Source of the DNA: an uncultured Gammaproteobacteria bacterium
Lineage (GTDB): Bacteria > Patescibacteriota > Patescibacteriia > UBA9934
NCBI GenBank assembly: GCA_964491425.1
Contig: CAZBFR010000002.1
Span: forward strand, 1-33,237
Reading direction: 5' to 3'
DNA: 33,237 nt
Shown: piece by piece, positions 1-33,237 of the stretch
Numbering within the stretch: the first letter of the stretch is position 1
Layout of the letters: the number at the start of each line of letters is the position of its first letter
Notes under the pieces: model-generated
What the model saw: the letters and a program-made list of their open reading frames with translations, nothing else
What the model was told of the DNA's origin: nothing
Database searches by the model: none
Position numbers and translations under genes: made by a program

Positions 1-19
1 TCGCGCACAAAGGCTCGGA

Positions 20-48
20 TTGACGGGGACATGAAAATCCCCTATAGT
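20..48 (+). promoter_or_regulatory. Putative sigma70-type promoter of rpsO
   Basis: TTGACG (20-25), 17-nt spacer, TATAGT (43-48). The same hexamer pair recurs upstream of rpmH. Confidence 0.5.
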
Positions 49-126
49 CCGCATATAACTTAGCCGTCCCCTTGGAGACCCAAATGAGCCCGGGTTTCTC
101 GGAGGCACGGATGAACAAATCAACCT

Positions 127-405
127 ATGCTCAGCAAATTACAAAAGCAAAAGCTCATCGACAAATACAAGACTCACGAGAAGGACACGGGTTCGCCACA
201 AGTCCAAATCGCAATCTTGACCGCGGAAGTGAAGGACCTTACGAAACACTTACGCATGCACAAAAAGGACTTCTCCTCACGACGAGGACTCCTTAAGAAG
301 GTTGTCGAGCGACGCCGACTCCTTAAGTACCTTGAACGCGAAGACCAAAAGGCGTACGATGTACTTGTCGAGGATCTCGGACTTCGAGTTGCAAAAACTG
401 TTTAA
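127..405 (+). CDS. rpsO: 30S ribosomal protein S15
   Basis: 92-aa ORF. The translation (...[16 protein letters not shown]...[19 protein letters not shown]...) fits the conserved S15 pattern. It lies upstream of pnp, as is usual. Confidence 0.95.
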
Positions 406-410
406 TAATG

Positions 411-442
411 AAGCCCGCCTAGCGCGGGTTTCTCTCTTTTTT
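411..442 (+). terminator. Intrinsic terminator after rpsO
   Basis: Stem 414-418 (CCCGC) pairs with 424-428 (GCGGG) around a 5-nt loop, followed by the T-rich tract 429-442. Confidence 0.6.
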
Positions 443-450
443 AAAAAACT

Positions 451-1131
451 ATGCTTATAGCTACAGACCGACGCGTTGGCGTTTTTATCGATGTACAAAA
501 CATGTACTACAGTGCCCGAAATATTTTTAACCGGAAAGTAAATTTTCCAAATATCGTAAAGGATGTTGTTGGCCCTGGGAAACTTATTCGTGCGATCGCC
601 TACACGGTCGCGACGCCCGGAGGCGAGGAGACACCGTTCTTTGACGCCCTTCGTAAAAATGGAATTGAGGTCATGGCAAAAGATCTCCAAGAGTTCGAGG
701 GAGGAAATAAGAAAGGGGATTGGGACGTTGGGCTTACGATCGACGTTGTACGGATGATCGACATGCTCGACGTTGTCGTCGTTGTGTCGGGGGACGGTGA
801 CTTTATTCCGCTTGCAGACTACGTACGCGGCCGAGGACGTATTTTTCACACAGCGTCGTTTAGAGAGTCTACCTCGAGTGCCCTTATCGAAAGCGTCGAC
901 GTCTACACAAACCTTTCGGCGGACAAGAAGCGATTCCTTCTTCCAGAGCGGGGAGACGAGCGAGAGGAAGGGGAAAAGCCGGCCCGAGCACCAAGACGAA
1001 AGTCCGCGCCAAAACAAGAGAAGGTAGAGACGGGGTACAGTGGAGACGACGCAATGTTCCTCGAAGAACATGACGACAATGAACCCATTGAAAAAATGGA
1101 AGAAGGACGATCGAAACGATTAAGCTTTTAG
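451..1131 (+). CDS. NYN (LabA-like) domain protein with a charged C-terminal tail
   Basis: 226-aa ORF. The N-terminal ~165 aa (VGVFIDVQNMYYS...VVVVSGDGDFIPL...) fit the NYN/LabA PIN-like fold pattern. The C-terminus is rich in E, R and K. Confidence 0.8.
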   Translation: MLIATDRRVGVFIDVQNMYYSARNIFNRKVNFPNIVKDVVGPGKLIRAIAYTVATPGGEETPFFDALRKNGIEVMAKDLQEFEGGNKKGDWDVGLTIDVVRMIDMLDVVVVVSGDGDFIPLADYVRGRGRIFHTASFRESTSSALIESVDVYTNLSADKKRFLLPERGDEREEGEKPARAPRRKSAPKQEKVETGYSGDDAMFLEEHDDNEPIEKMEEGRSKRLSF

Positions 1132-1136
1132 CACAT

Positions 1137-3392
1137 ATGGAAAAACAACGATTTACAACAAAGGTAGGGGAAAAAGAATTGATTATTGAGGTGGGAGCAT
1201 TTGCGCAATCCGCAAACGCGTCCGTCCTTGTACAGATGGGTGAGACGGTCGTTCTTGCGACGGCGGTTATGAGTTCGGAAACCCGTGATATGGATTTCTT
1301 CCCGCTCATGGTTGAGTACGAAGAGAAGCTTTACGCGGCGGGACGAATTAAGGGGTCACGCTTTATCAAGCGCGAGGGTCGACCGACCGACGAAGCGGTT
1401 CTTGTTGCGCGCTTTATTGACCGTGCAATCCGCCCACTCTTTAACGGAAGTATTAAGAACGAAGTACAAGTCATTGTTTCCGTTCTTGCGTTCGACGAAG
1501 AACATGACCCGGATATTCTCGGGCTCATCGGAGCATCAGCGGCACTCCATATCAGCGATATTCCATGGAATGGACCGATCGGAGCGGTGCGTATGTCGAA
1601 GATTTCGGAAAACTGGATTTTCAACCCGACCTACACCGAGCGCCTCACAACAAAATTTGATCTTGACCTTGCCGGTACACCGGAAAAAATCGTGATGATC
1701 GAGATGGAGGGGGATGAAGCGAAGGAAGACGAACTTCTCGAAGCGTTCAAGCTTGGAGGCGCATCGCTCAAGCCGGTAATTGAACTTATCGAGACCGTTC
1801 GCGCACAAGTTGGAAAGCCGAAAAAGGATCTTCTTACACCAAAAAATGACGCTGAAAAGGCAAAACGCGAAGAAAAAGAAGCGCTTATCGCCGAGGCTCG
1901 AACGTTCCTACGCGAGCGAATGGCAGATCTCTTTTTCTCGGCGCCTATTACAAAGAAGTCCGTACGCAATGAAAAGAAAGATCAGCTTAAAGCGGAAACA
2001 ATTGCTCACTTTACGGAAAAGGGATGGACTCCGGACCAAATTAAGGTTGCGACAGGGCTTATTTACGACTTCGTTCAAGAGGAGGCTTCGCGTTACATTA
2101 TCGAGAAGGGGCAACGTATCGACGGTCGAGGAATCGAAGAAATTCGACCGCTTACAATCGACGTCGGGATCCTTCCTCGTGTTCACGGATCGGGTCACTT
2201 CAACCGCGGAGGCACGCAGGTTCTCTCGATCTGTACACTTGGAGCCCCTGGAGATCAACAAACGCTCGACGGAATGGAGCTCGTTGGGGAAAAGCGTTAC
2301 ATGCACCACTACAATTTCCCTCCGTTCTCGGTGGGGGAGGCGAAACCGCTTCGAGGAGCGTCTCGCCGTGATATTGGACACGGAGCGCTCGCCGAAAAGG
2401 CTGTACGCCGAATGCTTCCGGAAAAGGAAACCTTCCCGTACACGATTCGCGTCGTTTCCGAAGTCCTCGACTCGAATGGTTCATCGTCGATGGCCTCAAC
2501 CTGTGCCTCAACCCTCGCCCTTATGGACGCCGGTGTTCCGCTTCGTAAACCGGTAGCGGGTATCGCGATGGGACTCGCTTCAAACGGAAGCGCCTACCGC
2601 GTTATTACCGATCTTCAAGACGTGGAAGACGGCCAGGGAGGAATGGACTTTAAGATTACGGGAACAAAGGACGGCGTAACCGCAATCCAAATGGACACAA
2701 AGACCGAAGGATTAACAATGGAAATCATTGCGCAAACCCTTACACAAGCGTACACCGCGCGTCTTTCAATCCTTGACGCGATGGCAAAGGTAATCGCCGA
2801 GCCACGAGCAGAACTCTCGCCAAACGCTCCACGTATCACGAGCCTCACGATTAATCCGGAAAAGATCCGAGAAGTGATCGGACCGGGAGGAAAGATGATC
2901 AACGAGATCATTGAAAAAACCGGTGTTGTTTCGATCGATATCGAACAATCAGGACTCGTTATGATCACCGCGAAAAACGGAGAGTCGGCGAAAAAAGCCT
3001 TCGATTGGATCCACAACATGACCCGGGAGATCGAAGCGGGAGAGCTTTTCGAAGGAACGGTAACGCGACTTATGGACTTTGGAGCATTCGTTGAATGCCT
3101 TCCTGGAAAAGAAGGTCTCGTGCATATTTCCGAGCTCGCCCCTTGGCGAGTCGCGAAGGTCGATGATATCGTACAGGTCGGAGACAAGGTTAAAGTAAAG
3201 GTCATTGAAATCGACGACATGGGTCGAACCAACTTGTCGATGAAACAAGCGGAAGGCAACGTCTACACCGAGGAAATGAAGGCAAAGGCCGCAACCGGAG
3301 CACCAGCCGGAAGACCGCAAGGTGGTGGAAGGCCACAAAGACCACAGGGAGGCCAAGGACCGCGCGGACCTCGACGACCGTTCTCTAGATAA
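1137..3392 (+). CDS. pnp: Polyribonucleotide nucleotidyltransferase (PNPase)
   Basis: 751-aa ORF with two RNase PH-like domains, a KH domain (GPGGKMINEI) and an S1 domain (G.V.R...FGAFVE). It ends in an R/G/P/Q-rich tail. Confidence 0.97.
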   Translation: MEKQRFTTKVGEKELIIEVGAFAQSANASVLVQMGETVVLATAVMSSETRDMDFFPLMVEYEEKLYAAGRIKGSRFIKREGRPTDEAVLVARFIDRAIRPLFNGSIKNEVQVIVSVLAFDEEHDPDILGLIGASAALHISDIPWNGPIGAVRMSKISENWIFNPTYTERLTTKFDLDLAGTPEKIVMIEMEGDEAKEDELLEAFKLGGASLKPVIELIETVRAQVGKPKKDLLTPKNDAEKAKREEKEALIAEARTFLRERMADLFFSAPITKKSVRNEKKDQLKAETIAHFTEKGWTPDQIKVATGLIYDFVQEEASRYIIEKGQRIDGRGIEEIRPLTIDVGILPRVHGSGHFNRGGTQVLSICTLGAPGDQQTLDGMELVGEKRYMHHYNFPPFSVGEAKPLRGASRRDIGHGALAEKAVRRMLPEKETFPYTIRVVSEVLDSNGSSSMASTCASTLALMDAGVPLRKPVAGIAMGLASNGSAYRVITDLQDVEDGQGGMDFKITGTKDGVTAIQMDTKTEGLTMEIIAQTLTQAYTARLSILDAMAKVIAEPRAELSPNAPRITSLTINPEKIREVIGPGGKMINEIIEKTGVVSIDIEQSGLVMITAKNGESAKKAFDWIHNMTREIEAGELFEGTVTRLMDFGAFVECLPGKEGLVHISELAPWRVAKVDDIVQVGDKVKVKVIEIDDMGRTNLSMKQAEGNVYTEEMKAKAATGAPAGRPQGGGRPQRPQGGQGPRGPRRPFSR

Positions 3393-3393
3393 C

Positions 3394-4485
3394 ATGGACA
3401 ATCTCTCAATTTCACTTACAGAGCGCAGGGCCCGCCAAACAGAATGGCGGGTTTTTGCGATTAGTCTCGCCTCCGGAGTCCTATTTGCCGTATTTCTTTT
3501 CGTGTTTTTTGCCCTGACGCAGTCTCTTCGTACGATAAGTAGCGTAGCGGACGAGCAAGTCGAAACGATCGCGTTCAAAAATACCCGAAGTGCGAAGGCT
3601 CTCGCGTATACACTCACTCTACCTATCGATAAGACGCCATTTTCGCTCAACGAACTCGTCGATACGCGAGCAAAGAGCATTGCGTTCCACTATAAAGAGG
3701 GGGCCTTCGTCGGTTTTTCACTCGACCACGCGCCAGAGTCCATTCTTTCAAAAGCGGTTACAGCGGGACTCGTCGCACAAACGAACGACGGCATTACAAC
3801 AATTACCGTCGTTCCAATTTCACTTTCGAATAATCCAAAATCGCCCTTCGTTTTCCGCACACTCTTCTCTCAGGGACTACATAAGAACGAATTGGGACAA
3901 TCAAGAGTTACGCTCAAACGAGGGAGCCTTACTTTGTCAACCGGAAGCACTCCGTTTACGACAAATTCTGCCCATTTACCAAGTGGCAGTGTTGTGACCG
4001 CGGTAAGTAATACCAGCGGATCTGAATTAATTTACGGCATGGGTCCTTACCGACTTATTACAGGATCAATTGGCGAAAGTCCGTTTTTCCATTTAACAAC
4101 ATCGTCCATACTACAAACGGACAGCCTTATCGAGATAGGTGCCGAACTAAGCGCTCGAACTGTTTTGTCTACGCAGGCGTTGACAACAGAAGATGGGTTT
4201 TTTAGAGAGCACGTAAACGGAAAACGAACCGAGCCGGTAATAACAAGCGACGGGGACATCACTACAATAACGTTTAGCGCCAGATCAACCGCAATCTACA
4301 TCGTAAAAACCCAAGAAATCACAACAATTACAAATATTCCACCGTCTCCAGAGCTTGTTTCATACGATGTTAAGAGCGCTTGCCTTAAAAGGGCGCATAG
4401 TTTTGCTCTCAATTCAGAATCATTTACGTCACCAATCGTCAAAGAACTCGCAGAAAGCAAGAAACGTCTTCGAATCTGTTTTTAA
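3394..4485 (+). CDS. Hypothetical membrane-anchored protein
   Basis: ATG at 3394 lies 1 nt after the pnp stop. One N-terminal hydrophobic helix (WRVFAISLASGVLFAVFLFVFFAL) is followed by an S/T-rich domain. I recognise no family. Confidence 0.6.
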   Translation: MDNLSISLTERRARQTEWRVFAISLASGVLFAVFLFVFFALTQSLRTISSVADEQVETIAFKNTRSAKALAYTLTLPIDKTPFSLNELVDTRAKSIAFHYKEGAFVGFSLDHAPESILSKAVTAGLVAQTNDGITTITVVPISLSNNPKSPFVFRTLFSQGLHKNELGQSRVTLKRGSLTLSTGSTPFTTNSAHLPSGSVVTAVSNTSGSELIYGMGPYRLITGSIGESPFFHLTTSSILQTDSLIEIGAELSARTVLSTQALTTEDGFFREHVNGKRTEPVITSDGDITTITFSARSTAIYIVKTQEITTITNIPPSPELVSYDVKSACLKRAHSFALNSESFTSPIVKELAESKKRLRICF

Positions 4486-4491
4486 CAAGAA

Positions 4492-4566
4492 CTGTGGATA
4501 ACTTGTGGGATATGCATAAGTTATCCACAGGAATTAAAAAAATGTGTGAGAAAAATTGTCCACACA
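4492..4566. promoter_or_regulatory. Cluster of DnaA-box motifs, ectopic at about 7 kb from dnaA
   Basis: Perfect TTATCCACA on the minus strand at 4493-4501 and on the plus strand at 4521-4529. They sit inside a perfect 12-bp inverted repeat (4492-4503 and 4519-4530). TTGTCCACA lies at 4557-4565 and a degenerate copy at 4504-4512. An AT-rich stretch (4531-4600) follows. Confidence 0.55.
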
Positions 4567-4601
4567 TTAGAAAAACCCTTTATTTTCGAACTATTTTGTT
4601 G

Positions 4602-4629
4602 TTGACTATTTGTGTTCAAGGTTTATACT
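4602..4629 (+). promoter_or_regulatory. Near-consensus sigma70-type promoter
   Basis: TTGACT (4602-4607), 16-nt spacer, TATACT (4624-4629). The predicted transcript start is near 4636. Confidence 0.55.
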
Positions 4630-4635
4630 AATAGT

Positions 4636-5008
4636 AGTTCCTTCAACAATTCCCGTTTGCCGGGTTCGCCGGCATGACACGGGGGAGGTTCCCCGAATCC
4701 CACACCTGAAAGTCAGCTGCTTTCGGGACAATCGTTCGGGGCACATCCCACTACTGTACTGTGATGCTTGTGCACTGGGGGTGCACACACATCAGGTTTG
4801 CGCGCAAAGGCCCGTAGACCACTTCATGGTAGAGTAGGATGTCAGTTTTTACATGGTATGCGCGCCGACTGGCCACTGCGTTGTTCCGATCAAGAAATTG
4901 GTCGTAAAAACCCAGTGACCACGAACGGTGTCAACCGTGTCGTGGGCACTACCGCTCCGGCCTATCTTAGAAAAAGCCGCGAGCAACCGTGCCCTCTTTC
5001 TTTTTCTA
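4636..5008 (+). ncRNA. Candidate structured non-coding RNA or long structured 5' leader, family unassigned
   Basis: About 400 nt with no credible ORF, and not AT-rich, unlike other spacers here. Strong local helices: 4705-4712/4720-4727; 4762-4775/4781-4794 (12 bp with a symmetric internal loop); 4887-4893/4898-4904 capped by a GAAA tetraloop; 4914-4929/4934-4950 (15 bp). The region ends in a T-rich tract near 4995-5008. The ends are approximate. Confidence 0.35.
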
Positions 5009-5078
5009 AAATTTTACCCATTTTCTTGCCATGGAAGGCCGTCTAGGCTATGCTGACCCATATCCTAACCCTGTCCTT

Positions 5079-5465
5079 ATGGCAAAAACAAAAGCTCACA
5101 GCGAGGCATTCGTTTCCGAAATGCGAACCGTCCTACAGAAAGAAAAGGAAAAGCTAGCCGCCGCCCTTAGCCGCCTTTCAAACAAGAACTCGTCAACAAA
5201 TGCTTACGAGGCACATTTTCCTGACTACGGGGACGATGAGGACGAAAATGCAATCGAAATCGCGGATTACACAAACAATATTCAAGTTCAGCAAGAACTT
5301 GAAAAGGCAGTTCGAGATGTCGATACGGCACTTGATCGGATAGACAAGGGCGTGTACGGAATTTGCAAATACACGGGCGAACTTATCAGCGAAGACCGAC
5401 TTCGAGCCCGTCCAACCTCCACTTCATCTGTCGCTAGTAAAAAAACCCTTACTCAAGAACGATAA
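5079..5465 (+). CDS. DksA/TraR-family-like protein with a degenerate zinc finger
   Basis: A coiled-coil region is followed by ...ALDRIDKGVYGICKYTGELISEDRLRARP..., which fits the DksA/TraR C-terminal pattern. Only one of the four Cys residues is present. An alternative start is the ATG at 5031. Confidence 0.6.
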   Translation: MAKTKAHSEAFVSEMRTVLQKEKEKLAAALSRLSNKNSSTNAYEAHFPDYGDDEDENAIEIADYTNNIQVQQELEKAVRDVDTALDRIDKGVYGICKYTGELISEDRLRARPTSTSSVASKKTLTQER

Positions 5466-5466
5466 A

Positions 5467-5907
5467 AAAACTCGGCAAGCATTCCTTTTTACGCTTGCTG
5501 GTTTTTTTATTCTCGTTTCAGACTGGCTCTTAAAGCAATTTGCAATCAATAATTTAGAAGAGATTACGTCGCCCGCCGGTCCCTTTTTCGACTTTGCACT
5601 CTATAAAAACCCCGGCGTCGCGTTTAGCGCACCGATTCCTCTCCCAATCGTTGTCGTGATAACGATTGTTGCGGTACTCTTCCTTGCCCGTATCGCTCTA
5701 CGAGCACGAACCGTAGAGCCTCTCGCGAGCGTCGGCGCACTTTTTATGATCTTTGGGGCTCTCGGAAATCTTACCGATCGCCTCGTCCACGGATTTACAA
5801 TTGATTATCTCGTTATTTTTTCTCGAAGTGTGATCAATTTCTCGGATATCCTCATCCTCCTTGGACTTTTTCTCCTACTAAGCTACCATAGCACTATCCC
5901 CCACTAA
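5467..5907 (+). CDS. lspA: Lipoprotein signal peptidase II; 5' end unresolved because no canonical start codon exists
   Basis: The frame is open from 5344 to 5907. From 5467 it reads KTRQAFLFTLAGFFILVSDWLLKQF...FFDFALYKNPGVAFS...GNLTDRL...INFSDI, which fits the LspA motifs. The first in-frame ATG/GTG/TTG is the GTG at 5656, which lies mid-protein. Confidence 0.8.
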   Translation, partial: KTRQAFLFTLAGFFILVSDWLLKQFAINNLEEITSPAGPFFDFALYKNPGVAFSAPIPLPIVVVITIVAVLFLARIALRARTVEPLASVGALFMIFGALGNLTDRLVHGFTIDYLVIFSRSVINFSDILILLGLFLLLSYHSTIPH

Positions 5908-5932
5908 GAAATAGGCTCCCCGCTTATCGATT

Positions 5933-7468
5933 ATGGGTTCTTTTTTTATTCCGTCTTGTTCGGTTATTGGTATTTCCGCGTTTCCTGTACGTGTTGAGGT
6001 AGATAGTGCTCGAGGGCTTCCAAAATGTATCATCGTCGGACTTCCCGACGTAGCGGTCACAGAGTCCCGCGAACGCGTTCGTTCTGCAATCGTAAATAGT
6101 GGTTTCACGTTCCCAAGAACGCGTATCACGATTAATCTTGCGCCAGCGTCAATGAAAAAGAGCGGGCCGGTTTTCGATCTCCCAATCGCAATCGCTCTCC
6201 TTTGTGCGACGGGGGTTTTAGACGCAAAAACACTTTCCCCGTACCTCTTTTACGGCGAGCTCGGTCTCGACGGAACGCTCGCATACACGAAAAACACACT
6301 TCCCGTCGCTCTTCTTGCAAAAGAGCTCGGGAGTCGGGGAGTCATCATTCCAGAAGAGTCAACGAAAGAAGCGGGGCTTGTTAGCGACGTTCCTCTTTAC
6401 GGAGTAGAAACCCTCCGCGCGCTTGTCGAGGCACTTAAATCGGGAACGCTCAAGGAAAGCGAAAAAAGAGCTACACGATACGTGGAGCGTAGTCACCTTG
6501 ATTTTAAGGACGTAAAAGGACATGGATTTGCAAAACGCGGGCTCGAAATCGCGATAAGCGGGGGACATAACGCGCTTCTTTCAGGTCCCCCGGGATCTGG
6601 AAAGACACTTCTTGCAAAAACCTGCACCTCAATCCTTCCTCCACTCTCGTTTAACGAAGCGATCGAGGTCACAACGCTTCGCGCCGCCGTCGAGGAGACC
6701 GATAGACTTATACAAGAACGCCCTTTCCGCGCCCCACACCATAGCGCTTCGCTTCCTGCAATTCTCGGCGGAGGAACCCTCCCTCGACCAGGAGAACTTT
6801 CGCTTGCCCACCTCGGAATTCTCTTTCTCGACGAATTTCCGGAATTTTCAAGGGAGGTAATCGAAGGCCTTCGCCAACCGCTTGAAGACGGCGTAGTGAG
6901 CGTCTCTCGCGCAAACCAAACAATAGAGTTTCCCGCACGCGTTTCACTTCTTGCAACAATGAATCCCTGTCCTTGTGGCTACTTTGGGGATCGGGAAATC
7001 GCCTGTACTTGCCTTCCATTCAAACGAGAGGCCTATCGGTCAAAGCTTTCCGGCCCAATCCTTGATCGATTCGATCTCTTCGTCGAAGTACCAAAAATTG
7101 CCCACAAAGATCTTTACAAGGCGACGTCCGAAGAACCCTCGAGCGCTATCCTTGAACGAGTGAACGCGGCCAGGGAACGACAATCGTTTCGTTACAAAAA
7201 AGTCGGCATTACAACGAATGCCGAACTTTCCGCCCCTCTTCTTAAATCCCTCTGCCCACTCCCTCTAGAGCTCGAGGAAGAGCATACTCGTCTCTCAACG
7301 CGCCTTGCTCTATCAAGTCGCGCATCTTTACGCGTCCTAAAGGTCGCGCGAACAATCGCCGACCTCGCAAACGCAGACAGGGTTTCCTACACACACCTCC
7401 TCGAAGCCCTCCAGTATCGCCCTCGGTTCGCAACCATCTTTAACGGACGTAGGAAAGCGGGTTCATAA
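5933..7468 (+). CDS. comM: Mg-chelatase-like AAA+ protein of the ComM/YifB family
   Basis: 511 aa. It has an N-terminal Lon-protease-like domain (VEVD...GLP...VGLPD...ESRERV) and a Walker A motif (GPPGSGKT), with the typical YifB C-terminus. Confidence 0.9.
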   Translation: MGSFFIPSCSVIGISAFPVRVEVDSARGLPKCIIVGLPDVAVTESRERVRSAIVNSGFTFPRTRITINLAPASMKKSGPVFDLPIAIALLCATGVLDAKTLSPYLFYGELGLDGTLAYTKNTLPVALLAKELGSRGVIIPEESTKEAGLVSDVPLYGVETLRALVEALKSGTLKESEKRATRYVERSHLDFKDVKGHGFAKRGLEIAISGGHNALLSGPPGSGKTLLAKTCTSILPPLSFNEAIEVTTLRAAVEETDRLIQERPFRAPHHSASLPAILGGGTLPRPGELSLAHLGILFLDEFPEFSREVIEGLRQPLEDGVVSVSRANQTIEFPARVSLLATMNPCPCGYFGDREIACTCLPFKREAYRSKLSGPILDRFDLFVEVPKIAHKDLYKATSEEPSSAILERVNAARERQSFRYKKVGITTNAELSAPLLKSLCPLPLELEEEHTRLSTRLALSSRASLRVLKVARTIADLANADRVSYTHLLEALQYRPRFATIFNGRRKAGS

Positions 7469-8807
7469 ACTTTCCATTAACCATTACCTCAAAGTGTAAG
7501 TGCGTTCCCGTTGATCGTCCCGTCGTTCCACAAAGTCCAACCGCCTCACCCTTTACGACCTGTTGCCCGGCAACAACGTAGCGTTTAGCGTGGTGCGCGT
7601 AACGCGTAACGAGGCCGTTTCCGTGATCTACTTCGACCGTTTCTCCGTAGCCATTACGCCAACCCGAATACTTTACAATACCGTCCGCCGCCGCATAGTT
7701 ATTATTCGTGTACCCGCAGTCAATGTCGATTCCGGTGTGACTCCATCCGAATTTTTGCGTAATAATCGTAAGATCCGTTGGCCAGGTCATTGTTCCAGAT
7801 CCGGTTACCTTTGGAGCGACAGGGGATGGGGTTACGGCCGAAGATCCTCCGCTTGTACTTGGTCGAGGAGCTGTAACAACCGTGACAATTGGCTTACCGC
7901 CCGGAACGATAAGCGTTTCTCCTACCGTAAGGGAGCCGGCGTCAGGTAGTCCGTTAAAACTTAGGATCTGTTCAGTCGTTCCTCCATAGTTTTTCGCAAT
8001 CTTTGAAACGGTATCTCCGTTTTTAACTTGGTGCGTAATTCCGTCAACCGGAAGAATCGTAAGGGTCGCCCCAACACGCACCACACAACTTGATCGAAGA
8101 TTATTTGCCCAAATAATTGTATTTACGTCGAGATTAAACTTCTCCGCGATTCCTCCACAAGTATCGCCCGGCTCAACAACATATGTTTCAATTTTTGTTC
8201 GAGGCGCGCTCGAATCGTCCGTTGAAGCGGTTGGAATCGCAATAACCGGGCTTCCGCCAACGATCGACGTTTGCTCCTTTGGAACAAAGACAGCGCCGGC
8301 GGCCGCGTCAAACGACGAGAACGCATAATCTTGGCGGTAGCGCACCGTATTTCGATCAAGTATCTCCACCTCGGTTAGAGCGCGTTCTTCAATAATCTCC
8401 GCCTTCTCTTCAGCGACGAGTTGATACATTAGGCTTCGCTCCCCAAACGTCTCCGCCTTAACGTCACTCGCTCCAATATTCATTAAAATAATCGCGCCAA
8501 CAAGCGTCGTTACAATTACGTGGATCACGTATCGGTGCGTTAAAAACACCATGATTTTGTTCTTAGCGGGACGCGCAATCCGTTGAAGCGACCGTCTAGC
8601 GCCCAAAAAGAGCCGATAAACAGGGACAAGGAGCGAAATGATTACCCCAAATAAAAGGGAGAATGGCCAAAGAAAAAATCGCGCAATTCGAGAAGCTCCC
8701 GGCTTAAGTACAAGCGACAACCGTAGAAGTCGAAGGAGGATCGAAATGGCGATGTATTTGATTTTTTGGATAATAGCGCGCGGTAGAACCGCTTGGTCAT
8801 TATACAA
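7440..8807 (-). CDS. Membrane-anchored LysM-domain M23 peptidase
   Basis: 455 aa with N-terminal TM segments and two LysM repeats (YVVEPGDTCGGIAEKF..., HQVKNGDTVSKIAKNY...). M23 motifs are HTGIDID and THLHFEV. Confidence 0.85.
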   Translation of the reverse strand: MYNDQAVLPRAIIQKIKYIAISILLRLLRLSLVLKPGASRIARFFLWPFSLLFGVIISLLVPVYRLFLGARRSLQRIARPAKNKIMVFLTHRYVIHVIVTTLVGAIILMNIGASDVKAETFGERSLMYQLVAEEKAEIIEERALTEVEILDRNTVRYRQDYAFSSFDAAAGAVFVPKEQTSIVGGSPVIAIPTASTDDSSAPRTKIETYVVEPGDTCGGIAEKFNLDVNTIIWANNLRSSCVVRVGATLTILPVDGITHQVKNGDTVSKIAKNYGGTTEQILSFNGLPDAGSLTVGETLIVPGGKPIVTVVTAPRPSTSGGSSAVTPSPVAPKVTGSGTMTWPTDLTIITQKFGWSHTGIDIDCGYTNNNYAAADGIVKYSGWRNGYGETVEVDHGNGLVTRYAHHAKRYVVAGQQVVKGEAVGLCGTTGRSTGTHLHFEVMVNGKFMNPLSYVR

Positions 8808-8892
8808 GGTGGGCGCGAATCGTCAAGGCAAAAATTGCACTTTTTTGCCAAAGTTAGCGTAAAGCTACCCGCCAAATACGACCCATTTGTGA

Positions 8893-8921
8893 TTGACAAG
8901 AGGGGTAAACCTCGCTACACT
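8893..8921 (+). promoter_or_regulatory. Putative promoter of tig
   Basis: TTGACA (8893-8898), 17-nt spacer, TACACT (8916-8921). Only 10 nt separate the -10 box from the ATG at 8932. Confidence 0.45.
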
Positions 8922-8931
8922 CGGGGCACCT

Positions 8932-10218
8932 ATGTCATATACCATTGAGAAGGAAAACAATACCGCGAAAATCACTCTTACGATCGAAACAGCGCTCGTT
9001 GAAGAGGGAATGAAGCGAGCGGCACAAAGAATGAGTGAGCAAAGCGCTATTCCGGGCTTCCGCCCAGGAAAGGCAACGTACGAGGCGGTCAAGCAACGCG
9101 TTGGAGAAATGGCGCTTCTTGAGGCCTCTGCCGAGGAGCTTATCCGCGCGGCATTTGTCGAGGCGATGCTTAAAGAGGACCTCGAGACCGTTGGTCAGCC
9201 ACATTTTCATACAGAAGTTCTCGCACCGGGTAACGATATTATCGTTACCGCGGAGGTTGCGCTCTACCCACACGTAATTAAACTCGCTGATTATAAATCA
9301 ATGACGGTTACGAAGGAGGATCCAAAAGCCACCCCAGAACTCATCGAGGGAGCAAAGCGCGATCTACAAATGATGCGCACAAAAGAAATCCGCAAAGAAA
9401 AGGGAAGTACGCTTGAAAAGGGAGATAAGACAGTTGTAAACCTTGTAATGAAGCAGGGTGGTGTCGTTCTCGAGGGAGGCGAAGGAAAAAACCACGGAAT
9501 TTACACGGGGGAAGCGCACTATATTCCAGGACTTGTAGAAAAACTCCTTGGAGCGAAAGAAGAAGAGGTCAAATCGTTCACCCTTCCATTCCCTGAAACG
9601 CACTACCAAAAGCACCTCGCTGGAAAAGATGTTGATTTTGATGTGACAATTAACGAAATCTACAAGCTCGAGGCTCCGGAAATTGACGACGCCTTCGCGA
9701 AAACGCTTGGGCTAAACACGGCAAAAGAACTTGAAGATAAAATCGCGGAAAACATTACTGCAGAACGCACGCACGACGAATCCCTTCGCCAAGATAAAGC
9801 GATTCTCGACGCTATTTCCGCGAAATCTACCTTCGAAGAAATTCCGGAACTTCTTGTCAATCAAGAATTGAACAAGATGGTGATGGAACTCGAGCACACG
9901 ATCAAAGATCGAGGAATGGAGCTCGACGAATATCTAAAGTCAATCGGAAAATCGATCTCCGAACTTAAGCTCGAATTTACAAAAGGTGCCCTCGAGCGCA
10001 TCAAAGCCTCCCTTGTTCTTAAGTCGATTATCGAGAGCGAAAAAATCACCGTAAGCGAAGAAACGCTCGACAAAGAACTTGATCGAATCGCAGAAGGATA
10101 TAAAGAAAACGCCGAAGTAAAGAAACAAATTTACTCTCCGGAATACCGCGCCTATATCGAAATGCAGTTGAAAAATAAGGCGGCACTCGAATACCTAAAG
10201 GGTATCATGGTCAAATAA
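8932..10218 (+). CDS. tig: Trigger factor
   Basis: An ORF starting MSYTIEKENNTAKITLTIE... with the ribosome-binding signature GFRPGKA. The length and domain order are typical of Tig. The upstream part of the ORF (8893-8931) overlaps the promoter. Confidence 0.9.
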   Translation: MSYTIEKENNTAKITLTIETALVEEGMKRAAQRMSEQSAIPGFRPGKATYEAVKQRVGEMALLEASAEELIRAAFVEAMLKEDLETVGQPHFHTEVLAPGNDIIVTAEVALYPHVIKLADYKSMTVTKEDPKATPELIEGAKRDLQMMRTKEIRKEKGSTLEKGDKTVVNLVMKQGGVVLEGGEGKNHGIYTGEAHYIPGLVEKLLGAKEEEVKSFTLPFPETHYQKHLAGKDVDFDVTINEIYKLEAPEIDDAFAKTLGLNTAKELEDKIAENITAERTHDESLRQDKAILDAISAKSTFEEIPELLVNQELNKMVMELEHTIKDRGMELDEYLKSIGKSISELKLEFTKGALERIKASLVLKSIIESEKITVSEETLDKELDRIAEGYKENAEVKKQIYSPEYRAYIEMQLKNKAALEYLKGIMVK

Positions 10219-10219
10219 T

Positions 10220-10480
10220 CTGATAATTACCGTTCACGCAAAACCAAAAAGCAATCGCACCCGTCTTCTTTCAATCGAAGAATCGGGTGCGTTTGTTATT
10301 GCGCTCCGTGCGCCCGCGGAACGCGGCCTTGCAAATAAGGAGCTCGTTCAGTTTCTTTCTAAAACACTGGGGATTCCTAAAACCTCAATCCATTTTCTCT
10401 ACGGGATGTCGGGAAAAACAAAGCACTTAAGTCTCCCGGACGAAACAAACCTCGAGGCGCTACGGGTGATCGATTCGTGA
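10220..10480 (+). CDS. DUF167 (YggU-like) protein with no canonical start codon
   Basis: The frame is open from 10199 to 10480. It reads LIITVHAKPKSNRTRLL...VIALRAPAERGLANKELVQFLSKTLGIPKTSIHFLYGMSGKTKHLSL, which fits the DUF167 pattern (ApP..GkAN.el..fL). The only possible starts at the N-terminus are CTG 10220, ATA 10223 and ATT 10226. The ORF track does not list this ORF. Confidence 0.65.
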   Translation: MIITVHAKPKSNRTRLLSIEESGAFVIALRAPAERGLANKELVQFLSKTLGIPKTSIHFLYGMSGKTKHLSLPDETNLEALRVIDS

Positions 10481-10699
10481 CGTTGCAAATGGATGACAAC
10501 GAAGAATCCGTCTACTTCCTCGAAAAATCCCAGAAATAACCCCGTACTTTAAAATTGCTTCGGCCGTATATTCGGAACAACTTGGATAAAATCGACAGGC
10601 GCCGAACGGGTAGAGGACCGAGAGAAGCCCGTGATCTGGCGATAGGGTCTTTTGGTAAAGGCGAATCGGGAGGACAACGAGCCGACGAAGGGCGTTCAT
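10460..10699 (-). CDS. yidD: Membrane protein insertion efficiency factor YidD
   Basis: 79 aa. YQKTLSP......CRFYPSCSEY......G...G......RILRCHPF is the YidD signature. The position downstream of rnpA is canonical. Confidence 0.9.
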   Translation of the reverse strand: MNALRRLVVLPIRLYQKTLSPDHGLLSVLYPFGACRFYPSCSEYTAEAILKYGVISGIFRGSRRILRCHPFATSRIDHP

Positions 10700-11037
10700 A
10701 GAAGCTTCGCGCGCGTTAAAAGACTCTCAATGCGCGATCGTTTCTCAGCAAAACTTAATTCAAGCGAAGGTCGCGAGACAAGAAGGAGAACGTCAACACC
10801 CGCCTTCGGCTCACGGATCATTTCCCTTACAATTTCTCGATACTGGCGTCGCAAGCGATTACGCTCTACGGCCCGTTTACTTACCTTTACGCCAACAATG
10901 AACGCAATCCGCATAGGATCACTATCTCCACGACGATACACCTTAACGCCAACCGCGGAATCGTAAACACTTTGGCCTTTTTTATAGGCGCGCTCAATAT
11001 CGGTTGTTTTACGAAGTCGGTGATTTGCGATTTTCAT
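10696..11037 (-). CDS. rnpA: Ribonuclease P protein component
   Basis: 113-aa basic protein (...SKRAVERNRLRRQYREIVR...). It sits between rpmH and yidD, and its stop overlaps the yidD start by 4 nt. Confidence 0.9.
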   Translation of the reverse strand: MKIANHRLRKTTDIERAYKKGQSVYDSAVGVKVYRRGDSDPMRIAFIVGVKVSKRAVERNRLRRQYREIVREMIREPKAGVDVLLLVSRPSLELSFAEKRSRIESLLTRAKLL

Positions 11038-11077
11038 ACCGCTAGAATAACAGAAAAAGAAGGGGTTGTCCCTTCTT

Positions 11078-11230
11078 TTATCTTGGCCGAGCCGACACGG
11101 TAAGACGCTTTCGTCCTTTCGCCCGTCGTCTCTTTAGGACAACGCGTCCTGTCGCTGATTTCATCCGCTTTCGGAATCCATGGACTTTTGCGCGTCGTCG
11201 CTTTTTCGGCTGATAAGTGCGCTTTGGCAT
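11078..11230 (-). CDS. rpmH: 50S ribosomal protein L34
   Basis: [50 protein letters not shown], starting at the ATG whose reverse complement is at 11228-11230. The longer 179-aa ORF in the track is an upstream read-through. Confidence 0.95.
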
Positions 11231-11243
11231 AAAATGTAGACTG

Positions 11244-11272
11244 ACTATAGCACTAGGGCCCTTTTCCGTCAA
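11244..11272 (-). promoter_or_regulatory. Putative rpmH promoter
   Basis: On the minus strand: TTGACG (11272-11267), 17-nt spacer, TATAGT (11249-11244). The start codon is 13 nt downstream of the -10 box. Confidence 0.5.
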
Positions 11273-11283
11273 CAAACCCCCGC

Positions 11284-11370
11284 TTGTCCACAGTTTAGTC
11301 GACTTATCCACAAAGTTATCCTCAAAATCCACACAAATGGCCGGCTTGTGAGCTGTGGATATGTGGTATA
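11284..11370. promoter_or_regulatory. DnaA-box cluster, the likely oriC DnaA-assembly region and dnaA autoregulatory region
   Basis: Boxes: TTGTCCACA 11284-11292; TTATCCACA 11304-11312 (perfect); TTATCCTCA 11316-11324; AAATCCACA 11325-11333; reverse-oriented ATATCCACA 11354-11362; a weak TATACCACA 11362-11370. The cluster lies in the divergent rpmH-dnaA spacer. Confidence 0.65.
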
Positions 11371-11419
11371 TGATGACCCCGTCGTCACTAATTTGGAGGG
11401 GATTCCCCGACTCATGCTT

Positions 11420-12850
11420 ATGAACACCCACGAACTGTGGCAAGCCGCCCTTGGCGAGCTTGAACTCAAACTTAGTAAGGCCCAATTCACTACTTGGTTT
11501 AGAAACACGTTCATCGCGAATGTGACCGATCAGGGATTTACCATCGCTGTTCCAAACACGTTCACGAAAACCTGGCTCGAGAAGAAATTCCATCGAGACA
11601 TCCTCCAAACACTCCAATCAATTACCGAGCAAACGATTCGTACACTCGAGTACCGTATCGAAACACGGCCAAGAGAGCCCGAGCCAGTCATTTTTGAAAA
11701 ACAACAACCGACCGAGAAACACGTCTACCTAGATATCCGCCCAGAACGAAGCGAAGAGACCGCTCAAGATCTCGGATTTACGAGCGAAAGCTTCGCGGGC
11801 TCCGAAGGAACGGGTTTTGATAAGGCTGGGGGACTTAACCGCCACTACGTATTTGATAATTACGTTGTCGGTAAACAAAACGAACTCGCACACGCGGCGT
11901 CCCAAGCCGTTGCCGCACAACCAGGAGGAACCTACAATCCACTTTTTATCTATGGAGGCGTAGGACTTGGAAAAACCCACCTCCTCCACGCCGTTGGAAA
12001 TGAAATCCTTCGAAGAAAACCGGGGAGCCGAGCTCTTTACGTAACGTGTGAAACGTTCACAAATGATTTTATTCAAGCAGTGCGCGGAGGAAAGGCAAAG
12101 GAATTCAAGGATCGCTACCGAAACGTAGACGTTCTTCTAATCGACGACATCCAGTTTATTACCGGAAAAGAAGGAACCCAAGAGGAGTTCTTTCACACCT
12201 TTAATGCTCTCCACCAAGAAAACAAACAAATCGTTATTTGCTCAGACCGCGCGCCAAAAGTCATTGCCGGCCTAGAAAAACGTCTTCTTTCGCGTCTTGA
12301 ATGGGGAATGCTTGTTGATATCGGCGCCCCAGACCTTGAAACACGAATCGCTATCCTCCACGCAAAGTGCCTTAACCGAGGAGTCCACTTCGAACGCGAA
12401 ATCCTCCACTATATTTGCGAGAACATCCAATCAAACGTCCGTGAACTCGAAGGAGCCTTGAATAAAATCATTGCCTGGCACCAATTTAAGAACCTCAAAG
12501 CGACGATTGATTCGATCAAACCCCTTATCGCAAGCTACGGATCGGATTCAATGAAGAAAACAATCTCTCCAAAGCAGATTATTATCACCGTTTCCGAGTA
12601 CTTCGATATCGACATGGACCACGTTCTAGGTAAAAGCAGAGAAAAGCGCCTCGCCTTCCCGCGACAAATTATTATGTATCTTCTTCGAGAAGAAATGAAG
12701 AGTTCCTACCCATCAATCGGTCAAGAACTTGGAGGACGTGACCACACAACAGCAATGCATGCCTACTCAAAGATTAAAGAGATGGTTGCGGAAAGCGAAA
12801 CCCTAAAACGAGACATCGAATTAATCAAACAAAAGCTCTACGCGACCTAG
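11420..12850 (+). CDS. dnaA: Chromosomal replication initiator protein DnaA
   Basis: [27 protein letters not shown]..., Walker [11 protein letters not shown], box VII, and the C-terminal DNA-binding signature ([12 protein letters not shown]). Alternative starts are 11414 and 11348. Confidence 0.95.
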
Positions 12851-13043
12851 GGATAACCCTGGGGGTAAGTAAGGGGACAAAGAGGGTAGATCAAGGAGGC
12901 TGAAAGCCCCTCAAAACTTCTCCCCAACTCGTACCACGGTCGACTACACCAAGAGCCCACAGGCCACGTCACGTAAAACCCACGTCCCGCAAGCTCCGTT
13001 CACGTTATCCCCTCCGTCCACACCCCTTACTGTTATTACTGTC

Positions 13044-13070
13044 TTATATATAAAATATTTAAAATAAAGA
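13044..13070. other. AT-rich tract, a candidate DNA unwinding element
   Basis: TTATATATAAAATATTTAAAATAAAGA lies immediately upstream of dnaN. Degenerate DnaA-box-like 9-mers precede it at 13005-13013 and 13014-22. Confidence 0.3.
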
Positions 13071-13073
13071 ACT

Positions 13074-14219
13074 GTGAAAGCATCCTGTACACAAGAGAAC
13101 TTACAAAGGGGGCTAGCAATCGTTTCAAGGGCAAGTACGAAAAACGTTAATCTTCCAATTCTCAATAATGTTTATATAGAAGCGGACGCCTCGGGAATTC
13201 AACTTGTTACAACAAACCTCGAGCTTGCCATTTCTTGTTCAATAAGAGGAAAGGTGGATCAGCAGGGAAGTTACACCGTTCCTTCAAAGCTTTTCTTTGA
13301 CGTTGTGTCACTCCTCCCAAACGACCGCGTCGATCTCGATCTCTATGACGATACGCTTTTTATCGCTTCTAAAAAAACGAAGACGAAGATGAAGGGAATG
13401 CCGTCCGCGGATTATCCGCTTGTTCCACCGGTTGAAGGTGGGGTTACATTTGGACTTTCTATTACGGCGCTCAAGGAGGCTCTCTCGCAGGTCATCTTCG
13501 CTTCTGCGACGAACGAGTCGCGTCCGGAGCTCGCGGGGGTTTATATCGCGTTTAATCACCTCGAGGAGGGCGAGGGGTCGGTAGTCTTTGCCGCGACAGA
13601 TAGCTATCGCCTAAGCGAAGTCGTTTCTCGCGTCTCGTCAGGTCCAAAGGAACCGATCTCGGTTATCGCGCCAAGTCGTACACTTGCCGAGGTGTTGCGG
13701 ATCATTTCCATGTACCAAGATGAACCGGACGCACCACCAACGGTTGACCTCCACCTCGGAGAAGGGCAGATGGTGTTTTCCTACGCGAATATCAAAGTTA
13801 CGAGTCGAACGATTGAAGGGCAATATCCAAATTATCGTCAAATCCTTCCAAAGGATAAGAAAACGGAAATTCTCCTTTCGAAGAAGGATTTTGCGCAGGC
13901 GATTAAGACCTCGAGTCTTTTTTCACGGAACGGACTAAACGACGTCGCGATTAAGATCCGAGAATCCCTCGACGGAATCGACTTGCAGGGGGCGGATGCA
14001 GCCCGCGGAGAGAATACGATTGGAATTGACGGACCTGTCGACGGCGAGGCAAAAAACATTGTTCTTAACTATCGCTACCTTCTCGACGGCGTGAATGCGA
14101 TTGATGCGGAGGAGCTTGTTCTTGGAGTCCTTGATAAAGATCGCCCTTGTACCCTCGTTCCTCGCGTTATGCCCGAAGACCGTCGTCAGATTTACTTGAT
14201 CATGCCTATTCGGCAATAA
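13074..14219 (+). CDS. dnaN: DNA polymerase III beta sliding clamp
   Basis: 381-aa ORF with a GTG start, immediately downstream of dnaA. It shows typical beta-clamp features (...ATDSYRLSE..., ...EGQYPNYRQILP...). Confidence 0.95.
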   Translation: MKASCTQENLQRGLAIVSRASTKNVNLPILNNVYIEADASGIQLVTTNLELAISCSIRGKVDQQGSYTVPSKLFFDVVSLLPNDRVDLDLYDDTLFIASKKTKTKMKGMPSADYPLVPPVEGGVTFGLSITALKEALSQVIFASATNESRPELAGVYIAFNHLEEGEGSVVFAATDSYRLSEVVSRVSSGPKEPISVIAPSRTLAEVLRIISMYQDEPDAPPTVDLHLGEGQMVFSYANIKVTSRTIEGQYPNYRQILPKDKKTEILLSKKDFAQAIKTSSLFSRNGLNDVAIKIRESLDGIDLQGADAARGENTIGIDGPVDGEAKNIVLNYRYLLDGVNAIDAEELVLGVLDKDRPCTLVPRVMPEDRRQIYLIMPIRQ

Positions 14220-14223
14220 AAAA

Positions 14224-14248
14224 GCCCCCGGTTCGGGGGTCTTTTTTT
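14224..14248. terminator. Bidirectional intrinsic terminator between dnaN and the PBP gene
   Basis: Stem CCCCCG (14225-14230) pairs with CGGGGG (14234-14239). An A-run lies on the left and a 7-T run (14242-14248) on the right. Confidence 0.6.
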
Positions 14249-17207
14249 ATTCTGCTGGAGGTGTTGGCGGGGCCTCCTCAAGGGGTTCCGGGACCGGCAC
14301 CGCGTCACGGACGATAACGCGAATTGGAGAACCGTCGATTCGTTGACCTTGTGGAGTGTAGCTCGCCGTCGAGAGAAGGTAGAGACCGACCGCGCTTGGC
14401 GTCCAAGGCACGCTAATGATTGGTGCGGGCTCCGAGGCCTGGTAGAGGTAGGTGCGCTCTCCGGTAGCATGGTTTGTAAGGATAAGGTTTACGGATGCGA
14501 CCCCGCTACTTTGCGGGCTTTCAATGATAATCATGTACGGATCTCCTCCACGTTCGATTACTTGGTTATCAAACGGGTTAGAGATTGTGTATGGAGGAAC
14601 AGCACCCGTTCCCTCGACGACACTTAACGTAACCGAATCCGTGTTTTTATTATCAACATCGTCGTAGGCGGTAACGGTGAGCGTGTGGACCCCTGCGGTA
14701 ACCCATGTTGGAAGCTCAAACGAGAAGTTTTCGGTAGGTTGTGAGGTTGTGACGAAAAGTCCGTCGATCGCGTACTCAAGGCGCGAGACTCCGCGAGGGG
14801 CGGAAGAGCGTGTTTCGATCGTAACGATACGTGCGACCGAGTCCCCGTTGCGAGGGGAGCGAATCGAAATGTCCGGGGTGTTTTGTGGGACGTGGACATC
14901 GTCGTATTCTGTAGGGATCTCACAAGTTTCCATTGGGGCCTCGCCTTCCTTGAGGTTTGCATTATGTTCGGCGATGTAGGTTTGCACACCCGCCTCCCAG
15001 TTCGCGTAGTAAGGGTGGTTCTCGGGGTTTTGAAGGGCTGGTCCCGTAGGGTTTGACGGGTTAATAAAGTGCAGTTCGTTGTGGTAGGTTCCGCAAACCT
15101 TTACCTCACGCATGTGCGCAGGCGTAAACTCGGTCGCAAGCTTTCCACTTACCGTATCGATCTCAACTTGTTGGCTTGGAAGAACGCCGTCAATCATTTG
15201 ATTACCCGTTGCCGGAATTTGCGGAGGGATAAAACTCTCAACGGGGGTTCCCGCGAGTGCGCGACGCATATATTCGTTCCAAATCGGCATCGCGACAGCG
15301 CCTCCTCCGGCGGAATTCTTCATAGGCTTACCGTCCGTATTTCCCGCCCAAACAACGGTTGCAAGCGACGGCGTATATCCCGCGGCCCAAGCGTCTTTAT
15401 TGTCATTTGTCGTTCCGGTTTTTGCAGCGACAGGGCGTCCCGGAAGCGTTAAGAGGTTTCCGGAGGCTCCGAAAATATATTGACGAGCGGCGTGGTCCGA
15501 TAGAACGTTACTTACCATTCTCGCGATATTTGGTTCAACGATCTTTTTTCCCTCAACTTCTTTCCACTCTTGCAAAACTTCACCCTTGGCATCCGTGACC
15601 TTGAGAATGGAAACTGGGGCAAACTGTACGCCGTCGTTAGCGAACGTCGCGTAGGTGTTTGCATGCTCAAGCGGAATAACGTTATTTGCCCCGAGGACAA
15701 ATGACAAACCAATACGTGAGCGATCTGTAAACGTTGTGTAGCCAAAGCGCTCGGCGAACGCAACGCCGTTTTCAATTCCGAGAAGCGCGAGCATCTTTAC
15801 CGCAGGAATGTTGAGCGATCCTTGGAGGGCTTTGCGAATCGAGATGGGCCCGAACTCACTTCGCGTAAAGTTTTGCGGGTTATACGGTCCGGTTGTTGAC
15901 GGGAATGTCGTTGGAGCGTCCCAAAGAATCGTATTTGGCGTGTAGCCTCGTTCAAAGCCTGCCGCGTAAAGAATCGGCTTCATACTCGATCCCGGCTGGA
16001 GGGCGCGAAGGGTTACGTTAACCTGACCGTCAATTTCATCGTCGAAGTAGTCGGCGGATCCGACCATTGAGAGGATATGACCATTATTTGGATCAATTGC
16101 GACAAGTCCAGCATTATTAAAGCCGTAGGCTTCACCCTTCGTCTCCTTGTTAGCCGTTACGACTTCCTGCGCGACAAGTTGTTTATCGTAATCAAGCGAC
16201 GTAATAACTTGAAGCCCGCCCTGCTCGACAAGTTTCTGTCCGTACTCGGTTTCGAGTTGTTCTTTAACCCAAAGAACGTAGTGCGGAGCAGTGATATTTC
16301 CAACGCGCGGTTTAAGCGTGATTTCCTTTAGTTTTGCCTCACCCGCCTCTTCTTCGGTTATGTAGCCGTGCTCAACCATCTTATCAAGGACCCGGTCACG
16401 ACGTGCCTTAAGGAGATCGGTGTTGTTGCTATAGGTTGTTGGTTTTTGGATAAGTGCGGCAAACATTGCGGATTCGTCGAGAGTAAGCTCCCACGCGTGT
16501 TTATCGAGGTATTTTTGTGAAGCGGTTTCAATTCCATAGTAGTTTGACCCGTAGCTCACCTCGTTAAAATACATCTGGAGGATTTCATCCTTGCTGTAGC
16601 GACGCTCGATCATAATCGAAAGAAGGATCTCCTTTACTTTTCGAGAAACACTACGCTTGTTGGTTAAGATGGCGTTTTTTACGAGCTGCTGTGTAAGGGT
16701 TGATCCACCTCCGCGGTTTCCAACAAAAATCACAGCACGTGCGATACTTGTGGGACGGATTCCTTGGTGGTCGCAAAATTTCCAATCCTCCATTGCGACA
16801 ATCGCTTGTAGCGCTTGGACGGGCACGCCCTCTGCATTAAGGGTGAGCTCCGGATCGTCGTTACAAAGCCCCCCTTGGAGTGGAAGAAGGGTACGGTTTT
16901 GTTCGTTAAACACCTCGTAGAGCAAATGCTCGCCCGTTCGGTCGTAGAGTTTTGTCGATTGTGGGATGTCTCGGATCGAAAGTTGGTTTGGATTTGGAAG
17001 ATCTTTTGCGTACCAGGCCATTAAGATCACAAGTGCCAAAAGTCCGAAGAGCCCGAGGGCGATGACCCCGAGGATAAGGTTGATATAGAAGGCTTTTCGG
17101 TCGGCGCCCTTTCGTTTTTTAAAAAGGACGAAGACGGCGCTTAAGAATTTGCTCGAAAAACGCTTGCCGTGGCGTTTAAAGGTGTGTTGGGAGGAGGGGT
17201 GTCTCAT
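14247..17207 (-). CDS. Class A penicillin-binding protein (transglycosylase/transpeptidase) with a C-terminal beta-rich extension
   Basis: A TM anchor is followed by GT51 motifs (EDWKF, GGSTLTQQL, RKVKE) and transpeptidase motifs (SSMKP, SLN, KTGTT). About 250 extra C-terminal residues follow. The start is taken at the ATG whose reverse complement is at 17205-17207; the track ORF begins at a TTG at 17237. Confidence 0.9.
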   Translation of the reverse strand: MRHPSSQHTFKRHGKRFSSKFLSAVFVLFKKRKGADRKAFYINLILGVIALGLFGLLALVILMAWYAKDLPNPNQLSIRDIPQSTKLYDRTGEHLLYEVFNEQNRTLLPLQGGLCNDDPELTLNAEGVPVQALQAIVAMEDWKFCDHQGIRPTSIARAVIFVGNRGGGSTLTQQLVKNAILTNKRSVSRKVKEILLSIMIERRYSKDEILQMYFNEVSYGSNYYGIETASQKYLDKHAWELTLDESAMFAALIQKPTTYSNNTDLLKARRDRVLDKMVEHGYITEEEAGEAKLKEITLKPRVGNITAPHYVLWVKEQLETEYGQKLVEQGGLQVITSLDYDKQLVAQEVVTANKETKGEAYGFNNAGLVAIDPNNGHILSMVGSADYFDDEIDGQVNVTLRALQPGSSMKPILYAAGFERGYTPNTILWDAPTTFPSTTGPYNPQNFTRSEFGPISIRKALQGSLNIPAVKMLALLGIENGVAFAERFGYTTFTDRSRIGLSFVLGANNVIPLEHANTYATFANDGVQFAPVSILKVTDAKGEVLQEWKEVEGKKIVEPNIARMVSNVLSDHAARQYIFGASGNLLTLPGRPVAAKTGTTNDNKDAWAAGYTPSLATVVWAGNTDGKPMKNSAGGGAVAMPIWNEYMRRALAGTPVESFIPPQIPATGNQMIDGVLPSQQVEIDTVSGKLATEFTPAHMREVKVCGTYHNELHFINPSNPTGPALQNPENHPYYANWEAGVQTYIAEHNANLKEGEAPMETCEIPTEYDDVHVPQNTPDISIRSPRNGDSVARIVTIETRSSAPRGVSRLEYAIDGLFVTTSQPTENFSFELPTWVTAGVHTLTVTAYDDVDNKNTDSVTLSVVEGTGAVPPYTISNPFDNQVIERGGDPYMIIIESPQSSGVASVNLILTNHATGERTYLYQASEPAPIISVPWTPSAVGLYLLSTASYTPQGQRIDGSPIRVIVRDAVPVPEPLEEAPPTPPAE

Positions 17208-17286
17208 AGATAAAATGAGTATAAGGATTTTTGACAAAAAAGACCATATTTGTTAACGTCATGGCTTCCCGAAAGGGAATTTTTTT

Positions 17287-17799
17287 ATGGAACACAAATA
17301 TCTGTCCTTGGCCCTTGAAGGAGGATTCTTAGCGGTTGTACTCGTATTTTTGGTAAAATTACTTATTTTTCCGGTATTCGCGGAAGAAGCGATTCCGGTT
17401 AGGGGGCAGGCGATGATCGATCTGCAAATAGAGGCGATGGATAACGAGACACGTCCCTTTGGCGAACTTACACCTGCCGAGGCACGCCCAATCGTTCCAT
17501 ACGGGAAAATGTCGATTTCGGCCTATAATTCCGTTCCTTGGCAGACCGACGCGACGCCGTGTATCGGGGCCGCTGGAACCGATATTTGTAAGAGTTTTGA
17601 GGGCGGGATGGCGATTTGTGCGGCAAATTTCGTTCCGCTTGGAACAACGCTATCTGTCGAAGGCTTAGGGCGCTGTACCGTTCTTGACCGGATGAACGCG
17701 CGGTATACGCGTCGGGTGGACTGGTTTATGGGCTACGACGTGCCGGCCGCGAAGCAGTTCGGGGTACGGACCCGCGCGGTTGTCGCCTTTTATGACTAG
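17287..17799 (+). CDS. 3D-domain (MltA/RlpA-like fold) protein with an N-terminal TM or signal segment
   Basis: 170 aa. ...SAYNSVPWQTDATPC...AICAANFVPLGTTLSVEGLGRCTVLDRMNARY..RVDWFM fits the 3D-domain pattern. Confidence 0.7.
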   Translation: MEHKYLSLALEGGFLAVVLVFLVKLLIFPVFAEEAIPVRGQAMIDLQIEAMDNETRPFGELTPAEARPIVPYGKMSISAYNSVPWQTDATPCIGAAGTDICKSFEGGMAICAANFVPLGTTLSVEGLGRCTVLDRMNARYTRRVDWFMGYDVPAAKQFGVRTRAVVAFYD

Positions 17800-17812
17800 T
17801 GTTAGGATTGAA

Positions 17813-18301
17813 ATGACTATGAAAAAACTCCTTATTGCCTTTGTTGCCATTACGCTTCTTGGAGCGGGATGCCTTAAAAAAGCGGATGATTCTTATTCCT
17901 GGGCCCTCGATTTTGACCTTCCAAAGGGTTGGATTGCGGTAGCTCCTTATAGCGAACTTGGCGAGCCGATTAAAACCAACCTTCCAATTACGGAGGACCT
18001 TGCGGAAATTTTCCTCCAAACGGGAGAAAAACACATCGTTACCCTTGAAGACGACAAGATTCCGGCAGACATGTCACAGTACGGGGATTATGAAAAAGAT
18101 TCATACGTACGAATTTCTGTTATCCGTTTAAGCGAGCGTCGAATTATTCCGGCAACGGCAACCGATCTCGGAAAGGGATTTTTCAAAGAGGGTGATAAAT
18201 ATTACTTCCAAGGAAAGGACGGAAAGTATCAATTTACAATAAAGGCGGAAGGAATGGGGCTTGAGGAAGCGGAAGCGATTATTCTTTCGGCGAAGGAGTA
18301 G
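17813..18301 (+). CDS. Putative lipoprotein
   Basis: MTMKKLLIAFVAITLLGAGC has a lipobox (L-G-A-G-C). I recognise no family. Confidence 0.6.
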   Translation: MTMKKLLIAFVAITLLGAGCLKKADDSYSWALDFDLPKGWIAVAPYSELGEPIKTNLPITEDLAEIFLQTGEKHIVTLEDDKIPADMSQYGDYEKDSYVRISVIRLSERRIIPATATDLGKGFFKEGDKYYFQGKDGKYQFTIKAEGMGLEEAEAIILSAKE

Positions 18302-18307
18302 TTTATT

Positions 18308-19243
18308 ATGAAACGGGAGGCGTTTGAAGCGTTGTGGGAGTCCTCCTTGAGGCGGGAACTTGAGGGCCTTGAAGAACTGCGTCTTAAAGAACGACGGGCG
18401 ATTATTATAGGTTCGATTGTAGGGGGAGCGATCGCAATTGCCTTGAGTGTGTTCGCGGCCGTGAACGAGGGGGATATTCGAATTGGTATTTTTGGGGCTC
18501 TCGCAGGGACCGGTTTGTACTATCTCTTGCATCCAATGGAGTATCGAGCGAAGTACAAGGACCTTGTGATTAAGGGGCTGATGAATCAAACGACGTATCG
18601 CTGGGAACACGAAGCGAAACGCGCGGGTCAAGACGATAAGTACGACACGCTTTTAAAAGAGTCGGGGTTGTATCGTGTCTCGGGAGCGAACAGGGCTGTG
18701 GCGGACGATGTATTTGTTTCGAAGACTACCTCACTTCACTGCGCCGAACTCCACGCTTCGGCGGGGAGCGGAAAACAAAAGAGAGATTATTTCATGGGGC
18801 TGTTTTTCGCCTTTAATCTCTCAAGGTCATTTAACGGAGAGACCTATTTACGCAAGGCGGTAAGTTACGCGGATCCGGTTGGAAGATCGGGTACCTACGG
18901 ATCGCTTAAAACGATTTCGCTCGAGTGGGGTGAGTTTGAGAGACTTCTTGAGGTGAAGTCAACCGACGAGGTTGAGGCGCGCGAGATTCTCGATCCCCGC
19001 TTCATGGCTATTTTGTATGATTGGTGGGTGACGCACAAGGCGAGCGTTCGTATCGGCTTCCACCACAATCACCTCTACTTATCAGCGGGATTTGGGAGAA
19101 ATTTATTTGAACCAAGACCATTTTCCTCAATTGAAACGCACAAAGATCAGCTTTGGGAGTATCTCGACGCCTTTCTTCTTGTTGAAAAGTTGTTCGACCA
19201 CGTTGAACACAAATATCGGCTAACGAAAAAACTCGAGGTTTAA
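18308..19243 (+). CDS. DUF3137-like membrane protein
   Basis: 311 aa. AAGGAG lies 10 nt upstream. After two TM helices come ...YFMGLFFAFNLSRSFNGETYL...LEWGEFERLLEVKSTDEVEAREILDPRFM..., which fits my recollection of the DUF3137 pattern. Confidence 0.65.
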   Translation: MKREAFEALWESSLRRELEGLEELRLKERRAIIIGSIVGGAIAIALSVFAAVNEGDIRIGIFGALAGTGLYYLLHPMEYRAKYKDLVIKGLMNQTTYRWEHEAKRAGQDDKYDTLLKESGLYRVSGANRAVADDVFVSKTTSLHCAELHASAGSGKQKRDYFMGLFFAFNLSRSFNGETYLRKAVSYADPVGRSGTYGSLKTISLEWGEFERLLEVKSTDEVEAREILDPRFMAILYDWWVTHKASVRIGFHHNHLYLSAGFGRNLFEPRPFSSIETHKDQLWEYLDAFLLVEKLFDHVEHKYRLTKKLEV

Positions 19244-19255
19244 CCCTCGGGTTTT
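19221..19255. repeat. Direct repeat copy 1 (35 bp), covering the 3' end of the DUF3137 gene plus its terminator hairpin
   Basis: TAACGAAAAAACTCGAGGTTTAACCCTCGGGTTTT is identical to 20276-20310. It contains the hairpin 19232-19238/19245-19251 and a T-run. Confidence 0.9.
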
Positions 19256-19278
19256 GTTTATACTGCTACAATCTAGAT

Positions 19279-20274
19279 ATGCCCCCAGAAAGATTTTCAA
19301 AAAGTCCCGAGGTTCCAAAGCGAAAATATGCGGAGGATATTTTCGATCAGCTACCGGAAGTCGAAGTTGGTGTCGAGATACCGCGGGTTTCTATTACAAG
19401 ACTAACGGCTGGAAAAGCCGTTAGTCTAAGCCTATCTGTTGCGGAAAACCTTGGTAGACAGGGATGGGACGTGGACAGTTTGAAAACTACTGGTAAAGGG
19501 GACCTCGTCATCAATCAGCGTACCGGTGAGGTATATGTGGTGGTGGAGGTCCAAAAAGGGATGCTAAAAATCCGAGAGCATGAAACGGGAATGGAGGGTG
19601 CGATCGTTGCTCGGCCTAGAAGTTTAAAAGCTCACGAGTACTTGTACAGTATTCGAACTGATTTAGGTCTTTCTAAGAAAGTTAAAGTTTATGATGCTGT
19701 CTATCTGGATCATTCGTTAGAGACCGGTGAGTTTATGGATGGCGTCGCGGGTTCCATTCCGGCACCGTGTATGGATGTATTTGATGAAATCCAAGTGCAT
19801 CCACAGAGTACCGAGAAAGCTGGCGTCTTTAAGACCGAATCAGCCCTATTTTCAGAGAGGCGTGTTTTGTCAGCATATGTTAATGACAGCGGGCACTCGA
19901 TTGATGGCGTGAGAGAAACTATTTACCACGAATTGGGTCACGCTATCGCTAAGTACCTAAAAGGGAAGGTGAATCCAGGTGAAAAGTGGAAACAAGCCAT
20001 GCGAGAAGATGGGAATGAAGTTTCGAAATACGCGGCCAAAACGAGATATCCAAAACAGAATGATAACGGTGAGATAGAAGATTTTGCCGAGGCGGTGATG
20101 ATGTATTTGGCTACTGATGGTGCAAAAGAGGGGCGAGCTCGTGTTCTACGGGACTTCTGTAAGAGTCGTTTTCAAAAACTAGACGAGGTGTTTGCGGAGC
20201 TACTGGTTAGACAGAATTCTAGTAGACTGGACGCTCTAAAAAGGAGACTATTAAAACCTATCGGATCTTTATAG
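19279..20274 (+). CDS. HExxH zinc-metallopeptidase-like protein with a lethal-factor/M34-like motif arrangement
   Basis: 331 aa with no signal peptide. HELGH lies at residues 217-221 (nt 19927-19941) and EIEDFAEAV 44-50 residues downstream. This resembles the HExxH...E-F-F-A-E-A arrangement of anthrax lethal-factor-like gluzincins. Confidence 0.7.
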   Translation: MPPERFSKSPEVPKRKYAEDIFDQLPEVEVGVEIPRVSITRLTAGKAVSLSLSVAENLGRQGWDVDSLKTTGKGDLVINQRTGEVYVVVEVQKGMLKIREHETGMEGAIVARPRSLKAHEYLYSIRTDLGLSKKVKVYDAVYLDHSLETGEFMDGVAGSIPAPCMDVFDEIQVHPQSTEKAGVFKTESALFSERRVLSAYVNDSGHSIDGVRETIYHELGHAIAKYLKGKVNPGEKWKQAMREDGNEVSKYAAKTRYPKQNDNGEIEDFAEAVMMYLATDGAKEGRARVLRDFCKSRFQKLDEVFAELLVRQNSSRLDALKRRLLKPIGSL

Positions 20275-20275
20275 G

Positions 20276-20310
20276 TAACGAAAAAACTCGAGGTTTAACC
20301 CTCGGGTTTT
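20276..20310. repeat. Direct repeat copy 2 (35 bp), acting as a bidirectional terminator between the metallopeptidase gene and tRNA-Cys
   Basis: Identical to 19221-19255. A T-run lies on the plus side (20307-20313) and an A-run (20281-20286) gives a T-run on the minus strand. Confidence 0.9.
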
Positions 20311-20312
20311 TT

Positions 20313-20387
20313 TGGAGGCCACGGTGAGAATCGAACTCACGCATAGCGGTTTTGCAGACCGCCGAATTACCATTTTTCTACGTGGCC
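20313..20387 (-). tRNA. tRNA-Cys: tRNA-Cys (anticodon GCA), with CCA encoded
   Basis: The reverse complement folds as a cloverleaf. Acceptor GGCCACG/CGTGGCC; anticodon stem GCGGT/ACCGC with loop CTGCAAA; T-arm GTGAG/CTCAC with loop TTCGATT; 3' TCCA. Length 75 nt. Confidence 0.92.
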
Positions 20388-20467
20388 GTTGCAAGGAGGG
20401 TAACAGAATTGGGTGAAGTTTTCAAGAGCTCATTAGTTTGGGTGTGTGCTTCGGATTACATAAGTAA

Positions 20468-20500
20468 GAGCCGTCCACCGGATGATTCGGTGGGCGGCTC
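20468..20500 (-). terminator. Strong hairpin downstream of the M23 peptidase gene
   Basis: A 13-bp stem 20468-20480/20488-20500 (one G-U pair) with a 7-nt loop. It lies about 40 nt past the stop codon, followed by a moderately T-rich tail on the minus strand. Confidence 0.45.
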
Positions 20501-20542
20501 AGAGACGGTCGACAAGCAGCTAGCGTGGGGTCGCCGGTTCTA

Positions 20543-21151
20543 TTACTTGAACCTAGGGCGCAGGCTAATGACTCCGAACTGCCCACGTCCACCGTCGCTC
20601 ATAAATGCCAGAAAGTGCAGGTGGTCTCGGTCGGTCCAACCACTCTTACCGGTCCGAGCGATGGGCTGACCCGCGTCCACGTAATCTCCGACCTTGATGC
20701 CGAACTCGCATTCGGATCCCCGCGCCAAGTGGCAGTACTGCGTCCAGTGACGATACTCGGGTGGTCCGGAATGGTGATGTGTTCGCCGTGTCGTGTGAGC
20801 AAGCGTGATGTAGTTCAGGTCATCAGCGAACTCATACGTGGGCCCGTATCGTTCGGAATCTGTCTTGACCACCTCTACTCTTCCATCGTCGGCAGCATAG
20901 ACAACGGTTCCGTCAGGAACCAGAAAATCAATGGCGTGCCTAAAGGGGCCGATGTGGCTGTTGGGACTTTGACAACAGAGGAACGGCCCTTGAAGGAACA
21001 GATCTTCCTTGGTGACGCCGGCTACTAGGGCCGGAACCGCGAGACGAAGCGTTGTGGAGTCCTGAATCGGAAAGGATAGTGGATACGGGTATTCTTGGTC
21101 AGACGCGTACAGCGGGTTTGACGCTTCGCGTAGAAGGGTTTCGTAGTTCAC
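20543..21151 (-). CDS. M23-family peptidase without a recognisable signal peptide, GC-rich
   Basis: 202 aa with a GTG start and GAGG 9 nt upstream. M23 motifs are HAIDF (HxxxD) and DHLHF (HxH). GC is about 60% against about 48% for the backbone. Confidence 0.75.
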   Translation of the reverse strand: MNYETLLREASNPLYASDQEYPYPLSFPIQDSTTLRLAVPALVAGVTKEDLFLQGPFLCCQSPNSHIGPFRHAIDFLVPDGTVVYAADDGRVEVVKTDSERYGPTYEFADDLNYITLAHTTRRTHHHSGPPEYRHWTQYCHLARGSECEFGIKVGDYVDAGQPIARTGKSGWTDRDHLHFLAFMSDGGRGQFGVISLRPRFK

Positions 21152-21225
21152 GATAAACCTCGGGAGTTAGTGGATGGCGCCCATTTGTATGAACGCAGGT
21201 GTAAGTTATAGGCTTACTTATAAAC

Positions 21226-21265
21226 TTGCAAACAGTTGGCAATTTGTTGTAGAATTGTATTCTAC
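21226..21265 (+). promoter_or_regulatory. Putative promoter with an overlapping palindromic operator upstream of the TrmB-like regulator
   Basis: TTGCAA (21226-21231), 18-nt spacer, TAGAAT (21250-21255). The perfect inverted repeat GTAGAAT-TGT-ATTCTAC (21249-21265) overlaps the -10 box. Confidence 0.35.
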
Positions 21266-21326
21266 AAAAAGTATTATTAAAGTCCAATATAGTTGTAATT
21301 TATTAAAAAGTGTTGAAAAACAATCT

Positions 21327-22082
21327 ATGGAATCTATTGAATTAGCCTTAAAACAACTCGATTTATCAGAAAATGCAATCAAGATCTATCTGCAAAGCTT
21401 TCATACGGGAAGATCTACAATTGGAGCTTTGGCAAAATGTATATCCATGGATCGTTCCTCTGCCTATCTGGCCGTTCAACAACTCGTAGCAGAAGGACTA
21501 CTAAATGAGGATATTATCGATGGGAAAAAGCATGTTTGGGCAAGTCCACCTAATATAATTGGGGATCTGTTAAAAGATCACGCGCAACAATTTTCAGATA
21601 CCGCGCGAGATATCGATAAAAACTTGGGTGAATTACTGGTTAACTATAGGACGAATAATTCAAAAGTTGCTTTACAGTCATTTTCCGGAAATGGGTCATT
21701 ACCTCGAATTACACAGGATATTTTACAAAGTGATATATCAGAGGTGCGAATTTTTACGAATCAGAATGCCGAACGAAAAGTATTTTCGGCAAGCGCACAT
21801 GACGACTTTATTCAGTCCAGGGTCCGAAAAGGAATTAAGGCCTATGTTTTGGCTGCAGATACCAAAGGAGCGGATTTACTGCAACGATATGACGAGCGTG
21901 AACTGCGAAAAACAAAAGTTAATAAAAGTTTGGCGCCGTTAAAAAATGAAACGTACATTTACGGTGACAGTGTTGCTGTATTAGGATTCTCGGATACCGT
22001 TTTTGGATTTATTGTTCACGATAAAGAGTTTGCTGAGCTACAAAGGTTGTTATTTGACCACCTCTTTCAGACGGAAGGTTAA
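21327..22082 (+). CDS. TrmB-like winged-helix transcriptional regulator, AT-rich gene
   Basis: MESIELALKQLDLSENAIKIYLQSFHTGRSTIGALAKCISMDRSSAYLAVQQLVAEGLL fits the TrmB-type HTH pattern. The start is taken at the ATG at 21327 rather than at the track ORF start (21174). Confidence 0.65.
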   Translation: MESIELALKQLDLSENAIKIYLQSFHTGRSTIGALAKCISMDRSSAYLAVQQLVAEGLLNEDIIDGKKHVWASPPNIIGDLLKDHAQQFSDTARDIDKNLGELLVNYRTNNSKVALQSFSGNGSLPRITQDILQSDISEVRIFTNQNAERKVFSASAHDDFIQSRVRKGIKAYVLAADTKGADLLQRYDERELRKTKVNKSLAPLKNETYIYGDSVAVLGFSDTVFGFIVHDKEFAELQRLLFDHLFQTEG

Positions 22083-22444
22083 ACGCCGTGCTGTTCGTGG
22101 AGAATTCGAAGGATTGCGTCGAGCGGGAGGGAGGAGAGGTTTTTGGCTATGATCCGTTCAACGTTTTTACCGGTTTTTTTCTCGATCGTCTCGGCGAGAG
22201 GGGCTTTTTCTATCTCGATTGCGCAAAGATGAAGCGCTCCCGGGGATTTCTTTAGAAGTTTTGCGAGTGTTTCCGCGATAAGAGTAAAGAACGCGTTTCG
22301 GTCGCCTTCTTCTCCCGTCCAGTCGATCTTTTTTATCTCTTCGATCGTTCGATCTTTTGCGTAAATAAACCGCGCGCAGGTATTGCCGACGATTGTAAGG
22401 ATGGCGGGCTCCTTGTAGGGCGTGTAGTGTGCAGAAAGTTGCAT
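22079..22444 (-). CDS. Hypothetical protein
   Basis: 121-aa ORF with host-like composition. TATACT lies 10 nt upstream of the ATG. I recognise no family. Confidence 0.5.
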   Translation of the reverse strand: MQLSAHYTPYKEPAILTIVGNTCARFIYAKDRTIEEIKKIDWTGEEGDRNAFFTLIAETLAKLLKKSPGALHLCAIEIEKAPLAETIEKKTGKNVERIIAKNLSSLPLDAILRILHEQHGV

Positions 22445-22452
22445 ACGTCCCG

Positions 22453-22480
22453 CTTAGTATACCAAAGATTATGTTATACT
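22453..22480 (+). promoter_or_regulatory. Extended -10 promoter giving a leaderless VIT-family mRNA
   Basis: TGT-TATACT (22472-22480) with a weak -35 (TTAGTA, 22453-22458). The ATG at 22488 begins 8 nt after the end of the -10 hexamer. No SD site is present. Confidence 0.4.
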
Positions 22481-22487
22481 GCTTGAT

Positions 22488-23021
22488 ATGGAAGGAGGCA
22501 GGGGATCATTTTTGCGCACGCAAATCCGGGAGATTGTTTTTGGTATTGAAGATAGTCTCGTTTCGACGATGGGCGCAGTAACCGGAATTGCGGTTGGTGT
22601 TGAGGATCGGGGGATTGTTGTTCTCTCTGGGGTTGTGTTTGTCGCTGTTGAAGCGATTTCCATGGGGGCTGGAAGCTATCTTTCGTCGAAGTCGGCGCGT
22701 GAAGCGGAGGGGACGCTAAAAAAGCGCTCGAAGGCCGTTGAAAAGAAGATACGTTCAGAGTCGATTGTTTCCGCGCTTGTCATGGGCGTGTTTTATTTAC
22801 TCGGAGGACTTGTTCCGCTCCTTTGGTATCTTATTTTCCCTCTCGGGATTGCGATACCGGCGTCGGTTGTTGCGTCGCTTGCCCTTCTCTTTATCGTTGG
22901 AGCCGTAAAGGGGCGGGTTGTTGGCGTTTCCGCGGGACGAAGCGGGCTCGAGATGCTTCTTGTTGGAGGGGGAGCGGGGCTTGTTGGTTACTTAATCGGA
23001 CGATTCTATGTTCTTTCATAG
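22488..23021 (+). CDS. VIT1/CCC1-family iron/manganese transporter
   Basis: 177 aa. ...IREIVFGIEDSLVSTMGAVTGIAVG... and the C-terminal TM bundle fit the VIT family. Confidence 0.8.
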   Translation: MEGGRGSFLRTQIREIVFGIEDSLVSTMGAVTGIAVGVEDRGIVVLSGVVFVAVEAISMGAGSYLSSKSAREAEGTLKKRSKAVEKKIRSESIVSALVMGVFYLLGGLVPLLWYLIFPLGIAIPASVVASLALLFIVGAVKGRVVGVSAGRSGLEMLLVGGGAGLVGYLIGRFYVLS

Positions 23022-23034
23022 ATTAACAAAGCCG

Positions 23035-23997
23035 ATGGCTCCGGAGTTCCCGCCAAGGTCGACTTTTATCGGCGACCGAACAACCTTAAAAGCGCTCCGC
23101 GGGAAAGTTGTGCTCCTCGATTTTTTTACAACAAGCTCGACGAATTGGCTTCGAACGCTCCCTAGGATTCAAGAGTGGCAGAAAAAGTATGCGGACACTC
23201 CGTTTCGAATTATCGGGGTACACTCTCCGGAATTTAGTTATGAAATCGACGAAGAACATGTCGAAAGTATTCTTAAGGCGCTTAAAATAACCTATCCGGT
23301 CCTTCTTGATCCTGAGTTTAAAATGTGGAAGCGGTACGCGAATCACTGGTGGCCAAGGCAGTTTGTGATTGATGCGAAGGGACATGTTGTTTACGACCAT
23401 ATCGGCGAGGGAGGCTACTATGAAACGGAAACGGCGATTCAGCATGCGCTTCTTGACGCTGGGGTGAAGAATCTCCCTGTTCTTGCTCCCGAAGAGCTCA
23501 TTGGCGGAGGCGTTTGTTACCGAACGACGCCGGAACTCTATTTTGGGTATCTTCGCGGGCGTTACGGAAGCGTTGAGCGAGTAAATCCAAACGACGAGCA
23601 AGCGTTTCTTGATCGCGCGGAAAAGCAAGACGATCTTCTTTATTTACAAGGACATTGGGGCGTTTACGGAGAGCATCTTTCTCACGACCGTGCTCTTCCT
23701 GCGAAAACCGATTATTTCGCTGTAAAATATAGCGGATTTACCGTCCATCTTATTGGCGGATCCGTAAAGCGTAAGCGCACGCTTCTTGAGGTTGAACTTG
23801 ACGGGAGTCCGATTCCCGAAGATTTGCGCGGGGAAGATATTATTGTAGAAGATGAAAAAACATTCTTAGCCGTTAAAGAAACCCGCAACTATCAAATCAT
23901 TGCTTCCGAGGTGTATCATCGCGGTATTTTAAAAGTGAAAACGGACGCGGAATACCTCCAACTCTTTGCTCTTTCCTTCGGTTCTTGCGCGCCTTGA
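23035..23997 (+). CDS. Thioredoxin-fold (DipZ C-terminal-like) protein lacking the CxxC motif
   Basis: ...LRGKVVLLDFFTTSSTNWLRTLPRIQEWQKKY...IIGVHSPEFSYE...YPVLLDPEFKMWKRYANHWWPRQFVID...GEGGY matches the DipZ-like redoxin pattern. Ser and Trp replace the two active-site Cys residues. An alternative start is 23008. Confidence 0.7.
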   Translation: MAPEFPPRSTFIGDRTTLKALRGKVVLLDFFTTSSTNWLRTLPRIQEWQKKYADTPFRIIGVHSPEFSYEIDEEHVESILKALKITYPVLLDPEFKMWKRYANHWWPRQFVIDAKGHVVYDHIGEGGYYETETAIQHALLDAGVKNLPVLAPEELIGGGVCYRTTPELYFGYLRGRYGSVERVNPNDEQAFLDRAEKQDDLLYLQGHWGVYGEHLSHDRALPAKTDYFAVKYSGFTVHLIGGSVKRKRTLLEVELDGSPIPEDLRGEDIIVEDEKTFLAVKETRNYQIIASEVYHRGILKVKTDAEYLQLFALSFGSCAP

Positions 23998-24030
23998 GTT
24001 CTTCCCTTGTTTTTGTTACGCTTGCCGTCT

Positions 24031-25227
24031 ATGGACGCGAAGCGCTCTGTGTATTTAGACCATTCTGCCTCGACCCCGCTTGATCCGCGGGTATTTGAGG
24101 AAATGAAGCCATTTTTTACGGATTTTTACGCGAATCCATCGAGTTTTCATATGCCAGGGAAACGGGTGCGCGACGCGGTTGACTCGGCGCGCGAGCGGAT
24201 CGCAAAGGTCTTGTCAGTGCGAGCGGACGAGATTTTGTTTACGTCGGGCGGGACGGAGAGCGTGAATATGGGGATTATTGGCGCGGCGCTCGGGCTCGAA
24301 GGGAAGGGGAAGCATGTTATTTCTTGCACAACAGAGCACGAAGCGACGCTTGAGGCGCTCGAGGAATTGAAGCGAAGAGGATTTGAAGTAACGCTTCTTC
24401 CTGTTGATCGCGAGGGGCGACTTAGTTCAAAGGACGTAATCGCCTCACTTCGACCGGATACGATTCTTGTCTCGCTTATGCTTGCGAATAACGAAATCGG
24501 GGTGATTCACGATATTGCGGAAATCGGCGCGGGGATTGAGGCGTATCGCGAGGAGCAAAAAACGGCTTTTCCGCTTTTTCATAGCGACGCGTGTCAGGCC
24601 GGAATGTCGCAGGACCTCTCCGTTTCGCGACTCCACGTCGATCTTCTCTCGTTTAATGGTTCAAAGATTTACGGACCAAAGGGAATCGGGGCGCTCTACG
24701 TAAAACGTGGAGTAAAACTTAAGAATCTTCATTTCGGAGGGTCGCAAGAAGAAGGAAAGCGTCCAGGAACGGAAAACGTTCCCGGGATTATCGGGCTCGC
24801 TTCGGCTCTTCTCTACGCACAAGAGGAGCGCGAAGCCTACCGGGCCCATCTTGAACCGCTTCGCGACCGACTTATCGAAGGACTCCTCACGATTCCGAAA
24901 ACACGCCTTAACGGTCCTCGCGACCGCCTCGCAAACAACGTGAATATCTCGTTTATGGATGTCGAGGGCGAAGCGCTTGTCCTTTATCTCGACGCAAACG
25001 GAATCGCGGTCTCGACGGGGTCGGCGTGTACAAGTAAATCGCTCGATCCGTCCCACGTTATTCTCGCGCTCGGCGTTCCCTACGAAGTCGCGCACGGAAG
25101 TATTCGTTTCTCGTTAGGGCGCCAGACAACGAAAGAAGATATCGAGTATGTACTCGAGGTCCTTCCGCCCCTCGTTGAAAAGTTGCGTAAAATAAGTCCT
25201 GTCCGCGTTGATGAAAAATATTTCTAG
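24031..25227 (+). CDS. nifS: Cysteine desulfurase (NifS/IscS class)
   Basis: VYLDHSASTP..., the PLP lysine motif SFNGSKIYGPKGIG, and the active-site loop STGSACTS. The track ORF starts at a TTG at 24007. Confidence 0.93.
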   Translation: MDAKRSVYLDHSASTPLDPRVFEEMKPFFTDFYANPSSFHMPGKRVRDAVDSARERIAKVLSVRADEILFTSGGTESVNMGIIGAALGLEGKGKHVISCTTEHEATLEALEELKRRGFEVTLLPVDREGRLSSKDVIASLRPDTILVSLMLANNEIGVIHDIAEIGAGIEAYREEQKTAFPLFHSDACQAGMSQDLSVSRLHVDLLSFNGSKIYGPKGIGALYVKRGVKLKNLHFGGSQEEGKRPGTENVPGIIGLASALLYAQEEREAYRAHLEPLRDRLIEGLLTIPKTRLNGPRDRLANNVNISFMDVEGEALVLYLDANGIAVSTGSACTSKSLDPSHVILALGVPYEVAHGSIRFSLGRQTTKEDIEYVLEVLPPLVEKLRKISPVRVDEKYF

Positions 25228-25228
25228 T

Positions 25229-25912
25229 ATGGCAAATTATACGGCTCCGAAAACGGAAGGAACAAAGGGGGATGTCGTAAGTCACGACAAGACGGAAAGT
25301 TGGTTTTATACCGATACTGTTAAGGATCATTTCTTTAATCCGCAAAATTTTCTCGATAGAGATCCGGAAGAGGGGGAGTTTTCGGCGATGGGGAAGGTTG
25401 GGTCGCCGGCTTGCGGGGACGAGCTTCGGGTATGGATGAAGGTTGATAAAGAAACCGAGCGGATTTTGGATTTTAAATGGAAGACGTTTGGGTGTGGATC
25501 AGCGATTGCGTCAACGTCCATGACTTCCGTTATTGTTACGGAAAACGGTGGGATGACGCTTGAGGAGGCGCGCCACGTAAAGCCTCAAATGATTATGGAG
25601 CGCCTTGGAGGGCTTCCGAATCGCAAATTCCACTGCTCGGTTCTTTGCGATAAGGCCCTTCGCGACGCGATTAACGATTATTTTCGCCGAACGGGGGAGT
25701 TCGATCGGATTGTCGTCGAGTCCGCGCGCGTAATCGATCCGGTGTCGAAAGTAACGGATCGCGATATCGAAGAGGCGGTGCTCGAGGGCGCGATTACCCT
25801 TGAAGCCGTCCAAAAGAAGACAAAGGCGGGGGTTGGAAATCCTGGGGTACTTCCCGCAATCGAGGAGCTTATCCGTTTCTATCGCGACAAATATTTTGGA
25901 TTTAGCGAATAA
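25229..25912 (+). CDS. nifU: NifU/IscU-like Fe-S scaffold with a Cys-less BFD-like C-terminal domain
   Basis: The three IscU-type scaffold cysteines are present (SPACGDE, FGCGSAIAS, FHCS). The ATG at 25229 lies 1 nt after the nifS stop. Confidence 0.85.
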   Translation: MANYTAPKTEGTKGDVVSHDKTESWFYTDTVKDHFFNPQNFLDRDPEEGEFSAMGKVGSPACGDELRVWMKVDKETERILDFKWKTFGCGSAIASTSMTSVIVTENGGMTLEEARHVKPQMIMERLGGLPNRKFHCSVLCDKALRDAINDYFRRTGEFDRIVVESARVIDPVSKVTDRDIEEAVLEGAITLEAVQKKTKAGVGNPGVLPAIEELIRFYRDKYFGFSE

Positions 25913-26197
25913 ATGCTACACTATTCCCGTATGAAATTACGTATCATTGTTGATCCTGACCTCTGTATTGGCGCGGCGAGTTGCGTTACGATTGACCCGA
26001 ATACCTTTGTGATGAACGAGGAAAATAAGGCGGAGGTTTTGGATCATGGTGTGGCGGATGGGGGACCTTCTTACGAGCGTACAATCGAGATGACCGACGA
26101 TGAAAAAGAGACGCTTATTATGGCGGCAGAGTCTTGCCCAACGAAGGCGATTACCGTGATTGATGAAAATGGAACACAACTTTACCCGGAGGCCTAG
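25913..26197 (+). CDS. Small single-cluster ferredoxin
   Basis: DPDLCIGAASC...AAESCPTKAI is the C-x5-C...CP pattern of 3Fe-4S/4Fe-4S monocluster ferredoxins. An alternative start is 25931. Confidence 0.8.
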   Translation: MLHYSRMKLRIIVDPDLCIGAASCVTIDPNTFVMNEENKAEVLDHGVADGGPSYERTIEMTDDEKETLIMAAESCPTKAITVIDENGTQLYPEA

Positions 26198-26198
26198 T

Positions 26199-27365
26199 AT
26201 GGCGAACTTTGTCATTATCGGAGGGGGTATTACCGGTGTGACGGCGGCGGAACAGCTTCGGAAAAAGAGTCCGGAGTCGGTTGTGACGCTTATTGAGCGG
26301 GAAATCGAGCCTTTGTATTCGCGGGTGCTCCTCCCCCACTATATTAAGGGTGTTATTCCACGCGAGAAGGTTTTTTTAAAAGCGGAAAATTGGTATCAAA
26401 AAGAGGGGATCGAATGGCTTCGAGGGGTCGAAGTTACGGCAATCGATACGAAGAATAAGTTTGTGACGATAAGCGAGGGGCGTGAGATTCCGTACGACGC
26501 GCTTTTGATTGCGACCGGAGGGGAGGTGAATTTAATGCCTGACGCAAAAGAGGGGATCGTCTATTTTCGAACGCTCGCGGACGCCGACGAGATTTTATCG
26601 CGCTGCGAAGAGCTTAAGGGAACGGGCGGAACGGCGGTTGTTCTTGGAGGGGGTTTTATCTCATTTGAGTTTATTAATATCTTTGCCCACTTTGGGATCC
26701 CGTTTGAAATTATTTTACGAGGGAAAGGATTTTTTGGCGGGATGCTTCTACCGGAACTCTCGGAAATGATTAAAGCCCATGTCACAAAGGCGGGTTATAA
26801 AATCCACGACGGGGTAGAAATTAAAGAGGTTCTCGGCGAAACGGCGGTTGAAGGGGTTACGCTTACGAACGAGGCGACAATTCCTTGCCGAATGATCGGC
26901 GCTGGAATCGGAATTCATCCCGAGCGCGCGCTTATCGAAGGGAGCCCACTCGTCCTTAAAAAAGGTCTTCTTGTTAATGAATATCTAGAAACGGAGACTC
27001 CGGGGGTTTTTGCCTCGGGAGATGTCGCGGAATATTTTGATCTTGAAACGGGTCGGCACCGTGTGTTTGGTAATTGGATGAATGCGCAAATGCAGGGGCG
27101 ACTTGTCGCGGAGAATATGGCGGGCGGAAAGAAGCCGTTTTCTCTTGTCTCTTCCTATGCGACAAATGTCCTTAAAAAGGAGCTAACCGTTATCGGGGAT
27201 ACGGATCCGTCATTTGCTGAAGCGAGAATACTCCGAAAGACCGAAGAGGACGCCTTGCAAGTCTTTGAAAGGGACGGTAAAACGGTAGGGGCGGTGATTT
27301 TTGGCAGTGCGAAGGAGCGGGGCGCTATTACAAAGGCTATCCAGCAAAAAGAACGCTATGCATGA
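26199..27365 (+). CDS. FAD-dependent pyridine nucleotide-disulfide oxidoreductase (ferredoxin/rubredoxin reductase-like)
   Basis: MANFVIIGGGITGVTAAEQL (FAD GxGxxG), a second Rossmann motif (VVLGGGFISFE) and GDVAE. The ATG lies 1 nt after the ferredoxin stop. Confidence 0.85.
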   Translation: MANFVIIGGGITGVTAAEQLRKKSPESVVTLIEREIEPLYSRVLLPHYIKGVIPREKVFLKAENWYQKEGIEWLRGVEVTAIDTKNKFVTISEGREIPYDALLIATGGEVNLMPDAKEGIVYFRTLADADEILSRCEELKGTGGTAVVLGGGFISFEFINIFAHFGIPFEIILRGKGFFGGMLLPELSEMIKAHVTKAGYKIHDGVEIKEVLGETAVEGVTLTNEATIPCRMIGAGIGIHPERALIEGSPLVLKKGLLVNEYLETETPGVFASGDVAEYFDLETGRHRVFGNWMNAQMQGRLVAENMAGGKKPFSLVSSYATNVLKKELTVIGDTDPSFAEARILRKTEEDALQVFERDGKTVGAVIFGSAKERGAITKAIQQKERYA

Positions 27366-28425
27366 TTTAAATGATCTCGAGATTTTTAAAAAGTTCGATA
27401 AAACCGATATTGCCTATGGGATTGAGCACCTTCCCGAGCAGGTAAAGGAAGCTGTCGAAGGGACGCGATTTTTAACGATCCCTGAAGCGTGTAAAAAGGC
27501 GAAAGAAGTTGTCGTTGTTGGGATGGGTGGGTCGCTTCTTGGACCACATATCGCAAAAAGCATTCTTAGCGCGACCTGTAAGGTTTCGTTTACGCTCGTA
27601 AATACCTATCGTCTTCCGGCGCACGTCGGAAAGCAGAGTCTCGTCATTCTATCGAGTTTTTCGGGGACAACGGAAGAGGTTTTGGAGGTGGCGAAGGAGG
27701 TGAAGAAACGTGGATGTCCAACGCTTGTTATTACGAGTGGGGGAGGGCTTGAAAAGCTCGCGAAGAAGCATAAATGGCCATACTACCTAATCGTGCCGGG
27801 AGATCTCGCGCGACAACCGCGCCTAGGGGTTGGATTCTCGCTTGCGGGAGTTCTTGGACTTCTCGATCGCGCGGGATTTACGAAGTTTTCGATGCAAAAG
27901 GCAAAACTTGCGGTTACGGCGATGGAGGAAGTGATCGATTCTTGTGCGCTTGAAGTTAAAATAAAAGAAAACCCGGCAAAGCAGGTTGCGGAGGCTCTTT
28001 ATGGAAAACAAATCGTTGTCCTTTCGGCGGATCATCTCGAAGGATCGGCGCACACTCTTTCAAATCAAATTAACGAATCAGCGAAGCAACTAAGCGGATA
28101 TCATATCGTTCCGGAGCTTAATCACCATTATCTTGAAGGGACCCTTCTTCCGGACGGTCACTACGAGCACTTCGCGATTCTTATCCTTTCGTCAAAGCAC
28201 TACCATCCGCGAAACGCGAAGCGTCTCGCGATTACGGCGGATCTTCTCGAGGAGAGAGGGGCGGAGATTGTCGAATACGCGGTCCAAGGCGATTCTCCTC
28301 TTGAAGAGGCCTTCGAGGTCCTCCAATTTGGAAGTTTCCTCTCGTATTATCTCGGCATTTTAAACGGTGTCGACCCTGAAAAAATCCCCTTCGTCGATCT
28401 CTTTAAAAAACGGATGGCGGAGTAG
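27358..28425 (+). CDS. SIS-domain bifunctional phosphoglucose/phosphomannose isomerase
   Basis: MHDLNDLEIFKKFDKTD..., VVVGMGGSLLG..., SSFSGTTEE. The length and C-terminus are typical. It overlaps the upstream gene by 8 nt. Confidence 0.85.
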   Translation: MHDLNDLEIFKKFDKTDIAYGIEHLPEQVKEAVEGTRFLTIPEACKKAKEVVVVGMGGSLLGPHIAKSILSATCKVSFTLVNTYRLPAHVGKQSLVILSSFSGTTEEVLEVAKEVKKRGCPTLVITSGGGLEKLAKKHKWPYYLIVPGDLARQPRLGVGFSLAGVLGLLDRAGFTKFSMQKAKLAVTAMEEVIDSCALEVKIKENPAKQVAEALYGKQIVVLSADHLEGSAHTLSNQINESAKQLSGYHIVPELNHHYLEGTLLPDGHYEHFAILILSSKHYHPRNAKRLAITADLLEERGAEIVEYAVQGDSPLEEAFEVLQFGSFLSYYLGILNGVDPEKIPFVDLFKKRMAE

Positions 28426-28446
28426 GGAAAAATTTAGAAAATGAAG

Positions 28447-28498
28447 AGGACCGGAGCCGAGTCTCCCGCGCGTTCGCGGGAAATCTCGGTCCGGTCCT
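28447..28498. terminator. Long GC-rich hairpin at the left edge of the GC-rich island
   Basis: Pairings: AGGACCGGA (28447-28455) with TCCGGTCCT (28490-28498); inner CCGAG/CTCGG; CCCGCG/CGCGGG. A T-rich tail follows on the minus strand (reverse complement of 28426-28446). Confidence 0.5.
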
Positions 28499-28515
28499 TT
28501 ACGTTCCGCTCCCGC

Positions 28516-30420
28516 TCACAGGCCGGTGAGGACGGGGGCGACCTTCGTCTCGAGGCAGTACGCGCGGTGCTCGCGATCGGGAATCGCGAGTTGGCGCTCT
28601 TCCTGCGTCATCTCGAGCAACCTGTCGGTCGTCGGGCAAGGGAAGACGTACGGATCCGCCAGTTCTTTTGCCGAGTCGATGACCGCCGCTGATGCGATGA
28701 GGACGAGCGGGGTGATACAAAGGATGAGCGTTCCCATCCACGCAACTTTCCACGCGTACGACTTCCAGAAGCCAAGGCTTTGAAGGCGCTTTTCCTCGTA
28801 GGACATCCAACGCGCGGTTGTTTGCCACCACTCGAGAAAAGCGACACTTCCCGTTGCGAGTACGGTGATCAGGATCGCGATTTCACCCGCGAGAATGCCC
28901 TGAAAGGTTGCTCCTGGAACGGTGGCGATGACCACAGACGGAACGAGCACCGCGATGGGGATGTAGATGACGCTCATCCCGAGCATGGTGTAAATCGCTC
29001 CGCCGCTCAGCCAGTGAGGATTTCTCCTCATAGGCTTGCTCCATCGCCACTCCTCGCGGTCCTTCGCCGACAAGGCATCGTTCGCATTTCCGCCCGGGAG
29101 GAGCCCCTGAGCGAATTTGGGGACGATGGACTTGAGGACGCTTCCGGGCGTGGTTCCCGTAAAGTGCCGGCCATCAACCTGGTTTCGCAGTTCATCCACG
29201 AGGTGTGCGAGAACTCCGAAGAGGTGCCGCCCCGGGAAAAACAGCGTCCACCCCGTGAACATCATCGCCACCGAAGTGAACGGACCCAGCCAAGGGGATC
29301 CAAACAGGAGGTGCGCGACTTCGACGAGGCCTGTGACGTAGATGGAGAGGCCCGCTCCCATCAAGAGAAACGGAGCCAGGAACATGAGGAGCGGGAGTGC
29401 GGCGCGCTTCCAGAAGTACCACGACCAGATGAGGTCACGGACGTTGTCAGCGCTGTCCGCGAGTCGTTCCCCGCCACCGGCGTTCAGGAGTCGATCGGTC
29501 ACGACGCCCTGGGCCGTGATCGCGATCGACTGCAGGAAACTCGGCTGAGGCCCATGAATGCGGATCGCGGTGAACACGCCTCGACAAGCATCGAGCATGC
29601 GCTCGACCTCGTCTTGAAGGTTGTTGAAGTTGTTGCGATCGGCCGGCTCCAGGATGTCCTTGTTCGCTTTCTGAGCCTCGCGCGCCAACGTCCCTTCGGG
29701 AGTATCCATGGAGGACGTGTCCCGACGCTTCTGGTACAAGCTCGTCATGATCTCGGTCATGTTCTCAAACTTGTTCAGTGTCGCCATCTTGGCTTCGAAC
29801 TCGGCCTCGGACATGTCCGGAATCGCAAGCGCCACCTCTTCGAGGCTCAGCGCTCCGTTCCTGATCTGGTGCATGAGTCGCCACCAGCGGCTCGATCCGA
29901 TCCGCCTGTACCATCCTTGGTTGCGCAGGTCGATCAGGTAGTCCATGACGATGAGGAACCGCAACTGACCCGGCCTCAAGAGAGGAGCCTTGACCATCGT
30001 CCGGTACTTGATCGGCATCGCTTCTTCGAGGAATCCGGCGAACTCGTCGACCGTGAGCTTGCGCTTTTCGGTCTTCGCTTTGGCGACGGCGTCGATGAAT
30101 CCGACGACCGCACCACTGCCGAGCATTCGTACGCCCTGCACCCCGTAGGTTGCCATGGATCCAAGTACTCGGTACTTCGGTCCAGCGATTCTCGGGATCA
30201 GGCCCTCGAGGAAAAACGCGACCCAGTCGATGAAGAGCGGGACGTGTTCGAGCGGGATCTCTTCGATGGCGTCGGGGATCCAGTCATAGACCTTCTCAAT
30301 CGACGCGGCACCGAGGTTGCGTGTAATCTTTTCTGCACGCTCGCGGTACTTCTCTGCGGCGGCACCGATGCCGGCCTTGGTAAGGAGATCGAAGGCTTCT
30401 GAAATAGAGACGGCACCCAT
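28516..30420 (-). CDS. Large polytopic membrane protein of unknown family (634 aa)
   Basis: AAGGAGG lies 6 nt upstream of the ATG whose reverse complement is at 30418-30420. A soluble N-terminal region of about 345 aa is followed by multiple hydrophobic helices (e.g. ALPLLMFLAPFLLMGAGLSIYVTGLV, IYIPIAVLVPSVVIATV, AILITVLATGSVAFL). The track ORF extends to 30528. Confidence 0.7.
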   Translation of the reverse strand: MGAVSISEAFDLLTKAGIGAAAEKYRERAEKITRNLGAASIEKVYDWIPDAIEEIPLEHVPLFIDWVAFFLEGLIPRIAGPKYRVLGSMATYGVQGVRMLGSGAVVGFIDAVAKAKTEKRKLTVDEFAGFLEEAMPIKYRTMVKAPLLRPGQLRFLIVMDYLIDLRNQGWYRRIGSSRWWRLMHQIRNGALSLEEVALAIPDMSEAEFEAKMATLNKFENMTEIMTSLYQKRRDTSSMDTPEGTLAREAQKANKDILEPADRNNFNNLQDEVERMLDACRGVFTAIRIHGPQPSFLQSIAITAQGVVTDRLLNAGGGERLADSADNVRDLIWSWYFWKRAALPLLMFLAPFLLMGAGLSIYVTGLVEVAHLLFGSPWLGPFTSVAMMFTGWTLFFPGRHLFGVLAHLVDELRNQVDGRHFTGTTPGSVLKSIVPKFAQGLLPGGNANDALSAKDREEWRWSKPMRRNPHWLSGGAIYTMLGMSVIYIPIAVLVPSVVIATVPGATFQGILAGEIAILITVLATGSVAFLEWWQTTARWMSYEEKRLQSLGFWKSYAWKVAWMGTLILCITPLVLIASAAVIDSAKELADPYVFPCPTTDRLLEMTQEERQLAIPDREHRAYCLETKVAPVLTGL

Positions 30421-30518
30421 TTGGGGCCTCCTTGTGCATCTCTGCACGGCTTGGAGTTGAATTCTAAAGGGCTGTTGTCGCCCAAATTCGGCTAATCCGA
30501 AAGTAAGTACGACGCTTA

Positions 30519-30598
30519 AAAATAGCACAAAATCAAGGATTTGTCAACCAAAAGTTACGTTTGCAGGGTTGACAAAATGACGATTTTCTGCTATCTTG
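30519..30598. promoter_or_regulatory. Palindromic bidirectional promoter
   Basis: Plus strand: TTGACA 30569-30574, 17 nt, TATCTT 30592-30597. Minus strand: TTGACA (30547-30542), 17 nt, TATTTT (30524-30519). The perfect 9-bp inverted repeat is TTGTCAACC (30541-30549) and GGTTGACAA (30568-30576). The two arms match at about 25 of 31 positions. Confidence 0.55.
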
Positions 30599-30635
30599 CA
30601 AAGTCGTGAAACCTTTCACTGGAGGCCTAAAAGCC

Positions 30636-31175
30636 ATGCGAATCATGACGTTTGTCCTTTTAATGGCCATGGCGACGGAAGTCGCCGTGGCGCAGAGCAA
30701 CAGTTCCCCGCAGACCATGACGGTCTGTACGGAGACCATGAAGGAACAGCGGGTGCTCGGCATTCCGTTTCGGACGAAGCGCACGCAGTGTAATACCAAC
30801 ACGATTTCGGGCACCGTGCCCGTGGTCGGAGGTGGTCTCGGAATGGCGCCGGTCGGAGTCTACGCTCCGCGGTGTCCCGAGTGCGTGACGTCGCAGACAA
30901 TCGCGTACATCCGGGACGACCAGGTGCGTTCGGCGGATTTGGCGGCGGCACGCATCGCCGAGCTCCAAGCCGAGCTCGCGCGAGAGCGGGCGCGGACAAG
31001 TCGGACCGTTTCGGGATCAACTTCCTCTCGTACGGGTTCGACGGCCCAGACCACGACTACGCCCGTCGTCCCAGCGGTTCCCGCGAAGACGCCGGCCCAG
31101 ATCGCGGCCGAAGAGGCGGAGCGGCGGCGCCGTGCCGCCGAAATCCTCCGCGAGGAAGCGGGAGGTGCCCCGTGA
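30636..31175 (+). CDS. Secreted hypothetical protein: 4 Cys, a coiled-coil segment and an S/T/P-rich linker
   Basis: GGAGG (30621-30625) lies 10 nt upstream of the ATG. The signal-like N-terminus is MRIMTFVLLMAMATEVAVAQ. I recognise no family. Confidence 0.6.
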   Translation: MRIMTFVLLMAMATEVAVAQSNSSPQTMTVCTETMKEQRVLGIPFRTKRTQCNTNTISGTVPVVGGGLGMAPVGVYAPRCPECVTSQTIAYIRDDQVRSADLAAARIAELQAELARERARTSRTVSGSTSSRTGSTAQTTTTPVVPAVPAKTPAQIAAEEAERRRRAAEILREEAGGAP

Positions 31176-31786
31176 ACGATCTCTTCATTGGTCCCCGGAC
31201 CCTGATCGGCATCGCTGCGGCCGTAGTGTTCTTCGCGAACACCTGCGACGCACAGACCCTCCGTCCCGAGGACCTCGTCGGAGAAGCGTCCTACGCCGAT
31301 CCGAAGTTCTGCTACGTGGGCGGAAAGCCCTCGGGGTGGGACGAGGAGCCCGGCCAATTCATCCTCGAGAACCAACTGCGTCAACCGCTGGTGCCCCGCA
31401 TCGGCGAAGACGTGGTCTGGATTCTTGAGCCTCCAGCAGGACTCTTCGGAGACCCGGTCTTCACCAGGCTTCCGAACGGGATGATGCAGGTGAGTAAAGC
31501 TCGCGTCCGCGCGGAAGCTCTCACCGATACTGGCGAGCACGTCAGTATCCTCGGCCCGAACGAGATCTGCTACGGGGCAGGTCTGCGCGAAGGTGAGTAC
31601 TTGGTCACCGGGACCATGTACCGGCTCTCGCAGAACCAGCCGAACGTCAACATTCCGGGAGTGGGTTACAACCTGCTCTCGAATCGGATCCAGCTCTGGA
31701 AGACCGGAAGGCCTTCCAGGTGGAACTCGGACGGGATCTCGCTGCTTCGAGAGCAGTTCCAGTCCTACGAGTTCGCGGGCGGTTGA
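31172..31786 (+). CDS. Secreted hypothetical protein, translationally coupled to the upstream gene
   Basis: The GTG start overlaps the upstream TGA (GTGA at 31172-31175). GGGAGG (31160-31165) lies 6 nt upstream. The signal-like N-terminus is VNDLFIGPRTLIGIAAAVVFFANTCDAQ. Confidence 0.6.
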   Translation: MNDLFIGPRTLIGIAAAVVFFANTCDAQTLRPEDLVGEASYADPKFCYVGGKPSGWDEEPGQFILENQLRQPLVPRIGEDVVWILEPPAGLFGDPVFTRLPNGMMQVSKARVRAEALTDTGEHVSILGPNEICYGAGLREGEYLVTGTMYRLSQNQPNVNIPGVGYNLLSNRIQLWKTGRPSRWNSDGISLLREQFQSYEFAGG

Positions 31787-31833
31787 GACCCCAAGGCGCG
31801 ATTTGTTCCGCGCACGTCTAGAACAAAAAAAGT

Positions 31834-31862
31834 ACGCCCCACCGACACGTGTCGGGGGGCGT
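31834..31862. terminator. Bidirectional terminator at the right edge of the GC-rich island
   Basis: ACGCCCC(A)CCGACA-CG-TGTCGGGGGGCGT, with a perfect 14-nt palindrome at 31842-31855. An A-run (31824-31830) lies upstream and T-rich sequence downstream. Confidence 0.6.
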
Positions 31863-31879
31863 TCTTGTATTCTCGCTAC

Positions 31880-32272
31880 TTATGTACCAGCGTCGATTCC
31901 GGCCTCGGTGATTGCCTCGGTCACAAAGGTTGTGATTGCGTAGGCAGCGAGGATGATTACGAGACCAATCACTGCGTTTTGCATTAGTTTTTGCGCTTGT
32001 CCGGCCTTTTCATCGCTTCCTCCAGACGTCATCCAAAGGAATCCGGCGTAGATAATCATGATTAAGAAGATAATACCGAGGATTGAAAGGAAGATTCGGA
32101 TTCCGCTTCCAACGACCGTTTCAAGATCGGCGCTTCCAAGCCCACCCTCCTCGGCGATATCTCCCGTAAAGCTTCCGAAACCGTCAAAACCCTGTGCTTT
32201 TACCGGCGTTGTGCTAACAAGGGGGAGAAGAAGGGCCATTCCAAGGACGAGAAATGAAATAAATCGTTTCAT
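31880..32272 (-). CDS. T4SS-pilin-like (TrbC/VirB2-like) small membrane protein, paralog 1
   Basis: 130 aa with a signal peptide (MKRFISFLVLGMALLLPLVSTTPVKAQ). Two TM helices flank the motif YAGFLWMTSGGSDEKAGQAQ. Confidence 0.7.
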   Translation of the reverse strand: MKRFISFLVLGMALLLPLVSTTPVKAQGFDGFGSFTGDIAEEGGLGSADLETVVGSGIRIFLSILGIIFLIMIIYAGFLWMTSGGSDEKAGQAQKLMQNAVIGLVIILAAYAITTFVTEAITEAGIDAGT

Positions 32273-32341
32273 AGGTATTGTTAATTGGCTTTATTGTAGC
32301 ATATCCGTAAAATACAAAAAGGACTTTTTCCCCCGCTGTGG

Positions 32342-32370
32342 ATTATACCAAAAAACGCCGTTAAGGCGTT
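32342..32370 (-). promoter_or_regulatory. Terminator of pilin paralog 2 followed by an extended -10 promoter of paralog 1
   Basis: On the minus strand, the hairpin AACGCC-TTAAC-GGCGTT (32370-32354) is followed by a T-run and then TGG-TATAAT (the TATAAT hexamer is the reverse complement of 32342-32347). The stop codon of paralog 2 lies in the hairpin loop. Confidence 0.4.
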
Positions 32371-32783
32371 TGGGGTGTCGTGGTCGCCGGAGCGTCGCTT
32401 TCGGCTAGTCCGCTCGACTGGAGCGCTCGTTCAACGAAGAGGGTGATCGAATAAGAGGCGAGAATGATAATGATACCGATGATACAGTTTCTTATAATCC
32501 CTTGAGCTTGTTGTACTTTTTCCTGCGTTCCGCCCGCCGTCATCCAAAGAAATCCCGCGTAGAGAATATAGAAAAGGAGAACGACGCCGAGAAGCGATAG
32601 CGCTATTTGTATACCGTTACCGATAAGCTCAACGAGCGTTGGCGCGGTGTTAGCAGAACCAAAAACTGCAGCCCCCGCCTTGTCAAATTCATCTAAAATA
32701 TTTGCCTGCACGCGTAGTTGAGCAAATGCCTTGGCGGGAACAATGAAGGCTAGTCCACCCAAAAGTAAATAAAATCGTTTCAT
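32361..32783 (-). CDS. T4SS-pilin-like small membrane protein, paralog 2
   Basis: The start is taken at MKRFYLLLGGLAFIVPAKAFAQ (the ATG whose reverse complement is at 32781-32783). The motif is YAGFLWMTAGGTQEKVQQAQ. Confidence 0.7.
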   Translation of the reverse strand: MKRFYLLLGGLAFIVPAKAFAQLRVQANILDEFDKAGAAVFGSANTAPTLVELIGNGIQIALSLLGVVLLFYILYAGFLWMTAGGTQEKVQQAQGIIRNCIIGIIIILASYSITLFVERALQSSGLAESDAPATTTPQTP

Positions 32784-32787
32784 AGTA

Positions 32788-33168
32788 TTAGCTAGTCGGA
32801 TTCGCTCCGCCTGTTGCGGCCATGATAATAAATCGCGTAATCGCGTAGGCGGCGAGGATAATAACAAGACCGATAACGGCGTTACGGAAAACCCCCTGCG
32901 CCTTCGTTACTTGCTCTTCTTGGCCACCGGCGGTCATCCAAAGAAATCCCCCATAGATCATCAAAAGAAGAAAGGCGACGCCGGTTAGGGCGAAGAGGGG
33001 ATTGATAATACGTGCACCGACGAATGTTCCGATCGAGGCGTTTGCTCCGAGTTGGCCAAAGACCGCTACACCGGTTGTCGTAAGCCCCGTGTCATCTACC
33101 GAAACCTGTGCAAAGGCAAATTTTGGCATGAAAAGAAACAGCCCGAGAAGGAAGAACGCTTTTCTCAT
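32788..33168 (-). CDS. T4SS-pilin-like small membrane protein, paralog 3
   Basis: The start is taken at MRKAFFLLGLFLFMPKFAFAQ (the ATG whose reverse complement is at 33166-33168). The motif is YGGFLWMTAGGQEEQVTKAQ. Its stop lies 4 nt before the start of paralog 2. Confidence 0.7.
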   Translation of the reverse strand: MRKAFFLLGLFLFMPKFAFAQVSVDDTGLTTTGVAVFGQLGANASIGTFVGARIINPLFALTGVAFLLLMIYGGFLWMTAGGQEEQVTKAQGVFRNAVIGLVIILAAYAITRFIIMAATGGANPTS

Positions 33169-33237
33169 AGCGAAAGGGGACCTAAATCCCCAATCGTCAG
33201 GAGGAAAACTAGATGTTGTTTGCCGCGTCAAGGAGCG

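Follow-up and report, generated by a model that had tools for sequence, protein, structure and literature searches.

To our knowledge very few classes of large bacterial RNA have been described, and every one that has been solved disclosed new biochemistry. The raiA motif RNA, OLE, ROOL and GOLLD are large structured non-coding RNAs of bacteria whose function is unknown or was found only recently; they run to hundreds of nucleotides, consist of several domains supported by covariation, are restricted to particular lineages, carry their own promoter and terminator, and emerged from comparative genomics with no obvious function. The RNA that we describe here shares these properties (in its case probably with a pseudoknot in the fold), but it matches none of the four in sequence or structure in Rfam 15 and, unlike them, lies in Patescibacteria, downstream of predicted DnaA boxes and upstream of a dksA-like gene. 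The boxes recall the DnaA-box clusters found outside oriC (the B. subtilis clusters and the paired DnaA sites of E. coli), which regulate adjacent promoters or titrate DnaA: here too, two or three consensus boxes stand close together between genes and beside a promoter, not far from the origin yet not part of it. Unlike at the known clusters, the gene next to the boxes encodes a large structured RNA, and the positions of the predicted boxes are kept across a bacterial class. Attenuating leaders (riboswitches, T-box) offer a further parallel, as they also lie upstream of and co-oriented with one gene, and end in an intrinsic terminator whose 5’ strand can pair alternatively with an upstream segment (here S2), itself in competition with another helix. 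The present RNA is much larger than such leaders, has a near-consensus promoter and no known aptamer or T-box match, and in many of its loci, unlike in theirs, there is a separate promoter-like site for the downstream gene. Our best explanation, to which we would give an even chance, is that positions 4636–5007 (+) are a stand-alone gene for a stable structured ncRNA of about 370 nt that would form a new family, probably abundant and with a DnaA-tuned promoter.

The window, by which we mean the whole stretch of 33,237 nt that was analysed, contains an ORF-free gap that ORF calling places at 4486–5030, as a first-pass annotation of this DNA had it. The gap really reaches 5078, since alignments with DksA homologues begin no earlier than the second Met of the downstream DksA/TraR-like gene, at position 5079; this gene, the constant downstream neighbour of the RNA (5079–5465 (+)), probably starts there and not at 5031. 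Genes on both sides of the RNA have the same orientation. The near-consensus promoter reported earlier is indeed present: the promoter of the RNA occupies 4599–4629 (+), with a −35 element TTGACT (4602–4607) and a −10 element TATACT (4624–4629), and TTGACT-16-TATACT (4602–4629 (+)) is of sigma-70 type and matches 10 of 12 consensus positions. The motif TGTGTTCA within the promoter spacer (4612–4619) is kept among homologues, and TGTTGAC...TGTTCA and the −10 element are nearly invariant in a 29-sequence alignment. At the other end lies an intrinsic terminator (4944–5007 (+); GGGCAC 4944–4949 / GUGCCC 4989–4994, an inner stem, then UCUUUCUUUUUCU) that folds at −24.1 kcal/mol (z = −3.6), with an outer stem 86% paired with compensatory changes and a T-run after the stem in nearly all homologues. 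Promoter and terminator bracket the RNA and both are kept among relatives; from them we infer the two ends of the RNA gene (4636–5007 (+), about 370 nt with the terminator U-tract included). The terminator, and three DnaA boxes at 4493–4564, had been missed in the first-pass annotation. Between the terminator and the dksA-like gene there is a promoter-like site for the latter, TTGCCA-17-TATGCT (5026–5054 (+)).

Homologous loci were gathered via DksA, with about 5 kb taken per relative, and only two came from matches to a DNA pattern: a metagenome scan with GGGGARGTTYCCCGAA was unspecific, and two of its 120 loci were true homologues, on metagenome contigs with the same synteny. A profile HMM, whose match in the window spans 4630–5005 and is the sole copy within these 33 kb, found full-length homologues in 38 and then in 41 of 79 species-level Patescibacteria genomes. 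All of the homologues are on the + strand, between pnp or a variable ORF and dksA-lspA-comM. Magasanikbacteria have a sequence-diverged counterpart with the same layout; the profile HMM failed to connect these RNAs to the Uhrbacteria type, and the link is based on shared DnaA boxes, promoter, 5’ motif, GGU...AAACC...GGUAGAG module and terminator. As far as seen, the family would be restricted to Uhrbacteria-like Patescibacteria (candidate phyla radiation, CPR), with this diverged counterpart in Magasanikbacteria.

Covariation in homologous intergenic regions, proposed as a check in the first-pass annotation, is clear across about 40 related genomes, and together with comparative conservation it is the decisive evidence for structure beyond chance. 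The + strand of 4630–5030 folds at −153.4 kcal/mol, whereas its dinucleotide shuffles average −123.2 ± 5.4, which gives z = −5.6, and none of 100 shuffles did as well; compensatory changes support a conserved secondary structure, with no conserved ORF, and the pairs of highest mutual information lie in helices. The + strand is fixed by the orientation of promoter and terminator and by the abundance of G-U pairs, GU20/GC12 and GU16/GC14 among them. All of the helices listed in the first-pass annotation are in the sequence and its stems were recovered in minimum free energy folds, but the palindrome TTTGCGCGCAAA at 4797–4808 was not. The RNA can be divided into three domains. The 5’ domain contains a 15-bp hairpin, the middle one is closed off by a helix that covaries, and a long hairpin, the stems S1 and S2 and the terminator make up the 3’ domain.

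The RNA begins with a 5’ motif, GUUCYUUC-ACAAU (4637–4650 (+)), whose G, U, C, U and U do not vary across 29 sequences and which is also found behind the promoter in Magasanikbacteria-type loci. Pairing of this motif with GGAAG (H0) was considered against pairing of GGGG with UCYC; the two do not exclude each other, and since the nucleotides involved never vary, neither pairing is informative. Helix H1 (CCCGU/ACGGG, 4652–4683 (+)) encloses a hairpin of variable length (GCCGG 4659–4663 / CCGGC 4669–4673) and is 67% paired in the MAFFT alignment, with CG-to-UA changes; its 3’ strand shares Gs with an extension of H3. The latter, a long hairpin at 4682–4749 (+) (GGGG-AA-GUUYCCCGAAG / CUUCGGGRAAU-A-UCYC, with a conserved CCCAC loop), is predicted by RNAalifold to have 15 pairs, seven of them with compensatory changes, and its core is 98.3% paired. 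The stem noted earlier at 4705–4727 is present within H3, but as a lineage-specific insertion confined to the window and its closest relative, L002.

The middle domain is closed by H4, with a 5’ strand CUACUGUAC (4751–4759 (+)) and a 3’ strand GUAGAGUAG (4829–4837 (+)) that belongs to the conserved GGUAGAG motif. Its pairs covary (GC18/UA8/AU6/UG1 with no breaks for pair 7-159, AU28/GC4/CG1 for pair 12-154), and its strands are about 70 nt apart in the window and about 100–130 nt apart in relatives. Inside it, hairpin B1 (4762–4794 (+)) has an outer stem UGAUG/CAUCA, an inner stem GUGCAC/GUGCAC and a UGGGG loop; the outer stem covaries when read from the sequences (GUUC/GAAC in most relatives, GAUG/CAUC in the window), and distant family members have an A-rich linker in place of the hairpin. 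Stem ‘g’ (4795–4820 (+)) follows as a GGU...AAACC module around a variable stem, ahead of the GGUAGAG motif, and a GGUN-A-[stem]-(C/A)AAA-(C)ACC arrangement can be read from Magasanikbacteria-type sequences as well.

In the 3’ domain, the long hairpin (4870–4921 (+)) has helices that are 93% and 88% paired (pair 50-102 is GC22/AU11, pair 52-100 UA23/CG8/AU3) and an invariant GAG/CCC core in a UGAGUU/AACCCAG motif, where an A usually stands opposite C and the window has C at 4879; G46, G48, C78, C79 and C80, as numbered in the row of the homologue L028, are invariant. Its apical stem (4887–4904) is the GAAA-capped stem of the first-pass annotation, of which the GAAA loop is not conserved. Stem S1 pairs 4861–4867 (+) (consensus GACGCCG, CGCGCCG in the window) with the highly conserved CGGUGUC at 4926–4932 (+); it is 70% paired (CG15/UA8 for pair 39-122), and one subclade has GGUAC/GUAACC in its place, as read from the sequences. 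Stem S2 pairs CCACGA (4919–4924 (+)), which overlaps the final three nt of the 3’ strand of the long hairpin, with UCGUGG (4940–4945 (+)), which has its GG in common with the terminator 5’ strand. A hairpin claimed earlier at 4914–4950 is present, but it is really the conserved S2 plus an inner hairpin that competes with S1 (4861–4867/4926–4932). Judging from the aligned sequences, S2 is under selection: in a partner-swap test the native mean was 12.5 and the swapped mean 10.5 ± 0.36, and none of 300 swaps reached the native value. MAFFT aligns without regard to structure, and on its alignment S2 is only 61% paired. Among homologues S2 shares 2–5 nt with the terminator 5’ strand and 2–6 nt with the lower long hairpin, and in the window only 2–3 nt, a small overlap that could equally reflect stacked helices or refolding after 3’ processing. 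Because S1 and S2 interleave, we propose that they would form an H-type pseudoknot, S2 being supported by covariation and S1 partly so. Over the 3’ domain, 81–82% of cells pair, compared with 65% in shuffles and 37–47% with slid partners, and the covariation score is 0.44–0.48 compared with 0.19.

The Rfam check proposed earlier was run with cmscan and Rfam 15 on both strands, at gathering thresholds and at E<=10, and gave no credible match for the window, the isolated RNA or 12 homologous loci, the permissive matches being chance-level ones to eukaryotic or unrelated families. The first-pass annotation had failed to find the cores of the size-matched RNase P RNA and tmRNA, and we agree: when the isolated RNA was searched, even a cutoff of E<=10 gave no Rfam match to RNase P, tmRNA, 6S or SRP, and ARAGORN, permuted tmRNA forms included, found none in the window or in 79 genome loci. 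The likeness to tmRNA lies in size and in a fold that probably includes a pseudoknot; the present RNA lacks a tRNA-like domain, a CCA-adjacent T-arm and a tag reading frame. No Rfam cis-regulatory family (riboswitch aptamer or T-box) matches at the position of the RNA, and 6S, SRP, group I/II introns and the T-box were rejected on architecture and absent Rfam matches. A search of the literature found no description of the RNA. By these comparisons the family is new, matching no catalogued RNA family.

Upstream of the RNA, three predicted DnaA boxes lie within 72 bp, about 75–140 bp before the inferred RNA start. Boxes 1 (4493–4501 (−)) and 2 (4521–4529 (+)) are perfect copies of TTATCCACA; relative to the 5’ motif, box 1 is kept at about −155 in most homologues and box 2 at about −127 in Uhrbacteria-type homologues; box 3 (4556–4564 (+), TTGTCCACA, about −91) has one mismatch here and is perfect in many relatives. 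These offsets are fixed in about 45 loci and the boxes are kept in nearly all of the homologues; in Magasanikbacteria-type loci boxes are found at about −185/−152. A perfect 9-mer box is expected by chance about 0.009 times per 1.2 kb, and the whole window has 12 matches to TTATCCACA compared with 4.7 expected. The promoter of the RNA sits in a stretch of about 100 bp with 29–30% GC adjoining the boxes. The origin itself, oriC, is at the rpmH-rnpA / dnaA-dnaN junction, about 6.8 kb from the RNA locus, where rpmH-rnpA-yidD diverge from dnaA-dnaN and four more boxes are found (11284–11362); the GC-skew minimum is at about 12–14 kb. Placement of oriC at the RNA locus was considered and rejected, as the skew minimum and the dnaA-dnaN junction point to about 11–13 kb and the RNA flanks are co-oriented.

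Because the 3’ helices share nucleotides with the terminator, the main rival to a stand-alone gene is a leader of exceptional size that would act in cis on the dksA-lspA-comM operon, as an attenuator or a riboswitch-like sensor; we think this rather unlikely. By default the long hairpin would form, then the terminator, and transcription would stop; a factor or ligand would refold the RNA so that S2 pairs with the terminator 5’ strand and dksA is read through, and the DnaA boxes would regulate dksA expression. Such a leader would explain why linkage to dksA and co-orientation hold in every locus seen, even in L012 with its inverted upstream genes and in the two homologues that the DNA pattern brought up, and why the distance from terminator to dksA start is mostly 40–140 nt. 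It is also consistent with the selection on S2 and with the two alternative partners to which segment 2 (CCUUCACG in L005, CUCUUCACG in L009) is complementary, one upstream in the long hairpin and one downstream, the latter overlapping the terminator 5’ strand by 2–5 nt, and with the 18 of 35 terminator-to-dksA spacers in which no promoter-like site was recognised. At the same time, a sensor of about 300 nt would exceed every known riboswitch aptamer, known aptamer or T-box signatures were not found with Rfam, and the near-consensus promoter is of the kind that stable-RNA genes have. The overlap of S2 with its neighbour helices in the window is merely 2–3 nt, and certain spacers reach 300–650 nt with no inserted gene. 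Moreover, the other 17 of the 35 spacers do contain promoter-like sites, where five would be expected (about 3.4-fold more), and Magasanikbacteria-type loci have strong consensus TTGAC-17-TATACT promoters at the place of the dksA promoter; transcription from such sites would bypass a leader. Among the points that count against a stand-alone gene are that every homologue found immediately precedes the dksA-like gene in the same orientation, as a leader would, that the 3’ helices overlap in the 1:2 / 2:3 / 3:4 pattern typical of attenuators, and that about half of the spacers have no recognisable dksA promoter. On balance a stand-alone gene seems more probable than a dksA leader.

The remaining alternatives are weaker. 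The RNA might be the RNase P RNA of this organism, too diverged for covariance models, which we consider improbable. Diverged RNase P RNAs are reported for part of the candidate phyla radiation, and a size of about 370 nt, clade-wide conservation, a single copy and a strong promoter and terminator are all reminiscent of rnpB. The genome encodes RnpA (10696–11037, about 6 kb off) and must therefore have an RNase P RNA, and none was detected in the 33-kb window. Short sequence resemblances can be found as well (the 5’ GUUCUU as in Bacillus rnpB, GGGGAAGUUUCC compared with GAGGAAAGUCC, CAGAACCCAGCG compared with ACAGAACCCGGCU), which by a rough estimate we take to be at chance level. In a study of 35 complete CPR genomes, RNase P RNA was detected in 10 only after the RF00010 threshold had been lowered, but with this model it was recovered, many conserved features included, from every genome of the set, five of which are of class ABY1 (Lui et al. 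2021, PMC8172020). Here, RNase P models at E<=10 found nothing, whether run on 801 nt, the 381-nt RNA by itself, its L028 homologue or the 12 loci. The topology is also wrong for bacterial RNase P RNA (RF00010/RF00011), with no helix joining the 5’ and 3’ ends (no P1, P2 or P4), no complement to the 5’ motif near the 3’ end as read from the sequences, and no CR-I/CR-V pairing: the CR-I-like GGGGAAGUUUCC is the 5’ half of the strongly covarying local 15-bp hairpin H3, and the CR-V-like AACCCAGCG is the 3’ strand of the local long hairpin, where it pairs with CGCUGAGUU. A manual mapping of P1–P4, CR-I/CR-V and the L15 GGU was rejected on these topological grounds. Somewhat less probable still is a role in replication, in which the locus would be a DnaA-titrating or secondary origin-like site activated or primed by the transcript (R-loop or primer), or the RNA would modulate DnaA. 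The three conserved predicted boxes beside an AT-rich promoter region and the proximity of dnaA would fit, as would the existence of other origin-proximal, cell-cycle-regulated ncRNAs, of which Caulobacter CcnA is one (PMC8959179). Against this, the GC-skew minimum and the rpmH-rnpA/dnaA-dnaN genes put oriC at about 11–13 kb and not at 4.5 kb, the flanking genes run in one direction, the fold of the RNA shows no tie to DnaA, and the selected RNA base pairs are far from the boxes and would be superfluous in a purely DNA-level element. Finally, a decayed or small protein-coding gene, or chance folds in a GC-richer spacer, can practically be dismissed. The region does hold ORFs of 60–92 aa, but the 75- and 92-aa frames, already judged not protein-like in the first-pass annotation, have no Pfam match, and no reading frame is kept among homologues, where the longest stop-free stretch (46–137 aa) shifts in frame and strand; the pseudogene check proposed earlier gave no protein signal. 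Moreover, helix substitutions are compensatory and indel lengths are not multiples of three.

The first-pass annotation had suggested either a novel structured ncRNA of about 370 nt or a dksA leader, a pair of readings that our analysis supports, with the stand-alone gene favoured. As such a gene, the RNA would act in trans as a folded molecule, perhaps as a protein-binding scaffold or a catalytic RNA, and DnaA on the predicted boxes would tune its promoter, coupling RNA synthesis to replication-initiation status. The nucleotides common to the long hairpin, S2 and the terminator may then serve a 3’-end maturation or refolding step, or allow occasional read-through. More tentatively, and with somewhat less than an even chance, the RNA may represent a new class: a large, probably pseudoknotted housekeeping RNA of class ABY1 (Uhrbacteria, Magasanikbacteria), DnaA-gated, working as an RNP scaffold or ribozyme and possibly with a 3’ switch that sets read-through into the dksA operon.

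In the candidate phyla radiation, genomes measure about 1 Mb and contain little non-coding DNA, and an RNA of about 370–400 nt is likely important because it has been kept at one locus, class-wide, in such small and compact genomes. It offers handles for further work in its predicted DnaA boxes at fixed positions, its covariation-backed domain architecture and its competing 3’ helices, and hundreds of metagenome-assembled genomes could be annotated better with a covariance model of it. If true, a DnaA-gated RNA would link replication status to gene expression in minimal genomes, and would open a direct route to the wiring between replication status and RNA function in organisms not yet culturable alone.

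ORF calling left 4486-5030 free of credible genes, as the first-pass annotation had described, and the only ORFs within this gap (60, 75 and 92 aa, the latter two judged non-protein-like in that annotation) have no Pfam match. The near-consensus promoter it proposed, TTGACT-16-TATACT at 4602-4629 (+), matches 10 of 12 consensus positions and is nearly invariant (TGTTGACAATATGTGTTCAA...TATAAT) in a 29-sequence alignment of homologues, where the element ends in GGGCGC...GCGCCC and then a T-run. In the window the terminator pairs GGGCAC (4944-4949) with GUGCCC (4989-4994) on the + strand, followed by UCUUUCUUUUUCU (-24.1 kcal/mol, z = -3.6); across the 35 aligned sequences of the 3' domain, 86% pairing and compensatory changes are seen in the outer stem of the terminator. 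From the positions of promoter and terminator we infer an RNA of about 4636-5007 (+). The annotated start of the downstream DksA/TraR-like gene (dksA; longest ORF, 5031) is probably too far upstream and the real start 5079, because homologues (~126 aa) align only from this second methionine and because a promoter-like site at 5026-5054 overlaps the N-terminal extension (5031-5078); the gap would then be ~590 nt. The spacer between -35 and -10 contains TGTGTTCA (4612-4619), nearly invariant among Uhrbacteria-like (Uhr-type) loci, an unusual degree of conservation for this part of a promoter; it forms an imperfect inverted repeat with TTGACA, is absent from the diverged Magasanikbacteria-type promoters, and could serve as an operator bound by some other factor.

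At Rfam 15 gathering thresholds, tRNA-Cys is the sole match in the window. With the cut-off relaxed to E ≤ 10, region 4400-5200, the isolated RNA (4630-5010), the L028 homologue and 12 homologous loci gave only chance-level matches to unrelated families, with none to RNase P, tmRNA, 6S, SRP, an intron or a riboswitch. ARAGORN was negative for tmRNA on the window and on 79 genome loci. A protein-coding gene was rejected as well: the stop-free stretches span 46-137 aa, and their frame and strand vary among homologues.

The source names of DksA homologues place the organism among the Patescibacteria (CPR), near Uhrbacteria and Magasanikbacteria. The whole gap proved to be conserved upstream of dksA in 30 of 79 loci compared (nhmmer; one locus per GTDB species, gathered via alignment of DksA homologues). 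Iterating the profile brought the count to 38 of 79, and three further loci came from a profile based on the most divergent members. Every match lies on the dksA strand, in the order pnp, variable ORF, element, dksA, lspA, comM, and the window contains one copy of the element. Two of 120 loci from a metagenome scan by 16-mer are true homologues with identical synteny; the 16-mer itself proved unspecific. Upstream of the RNA, a 387-aa ORF (3322-4485) overlaps the pnp 3' end by ~70 nt, has no Pfam domain, and in relatives shows 22-50% identity or is undetectable; it is predicted to be a fast-evolving protein of conserved position. An NYN-domain protein (predicted RNase) is encoded at 451-1131, between rpsO and pnp, and RNA-metabolism genes are thus abundant upstream of the RNA.

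Region 4630-5030 folds at -153.4 kcal/mol on the + strand, compared with -123.2 ± 5.4 in dinucleotide shuffles (z = -5.6), and the - strand fold has z = -4.4; frequent G-U pairs fix the + strand. All of the hairpins listed by the first-pass annotation exist in the sequence, and minimum-free-energy folds recover all except the palindrome. Its 4705-4727 stem is real, but it is an insertion in the loop of helix H3 that only the window and one relative (L002) carry. The proposed structure is backed by compensatory changes in H3, H4, the long 3' hairpin and the terminator, and the top mutual-information column pairs of an HMM alignment map to helices. The 5' domain (+) holds the conserved motif GUUCYUUC-ACAAU, helix H1 enclosing a variable-length hairpin, an invariant GGGGA, and the H3 hairpin (15 predicted pairs; core 98% paired; double changes at 7 pairs), with a conserved CCCAC in its loop. 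H4 closes the middle domain, pairing CUACUGUAC (4751-4759) with GUAGAGUAG (4829-4837) on the + strand across ~70 nt in the window versus ~100-130 nt in relatives; one of its pairs is GC18/UA8/AU6/UG1 with zero exceptions, another is AU28/GC4/CG1, and an inner extension is CG18/UA12.

Within the 3' domain, the helices of the long hairpin are 93% and 88% paired (e.g., GC22/AU11, UA23/CG8/AU3), with an invariant GAG/CCC core inside a UGAGUU/AACCCAG motif where A usually lies opposite C. Stem S1 (GACGCCG/CGGUGUC) is 70% paired, one position being CG15/UA8, and S2 is 61% paired on a MAFFT alignment in which it aligns poorly. An alignment-free partner-swap test gave S2 a native score of 12.5 versus 10.5 ± 0.36 for partners swapped between genomes, and none of 300 swaps reached the native value. 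Since S1 and S2 interleave, the two pairings would form an H-type pseudoknot. Across the 3' domain overall, pairing is found in 81-82% of cells, as opposed to 65% when shuffled and 37-47% with slid partners, and the covariation score is 0.44-0.48 versus 0.19 shuffled. Neighbouring conserved helices share nucleotides (4682-4685, 4746-4749, 4919-4921, 4944-4945): overlaps occur between H1 and H3 (in the GGGG/UCYC extension of the latter), between H4 and the CCA/UGG hairpin, between S2 and the long hairpin, and between S2 and the terminator. This sharing, together with a position in H4 where U has become C (GGCAGGG) and both candidate partners carry the compensatory change, hints at alternative conformations.

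DnaA boxes and gaps of 600-1100 nt are also found upstream in many of the dksA loci that no HMM matched. Ten of Magasanikbacteria type (L012, L013, L033, L035, L038, L042, L043, L046, L049 and L069) share a TTGACA-17-TATACT promoter, a GTTCYTT motif ~10 nt downstream, and ~400 nt of gene-free sequence ending in a terminator, with the dksA match about 400-600 nt downstream of the element. At least six of the ten have a second consensus promoter, for dksA, and the DnaA boxes of the ten, at ~-185 and ~-152, are placed like those of the most divergent Uhr-type members. Read by eye, both types have a GGUN-A-[stem]-AAA-ACC ... GGUAGAG-like 3' strand module and an A-rich linker (AAAACAAAAAC in the Magasanikbacteria-type non-coding stretch). 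No profile HMM joins the two groups, so it is their layout that points to homology.

Taken together, the evidence favours a stand-alone gene encoding a stable structured RNA whose family is uncatalogued, given the near-consensus promoter and conserved terminator, and a size and multi-domain, probably pseudoknotted fold that exceed known cis-regulatory sensors. The region beyond the terminator argues the same way: spacers to dksA reach 300-650 nt in some relatives, and 17 of 35 spacers carry promoter-like sites for dksA after the terminator, where 5 would be expected; in Magasanikbacteria-type loci these are strong consensus promoters. The spacers of two relatives, L015 (1866-2500) and L041 (2175-2491), hold no convincing ORF. 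The RNA may work in trans, either scaffolding proteins or as a catalyst. The main rival, a cis-acting leader of dksA, is less likely, at about one chance in four; every copy seen among these loci, which were collected by way of DksA, does lie upstream of, and co-oriented with, dksA, and the overlap of the 3' helices resembles that of an attenuator. In locus L005, GAAGGUCG pairs with CGACCUUC as the long hairpin, CCUUCACG with CGUGAAGG as S2, and the terminator is GAAGGGAA...UUUCCCUUC. Such overlap could be an antiterminator switch or, just as well, reflect refolding once the 3' end has been processed.

A diverged RNase P RNA is far less probable still. RnpA is encoded in the genome, and Lui et al. 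2021 (PMC8172020) report CPR RNase P RNAs that standard thresholds had missed, but the same study recovered RF00010-type RNAs in all of its genomes, five of them of class ABY1. No RNase P model matched the RNA or the homologues scanned here, even at E ≤ 10. Moreover, the P1/P2/P4 closure is missing from the topology, and the stretches resembling conserved regions CR-I and CR-V each sit in local covarying hairpins.

Three DnaA boxes precede the RNA: perfect matches at 4493-4501 (-) and 4521-4529 (+), and one with a single mismatch at 4556-4564 (+), the promoter following closely. The 29-sequence alignment shows hardly any variation in them, and their offsets from the 5' motif are fixed in Uhr-type loci (-155, -127, -91). 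These 4.5-kb boxes were considered as oriC and rejected, the origin-type gene layout lying at ~11 kb and the cumulative GC-skew minimum at ~12-14 kb. There, dnaA (11348-12850) and dnaN (13074-14219) diverge from rpmH (11078-11215, -), rnpA (10696-11037, -) and yidD (10460-10699, -), and four further DnaA boxes (11284-11362) overlap the dnaA start, so that 10460-14219 has the appearance of a classical origin region. With the origin at ~11 kb, the 4.5-kb boxes are predicted to be a second, origin-proximal DnaA site adjoining the RNA promoter, which may be tuned by DnaA occupancy. Elsewhere in the window, 28500-33237 has a GC content of 0.58-0.59 (0.46-0.52 in the rest) and overlapping long ORFs on the two strands that lack Pfam hits, including one (-) for a membrane-like, multi-pass protein of 670 aa. 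Three paralogous small membrane proteins there have the motif GGFLWMTAGG in common (31880-32272, 32361-32867, 32788-33231). The segment is possibly an island of foreign origin or one connected with secretion or pili.

As analogies, the large orphan RNAs raiA, OLE, ROOL and GOLLD and the origin-proximal cell-cycle RNA CcnA of Caulobacter come nearest, as do, for the locus, DnaA-box clusters outside oriC; none is related in sequence or structure. The family is undescribed in the literature searched, and we rate it as new and uncatalogued. It is of interest mainly because the RNA is so large, is conserved although the genomes are minimal, and shows a coupling to DnaA boxes that is conserved as well.

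Follow-up and report, generated by a model that had tools for sequence, protein, structure and literature searches.

A single gene has very probably been inserted, recently and in a strain-specific manner, between the terminator of a DUF3137 gene and the 3′ end of a tRNA-Cys gene in the 33,237-nt stretch of DNA analysed here (the window). The insertion is bracketed by two exact copies of a 35-bp block, TAACGAAAAAACTCGAGGTTTAACCCTCGGGTTTT (termed R in what follows), which lie on the forward strand at 19221-19255 and 20276-20310 with a copy-to-copy spacing of 1,055 bp. These positions are exactly those given in the original prediction and, allowing up to 3 mismatches, the two copies are the only ones in the whole 762,355-bp MAG (G000). 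It may be added that 0 of 100 dinucleotide-preserving shuffles contained even one 35-mer match, and that the repeat can be extended to 38 nt at 37/38 identity. The wider search for further copies that had been proposed gave none in the MAG; among 185,579 species genomes the 28-nt core of R was present only in G000 and in G004, a genome of the same genus, and it was absent from the JGI metagenome contigs and from the IMG/VR contigs.

Copy 1 lies at the end of the DUF3137 gene (18308-19243, forward strand; Pfam PF11335, 3e-18). It was said to hold the end of this gene with its stop codon and a hairpin, which is correct; more precisely, the copy takes in two of the three bases of a Leu codon, the next six codons and the stop. 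The 35 nt are made up of TAACG, A6, a 7-bp stem, a 6-nt loop, the 7-bp stem again and T4, and with the A-run and T-run on its sides the block folds into a hairpin with an 11-bp stem (-16.8 kcal/mol, z -3.8) that is continuous, has one G-U pair and is free of bulges and extrahelical bases. The final residues of the protein, TKKLEV, and the stop are coded by the A-run, left stem and loop of this copy. Conservation of the DUF3137 family ends at ...HKYRL, and the tail beyond is common to G004 only. R is a host-derived block, the left part of which codes a lineage-specific DUF3137 tail. Copy 2 starts 1 nt past the TAG of the inserted ORF (19279-20274, forward strand) and ends 2 nt before tRNA-Cys(GCA), which has an encoded CCA (20313-20387, reverse strand), so its placement between the predicted metallopeptidase gene and the tRNA holds to the nucleotide. 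The 3′ end of the tRNA is outside R, and at most its terminal A is common to both copies, in the 38-nt version with 37/38 identity. Also, R is terminator-like by score on both strands, in line with the prediction of termination in both directions, and we take it as a predicted bidirectional terminator hairpin that would serve DUF3137 in copy 1, and the inserted gene (forward) and tRNA-Cys (reverse) in copy 2. As R is present on both sides of the inserted gene, all three genes keep a terminator. The left junction of the insert falls within the T-run and the right one 5 nt ahead of the A-run; the 5-nt TAACG has no function in copy 2, yet it is identical in both G000 copies.

The proposed ancestral order of DUF3137 gene, terminator and tRNA-Cys, into which a unit of 1,055 bp was placed, is supported by empty sites in relatives, which were found with exact boundaries. 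G004 has the DUF3137 gene, one R (34/35) and TTTTTTTGGAGGCC of tRNA-Cys, and is collinear with G000 apart from the G000-specific segments. The same empty site is present in an independent Logan contig (L022), and a conspecific strain (X3 beta) is also empty. The 1,020-bp insert itself (19256-20275, forward strand) appears as a gap in blastn collinearity and is missing from G004, L022 and the X3 strains, with zero depth in X3 at ≥95% identity. Each of the three empty sites carries its own single-copy hairpin variant, whereas the two G000 copies are identical. In a further conspecific allele (X3 alpha, flanks 96-98% identical) R matches at 35/35 positions and is then followed by other DNA, the inserted gene of G000 being wholly absent. 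Two X3 contigs, of 2,107 and 1,953 nt, lead into this alternative insert from R and from tRNA-Cys; it is at least 2 kb long, starts within the T-run, finishes as a hairpin fused to a T-run and has no R on the tRNA side; its ends are absent from IMG/VR, and the loose end in X3 matches contig C29 over 15 nt within a coding region, which was dismissed as a coincidence. The slot is therefore strain-variable within the species, being empty, filled with the gene found here or otherwise filled. Four other genus members have neither DUF3137 nor the inserted gene, and no distantly related genome has the gene at the equivalent slot, all homologs being in other contexts.

The tRNA-Cys is 97% identical to that of G004 and 76-83% identical to the tRNA-Cys of other genus members, where its orientation is inverted; used as a query in the metagenome scan, this lineage-specific tRNA gave no matches. 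A second G000-specific segment lies on the 5′ side of tRNA-Cys (20430-22074) and carries, by Pfam, an M23 peptidase gene (20543-21151, reverse strand, GC 0.56) and a TrmB-like regulator gene (21174-22082, forward strand, GC 0.37). It is missing in G004 and the X3 strains, and in X3 the tRNA is joined straight to the sequence of 22085-22114. The conserved right-flank gene o121 (22079-22444, reverse strand) directly follows tRNA-Cys in G004 and other genus members.

An empty site in G004 alone cannot polarise the event, because a deletion between 35-bp repeats restores a perfect empty site. The common ancestor may accordingly have had two terminators with the gene between them, relatives having lost the gene through the repeats while gene conversion, or selection for the function of the terminator, kept the copies identical; R is indeed constrained, at 34/35 between G000 and G004 as compared to about 77-81% identity in the adjoining DNA. 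We consider such an old arrangement improbable. The site is empty in no fewer than two separate lineages (G004/L022 and X3 beta), and the hairpin variant differs from one to the other, whereas the G000 copies are identical even in TAACG. The gene is also missing in a conspecific strain, its GC3 remains unameliorated (2nd percentile), and both DUF3137 and the gene are missing in four other genus members. Relatives with the same two copies but diverged repeats, which would point to an old and fixed structure, were looked for and not found.

It is very unlikely that the assembler, by way of the shared 35-mer, placed in this contig a gene that belongs elsewhere or on a circle of its own. The MAG does contain three obvious assembler artefacts in the form of 55-nt repeats exactly 155 nt apart, but these imply a final k of 55, which exceeds 35, so that both junctions are spelled by real k-mers. 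The Logan contigs were built with k=31, shorter than the 35-nt R, so no k-mer spans R there, and one contig of X1 runs directly from DUF3137 through R to the tRNA, joining 19220 to 20276 and skipping 1055. We do not take this contig as evidence of an empty allele or of excision because R is longer than k and every k-mer of the path is also present in the insertion form. Also, the depth of the contigs carrying the gene in the source wastewater runs X1 and X2 is equal to that of their flanks, both junction paths are present in the source study, and the structure makes biological sense, the relatives being empty at the exact boundaries.

The insert (its gene is called the cargo below) consists of 6 nt, a proposed extended -10 promoter conserved in the family, a leaderless ORF of 331 aa and 1 nt, with no terminator of its own. 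The extended -10 motif ACTGCTACAAT (TGn-TACAAT; 19262-19272, forward strand) is only 6 nt upstream of the ATG, which implies a leaderless mRNA as the predicted transcript; the promoter scan gave no -35/-10 promoter. The motif ACTGCTAnnnT is also present upstream of the ATG at the homolog loci L008, L017 and L018, at a distance of 6-7 nt (about 24 nt in L008). The protein has a beta-rich N-terminal half and a C-terminal half of HExxH zincin-like type, in which H217, E218, H221 and E267/D268 are invariant. Its AlphaFold2 model (pLDDT 87.6) has a weak match to a lethal-factor-type zincin fold (E 7e-4, TM 0.34), and we describe it as a putative HExxH zincin-like protein. The cargo was earlier thought to have a host-like GC content, and this is roughly so for GC as a whole (0.456, 6th percentile of 475 ORFs); by GC3 (0.413, 2nd percentile) it is mildly foreign rather than host-like. 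The family is rare, with 23 proteins in 5.8e9, and the homologs (41-67% identity) have a different genomic context in every genome. Taken together, the GC3, the rarity of the family and the ever-different contexts fit a horizontal arrival. At their own loci the homologs each have a terminator, which the G000 insert does not. No conserved tag or flanking repeats were found around the homologs; a 16-nt pair at L019 (15/16, AT-rich) was judged to be a chance occurrence. Nor is the family present in the viral contigs of IMG/VR, and with R and the ends of the X3 alternative insert also absent from there, a phage origin was set aside.

The absence of an integrase or transposase was likewise borne out. 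Neither the insert nor the MAG, which is 96% complete, contains an integrase, serine recombinase, DDE or Y1 transposase or Cas1; the only PF00589 profile match in the MAG is in C19 (Xer-like), and PF00239, PF01867, PF01797 and PF00665 gave none. This lone tyrosine recombinase is Xer/XerA-like and is encoded on a separate contig beside rplJ/rplL. RecA and ComEC are also encoded. The 3′ end of a tRNA gene is a classic target of integrative elements, and long exact repeats were found in the tRNA 3′ flanks at 3 of 5 loci (P about 3e-5). Elsewhere in this MAG, at tRNA-Val, a two-gene insert of 2.9 kb that has no recombinase lies between copies of a 52-nt repeat, which consists of a terminator and the final 15 nt of the tRNA gene. 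Terminator tags also follow each of the genes next to it, so that four genes at this locus are each followed by a related hairpin tag. Two other repeats were rejected as insertions: that on C12 is the conserved spacer between the genes of a tandem paralog array, and that on C42 brackets housekeeping-like genes (murI and others).

As to the mechanism, our leading but tentative suggestion, which we hold at somewhat under even chances, is att-like recombination across R. Here R, or its GGG-T-run edge beside the tRNA, would act as the attachment site, and a small circular or R-bearing DNA with the cargo would recombine with the chromosomal R in a conservative, Campbell-style exchange, leaving attL-like and attR-like copies. 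The enzyme would come from outside the insert, either as a site-specific recombinase acting in trans, its own element having been lost or left unbinned, or as RecA working on 35 bp of identity, and the unit could be removed again by the same exchange between the two R copies. Once DNA has been taken up, homologous recombination in the conserved flanks may pass alleles from strain to strain or exchange one for another, and the three allelic states in the species would be explained in this way. We count in its favour the exact direct repeats, the empty sites, the X3 alpha allele, the slot at the tRNA 3′ side, the parallel at tRNA-Val, the long repeats in tRNA 3′ flanks, the presence of RecA/ComEC and the signs of horizontal arrival in the cargo. 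Against it we count that no integrase, serine recombinase, DDE/Y1 transposase or Cas1 is encoded, that, the R core being lineage-specific, we know of no donor element with R and cannot account for how the cargo first came to be linked to it, that the homologs have neither tag nor repeats, that R stops 2 nt short of the tRNA, and that X3 alpha has no R on the tRNA side.

A possible but less favoured route is duplication in situ with no recombinase, in which a foreign fragment is taken up and captured at the terminator, R being copied to both sides in one step. This may occur by a template switch during replication, in which the polymerase exits the host template in the T-run past R, copies a stretch of donor DNA with a donor terminator at either end and returns to the host just ahead of the A-run of R; or the strands may break around the extruded hairpin with a stagger of 35 nt, which is filled in before the ends are joined. 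As R is host-derived and lineage-specific, no pre-existing R-bearing element is needed here. The trimming of the insert to promoter and ORF, with loss of the terminator seen in homologs, is expected if the breakpoints were in flanking donor terminators, and the positions of both junctions relative to the T-run and A-run, as well as those of the X3 alpha insert, agree with this. ComEC and RecA are encoded and a recombinase for the event is not; moreover, replication is known to be hindered by palindromes and by tRNA genes under heavy transcription. However, a flanking duplication of 35 bp is unusual for such events, the duplicated block is asymmetric about the palindrome, and terminator/tRNA-end duplications recur at other tRNA genes of the MAG (one with 15 nt of tRNA-Val), which would sooner suggest a dedicated process of the att type.

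The locus resembles tRNA-associated islands and prophages moved by tyrosine integrases in its position on the tRNA 3′ side, the exact end repeats, the empty site in relatives, the foreign-leaning cargo and the strain-variable hotspot. It differs from them in lacking an integrase, whether within the insert, close to it or elsewhere in the MAG, in having as its repeat the terminator downstream of the tRNA, without the tRNA 3′ end, and in carrying only one gene of 1 kb. CIMEs of streptococcal ICE/IME systems have lost the genes of integration and transfer and kept attL and attR (PMC5704250). They share with our locus the flanking repeats, here putative att sites, and the lack of recombination and transfer genes, and by analogy the unit could in principle be movable in trans. 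The cargo may even be what is left between intact attL and attR of a decayed larger element with an integrase, and the larger insert of X3 alpha in the same slot would suit this, but we regard it as quite unlikely: decay would have had to spare just 6 nt ahead of the promoter and a single nucleotide past the stop, leaving no debris and a unit of exactly promoter and ORF, and no related (cognate) integrase-bearing element with R is known from genomes, metagenomes or viral contigs. The MMEs of Neisseria and replacement-type flexible genomic islets (PMC3787668) are similar in that content varies between conserved flanks, mobility genes are absent, ComEC and RecA are present and three allelic states exist; unlike here, MMEs have no duplicated 35-bp block at their bounds, and our cargo is not found at this slot in a distant genome. 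Integrase-less IMEX/pdif modules also have 28-bp imperfect palindromes of 11-6-11 geometry, as does R, and the host has a single Xer-like recombinase. Unlike these, our locus is placed near oriC and not the terminus, GC skew staying positive over 13-28 kb and not switching as it would at a terminus, and nothing else in the genome is similar to R, the repeats by the xer-like gene included; R as dif and the cargo as an IMEX were rejected on these grounds.

The doubling of a host palindrome of ~35 bp by a tRNA end around an insert is also reminiscent of target-site duplication, such as happens to CRISPR repeats or where casposons insert at tRNA ends (PMC5137440). Such duplications by transposase, casposase or Cas1-Cas2 differ from the present ones, where terminal inverted repeats are lacking (no inverted termini of the insert are visible in its sequence) and the duplication length varies between loci (35, 52 and 41 nt). 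Casposon/CRISPR-like, IS200/IS605 and DDE transposition were rejected as their enzymes are absent from the MAG. Integron cassettes have a similarly compact layout, with a single ORF followed at once by an imperfect palindrome of roughly 35 nt, units stacked by the anchor and, in this MAG, four tagged genes at the tRNA-Val locus. Unlike in integrons, an attI/Pc platform is absent here, the cargo brings a promoter with it and the tags are duplicates of a host terminator. An integron proper was rejected: the recombinase scores 196 bits against TIGR02249 (cut-off 265) in a split match that skips IntI model positions about 177-249, so that the IntI insert is missing, and R has no attC features, with no GTTRRRY core visible in its sequence.

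In CPR bacteria genomes are tiny and recognisable mobile elements few, and how accessory genes are gained or swapped is poorly understood. The present locus is unusually clean in this respect, with full, empty and third alleles seen at nucleotide resolution among near-identical strains, and with a moved unit of promoter and one ORF whose sole trace is the copied host terminator. We found no description in the literature of terminator-duplicating insertions at CPR tRNA genes, and consider the locus a variant of tRNA-flank genomic islets. More speculatively, and with little probability in our estimate, CPR/Patescibacteria may have a gene-capture system at tRNA 3′ flanks in which terminator hairpins play the attC role as folded sites, and promoter-plus-ORF units are inserted and excised by a recombinase that recognises structure and has its gene at another place, the lone Xer/IntI-like enzyme being a candidate; this locus would then be a clean gain of one cassette with an empty site and the tRNA-Val locus a four-cassette array. 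Should it prove an isolated case, the locus is an ordinary small genomic islet. If duplication of terminators or tRNA ends around inserts that have no integrase, seen also at tRNA-Val, is general, it would mean either a dedicated and unrecognised recombination system or that terminators beside tRNA genes are natural hotspots of gene capture with no recombinase, and either outcome would bear on the origin of cassette-like gene units.

Two exact copies of the 35-mer TAACGAAAAAACTCGAGGTTTAACCCTCGGGTTTT (R) were found at 19221-19255 and 20276-20310; none of 100 dinucleotide-preserving shuffles gave an R match, and no third copy was found at ≤3 mismatches in the whole 762-kb, 75-contig source MAG (G000, a CPR bacterium with a 0.76-Mb genome), in which the window is contig C2. 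From left to right, R is made up of TAACG, an A6 run, a 7-bp stem closing a 6-nt loop, and a T-run. The proposal that it acts as a two-way terminator is supported by prediction, as the hairpin folds at -16.8 kcal/mol (z -3.8) and a terminator-like signal is detected on both strands. The DUF3137 ORF (18308-19243, plus strand; PF11335, 3e-18) has its 3′ end within copy 1, and the 331-aa cargo ORF (19279-20274, plus strand) is followed after a 1-nt gap by copy 2, which lies 2 nt from tRNA-Cys(GCA) (20313-20387, minus strand; CCA encoded), the sole Rfam match. The coordinates, ORFs and tRNA of the original prediction, two exact repeats around a single gene beside tRNA-Cys, are thus all confirmed. 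Conservation of the DUF3137 family stops at ...HKYRL, and the tail TKKLEV-stop, common only to G000 and the same-genus genome G004, is R translated in frame from its A-run through the left stem into the loop. R is host-derived.

On comparing the locus with its relatives, G004 was found collinear with window 13.5-25.9 kb at 77-81% nucleotide identity and lacking exactly two segments, 19259-20275 and about 20430-22074. Across the first gap it reads ...CACAAATACCGTTTAACGAAAAAACTCGAGGTTTAATCCTCGGGTTTTTTTGGAGGCC, that is DUF3137, a single R (34/35) and tRNA-Cys, and the same junction recurs in an independent Logan contig (L022), so the empty site expected from an ancestral layout of DUF3137, one terminator and tRNA-Cys does exist. 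A Logan run from another study (X3) contains conspecific strains. Over 14.0-19.26 kb and 22.07-25 kb they match the window at 96-98% identity, and neither the cargo nor 20430-22073 is covered at all. In strain beta the slot between the DUF3137 terminator and the 3′ end of tRNA-Cys is empty and has a hairpin variant of its own; in strain alpha an R matching at 35/35 leads into unrelated sequence, and tRNA-Cys is directly joined to a different terminator (...AAAAACACCGGTTTGCACC|GGTTTTTTT). Within the species the slot occurs in three states: cargo-filled, otherwise filled and empty. Since single-copy hairpins differ slightly from lineage to lineage while the G000 pair is identical even in the TAACG, which serves no function in copy 2, it is highly probable that the cargo is an insertion in the G000 lineage and that the duplication of R postdates the lineage splits. 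Under the opposite reading, an old two-terminator arrangement, deletions would have been repeated in the relatives, which we consider unlikely. The four other genus members have the order o173, tRNA-Cys, o121, with the tRNA in the opposite orientation and a species-specific terminator in each, and have neither DUF3137 nor cargo; the order of events is therefore inversion of the tRNA module and gain of DUF3137 in the ancestor of G000 and G004, followed by gain of the cargo in G000. Against the loci of these four (L011-L014), the tRNA-Cys that G000 and G004 have reaches only 76-83% identity and points the other way with respect to its neighbours, so the tRNA and terminator module was itself rearranged or replaced at the arrival of DUF3137. 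G000 and G004 have diverged very unevenly, with about 77-81% nucleotide identity in the window (against G004 contig C5, locus L007) and 93% around tRNA-Val (contig C26 against G004 contig C8, locus L027), where protein identity is 99%; this suggests recombination between lineages or a mixed bin.

The second G000-only segment (20430-22074), on the 5′ side of tRNA-Cys, carries an M23 peptidase gene (GC 0.56, 90th percentile) and a TrmB-like regulator gene (GC 0.37, 0th percentile), values that indicate separate origins. It is missing in G004 and in the X3 conspecifics, where the tRNA is joined straight to the end of o121, and its boundaries share only an imperfect GAAG(G)TT..AA similarity.

The cargo family is rare: 5.8 billion proteins include 23 members, which all seem to come from CPR bacteria. 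It is present in only 1 of 60 related genomes, its gene neighbourhood differs in each genome, and IMG/VR holds no homolog. Residues H217, E218, H221 and E267/D268 are invariant. In the confident AlphaFold2 model (pLDDT 87.6) the N-terminal half is rich in beta structure and the other half is a helical zincin, and its sole significant PDB neighbour has a lethal-factor-type metallopeptidase fold (11% identity, TM 0.34), with which the sub-threshold Pfam matches to ATLF and SprT-like agree. The likeness is one of fold class only, with no indication of a toxin. With GC of 0.456 (6th percentile) and GC3 of 0.413 (2nd percentile), the cargo is mildly foreign in composition. Cargo-family genes of other CPR contigs share the upstream motif ACTGCTAnnnT, an extended -10 (TGn plus hexamer), which lies 6-7 nt from the ATG in the window (19262-19279) and in L017 and L018, and which is also seen about 24 nt upstream of the ATG in L008; no Shine-Dalgarno sequence accompanies it in these four. 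This suggests leaderless mRNAs in several CPR lineages. The left edge of the insert is 6 nt upstream of this motif and the right edge 1 nt past the stop codon. At other loci each homolog is followed by a terminator of its own, different from R, while the cargo here has none and is served by R. The 1,020-bp insert is thus a bare promoter plus ORF.

No integrase or transposase had been noticed with the insert, and this holds: in the whole MAG (96% complete) no serine recombinase, Cas1, Y1 transposase or rve-type DDE transposase is found, and the sole tyrosine recombinase, on contig C19 beside rplJ/rplL, is Xer/XerA-like; against the integron-integrase model it gives a split match that skips the IntI-specific region and scores under the cut-off. 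The region C19:4526-8310 holds this 276-aa recombinase and, about 170 nt upstream of its start, three ORFs on 2.7 kb between composite direct repeats of roughly 90 nt that are unrelated to R, a layout that recalls xerS/difSL with IMEX or intI/attI with cassettes. RecA and ComEC are encoded. The recA gene is divided over two contig ends (C28:2-448 and C24:12605-12985), which probably places C28 and C24 next to each other in the genome.

When the whole genome was scanned for exact direct repeats (20 nt or longer, up to 6 kb apart), five independent loci had repeats of 33 nt or more, and three of these adjoin a tRNA 3′ end (P about 3e-5). One is tRNA-Val on C26, where a 52-nt exact repeat, made of a terminator and the final 15 nt of the tRNA, surrounds a 2.9-kb two-gene insert, and two more related terminator tags lie behind neighbouring single genes, one joined to a diverged tRNA-Val 3′ fragment; G004 has wholly different content on this 3′ side and is 93% identical on the other. 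The genes at C26:3486-7271, on the 3′ side of tRNA-Val(GAC), are DUF6602, ASCH, a 669-aa orphan and a 245-aa orphan. A terminator tag of one of two related types follows each of them, and none at the locus is a recombinase. At C6:18733-21253, downstream of a GNAT gene, near a contig end and with no adjoining tRNA, a 78-nt exact repeat formed by a long hairpin and a T-run surrounds 2.4 kb with a GDSL lipase and a 237-aa orphan. Left out of the count were three exact 55-nt repeats spaced exactly 155 nt (C7:2646/2801, C19:1936/2091, C29:5605/5760), almost certainly local false duplications by the assembler at k=55. As this k exceeds 35, both junctions of the insert should rest on real k-mers, and an assembly artefact is extremely unlikely. 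Cargo depth equals flank depth in Logan contigs, whose k of 31 is below the repeat length. As the repeat is longer than this k, a contig joining 19220 to 20276 in X1, a run from the source study, was rejected as an excised or empty allele, as it has no k-mer absent from the insertion form.

With the insertion and its exact boundaries established, the route by which R became duplicated is argued from these features. We tentatively place conservative recombination across R first, in which R, or its GGG/T-run edge, would act as attachment site, either a 1,055-bp circle bearing R or DNA flanked by R would integrate Campbell-style, driven by a recombinase in trans or by RecA, and R x R exchange would reverse the integration. 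It is favoured by the classical signature next to a tRNA, by the companion locus at tRNA-Val and by the association of long repeats with tRNAs; counting against it, R was not found in other genomes or in metagenome or viral contigs, the cargo has no conserved tag elsewhere, and the model does not account for how cargo and R first came together. The main rival, possible though doubtful in our estimate, is recombinase-free capture, in which replication switched template from one terminator to another or a staggered break around the extruded hairpin was filled in; this would cover in a single step the host-derived R, the missing donor terminator and the tight trimming, and also the junctions, one at the T-run and one just ahead of the A-run.

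The locus was also tried as an integrase island, integron, transposon/casposon or IMEX and rejected, as it lacks what defines each. It shares att-like repeats and an empty site with integrase-borne islands and CIMEs (PMC5704250), and CIME-like decay of a larger element seems very improbable to us; with the minimal mobile elements of Neisseria (PMC3787668) it shares replacement behaviour without mobility genes. In how it works it comes closest to a small tRNA-flank genomic islet. On the boldest reading, which we regard as a long shot, it may belong to a CPR cassette-capture system that uses terminators as folded recombination sites.

Follow-up and report, generated by a model that had tools for sequence, protein, structure and literature searches.

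What is the GC-rich block that separates a PGI gene from an array of pilin-like genes in a 33,237-nucleotide stretch of an uncultured Patescibacteriota genome (the window), and how did it come to lie there? The original prediction took it for an inserted three-gene island, possibly derived from a high-GC donor. The locus is located approximately 19 kb from dnaA. On its left, the backbone PGI gene (bacterial-type phosphoglucose isomerase, SIS / bact-PGI_C; Pfam PF10432, E 8.8e-36) occupies 27358..28425 on the plus strand, and on its right three backbone VirB2/TrbC-like pilin paralogues (PF18895 T4SS_pilin, E 3e-9 to 1e-7) occupy 31880..33231 on the minus strand. Between them, a minus-strand gene for a 634-aa protein (28516-30420, ATG start) diverges from a plus-strand operon encoding p2 (179 aa, 30636..31175) and p3 (204 aa, 31172..31786, GTG start), the p2 stop and p3 start overlapping as GTGA at 31172-31175. 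The respective SD sites are AAGGAGG, GGAGG and GGGAGG. The genes, starts, SD sites and overlap are as first described, and the ORFs and predicted segments bear out a block encoding one membrane protein and two exported proteins; the divergent orientation of the two transcription units had been overlooked.

The GC content is 0.57-0.65 in 500-nt windows covering 28501-32000 and mostly 0.44-0.55 in the remainder of the window, with approximately 49% in the flanks as compared with 57-65% at 28.5-31.8 kb. The excess sits at third codon positions: GC3 is 0.76 for the large gene, 0.75 for p2 and 0.78 for p3, more than 4 sd above the 27 backbone genes (mean 0.497, sd 0.061). It stops at the gene boundaries, and the adjacent flank genes are unaffected (GC3 of 0.50 for PGI and 0.47-0.55 for the pilin paralogues). 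Codon usage resembles that of an approximately 60%-GC organism, with TTA, CTA and TCA codons nearly absent, and few plausible starts in the rest of the window are preceded by GGAGG. The block is thus a genuine compositional outlier with uncommonly strong SD sites, as proposed. It is not uniform, however, consisting of two GC-rich arms either side of an AT-rich control region of 215 bp (30421..30635) with a GC content of only 0.38-0.45.

The control region, which can be aligned in all six lineages described below and contains inverted repeat I1, carries two back-to-back near-consensus sigma-70-type promoters identified by a promoter scan (minus strand, 30547-30519; plus strand, 30569-30597). 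Each consists of TTGACA-17-TATxTT with an extended -10 TG. The region also includes the conserved 5' UTR of the large gene (~95 nt) and the short p2-p3 operon leader. The 5' UTR contains three small hairpins with one compensatory pair, and matched no Rfam family. The claim that a strong hairpin marks each compositional edge was borne out, with z-scores between -5.1 and -6.4 relative to shuffled sequences. The left hairpin (28440..28505, inverted repeat I2) lies between the convergent PGI and large-protein genes, with folding energies of -43.1 (+) and -43.4 (-) kcal/mol (z -5.6 and -6.4), and its sequence is kept in the related loci L003 and L004. The right hairpin (31830..31866; -26.0 and -25.5 kcal/mol, z -5.9 and -5.1) lies between the convergent p3 and first pilin-like genes and is bordered by an A-run and T-rich sequence. 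Both are probably bidirectional terminators.

Composition shifts abruptly at these hairpins, and long ORFs are numerous and occur in several frames, which raises the question of an artefact, either an assembly chimera with DNA of a GC-rich organism or non-coding GC-rich DNA with spurious ORFs. The probability of this is negligible, as it is refuted by independent assemblies and dN/dS values. Both junctions recur in independent assemblies from other samples (L001-L004), excluding the chimera that the original prediction had advised checking for. Furthermore, the called frames show strong GC3 periodicity and are under purifying selection, while the long antisense ORFs, which exist because TTA, CTA and TCA codons are nearly absent, are broken in L001 and L008.

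The same locus and gene order were found in all related contigs recovered (L001-L008), representing six lineages. Most of these were retrieved via the island proteins, a search that island-less relatives could escape; L004, retrieved via its PGI flank, is the only unbiased sample. The lineages differ by 11-35% in backbone DNA and are different species as opposed to one population, with flank dS reaching approximately 1.5. In L004, PGI is 91% identical (dS 1.4) and the pilins are orthologous at 68-81% aa identity, the array running on to six genes. GC3 of the island genes is 0.72-0.85 in every type, compared with ~0.50 in the flanks.

Recent horizontal transfer of the block to its site between PGI and the pilins, with a high-GC organism as donor (perhaps the host, if this is an epibiotic CPR bacterium), would account for the sharp-edged GC3 offset, the atypical codon usage and SD sites that are stronger than those of most backbone genes. 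We nevertheless consider it very unlikely, and a recent acquisition event is largely refuted. In all six lineages, including those with a flank dS of ~1.4-1.5, the island is found at this site and carries the offset, a conservation that the original prediction itself had set against acquisition. The island edges have neither an integrase nor a tRNA, and no direct repeats flank them; the inter-arm promoter region is backbone-like in both composition and conservation. When 1.84 billion representative proteins were scanned by HMM, four large-protein clusters emerged, all at the PGI-pilin locus. No homologue outside this locus was found among approximately 15 billion proteins, nor in 5.8 billion clusters, the 1.84 billion representatives, viral contigs or JGI contigs. 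No donor can therefore be named, and neither a high-GC nor a host origin is upheld.

A comparison of the six lineages reveals the main feature of the locus, one missed by the original prediction: the coding parts are cassettes of discrete, deeply divergent types that reassort independently of one another, set in a conserved frame. Identity across the flanks and control region is 65-89%, varying continuously between 65 and 84% in the control region itself, whereas identity of the large-gene core is bimodal, defining four discrete types with 87-88% identity within and 25-31% between types. DNA identity falls from ~80-89% to undetectable at window positions 28638 and 30425, and between them the DNA has no detectable similarity to loci of types B, C or D; similarity to L002, L003 and L004 restarts exactly at 28638, at ~85%. 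A separate drop in DNA identity occurs across p2/p3. The window combines core A and tail 1 with p2/p3 of type alpha, while L004 has core B with the same tail 1 and alpha, L003 core B with beta, L008 core D with beta, and L006 core C with gamma. The exported-protein arm thus varies independently of the core, making the locus a mosaic. Between L006 and L004, island proteins are only 23-30% identical at a flank dS of 0.56, and within every type dN/dS values indicate purifying selection.

The frame consists of the PGI gene, the terminator hairpin, the last ~40 codons of the large gene (28516..28638, minus strand, conserved at the DNA level), the 215-bp divergent-promoter/5' UTR region, the p2 signal-peptide codons, the second terminator and the pilin genes. 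It carries two replaceable coding cassettes. Cassette 1 is the core of the 634-aa membrane protein (28639..30420, minus strand), and cassette 2 comprises the mature parts of p2 and p3, two Sec-exported, Cys-containing proteins. The cassette types are anciently diverged, with ~25-40% aa identity between types, and are discordantly spread among lineages. The locus itself is fixed on the chromosome near the replication origin, and is not a mobile insertion.

None of the three proteins matched a family in Pfam, NCBIfam, PHROGs, PADLOC or the PDB, in agreement with the original prediction that they could not be placed, and the system is therefore undescribed. No fold match was obtained from the structure side, both AF2 models (large protein and p3) being of low confidence. 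The large protein is soluble for ~340 aa and polytopic thereafter. Its N-terminal domain (~335 aa) is all-helical and lacks a signal peptide, and a hydropathy scan predicts 5 or 7 TM helices in the core. The core contains a conserved D-x5-G-x-GE-x-L-x-D motif, which in the window reads DRLLNAGGGERLAD. The AF2 model is likewise all-helical (pLDDT 48.5, low confidence). The ~40-aa tail is predicted to be extracytoplasmic and follows the pattern C-P-[TS]...Y-C, both Cys being invariant across six sequences; the window tail is 98% identical to that of L004, as compared with 30% for the corresponding cores. Within types, dN/dS of the large protein is 0.15-0.20. Between types, the N-domain shows 22-35% identity and is as divergent as the remainder of the protein. 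Divergence of this presumably cytoplasmic domain is not directly predicted by selection on surface-exposed parts alone and counts against the explanation favoured below; it could be explained by long-term linkage inside a non-recombining cassette.

A protein that joins a large cytoplasmic domain to a TM region, is hypervariable over its full length and is encoded in a compositionally atypical locus that is turning over fast is also what might be expected of an anti-phage defence or abortive infection system. The N-domain would then act as phage sensor and the polytopic C-half as membrane-disrupting effector, with hypervariability reflecting a phage arms race. NCBIfam SLATT_1 provides a weak match over the TM4-TM5 hairpin (E 0.0025), but its 17.8 bits fall well short of the 41-bit cut-off, and it is confined to type A, in two of the six members. 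In addition, no PADLOC model matches any of the three proteins, no further defence genes occur nearby, and alleles here replace one another at a fixed site, as opposed to the presence/absence seen in defence islands. Since it also leaves the two co-regulated exported proteins unexplained, we consider a role in defence unlikely.

Both p2 and p3 have signal peptides. In an alignment of five sequences, mature p2 displays a conserved Cys pair, a Gly-rich segment, a coiled coil and a Thr/Pro/Ala-rich linker, ending in a conserved basic helix, RRRRAAExLR. These mature parts are 75-78% identical within and 24-42% identical between types, with dN/dS of 0.37-0.47. The mature domain of p3 is probably beta-rich and contains two invariant Cys (DPxxCY...SGW and CYGAGL); its AF2 model was unusable (pLDDT 32.5). 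The window p3 is 96% identical to the L004 and L002 copies (dN/dS 0.045) and 23-24% identical to that of L006.

The discrete allele classes are reminiscent of specificity groups such as those of blp or agr, suggesting a polymorphic secreted toxin with its immunity protein, or a pherotype-like signal and receptor, with p2/p3 as effector or signal and the large protein as immunity protein or receptor. In line with this, a conserved divergent promoter region separates the membrane-protein gene from the exported-protein genes, and two types co-occur in a single sample (L003 and L008, both from SRR15237813). However, the arms reassort, cores A and B both occurring with alpha and cores B and D with beta. 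This makes strictly cognate pairs unlikely, as such pairs would not reassort. No histidine kinase, response regulator, peptidase or ABC exporter domain was found, and p3 is strongly conserved within its type, as the dN/dS given above indicates. We regard this possibility as unlikely.

Proximity to the pilin array and to dnaA, an arrangement described for CPR T4SS genes (bioRxiv 10.1101/2025.01.22.634366), could alternatively indicate accessory parts of a Patescibacteria-type T4SS/pilin apparatus, for example a divergent VirB6/TrbL-like channel (VirB6 proteins being polytopic) with pilus-associated exported factors, all fast-diverging along with the pilin array. Yet the neighbouring pilins are ordinary orthologues at the identities given above and are not hypervariable. 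Furthermore, no TrbL, VirB6 or other T4SS profile matched any member even at E<=10, no virB4 is present in the window or in 12.5 kb of L004, and the module, which has promoters of its own, converges on the pilin genes with a terminator in between. An accessory role of this kind is quite improbable.

We propose instead, as the on balance probable explanation, a replacement-type, multi-allelic envelope locus that is exchanged by homologous recombination and is under diversifying selection. Cassettes would be swapped between lineages through crossovers in the conserved frame segments, and the polymorphism would be kept by diversifying or negative frequency-dependent selection. The three products may form a co-regulated envelope complex, in which the large protein is oriented N-in/C-out, its helical domain lying in the cytoplasm, its polytopic domain in the membrane and its short, disulfide-bonded tail outside, while the exported p2 (stalk-like) and p3 (globular) would be located on the outer face. 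Such a complex might be the target or determinant of specific recognition, be it by phage, a host or partner cell, or kin. The suggestion of a cell-surface or host-interaction module made in the original prediction is plausible, and is strengthened by the hypervariability of the locus, since diversifying selection on a cell-surface module, or on one engaged in conflict, would be expected to produce deeply different versions.

GC-biased repair at a recombination hot spot is one candidate source of the high GC3, recombination being associated with higher GC3 in bacteria (PMC4450053), and repeated import from an unsampled GC-rich gene pool is another. The ~25-point excess is far above the bacterial gBGC effects reported and does not extend into the neighbouring flank genes, both of which count against our favoured explanation.

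The locus resembles a classical acquired island of deviant GC in its sharp composition shift, distinct codon usage and translation-initiation signals, yet lacks mobility genes, tRNA, att repeats, a donor and presence/absence polymorphism, and is conserved in every relative found. Specificity-group loci include staphylococcal agr, with its hypervariable agrB-D-C and divergent P2/P3 promoters, and the pneumococcal comCD/blp pherotypes. These share with the present locus discrete allele classes without intermediates, a hypervariable segment bounded by conserved sequence that includes parts of the same genes, conserved divergent promoters, and a polytopic membrane protein paired with exported products. 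In contrast, AgrB, AgrC, HisKA/HATPase, response regulator and exporter were not found here, the two arms reassort instead of co-varying, and the exported products are proteins of 160-180 aa as opposed to short peptides.

A hypervariable Ig-domain gene module of Thermococcales has been interpreted in terms of conflict or self/non-self recognition (Makarova et al. 2021, PMC8416519). It is similarly lineage-restricted, with a large hypervariable protein at its centre and partner genes that vary. The two are unrelated in sequence, however, and the present locus is bacterial, with cassette-like replacement at a fixed site and an all-helical, polytopic large protein devoid of Ig domains. The VirB2-like pilin arrays of Patescibacteria, the immediate neighbours here, are described as highly variable and sometimes interrupted by non-pilin genes (bioRxiv 10.1101/2025.01.22.634366). 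Array and island share a location near dnaA and exported or membrane products, but the island proteins are not pilins, match no T4SS profile and belong to separate transcription units, and the GC3 offset and discrete allelic replacement are found only in the island genes.

Replacement-type genomic islands are usually GC-poor, whereas the present locus is GC-rich. In aquatic prokaryotes, such flexible islands are described as being exchanged by homologous recombination (Lopez-Perez, Martin-Cuadrado and Rodriguez-Valera 2014, PMC4033161). They comprise glycosylation or O-antigen clusters of 10-100 kb containing different genes and are compared between strains, while here two cassettes with three genes vary as homologues of the same architecture between different species, and one cassette boundary is intragenic. 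The features in common are an identical position in all relatives, each with a deeply divergent version of an equivalent gene set, sharp identity breaks against conserved flanks, envelope-associated products, atypical composition and, as we infer for the present locus, exchange between different backgrounds by homologous recombination.

GC content in 500-nt windows was 0.57-0.65 over 28501-32000, as opposed to mostly 0.44-0.55 over the other 28 kb, confirming that the GC-rich block between the phosphoglucose isomerase (PGI) gene and the pilin-like genes is real. The three genes of the original prediction had been called correctly: a large gene at 28516-30420 on the minus strand (634 aa, ATG start, AAGGAGG SD) and a divergent p2-p3 operon at 30636-31786 on the plus strand, in which p2 (30636-31175, 179 aa) is preceded by a GGAGG SD and p3 (204 aa, same strand) has a GTG start, a GGGAGG SD and a GTGA overlap with p2. 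Strong SDs are indeed uncommon elsewhere, GGAGG before a credible start codon being rare in the rest of the window. Each edge of the block carries the strong hairpin that had been noted (-43 and -26 kcal/mol, z -5.1 to -6.4), and both are probably bidirectional terminators because each lies between convergent genes. The description of a three-gene GC-rich block holds for the genes and the arms, but not for its uniformity: the 215 bp separating the arms are AT-rich (GC 0.38-0.45), and the large gene is encoded divergently on the minus strand. The block consists of two GC-rich coding arms flanking a backbone-like control region.

The excess GC sits at third codon positions, with GC1 and GC2 raised only slightly in the island genes. 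GC3 is 0.76, 0.75 and 0.78 for the large gene, p2 and p3, compared with a backbone mean of 0.497 (sd 0.061, 27 window genes), placing all three more than 4 sd out. The codon-usage comparison that had been proposed thus bears out the compositional difference; A3 and T3 are approximately 0.10-0.12 each, and TTA, CTA and TCA codons are almost absent. The near absence of these codons explains the long antisense ORFs found opposite the island genes, at 28780-30402 (plus strand, 540 aa) and 30860-31540 (minus strand, 226 aa). Overlapping antisense genes were considered and rejected, as these ORFs are interrupted in two of the related contigs (L001 and L008).

The control region contains two back-to-back promoters, each reading TTGACA-17 nt-TAT(T/C)TT with an extended -10 TG, which together form a 41-nt imperfect inverted repeat. 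The large-gene 5' UTR (30421-30519, minus strand, approximately 95 nt) is kept in all six lineages. It can fold into three small hairpins, one of them immediately upstream of the SD, and one stem shows a compensatory change from C-G to A-U. No Rfam family matches this segment, and a riboswitch or other known RNA was rejected; it may be a regulatory leader.

The large protein has no signal peptide, and its first ~335 residues are soluble; an AF2 model built from 4 sequences, itself too poor to use (pLDDT 48.5), predicts them to be all-helical. A D-x5-G-x-GE-x-L-x-D motif (DRLLNAGGGERLAD in the window) precedes the first hydrophobic block, followed by a basic ~70-aa loop (W...RxPxWL), a TM hairpin, a basic 35-aa loop and the last TM helix. 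The tail of 40-55 aa contains two invariant Cys residues (C-P-[TS]...Y-C). In view of the positive-inside rule and the tail Cys pair, the hydropathy scan fits best with an N-in/C-out arrangement of 5 or 7 TM helices. The p2 protein comprises a signal peptide, a Cys pair, a Gly-rich stretch, a coiled coil and a Thr/Pro/Ala-rich linker, and ends in a conserved basic helix. At residues ~80-85, a CPEC (CxxC) sequence occurs in the alpha type of p2 (window and contig L004) and not in the beta or gamma types. The p3 protein has a signal peptide and two invariant Cys residues, and its mature domain is probably beta-rich.

None of the three proteins reached a curated threshold in Pfam, NCBIfam, PHROGs or PADLOC, and scanning each alignment member separately against the profile databases gave nothing consistent. 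SLATT_1 (NCBIfam) was matched at 17.8 bits (E 0.0025) against a 41-bit cut-off, by only two type-A members of the six large proteins, and was rejected. A match of the p2 coiled coil to phrog_20783 (E 0.0013) was ignored as low-complexity. PADLOC-DB v2 yielded no match at E<=1 for the large protein, p2 or p3, and TrbL/VirB6 models in Pfam and NCBIfam gave none at E<=10 for the six large-protein members. No virB4 was found in the window or in L004, and no HisKA, HATPase, AgrB or response-regulator domain, as in an agr-like locus, is present in the island. PDB profile searches with the three alignments returned nothing below E 0.0038, the best match being a designed binder. A Foldseek search of the PDB with the large-protein model gave no match at E<=0.001, and the p3 model (AF2, 2 sequences, pLDDT 32.5) was unusable. 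Assignment to a well-characterised system had been named as a way in which the prediction could fail; the Pfam, NCBIfam, PHROGs, PADLOC and PDB searches provided none, in keeping with the proposal of an undescribed system.

A word-indexed search of 5.8 billion clusters recovered three relatives for the large protein and a single one each for p2 and p3, while an exhaustive HMM search of 1.84 billion representatives recovered four clusters in total. Two JGI metagenome scans and one viral-contig scan revealed no relatives. All three families are extremely small.

In each of the eight related contigs the island occupies this same site; seven were found via an island protein, and only L004, the one GTDB MAG recovered by scanning GTDB genomes with PGI, is an unbiased sample, also with the island. 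The adjacency of PGI and pilin genes without an island, for which a synteny check had been suggested, was not seen in any of these eight. L002 and L004 derive from one organism, L005, L006 and L007 from another, and L001, L003 and L008 from three further lineages. The order PGI - large gene - control region - p2 - p3 - pilin is common to the window, L002, L004, L005, L006 and L007, the partial contigs L001, L003 and L008 agree with it, and wherever the contigs reach, NifU - ferredoxin - Pyr_redox precede PGI in this order.

Comparison of the window with L002, L003 and L004 reveals DNA identity of approximately 79-85% up to window position 28638, a point within the large gene, 123 nt from its 3' end. 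Nothing is detectable from there until 30425, just upstream of the large-gene start codon (30420), where similarity returns; a further identity break spans p2/p3. The same pattern is seen for L006 versus L004, where the flanks are 87-89% and the control region 84% identical, whereas the large-gene core and p2/p3 are without DNA similarity. The DNA comparison thus defines a fixed frame with two replaceable cassettes.

The first cassette, the large-gene core, occurs as type A (window and L001), type B (L004/L002 and L003), type C (L005, L006 and L007) and type D (L008). Core protein identity is 87-88% for members of one type and 25-31% for members of different types, while control-region identity is continuous at 65-84%. 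The distribution of types is mosaic. The tails of the window and L004 are 98% identical despite cores A and B, those of L001 and the window only 32% identical despite a common type A core, and the p2 groups {window, L004} and {L003, L008} cut across the core types. Types B and D were found in one sample. The lineages compared are different species.

Within types, dN/dS is lowest for p3 (0.045), intermediate for the large protein (0.15-0.20) and highest for p2 (0.37-0.47), and this constraint indicates that the called frames are real genes. In L006 and L004 the flank dS is 0.56 while the island proteins are only 23-30% identical, so the types greatly predate the divergence of their carriers. 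For the window versus L004, the flank dS is 1.4-1.5 (saturated) and that of p2 and p3 is 0.35-0.57, which is suggestive of a more recent transfer of the p2/p3 arm between these lineages, although codon bias can also lower dS. The discordant core, tail and p2 groupings and the low p2/p3 dS fit exchange, for a small number of sequences. A conserved chromosomal frame, then, holds two coding cassettes in discrete, ancient types with a mosaic distribution, all of them GC3-rich and each functionally constrained.

The block had been proposed to be a foreign insertion from a high-GC donor. This does not agree with the related loci, which share both the site and the GC3 offset (0.72-0.85 vs approximately 0.50 in every case). 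No donor, nor any homologue away from this locus, was found among the 5.8e9 clusters, the 1.84e9 HMM-scanned representatives or the viral and JGI contigs, so that a search for the nearest taxa leads only back to the locus itself. No integrase, transposase or other mobility gene occurs in or beside the block, its neighbours being PGI and the pilin-like genes and the rest of the window housekeeping. The only tRNA of the window (Cys, 20313-20387) lies 8 kb away and none is at a block edge, and no att-like direct repeats longer than chance bracket the block. A mobile element was rejected given this lack of tRNA, repeats and integrase. The concern that the block could be an assembly chimera can likewise be dismissed, as independent assemblies reproduce both junctions.

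The composition itself has to be accounted for: all four types have a GC3 near 0.8 despite divergence to saturation, and the databases searched contain no GC-rich relatives. One possibility is a local force, most obviously GC-biased conversion at a recombination hot spot, as recombining bacterial genes tend toward higher GC3 (PMC4450053). However, the effect at this locus stops at the island gene boundaries, which argues against such conversion. Also weighing against it, the gBGC effects reported in bacteria appear to be far smaller than the GC3 excess of the island. Alternatively, the cassettes may circulate in an unsampled pool of GC-rich genes. In either case, the locus offers a clean natural test of how a 25-point GC3 excess is held for a long time in few genes, and illustrates that the annotation practice of equating a GC-deviant block with a recent foreign insertion can be wrong.

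With respect to genomic setting, dnaA and dnaN are located at 11.3-14.2 kb (11348-14219), and the cumulative GC skew has its minimum at approximately 13 kb, indicating a replication origin some 16-20 kb from the variable locus and pilin array. VirB2-like pilin arrays near dnaA have been described in Patescibacteria (bioRxiv 10.1101/2025.01.22.634366), making a CPR affiliation plausible. L004 (CAYNYL010000019.1) looks Patescibacteria-like in its gene content, with PF18895 pilin arrays close to dnaA, so the label 'uncultured Gammaproteobacteria bacterium' may be wrong. Its pilin-like array (L004 6000-9347) extends to six genes, beyond the point where the window ends, and includes Cys-rich proteins of 194 and 357 aa with a C-terminal pilin-like two-TM domain. 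In the window, the longest ORFs of pilin-like genes 2 and 3 (32361-32867 and 32788-33231, minus strand) overlap by 80 nt; comparison with L004 suggests internal ATG starts, giving pilins of ~137 and 107-147 aa. Elsewhere in the window, a TrmB-like regulator gene (21174-22082, plus strand) is a low-GC outlier (GC 0.37, GC3 0.30), adjoining the tRNA-Cys and an M23 peptidase gene (20543-21151) with slightly raised GC3 (0.61). This region may represent a further acquired or variable spot, here an AT-rich one.

We infer that related lineages would swap cassettes through homologous recombination in the conserved frame. Crossovers would fall in the 3' tail of the large gene and the adjoining terminator, in the control region plus the codons of the p2 signal peptide, and in the right-hand terminator plus pilin gene. 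Diversifying or frequency-dependent selection could maintain the diversity. Two exported Cys-containing proteins, a polytopic partner with a disulfide-loop tail and shared symmetric promoters make a co-expressed envelope complex the most likely arrangement of the products, the envelope location being predicted from signal peptides, Cys pairs and TM helices. Such a complex may be recognised by phages, or may serve for specific contacts with partner cells. A difficulty for this reading is that the N-domain, presumably cytoplasmic, diverges as much as the rest of the large protein, which linkage within a non-recombining cassette could explain. An intracellular arms race could explain it equally, and a defence-type locus therefore stays a rival reading; no defence-system membership was detected, with PADLOC-DB v2 silent and SLATT_1 below threshold.

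Taking the envelope complex further, the locus could be an envelope recognition-type determinant of a Patescibacteria-like episymbiont, its high GC3 a locus-restricted footprint of GC-biased recombination as opposed to a foreign signature; we regard this combined proposal as rather unlikely. It would involve few discrete recombining types, analogous to mating, kin or pherotype groups, which would decide which partner cell or phage engages and would act beside the adjacent pilin array. If true, three orphan families serving as a recognition system would be new, as would a 25-point GC3 rise made in situ in a bacterial genome. The molecules behind partner and phage specificity are largely unknown for Patescibacteria-type episymbionts. 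Should the carrier be one, the three-gene envelope module, which occupies a fixed site in at least 4 discrete, recombining types that are each under purifying selection, would be a concrete and experimentally tractable candidate determinant. Judged from sequence, this is a very small replacement locus, GC3-rich and multi-allelic, whose three orphan proteins are putatively located in the envelope, and it stands as an apparently undescribed system.

Among known sources of variation, silent donor cassettes of the pilE/pilS kind were rejected, as no extra copies occur in the window (33 kb) or in L004 (12.5 kb). No template/variable repeat pair was found in 27800-32400, nor an RT among the window ORFs scanned. 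Unlike the targets of diversity-generating retroelements, the island varies over whole genes, at 25-31% identity, and has no short VR. A closer likeness is to replacement flexible genomic islands, where equivalent but differing gene sets for exposed structures occupy one site and are swapped by homologous recombination (PMC4033161). Like these, the island holds one position in all relatives, with divergent versions that break sharply at conserved flanks.
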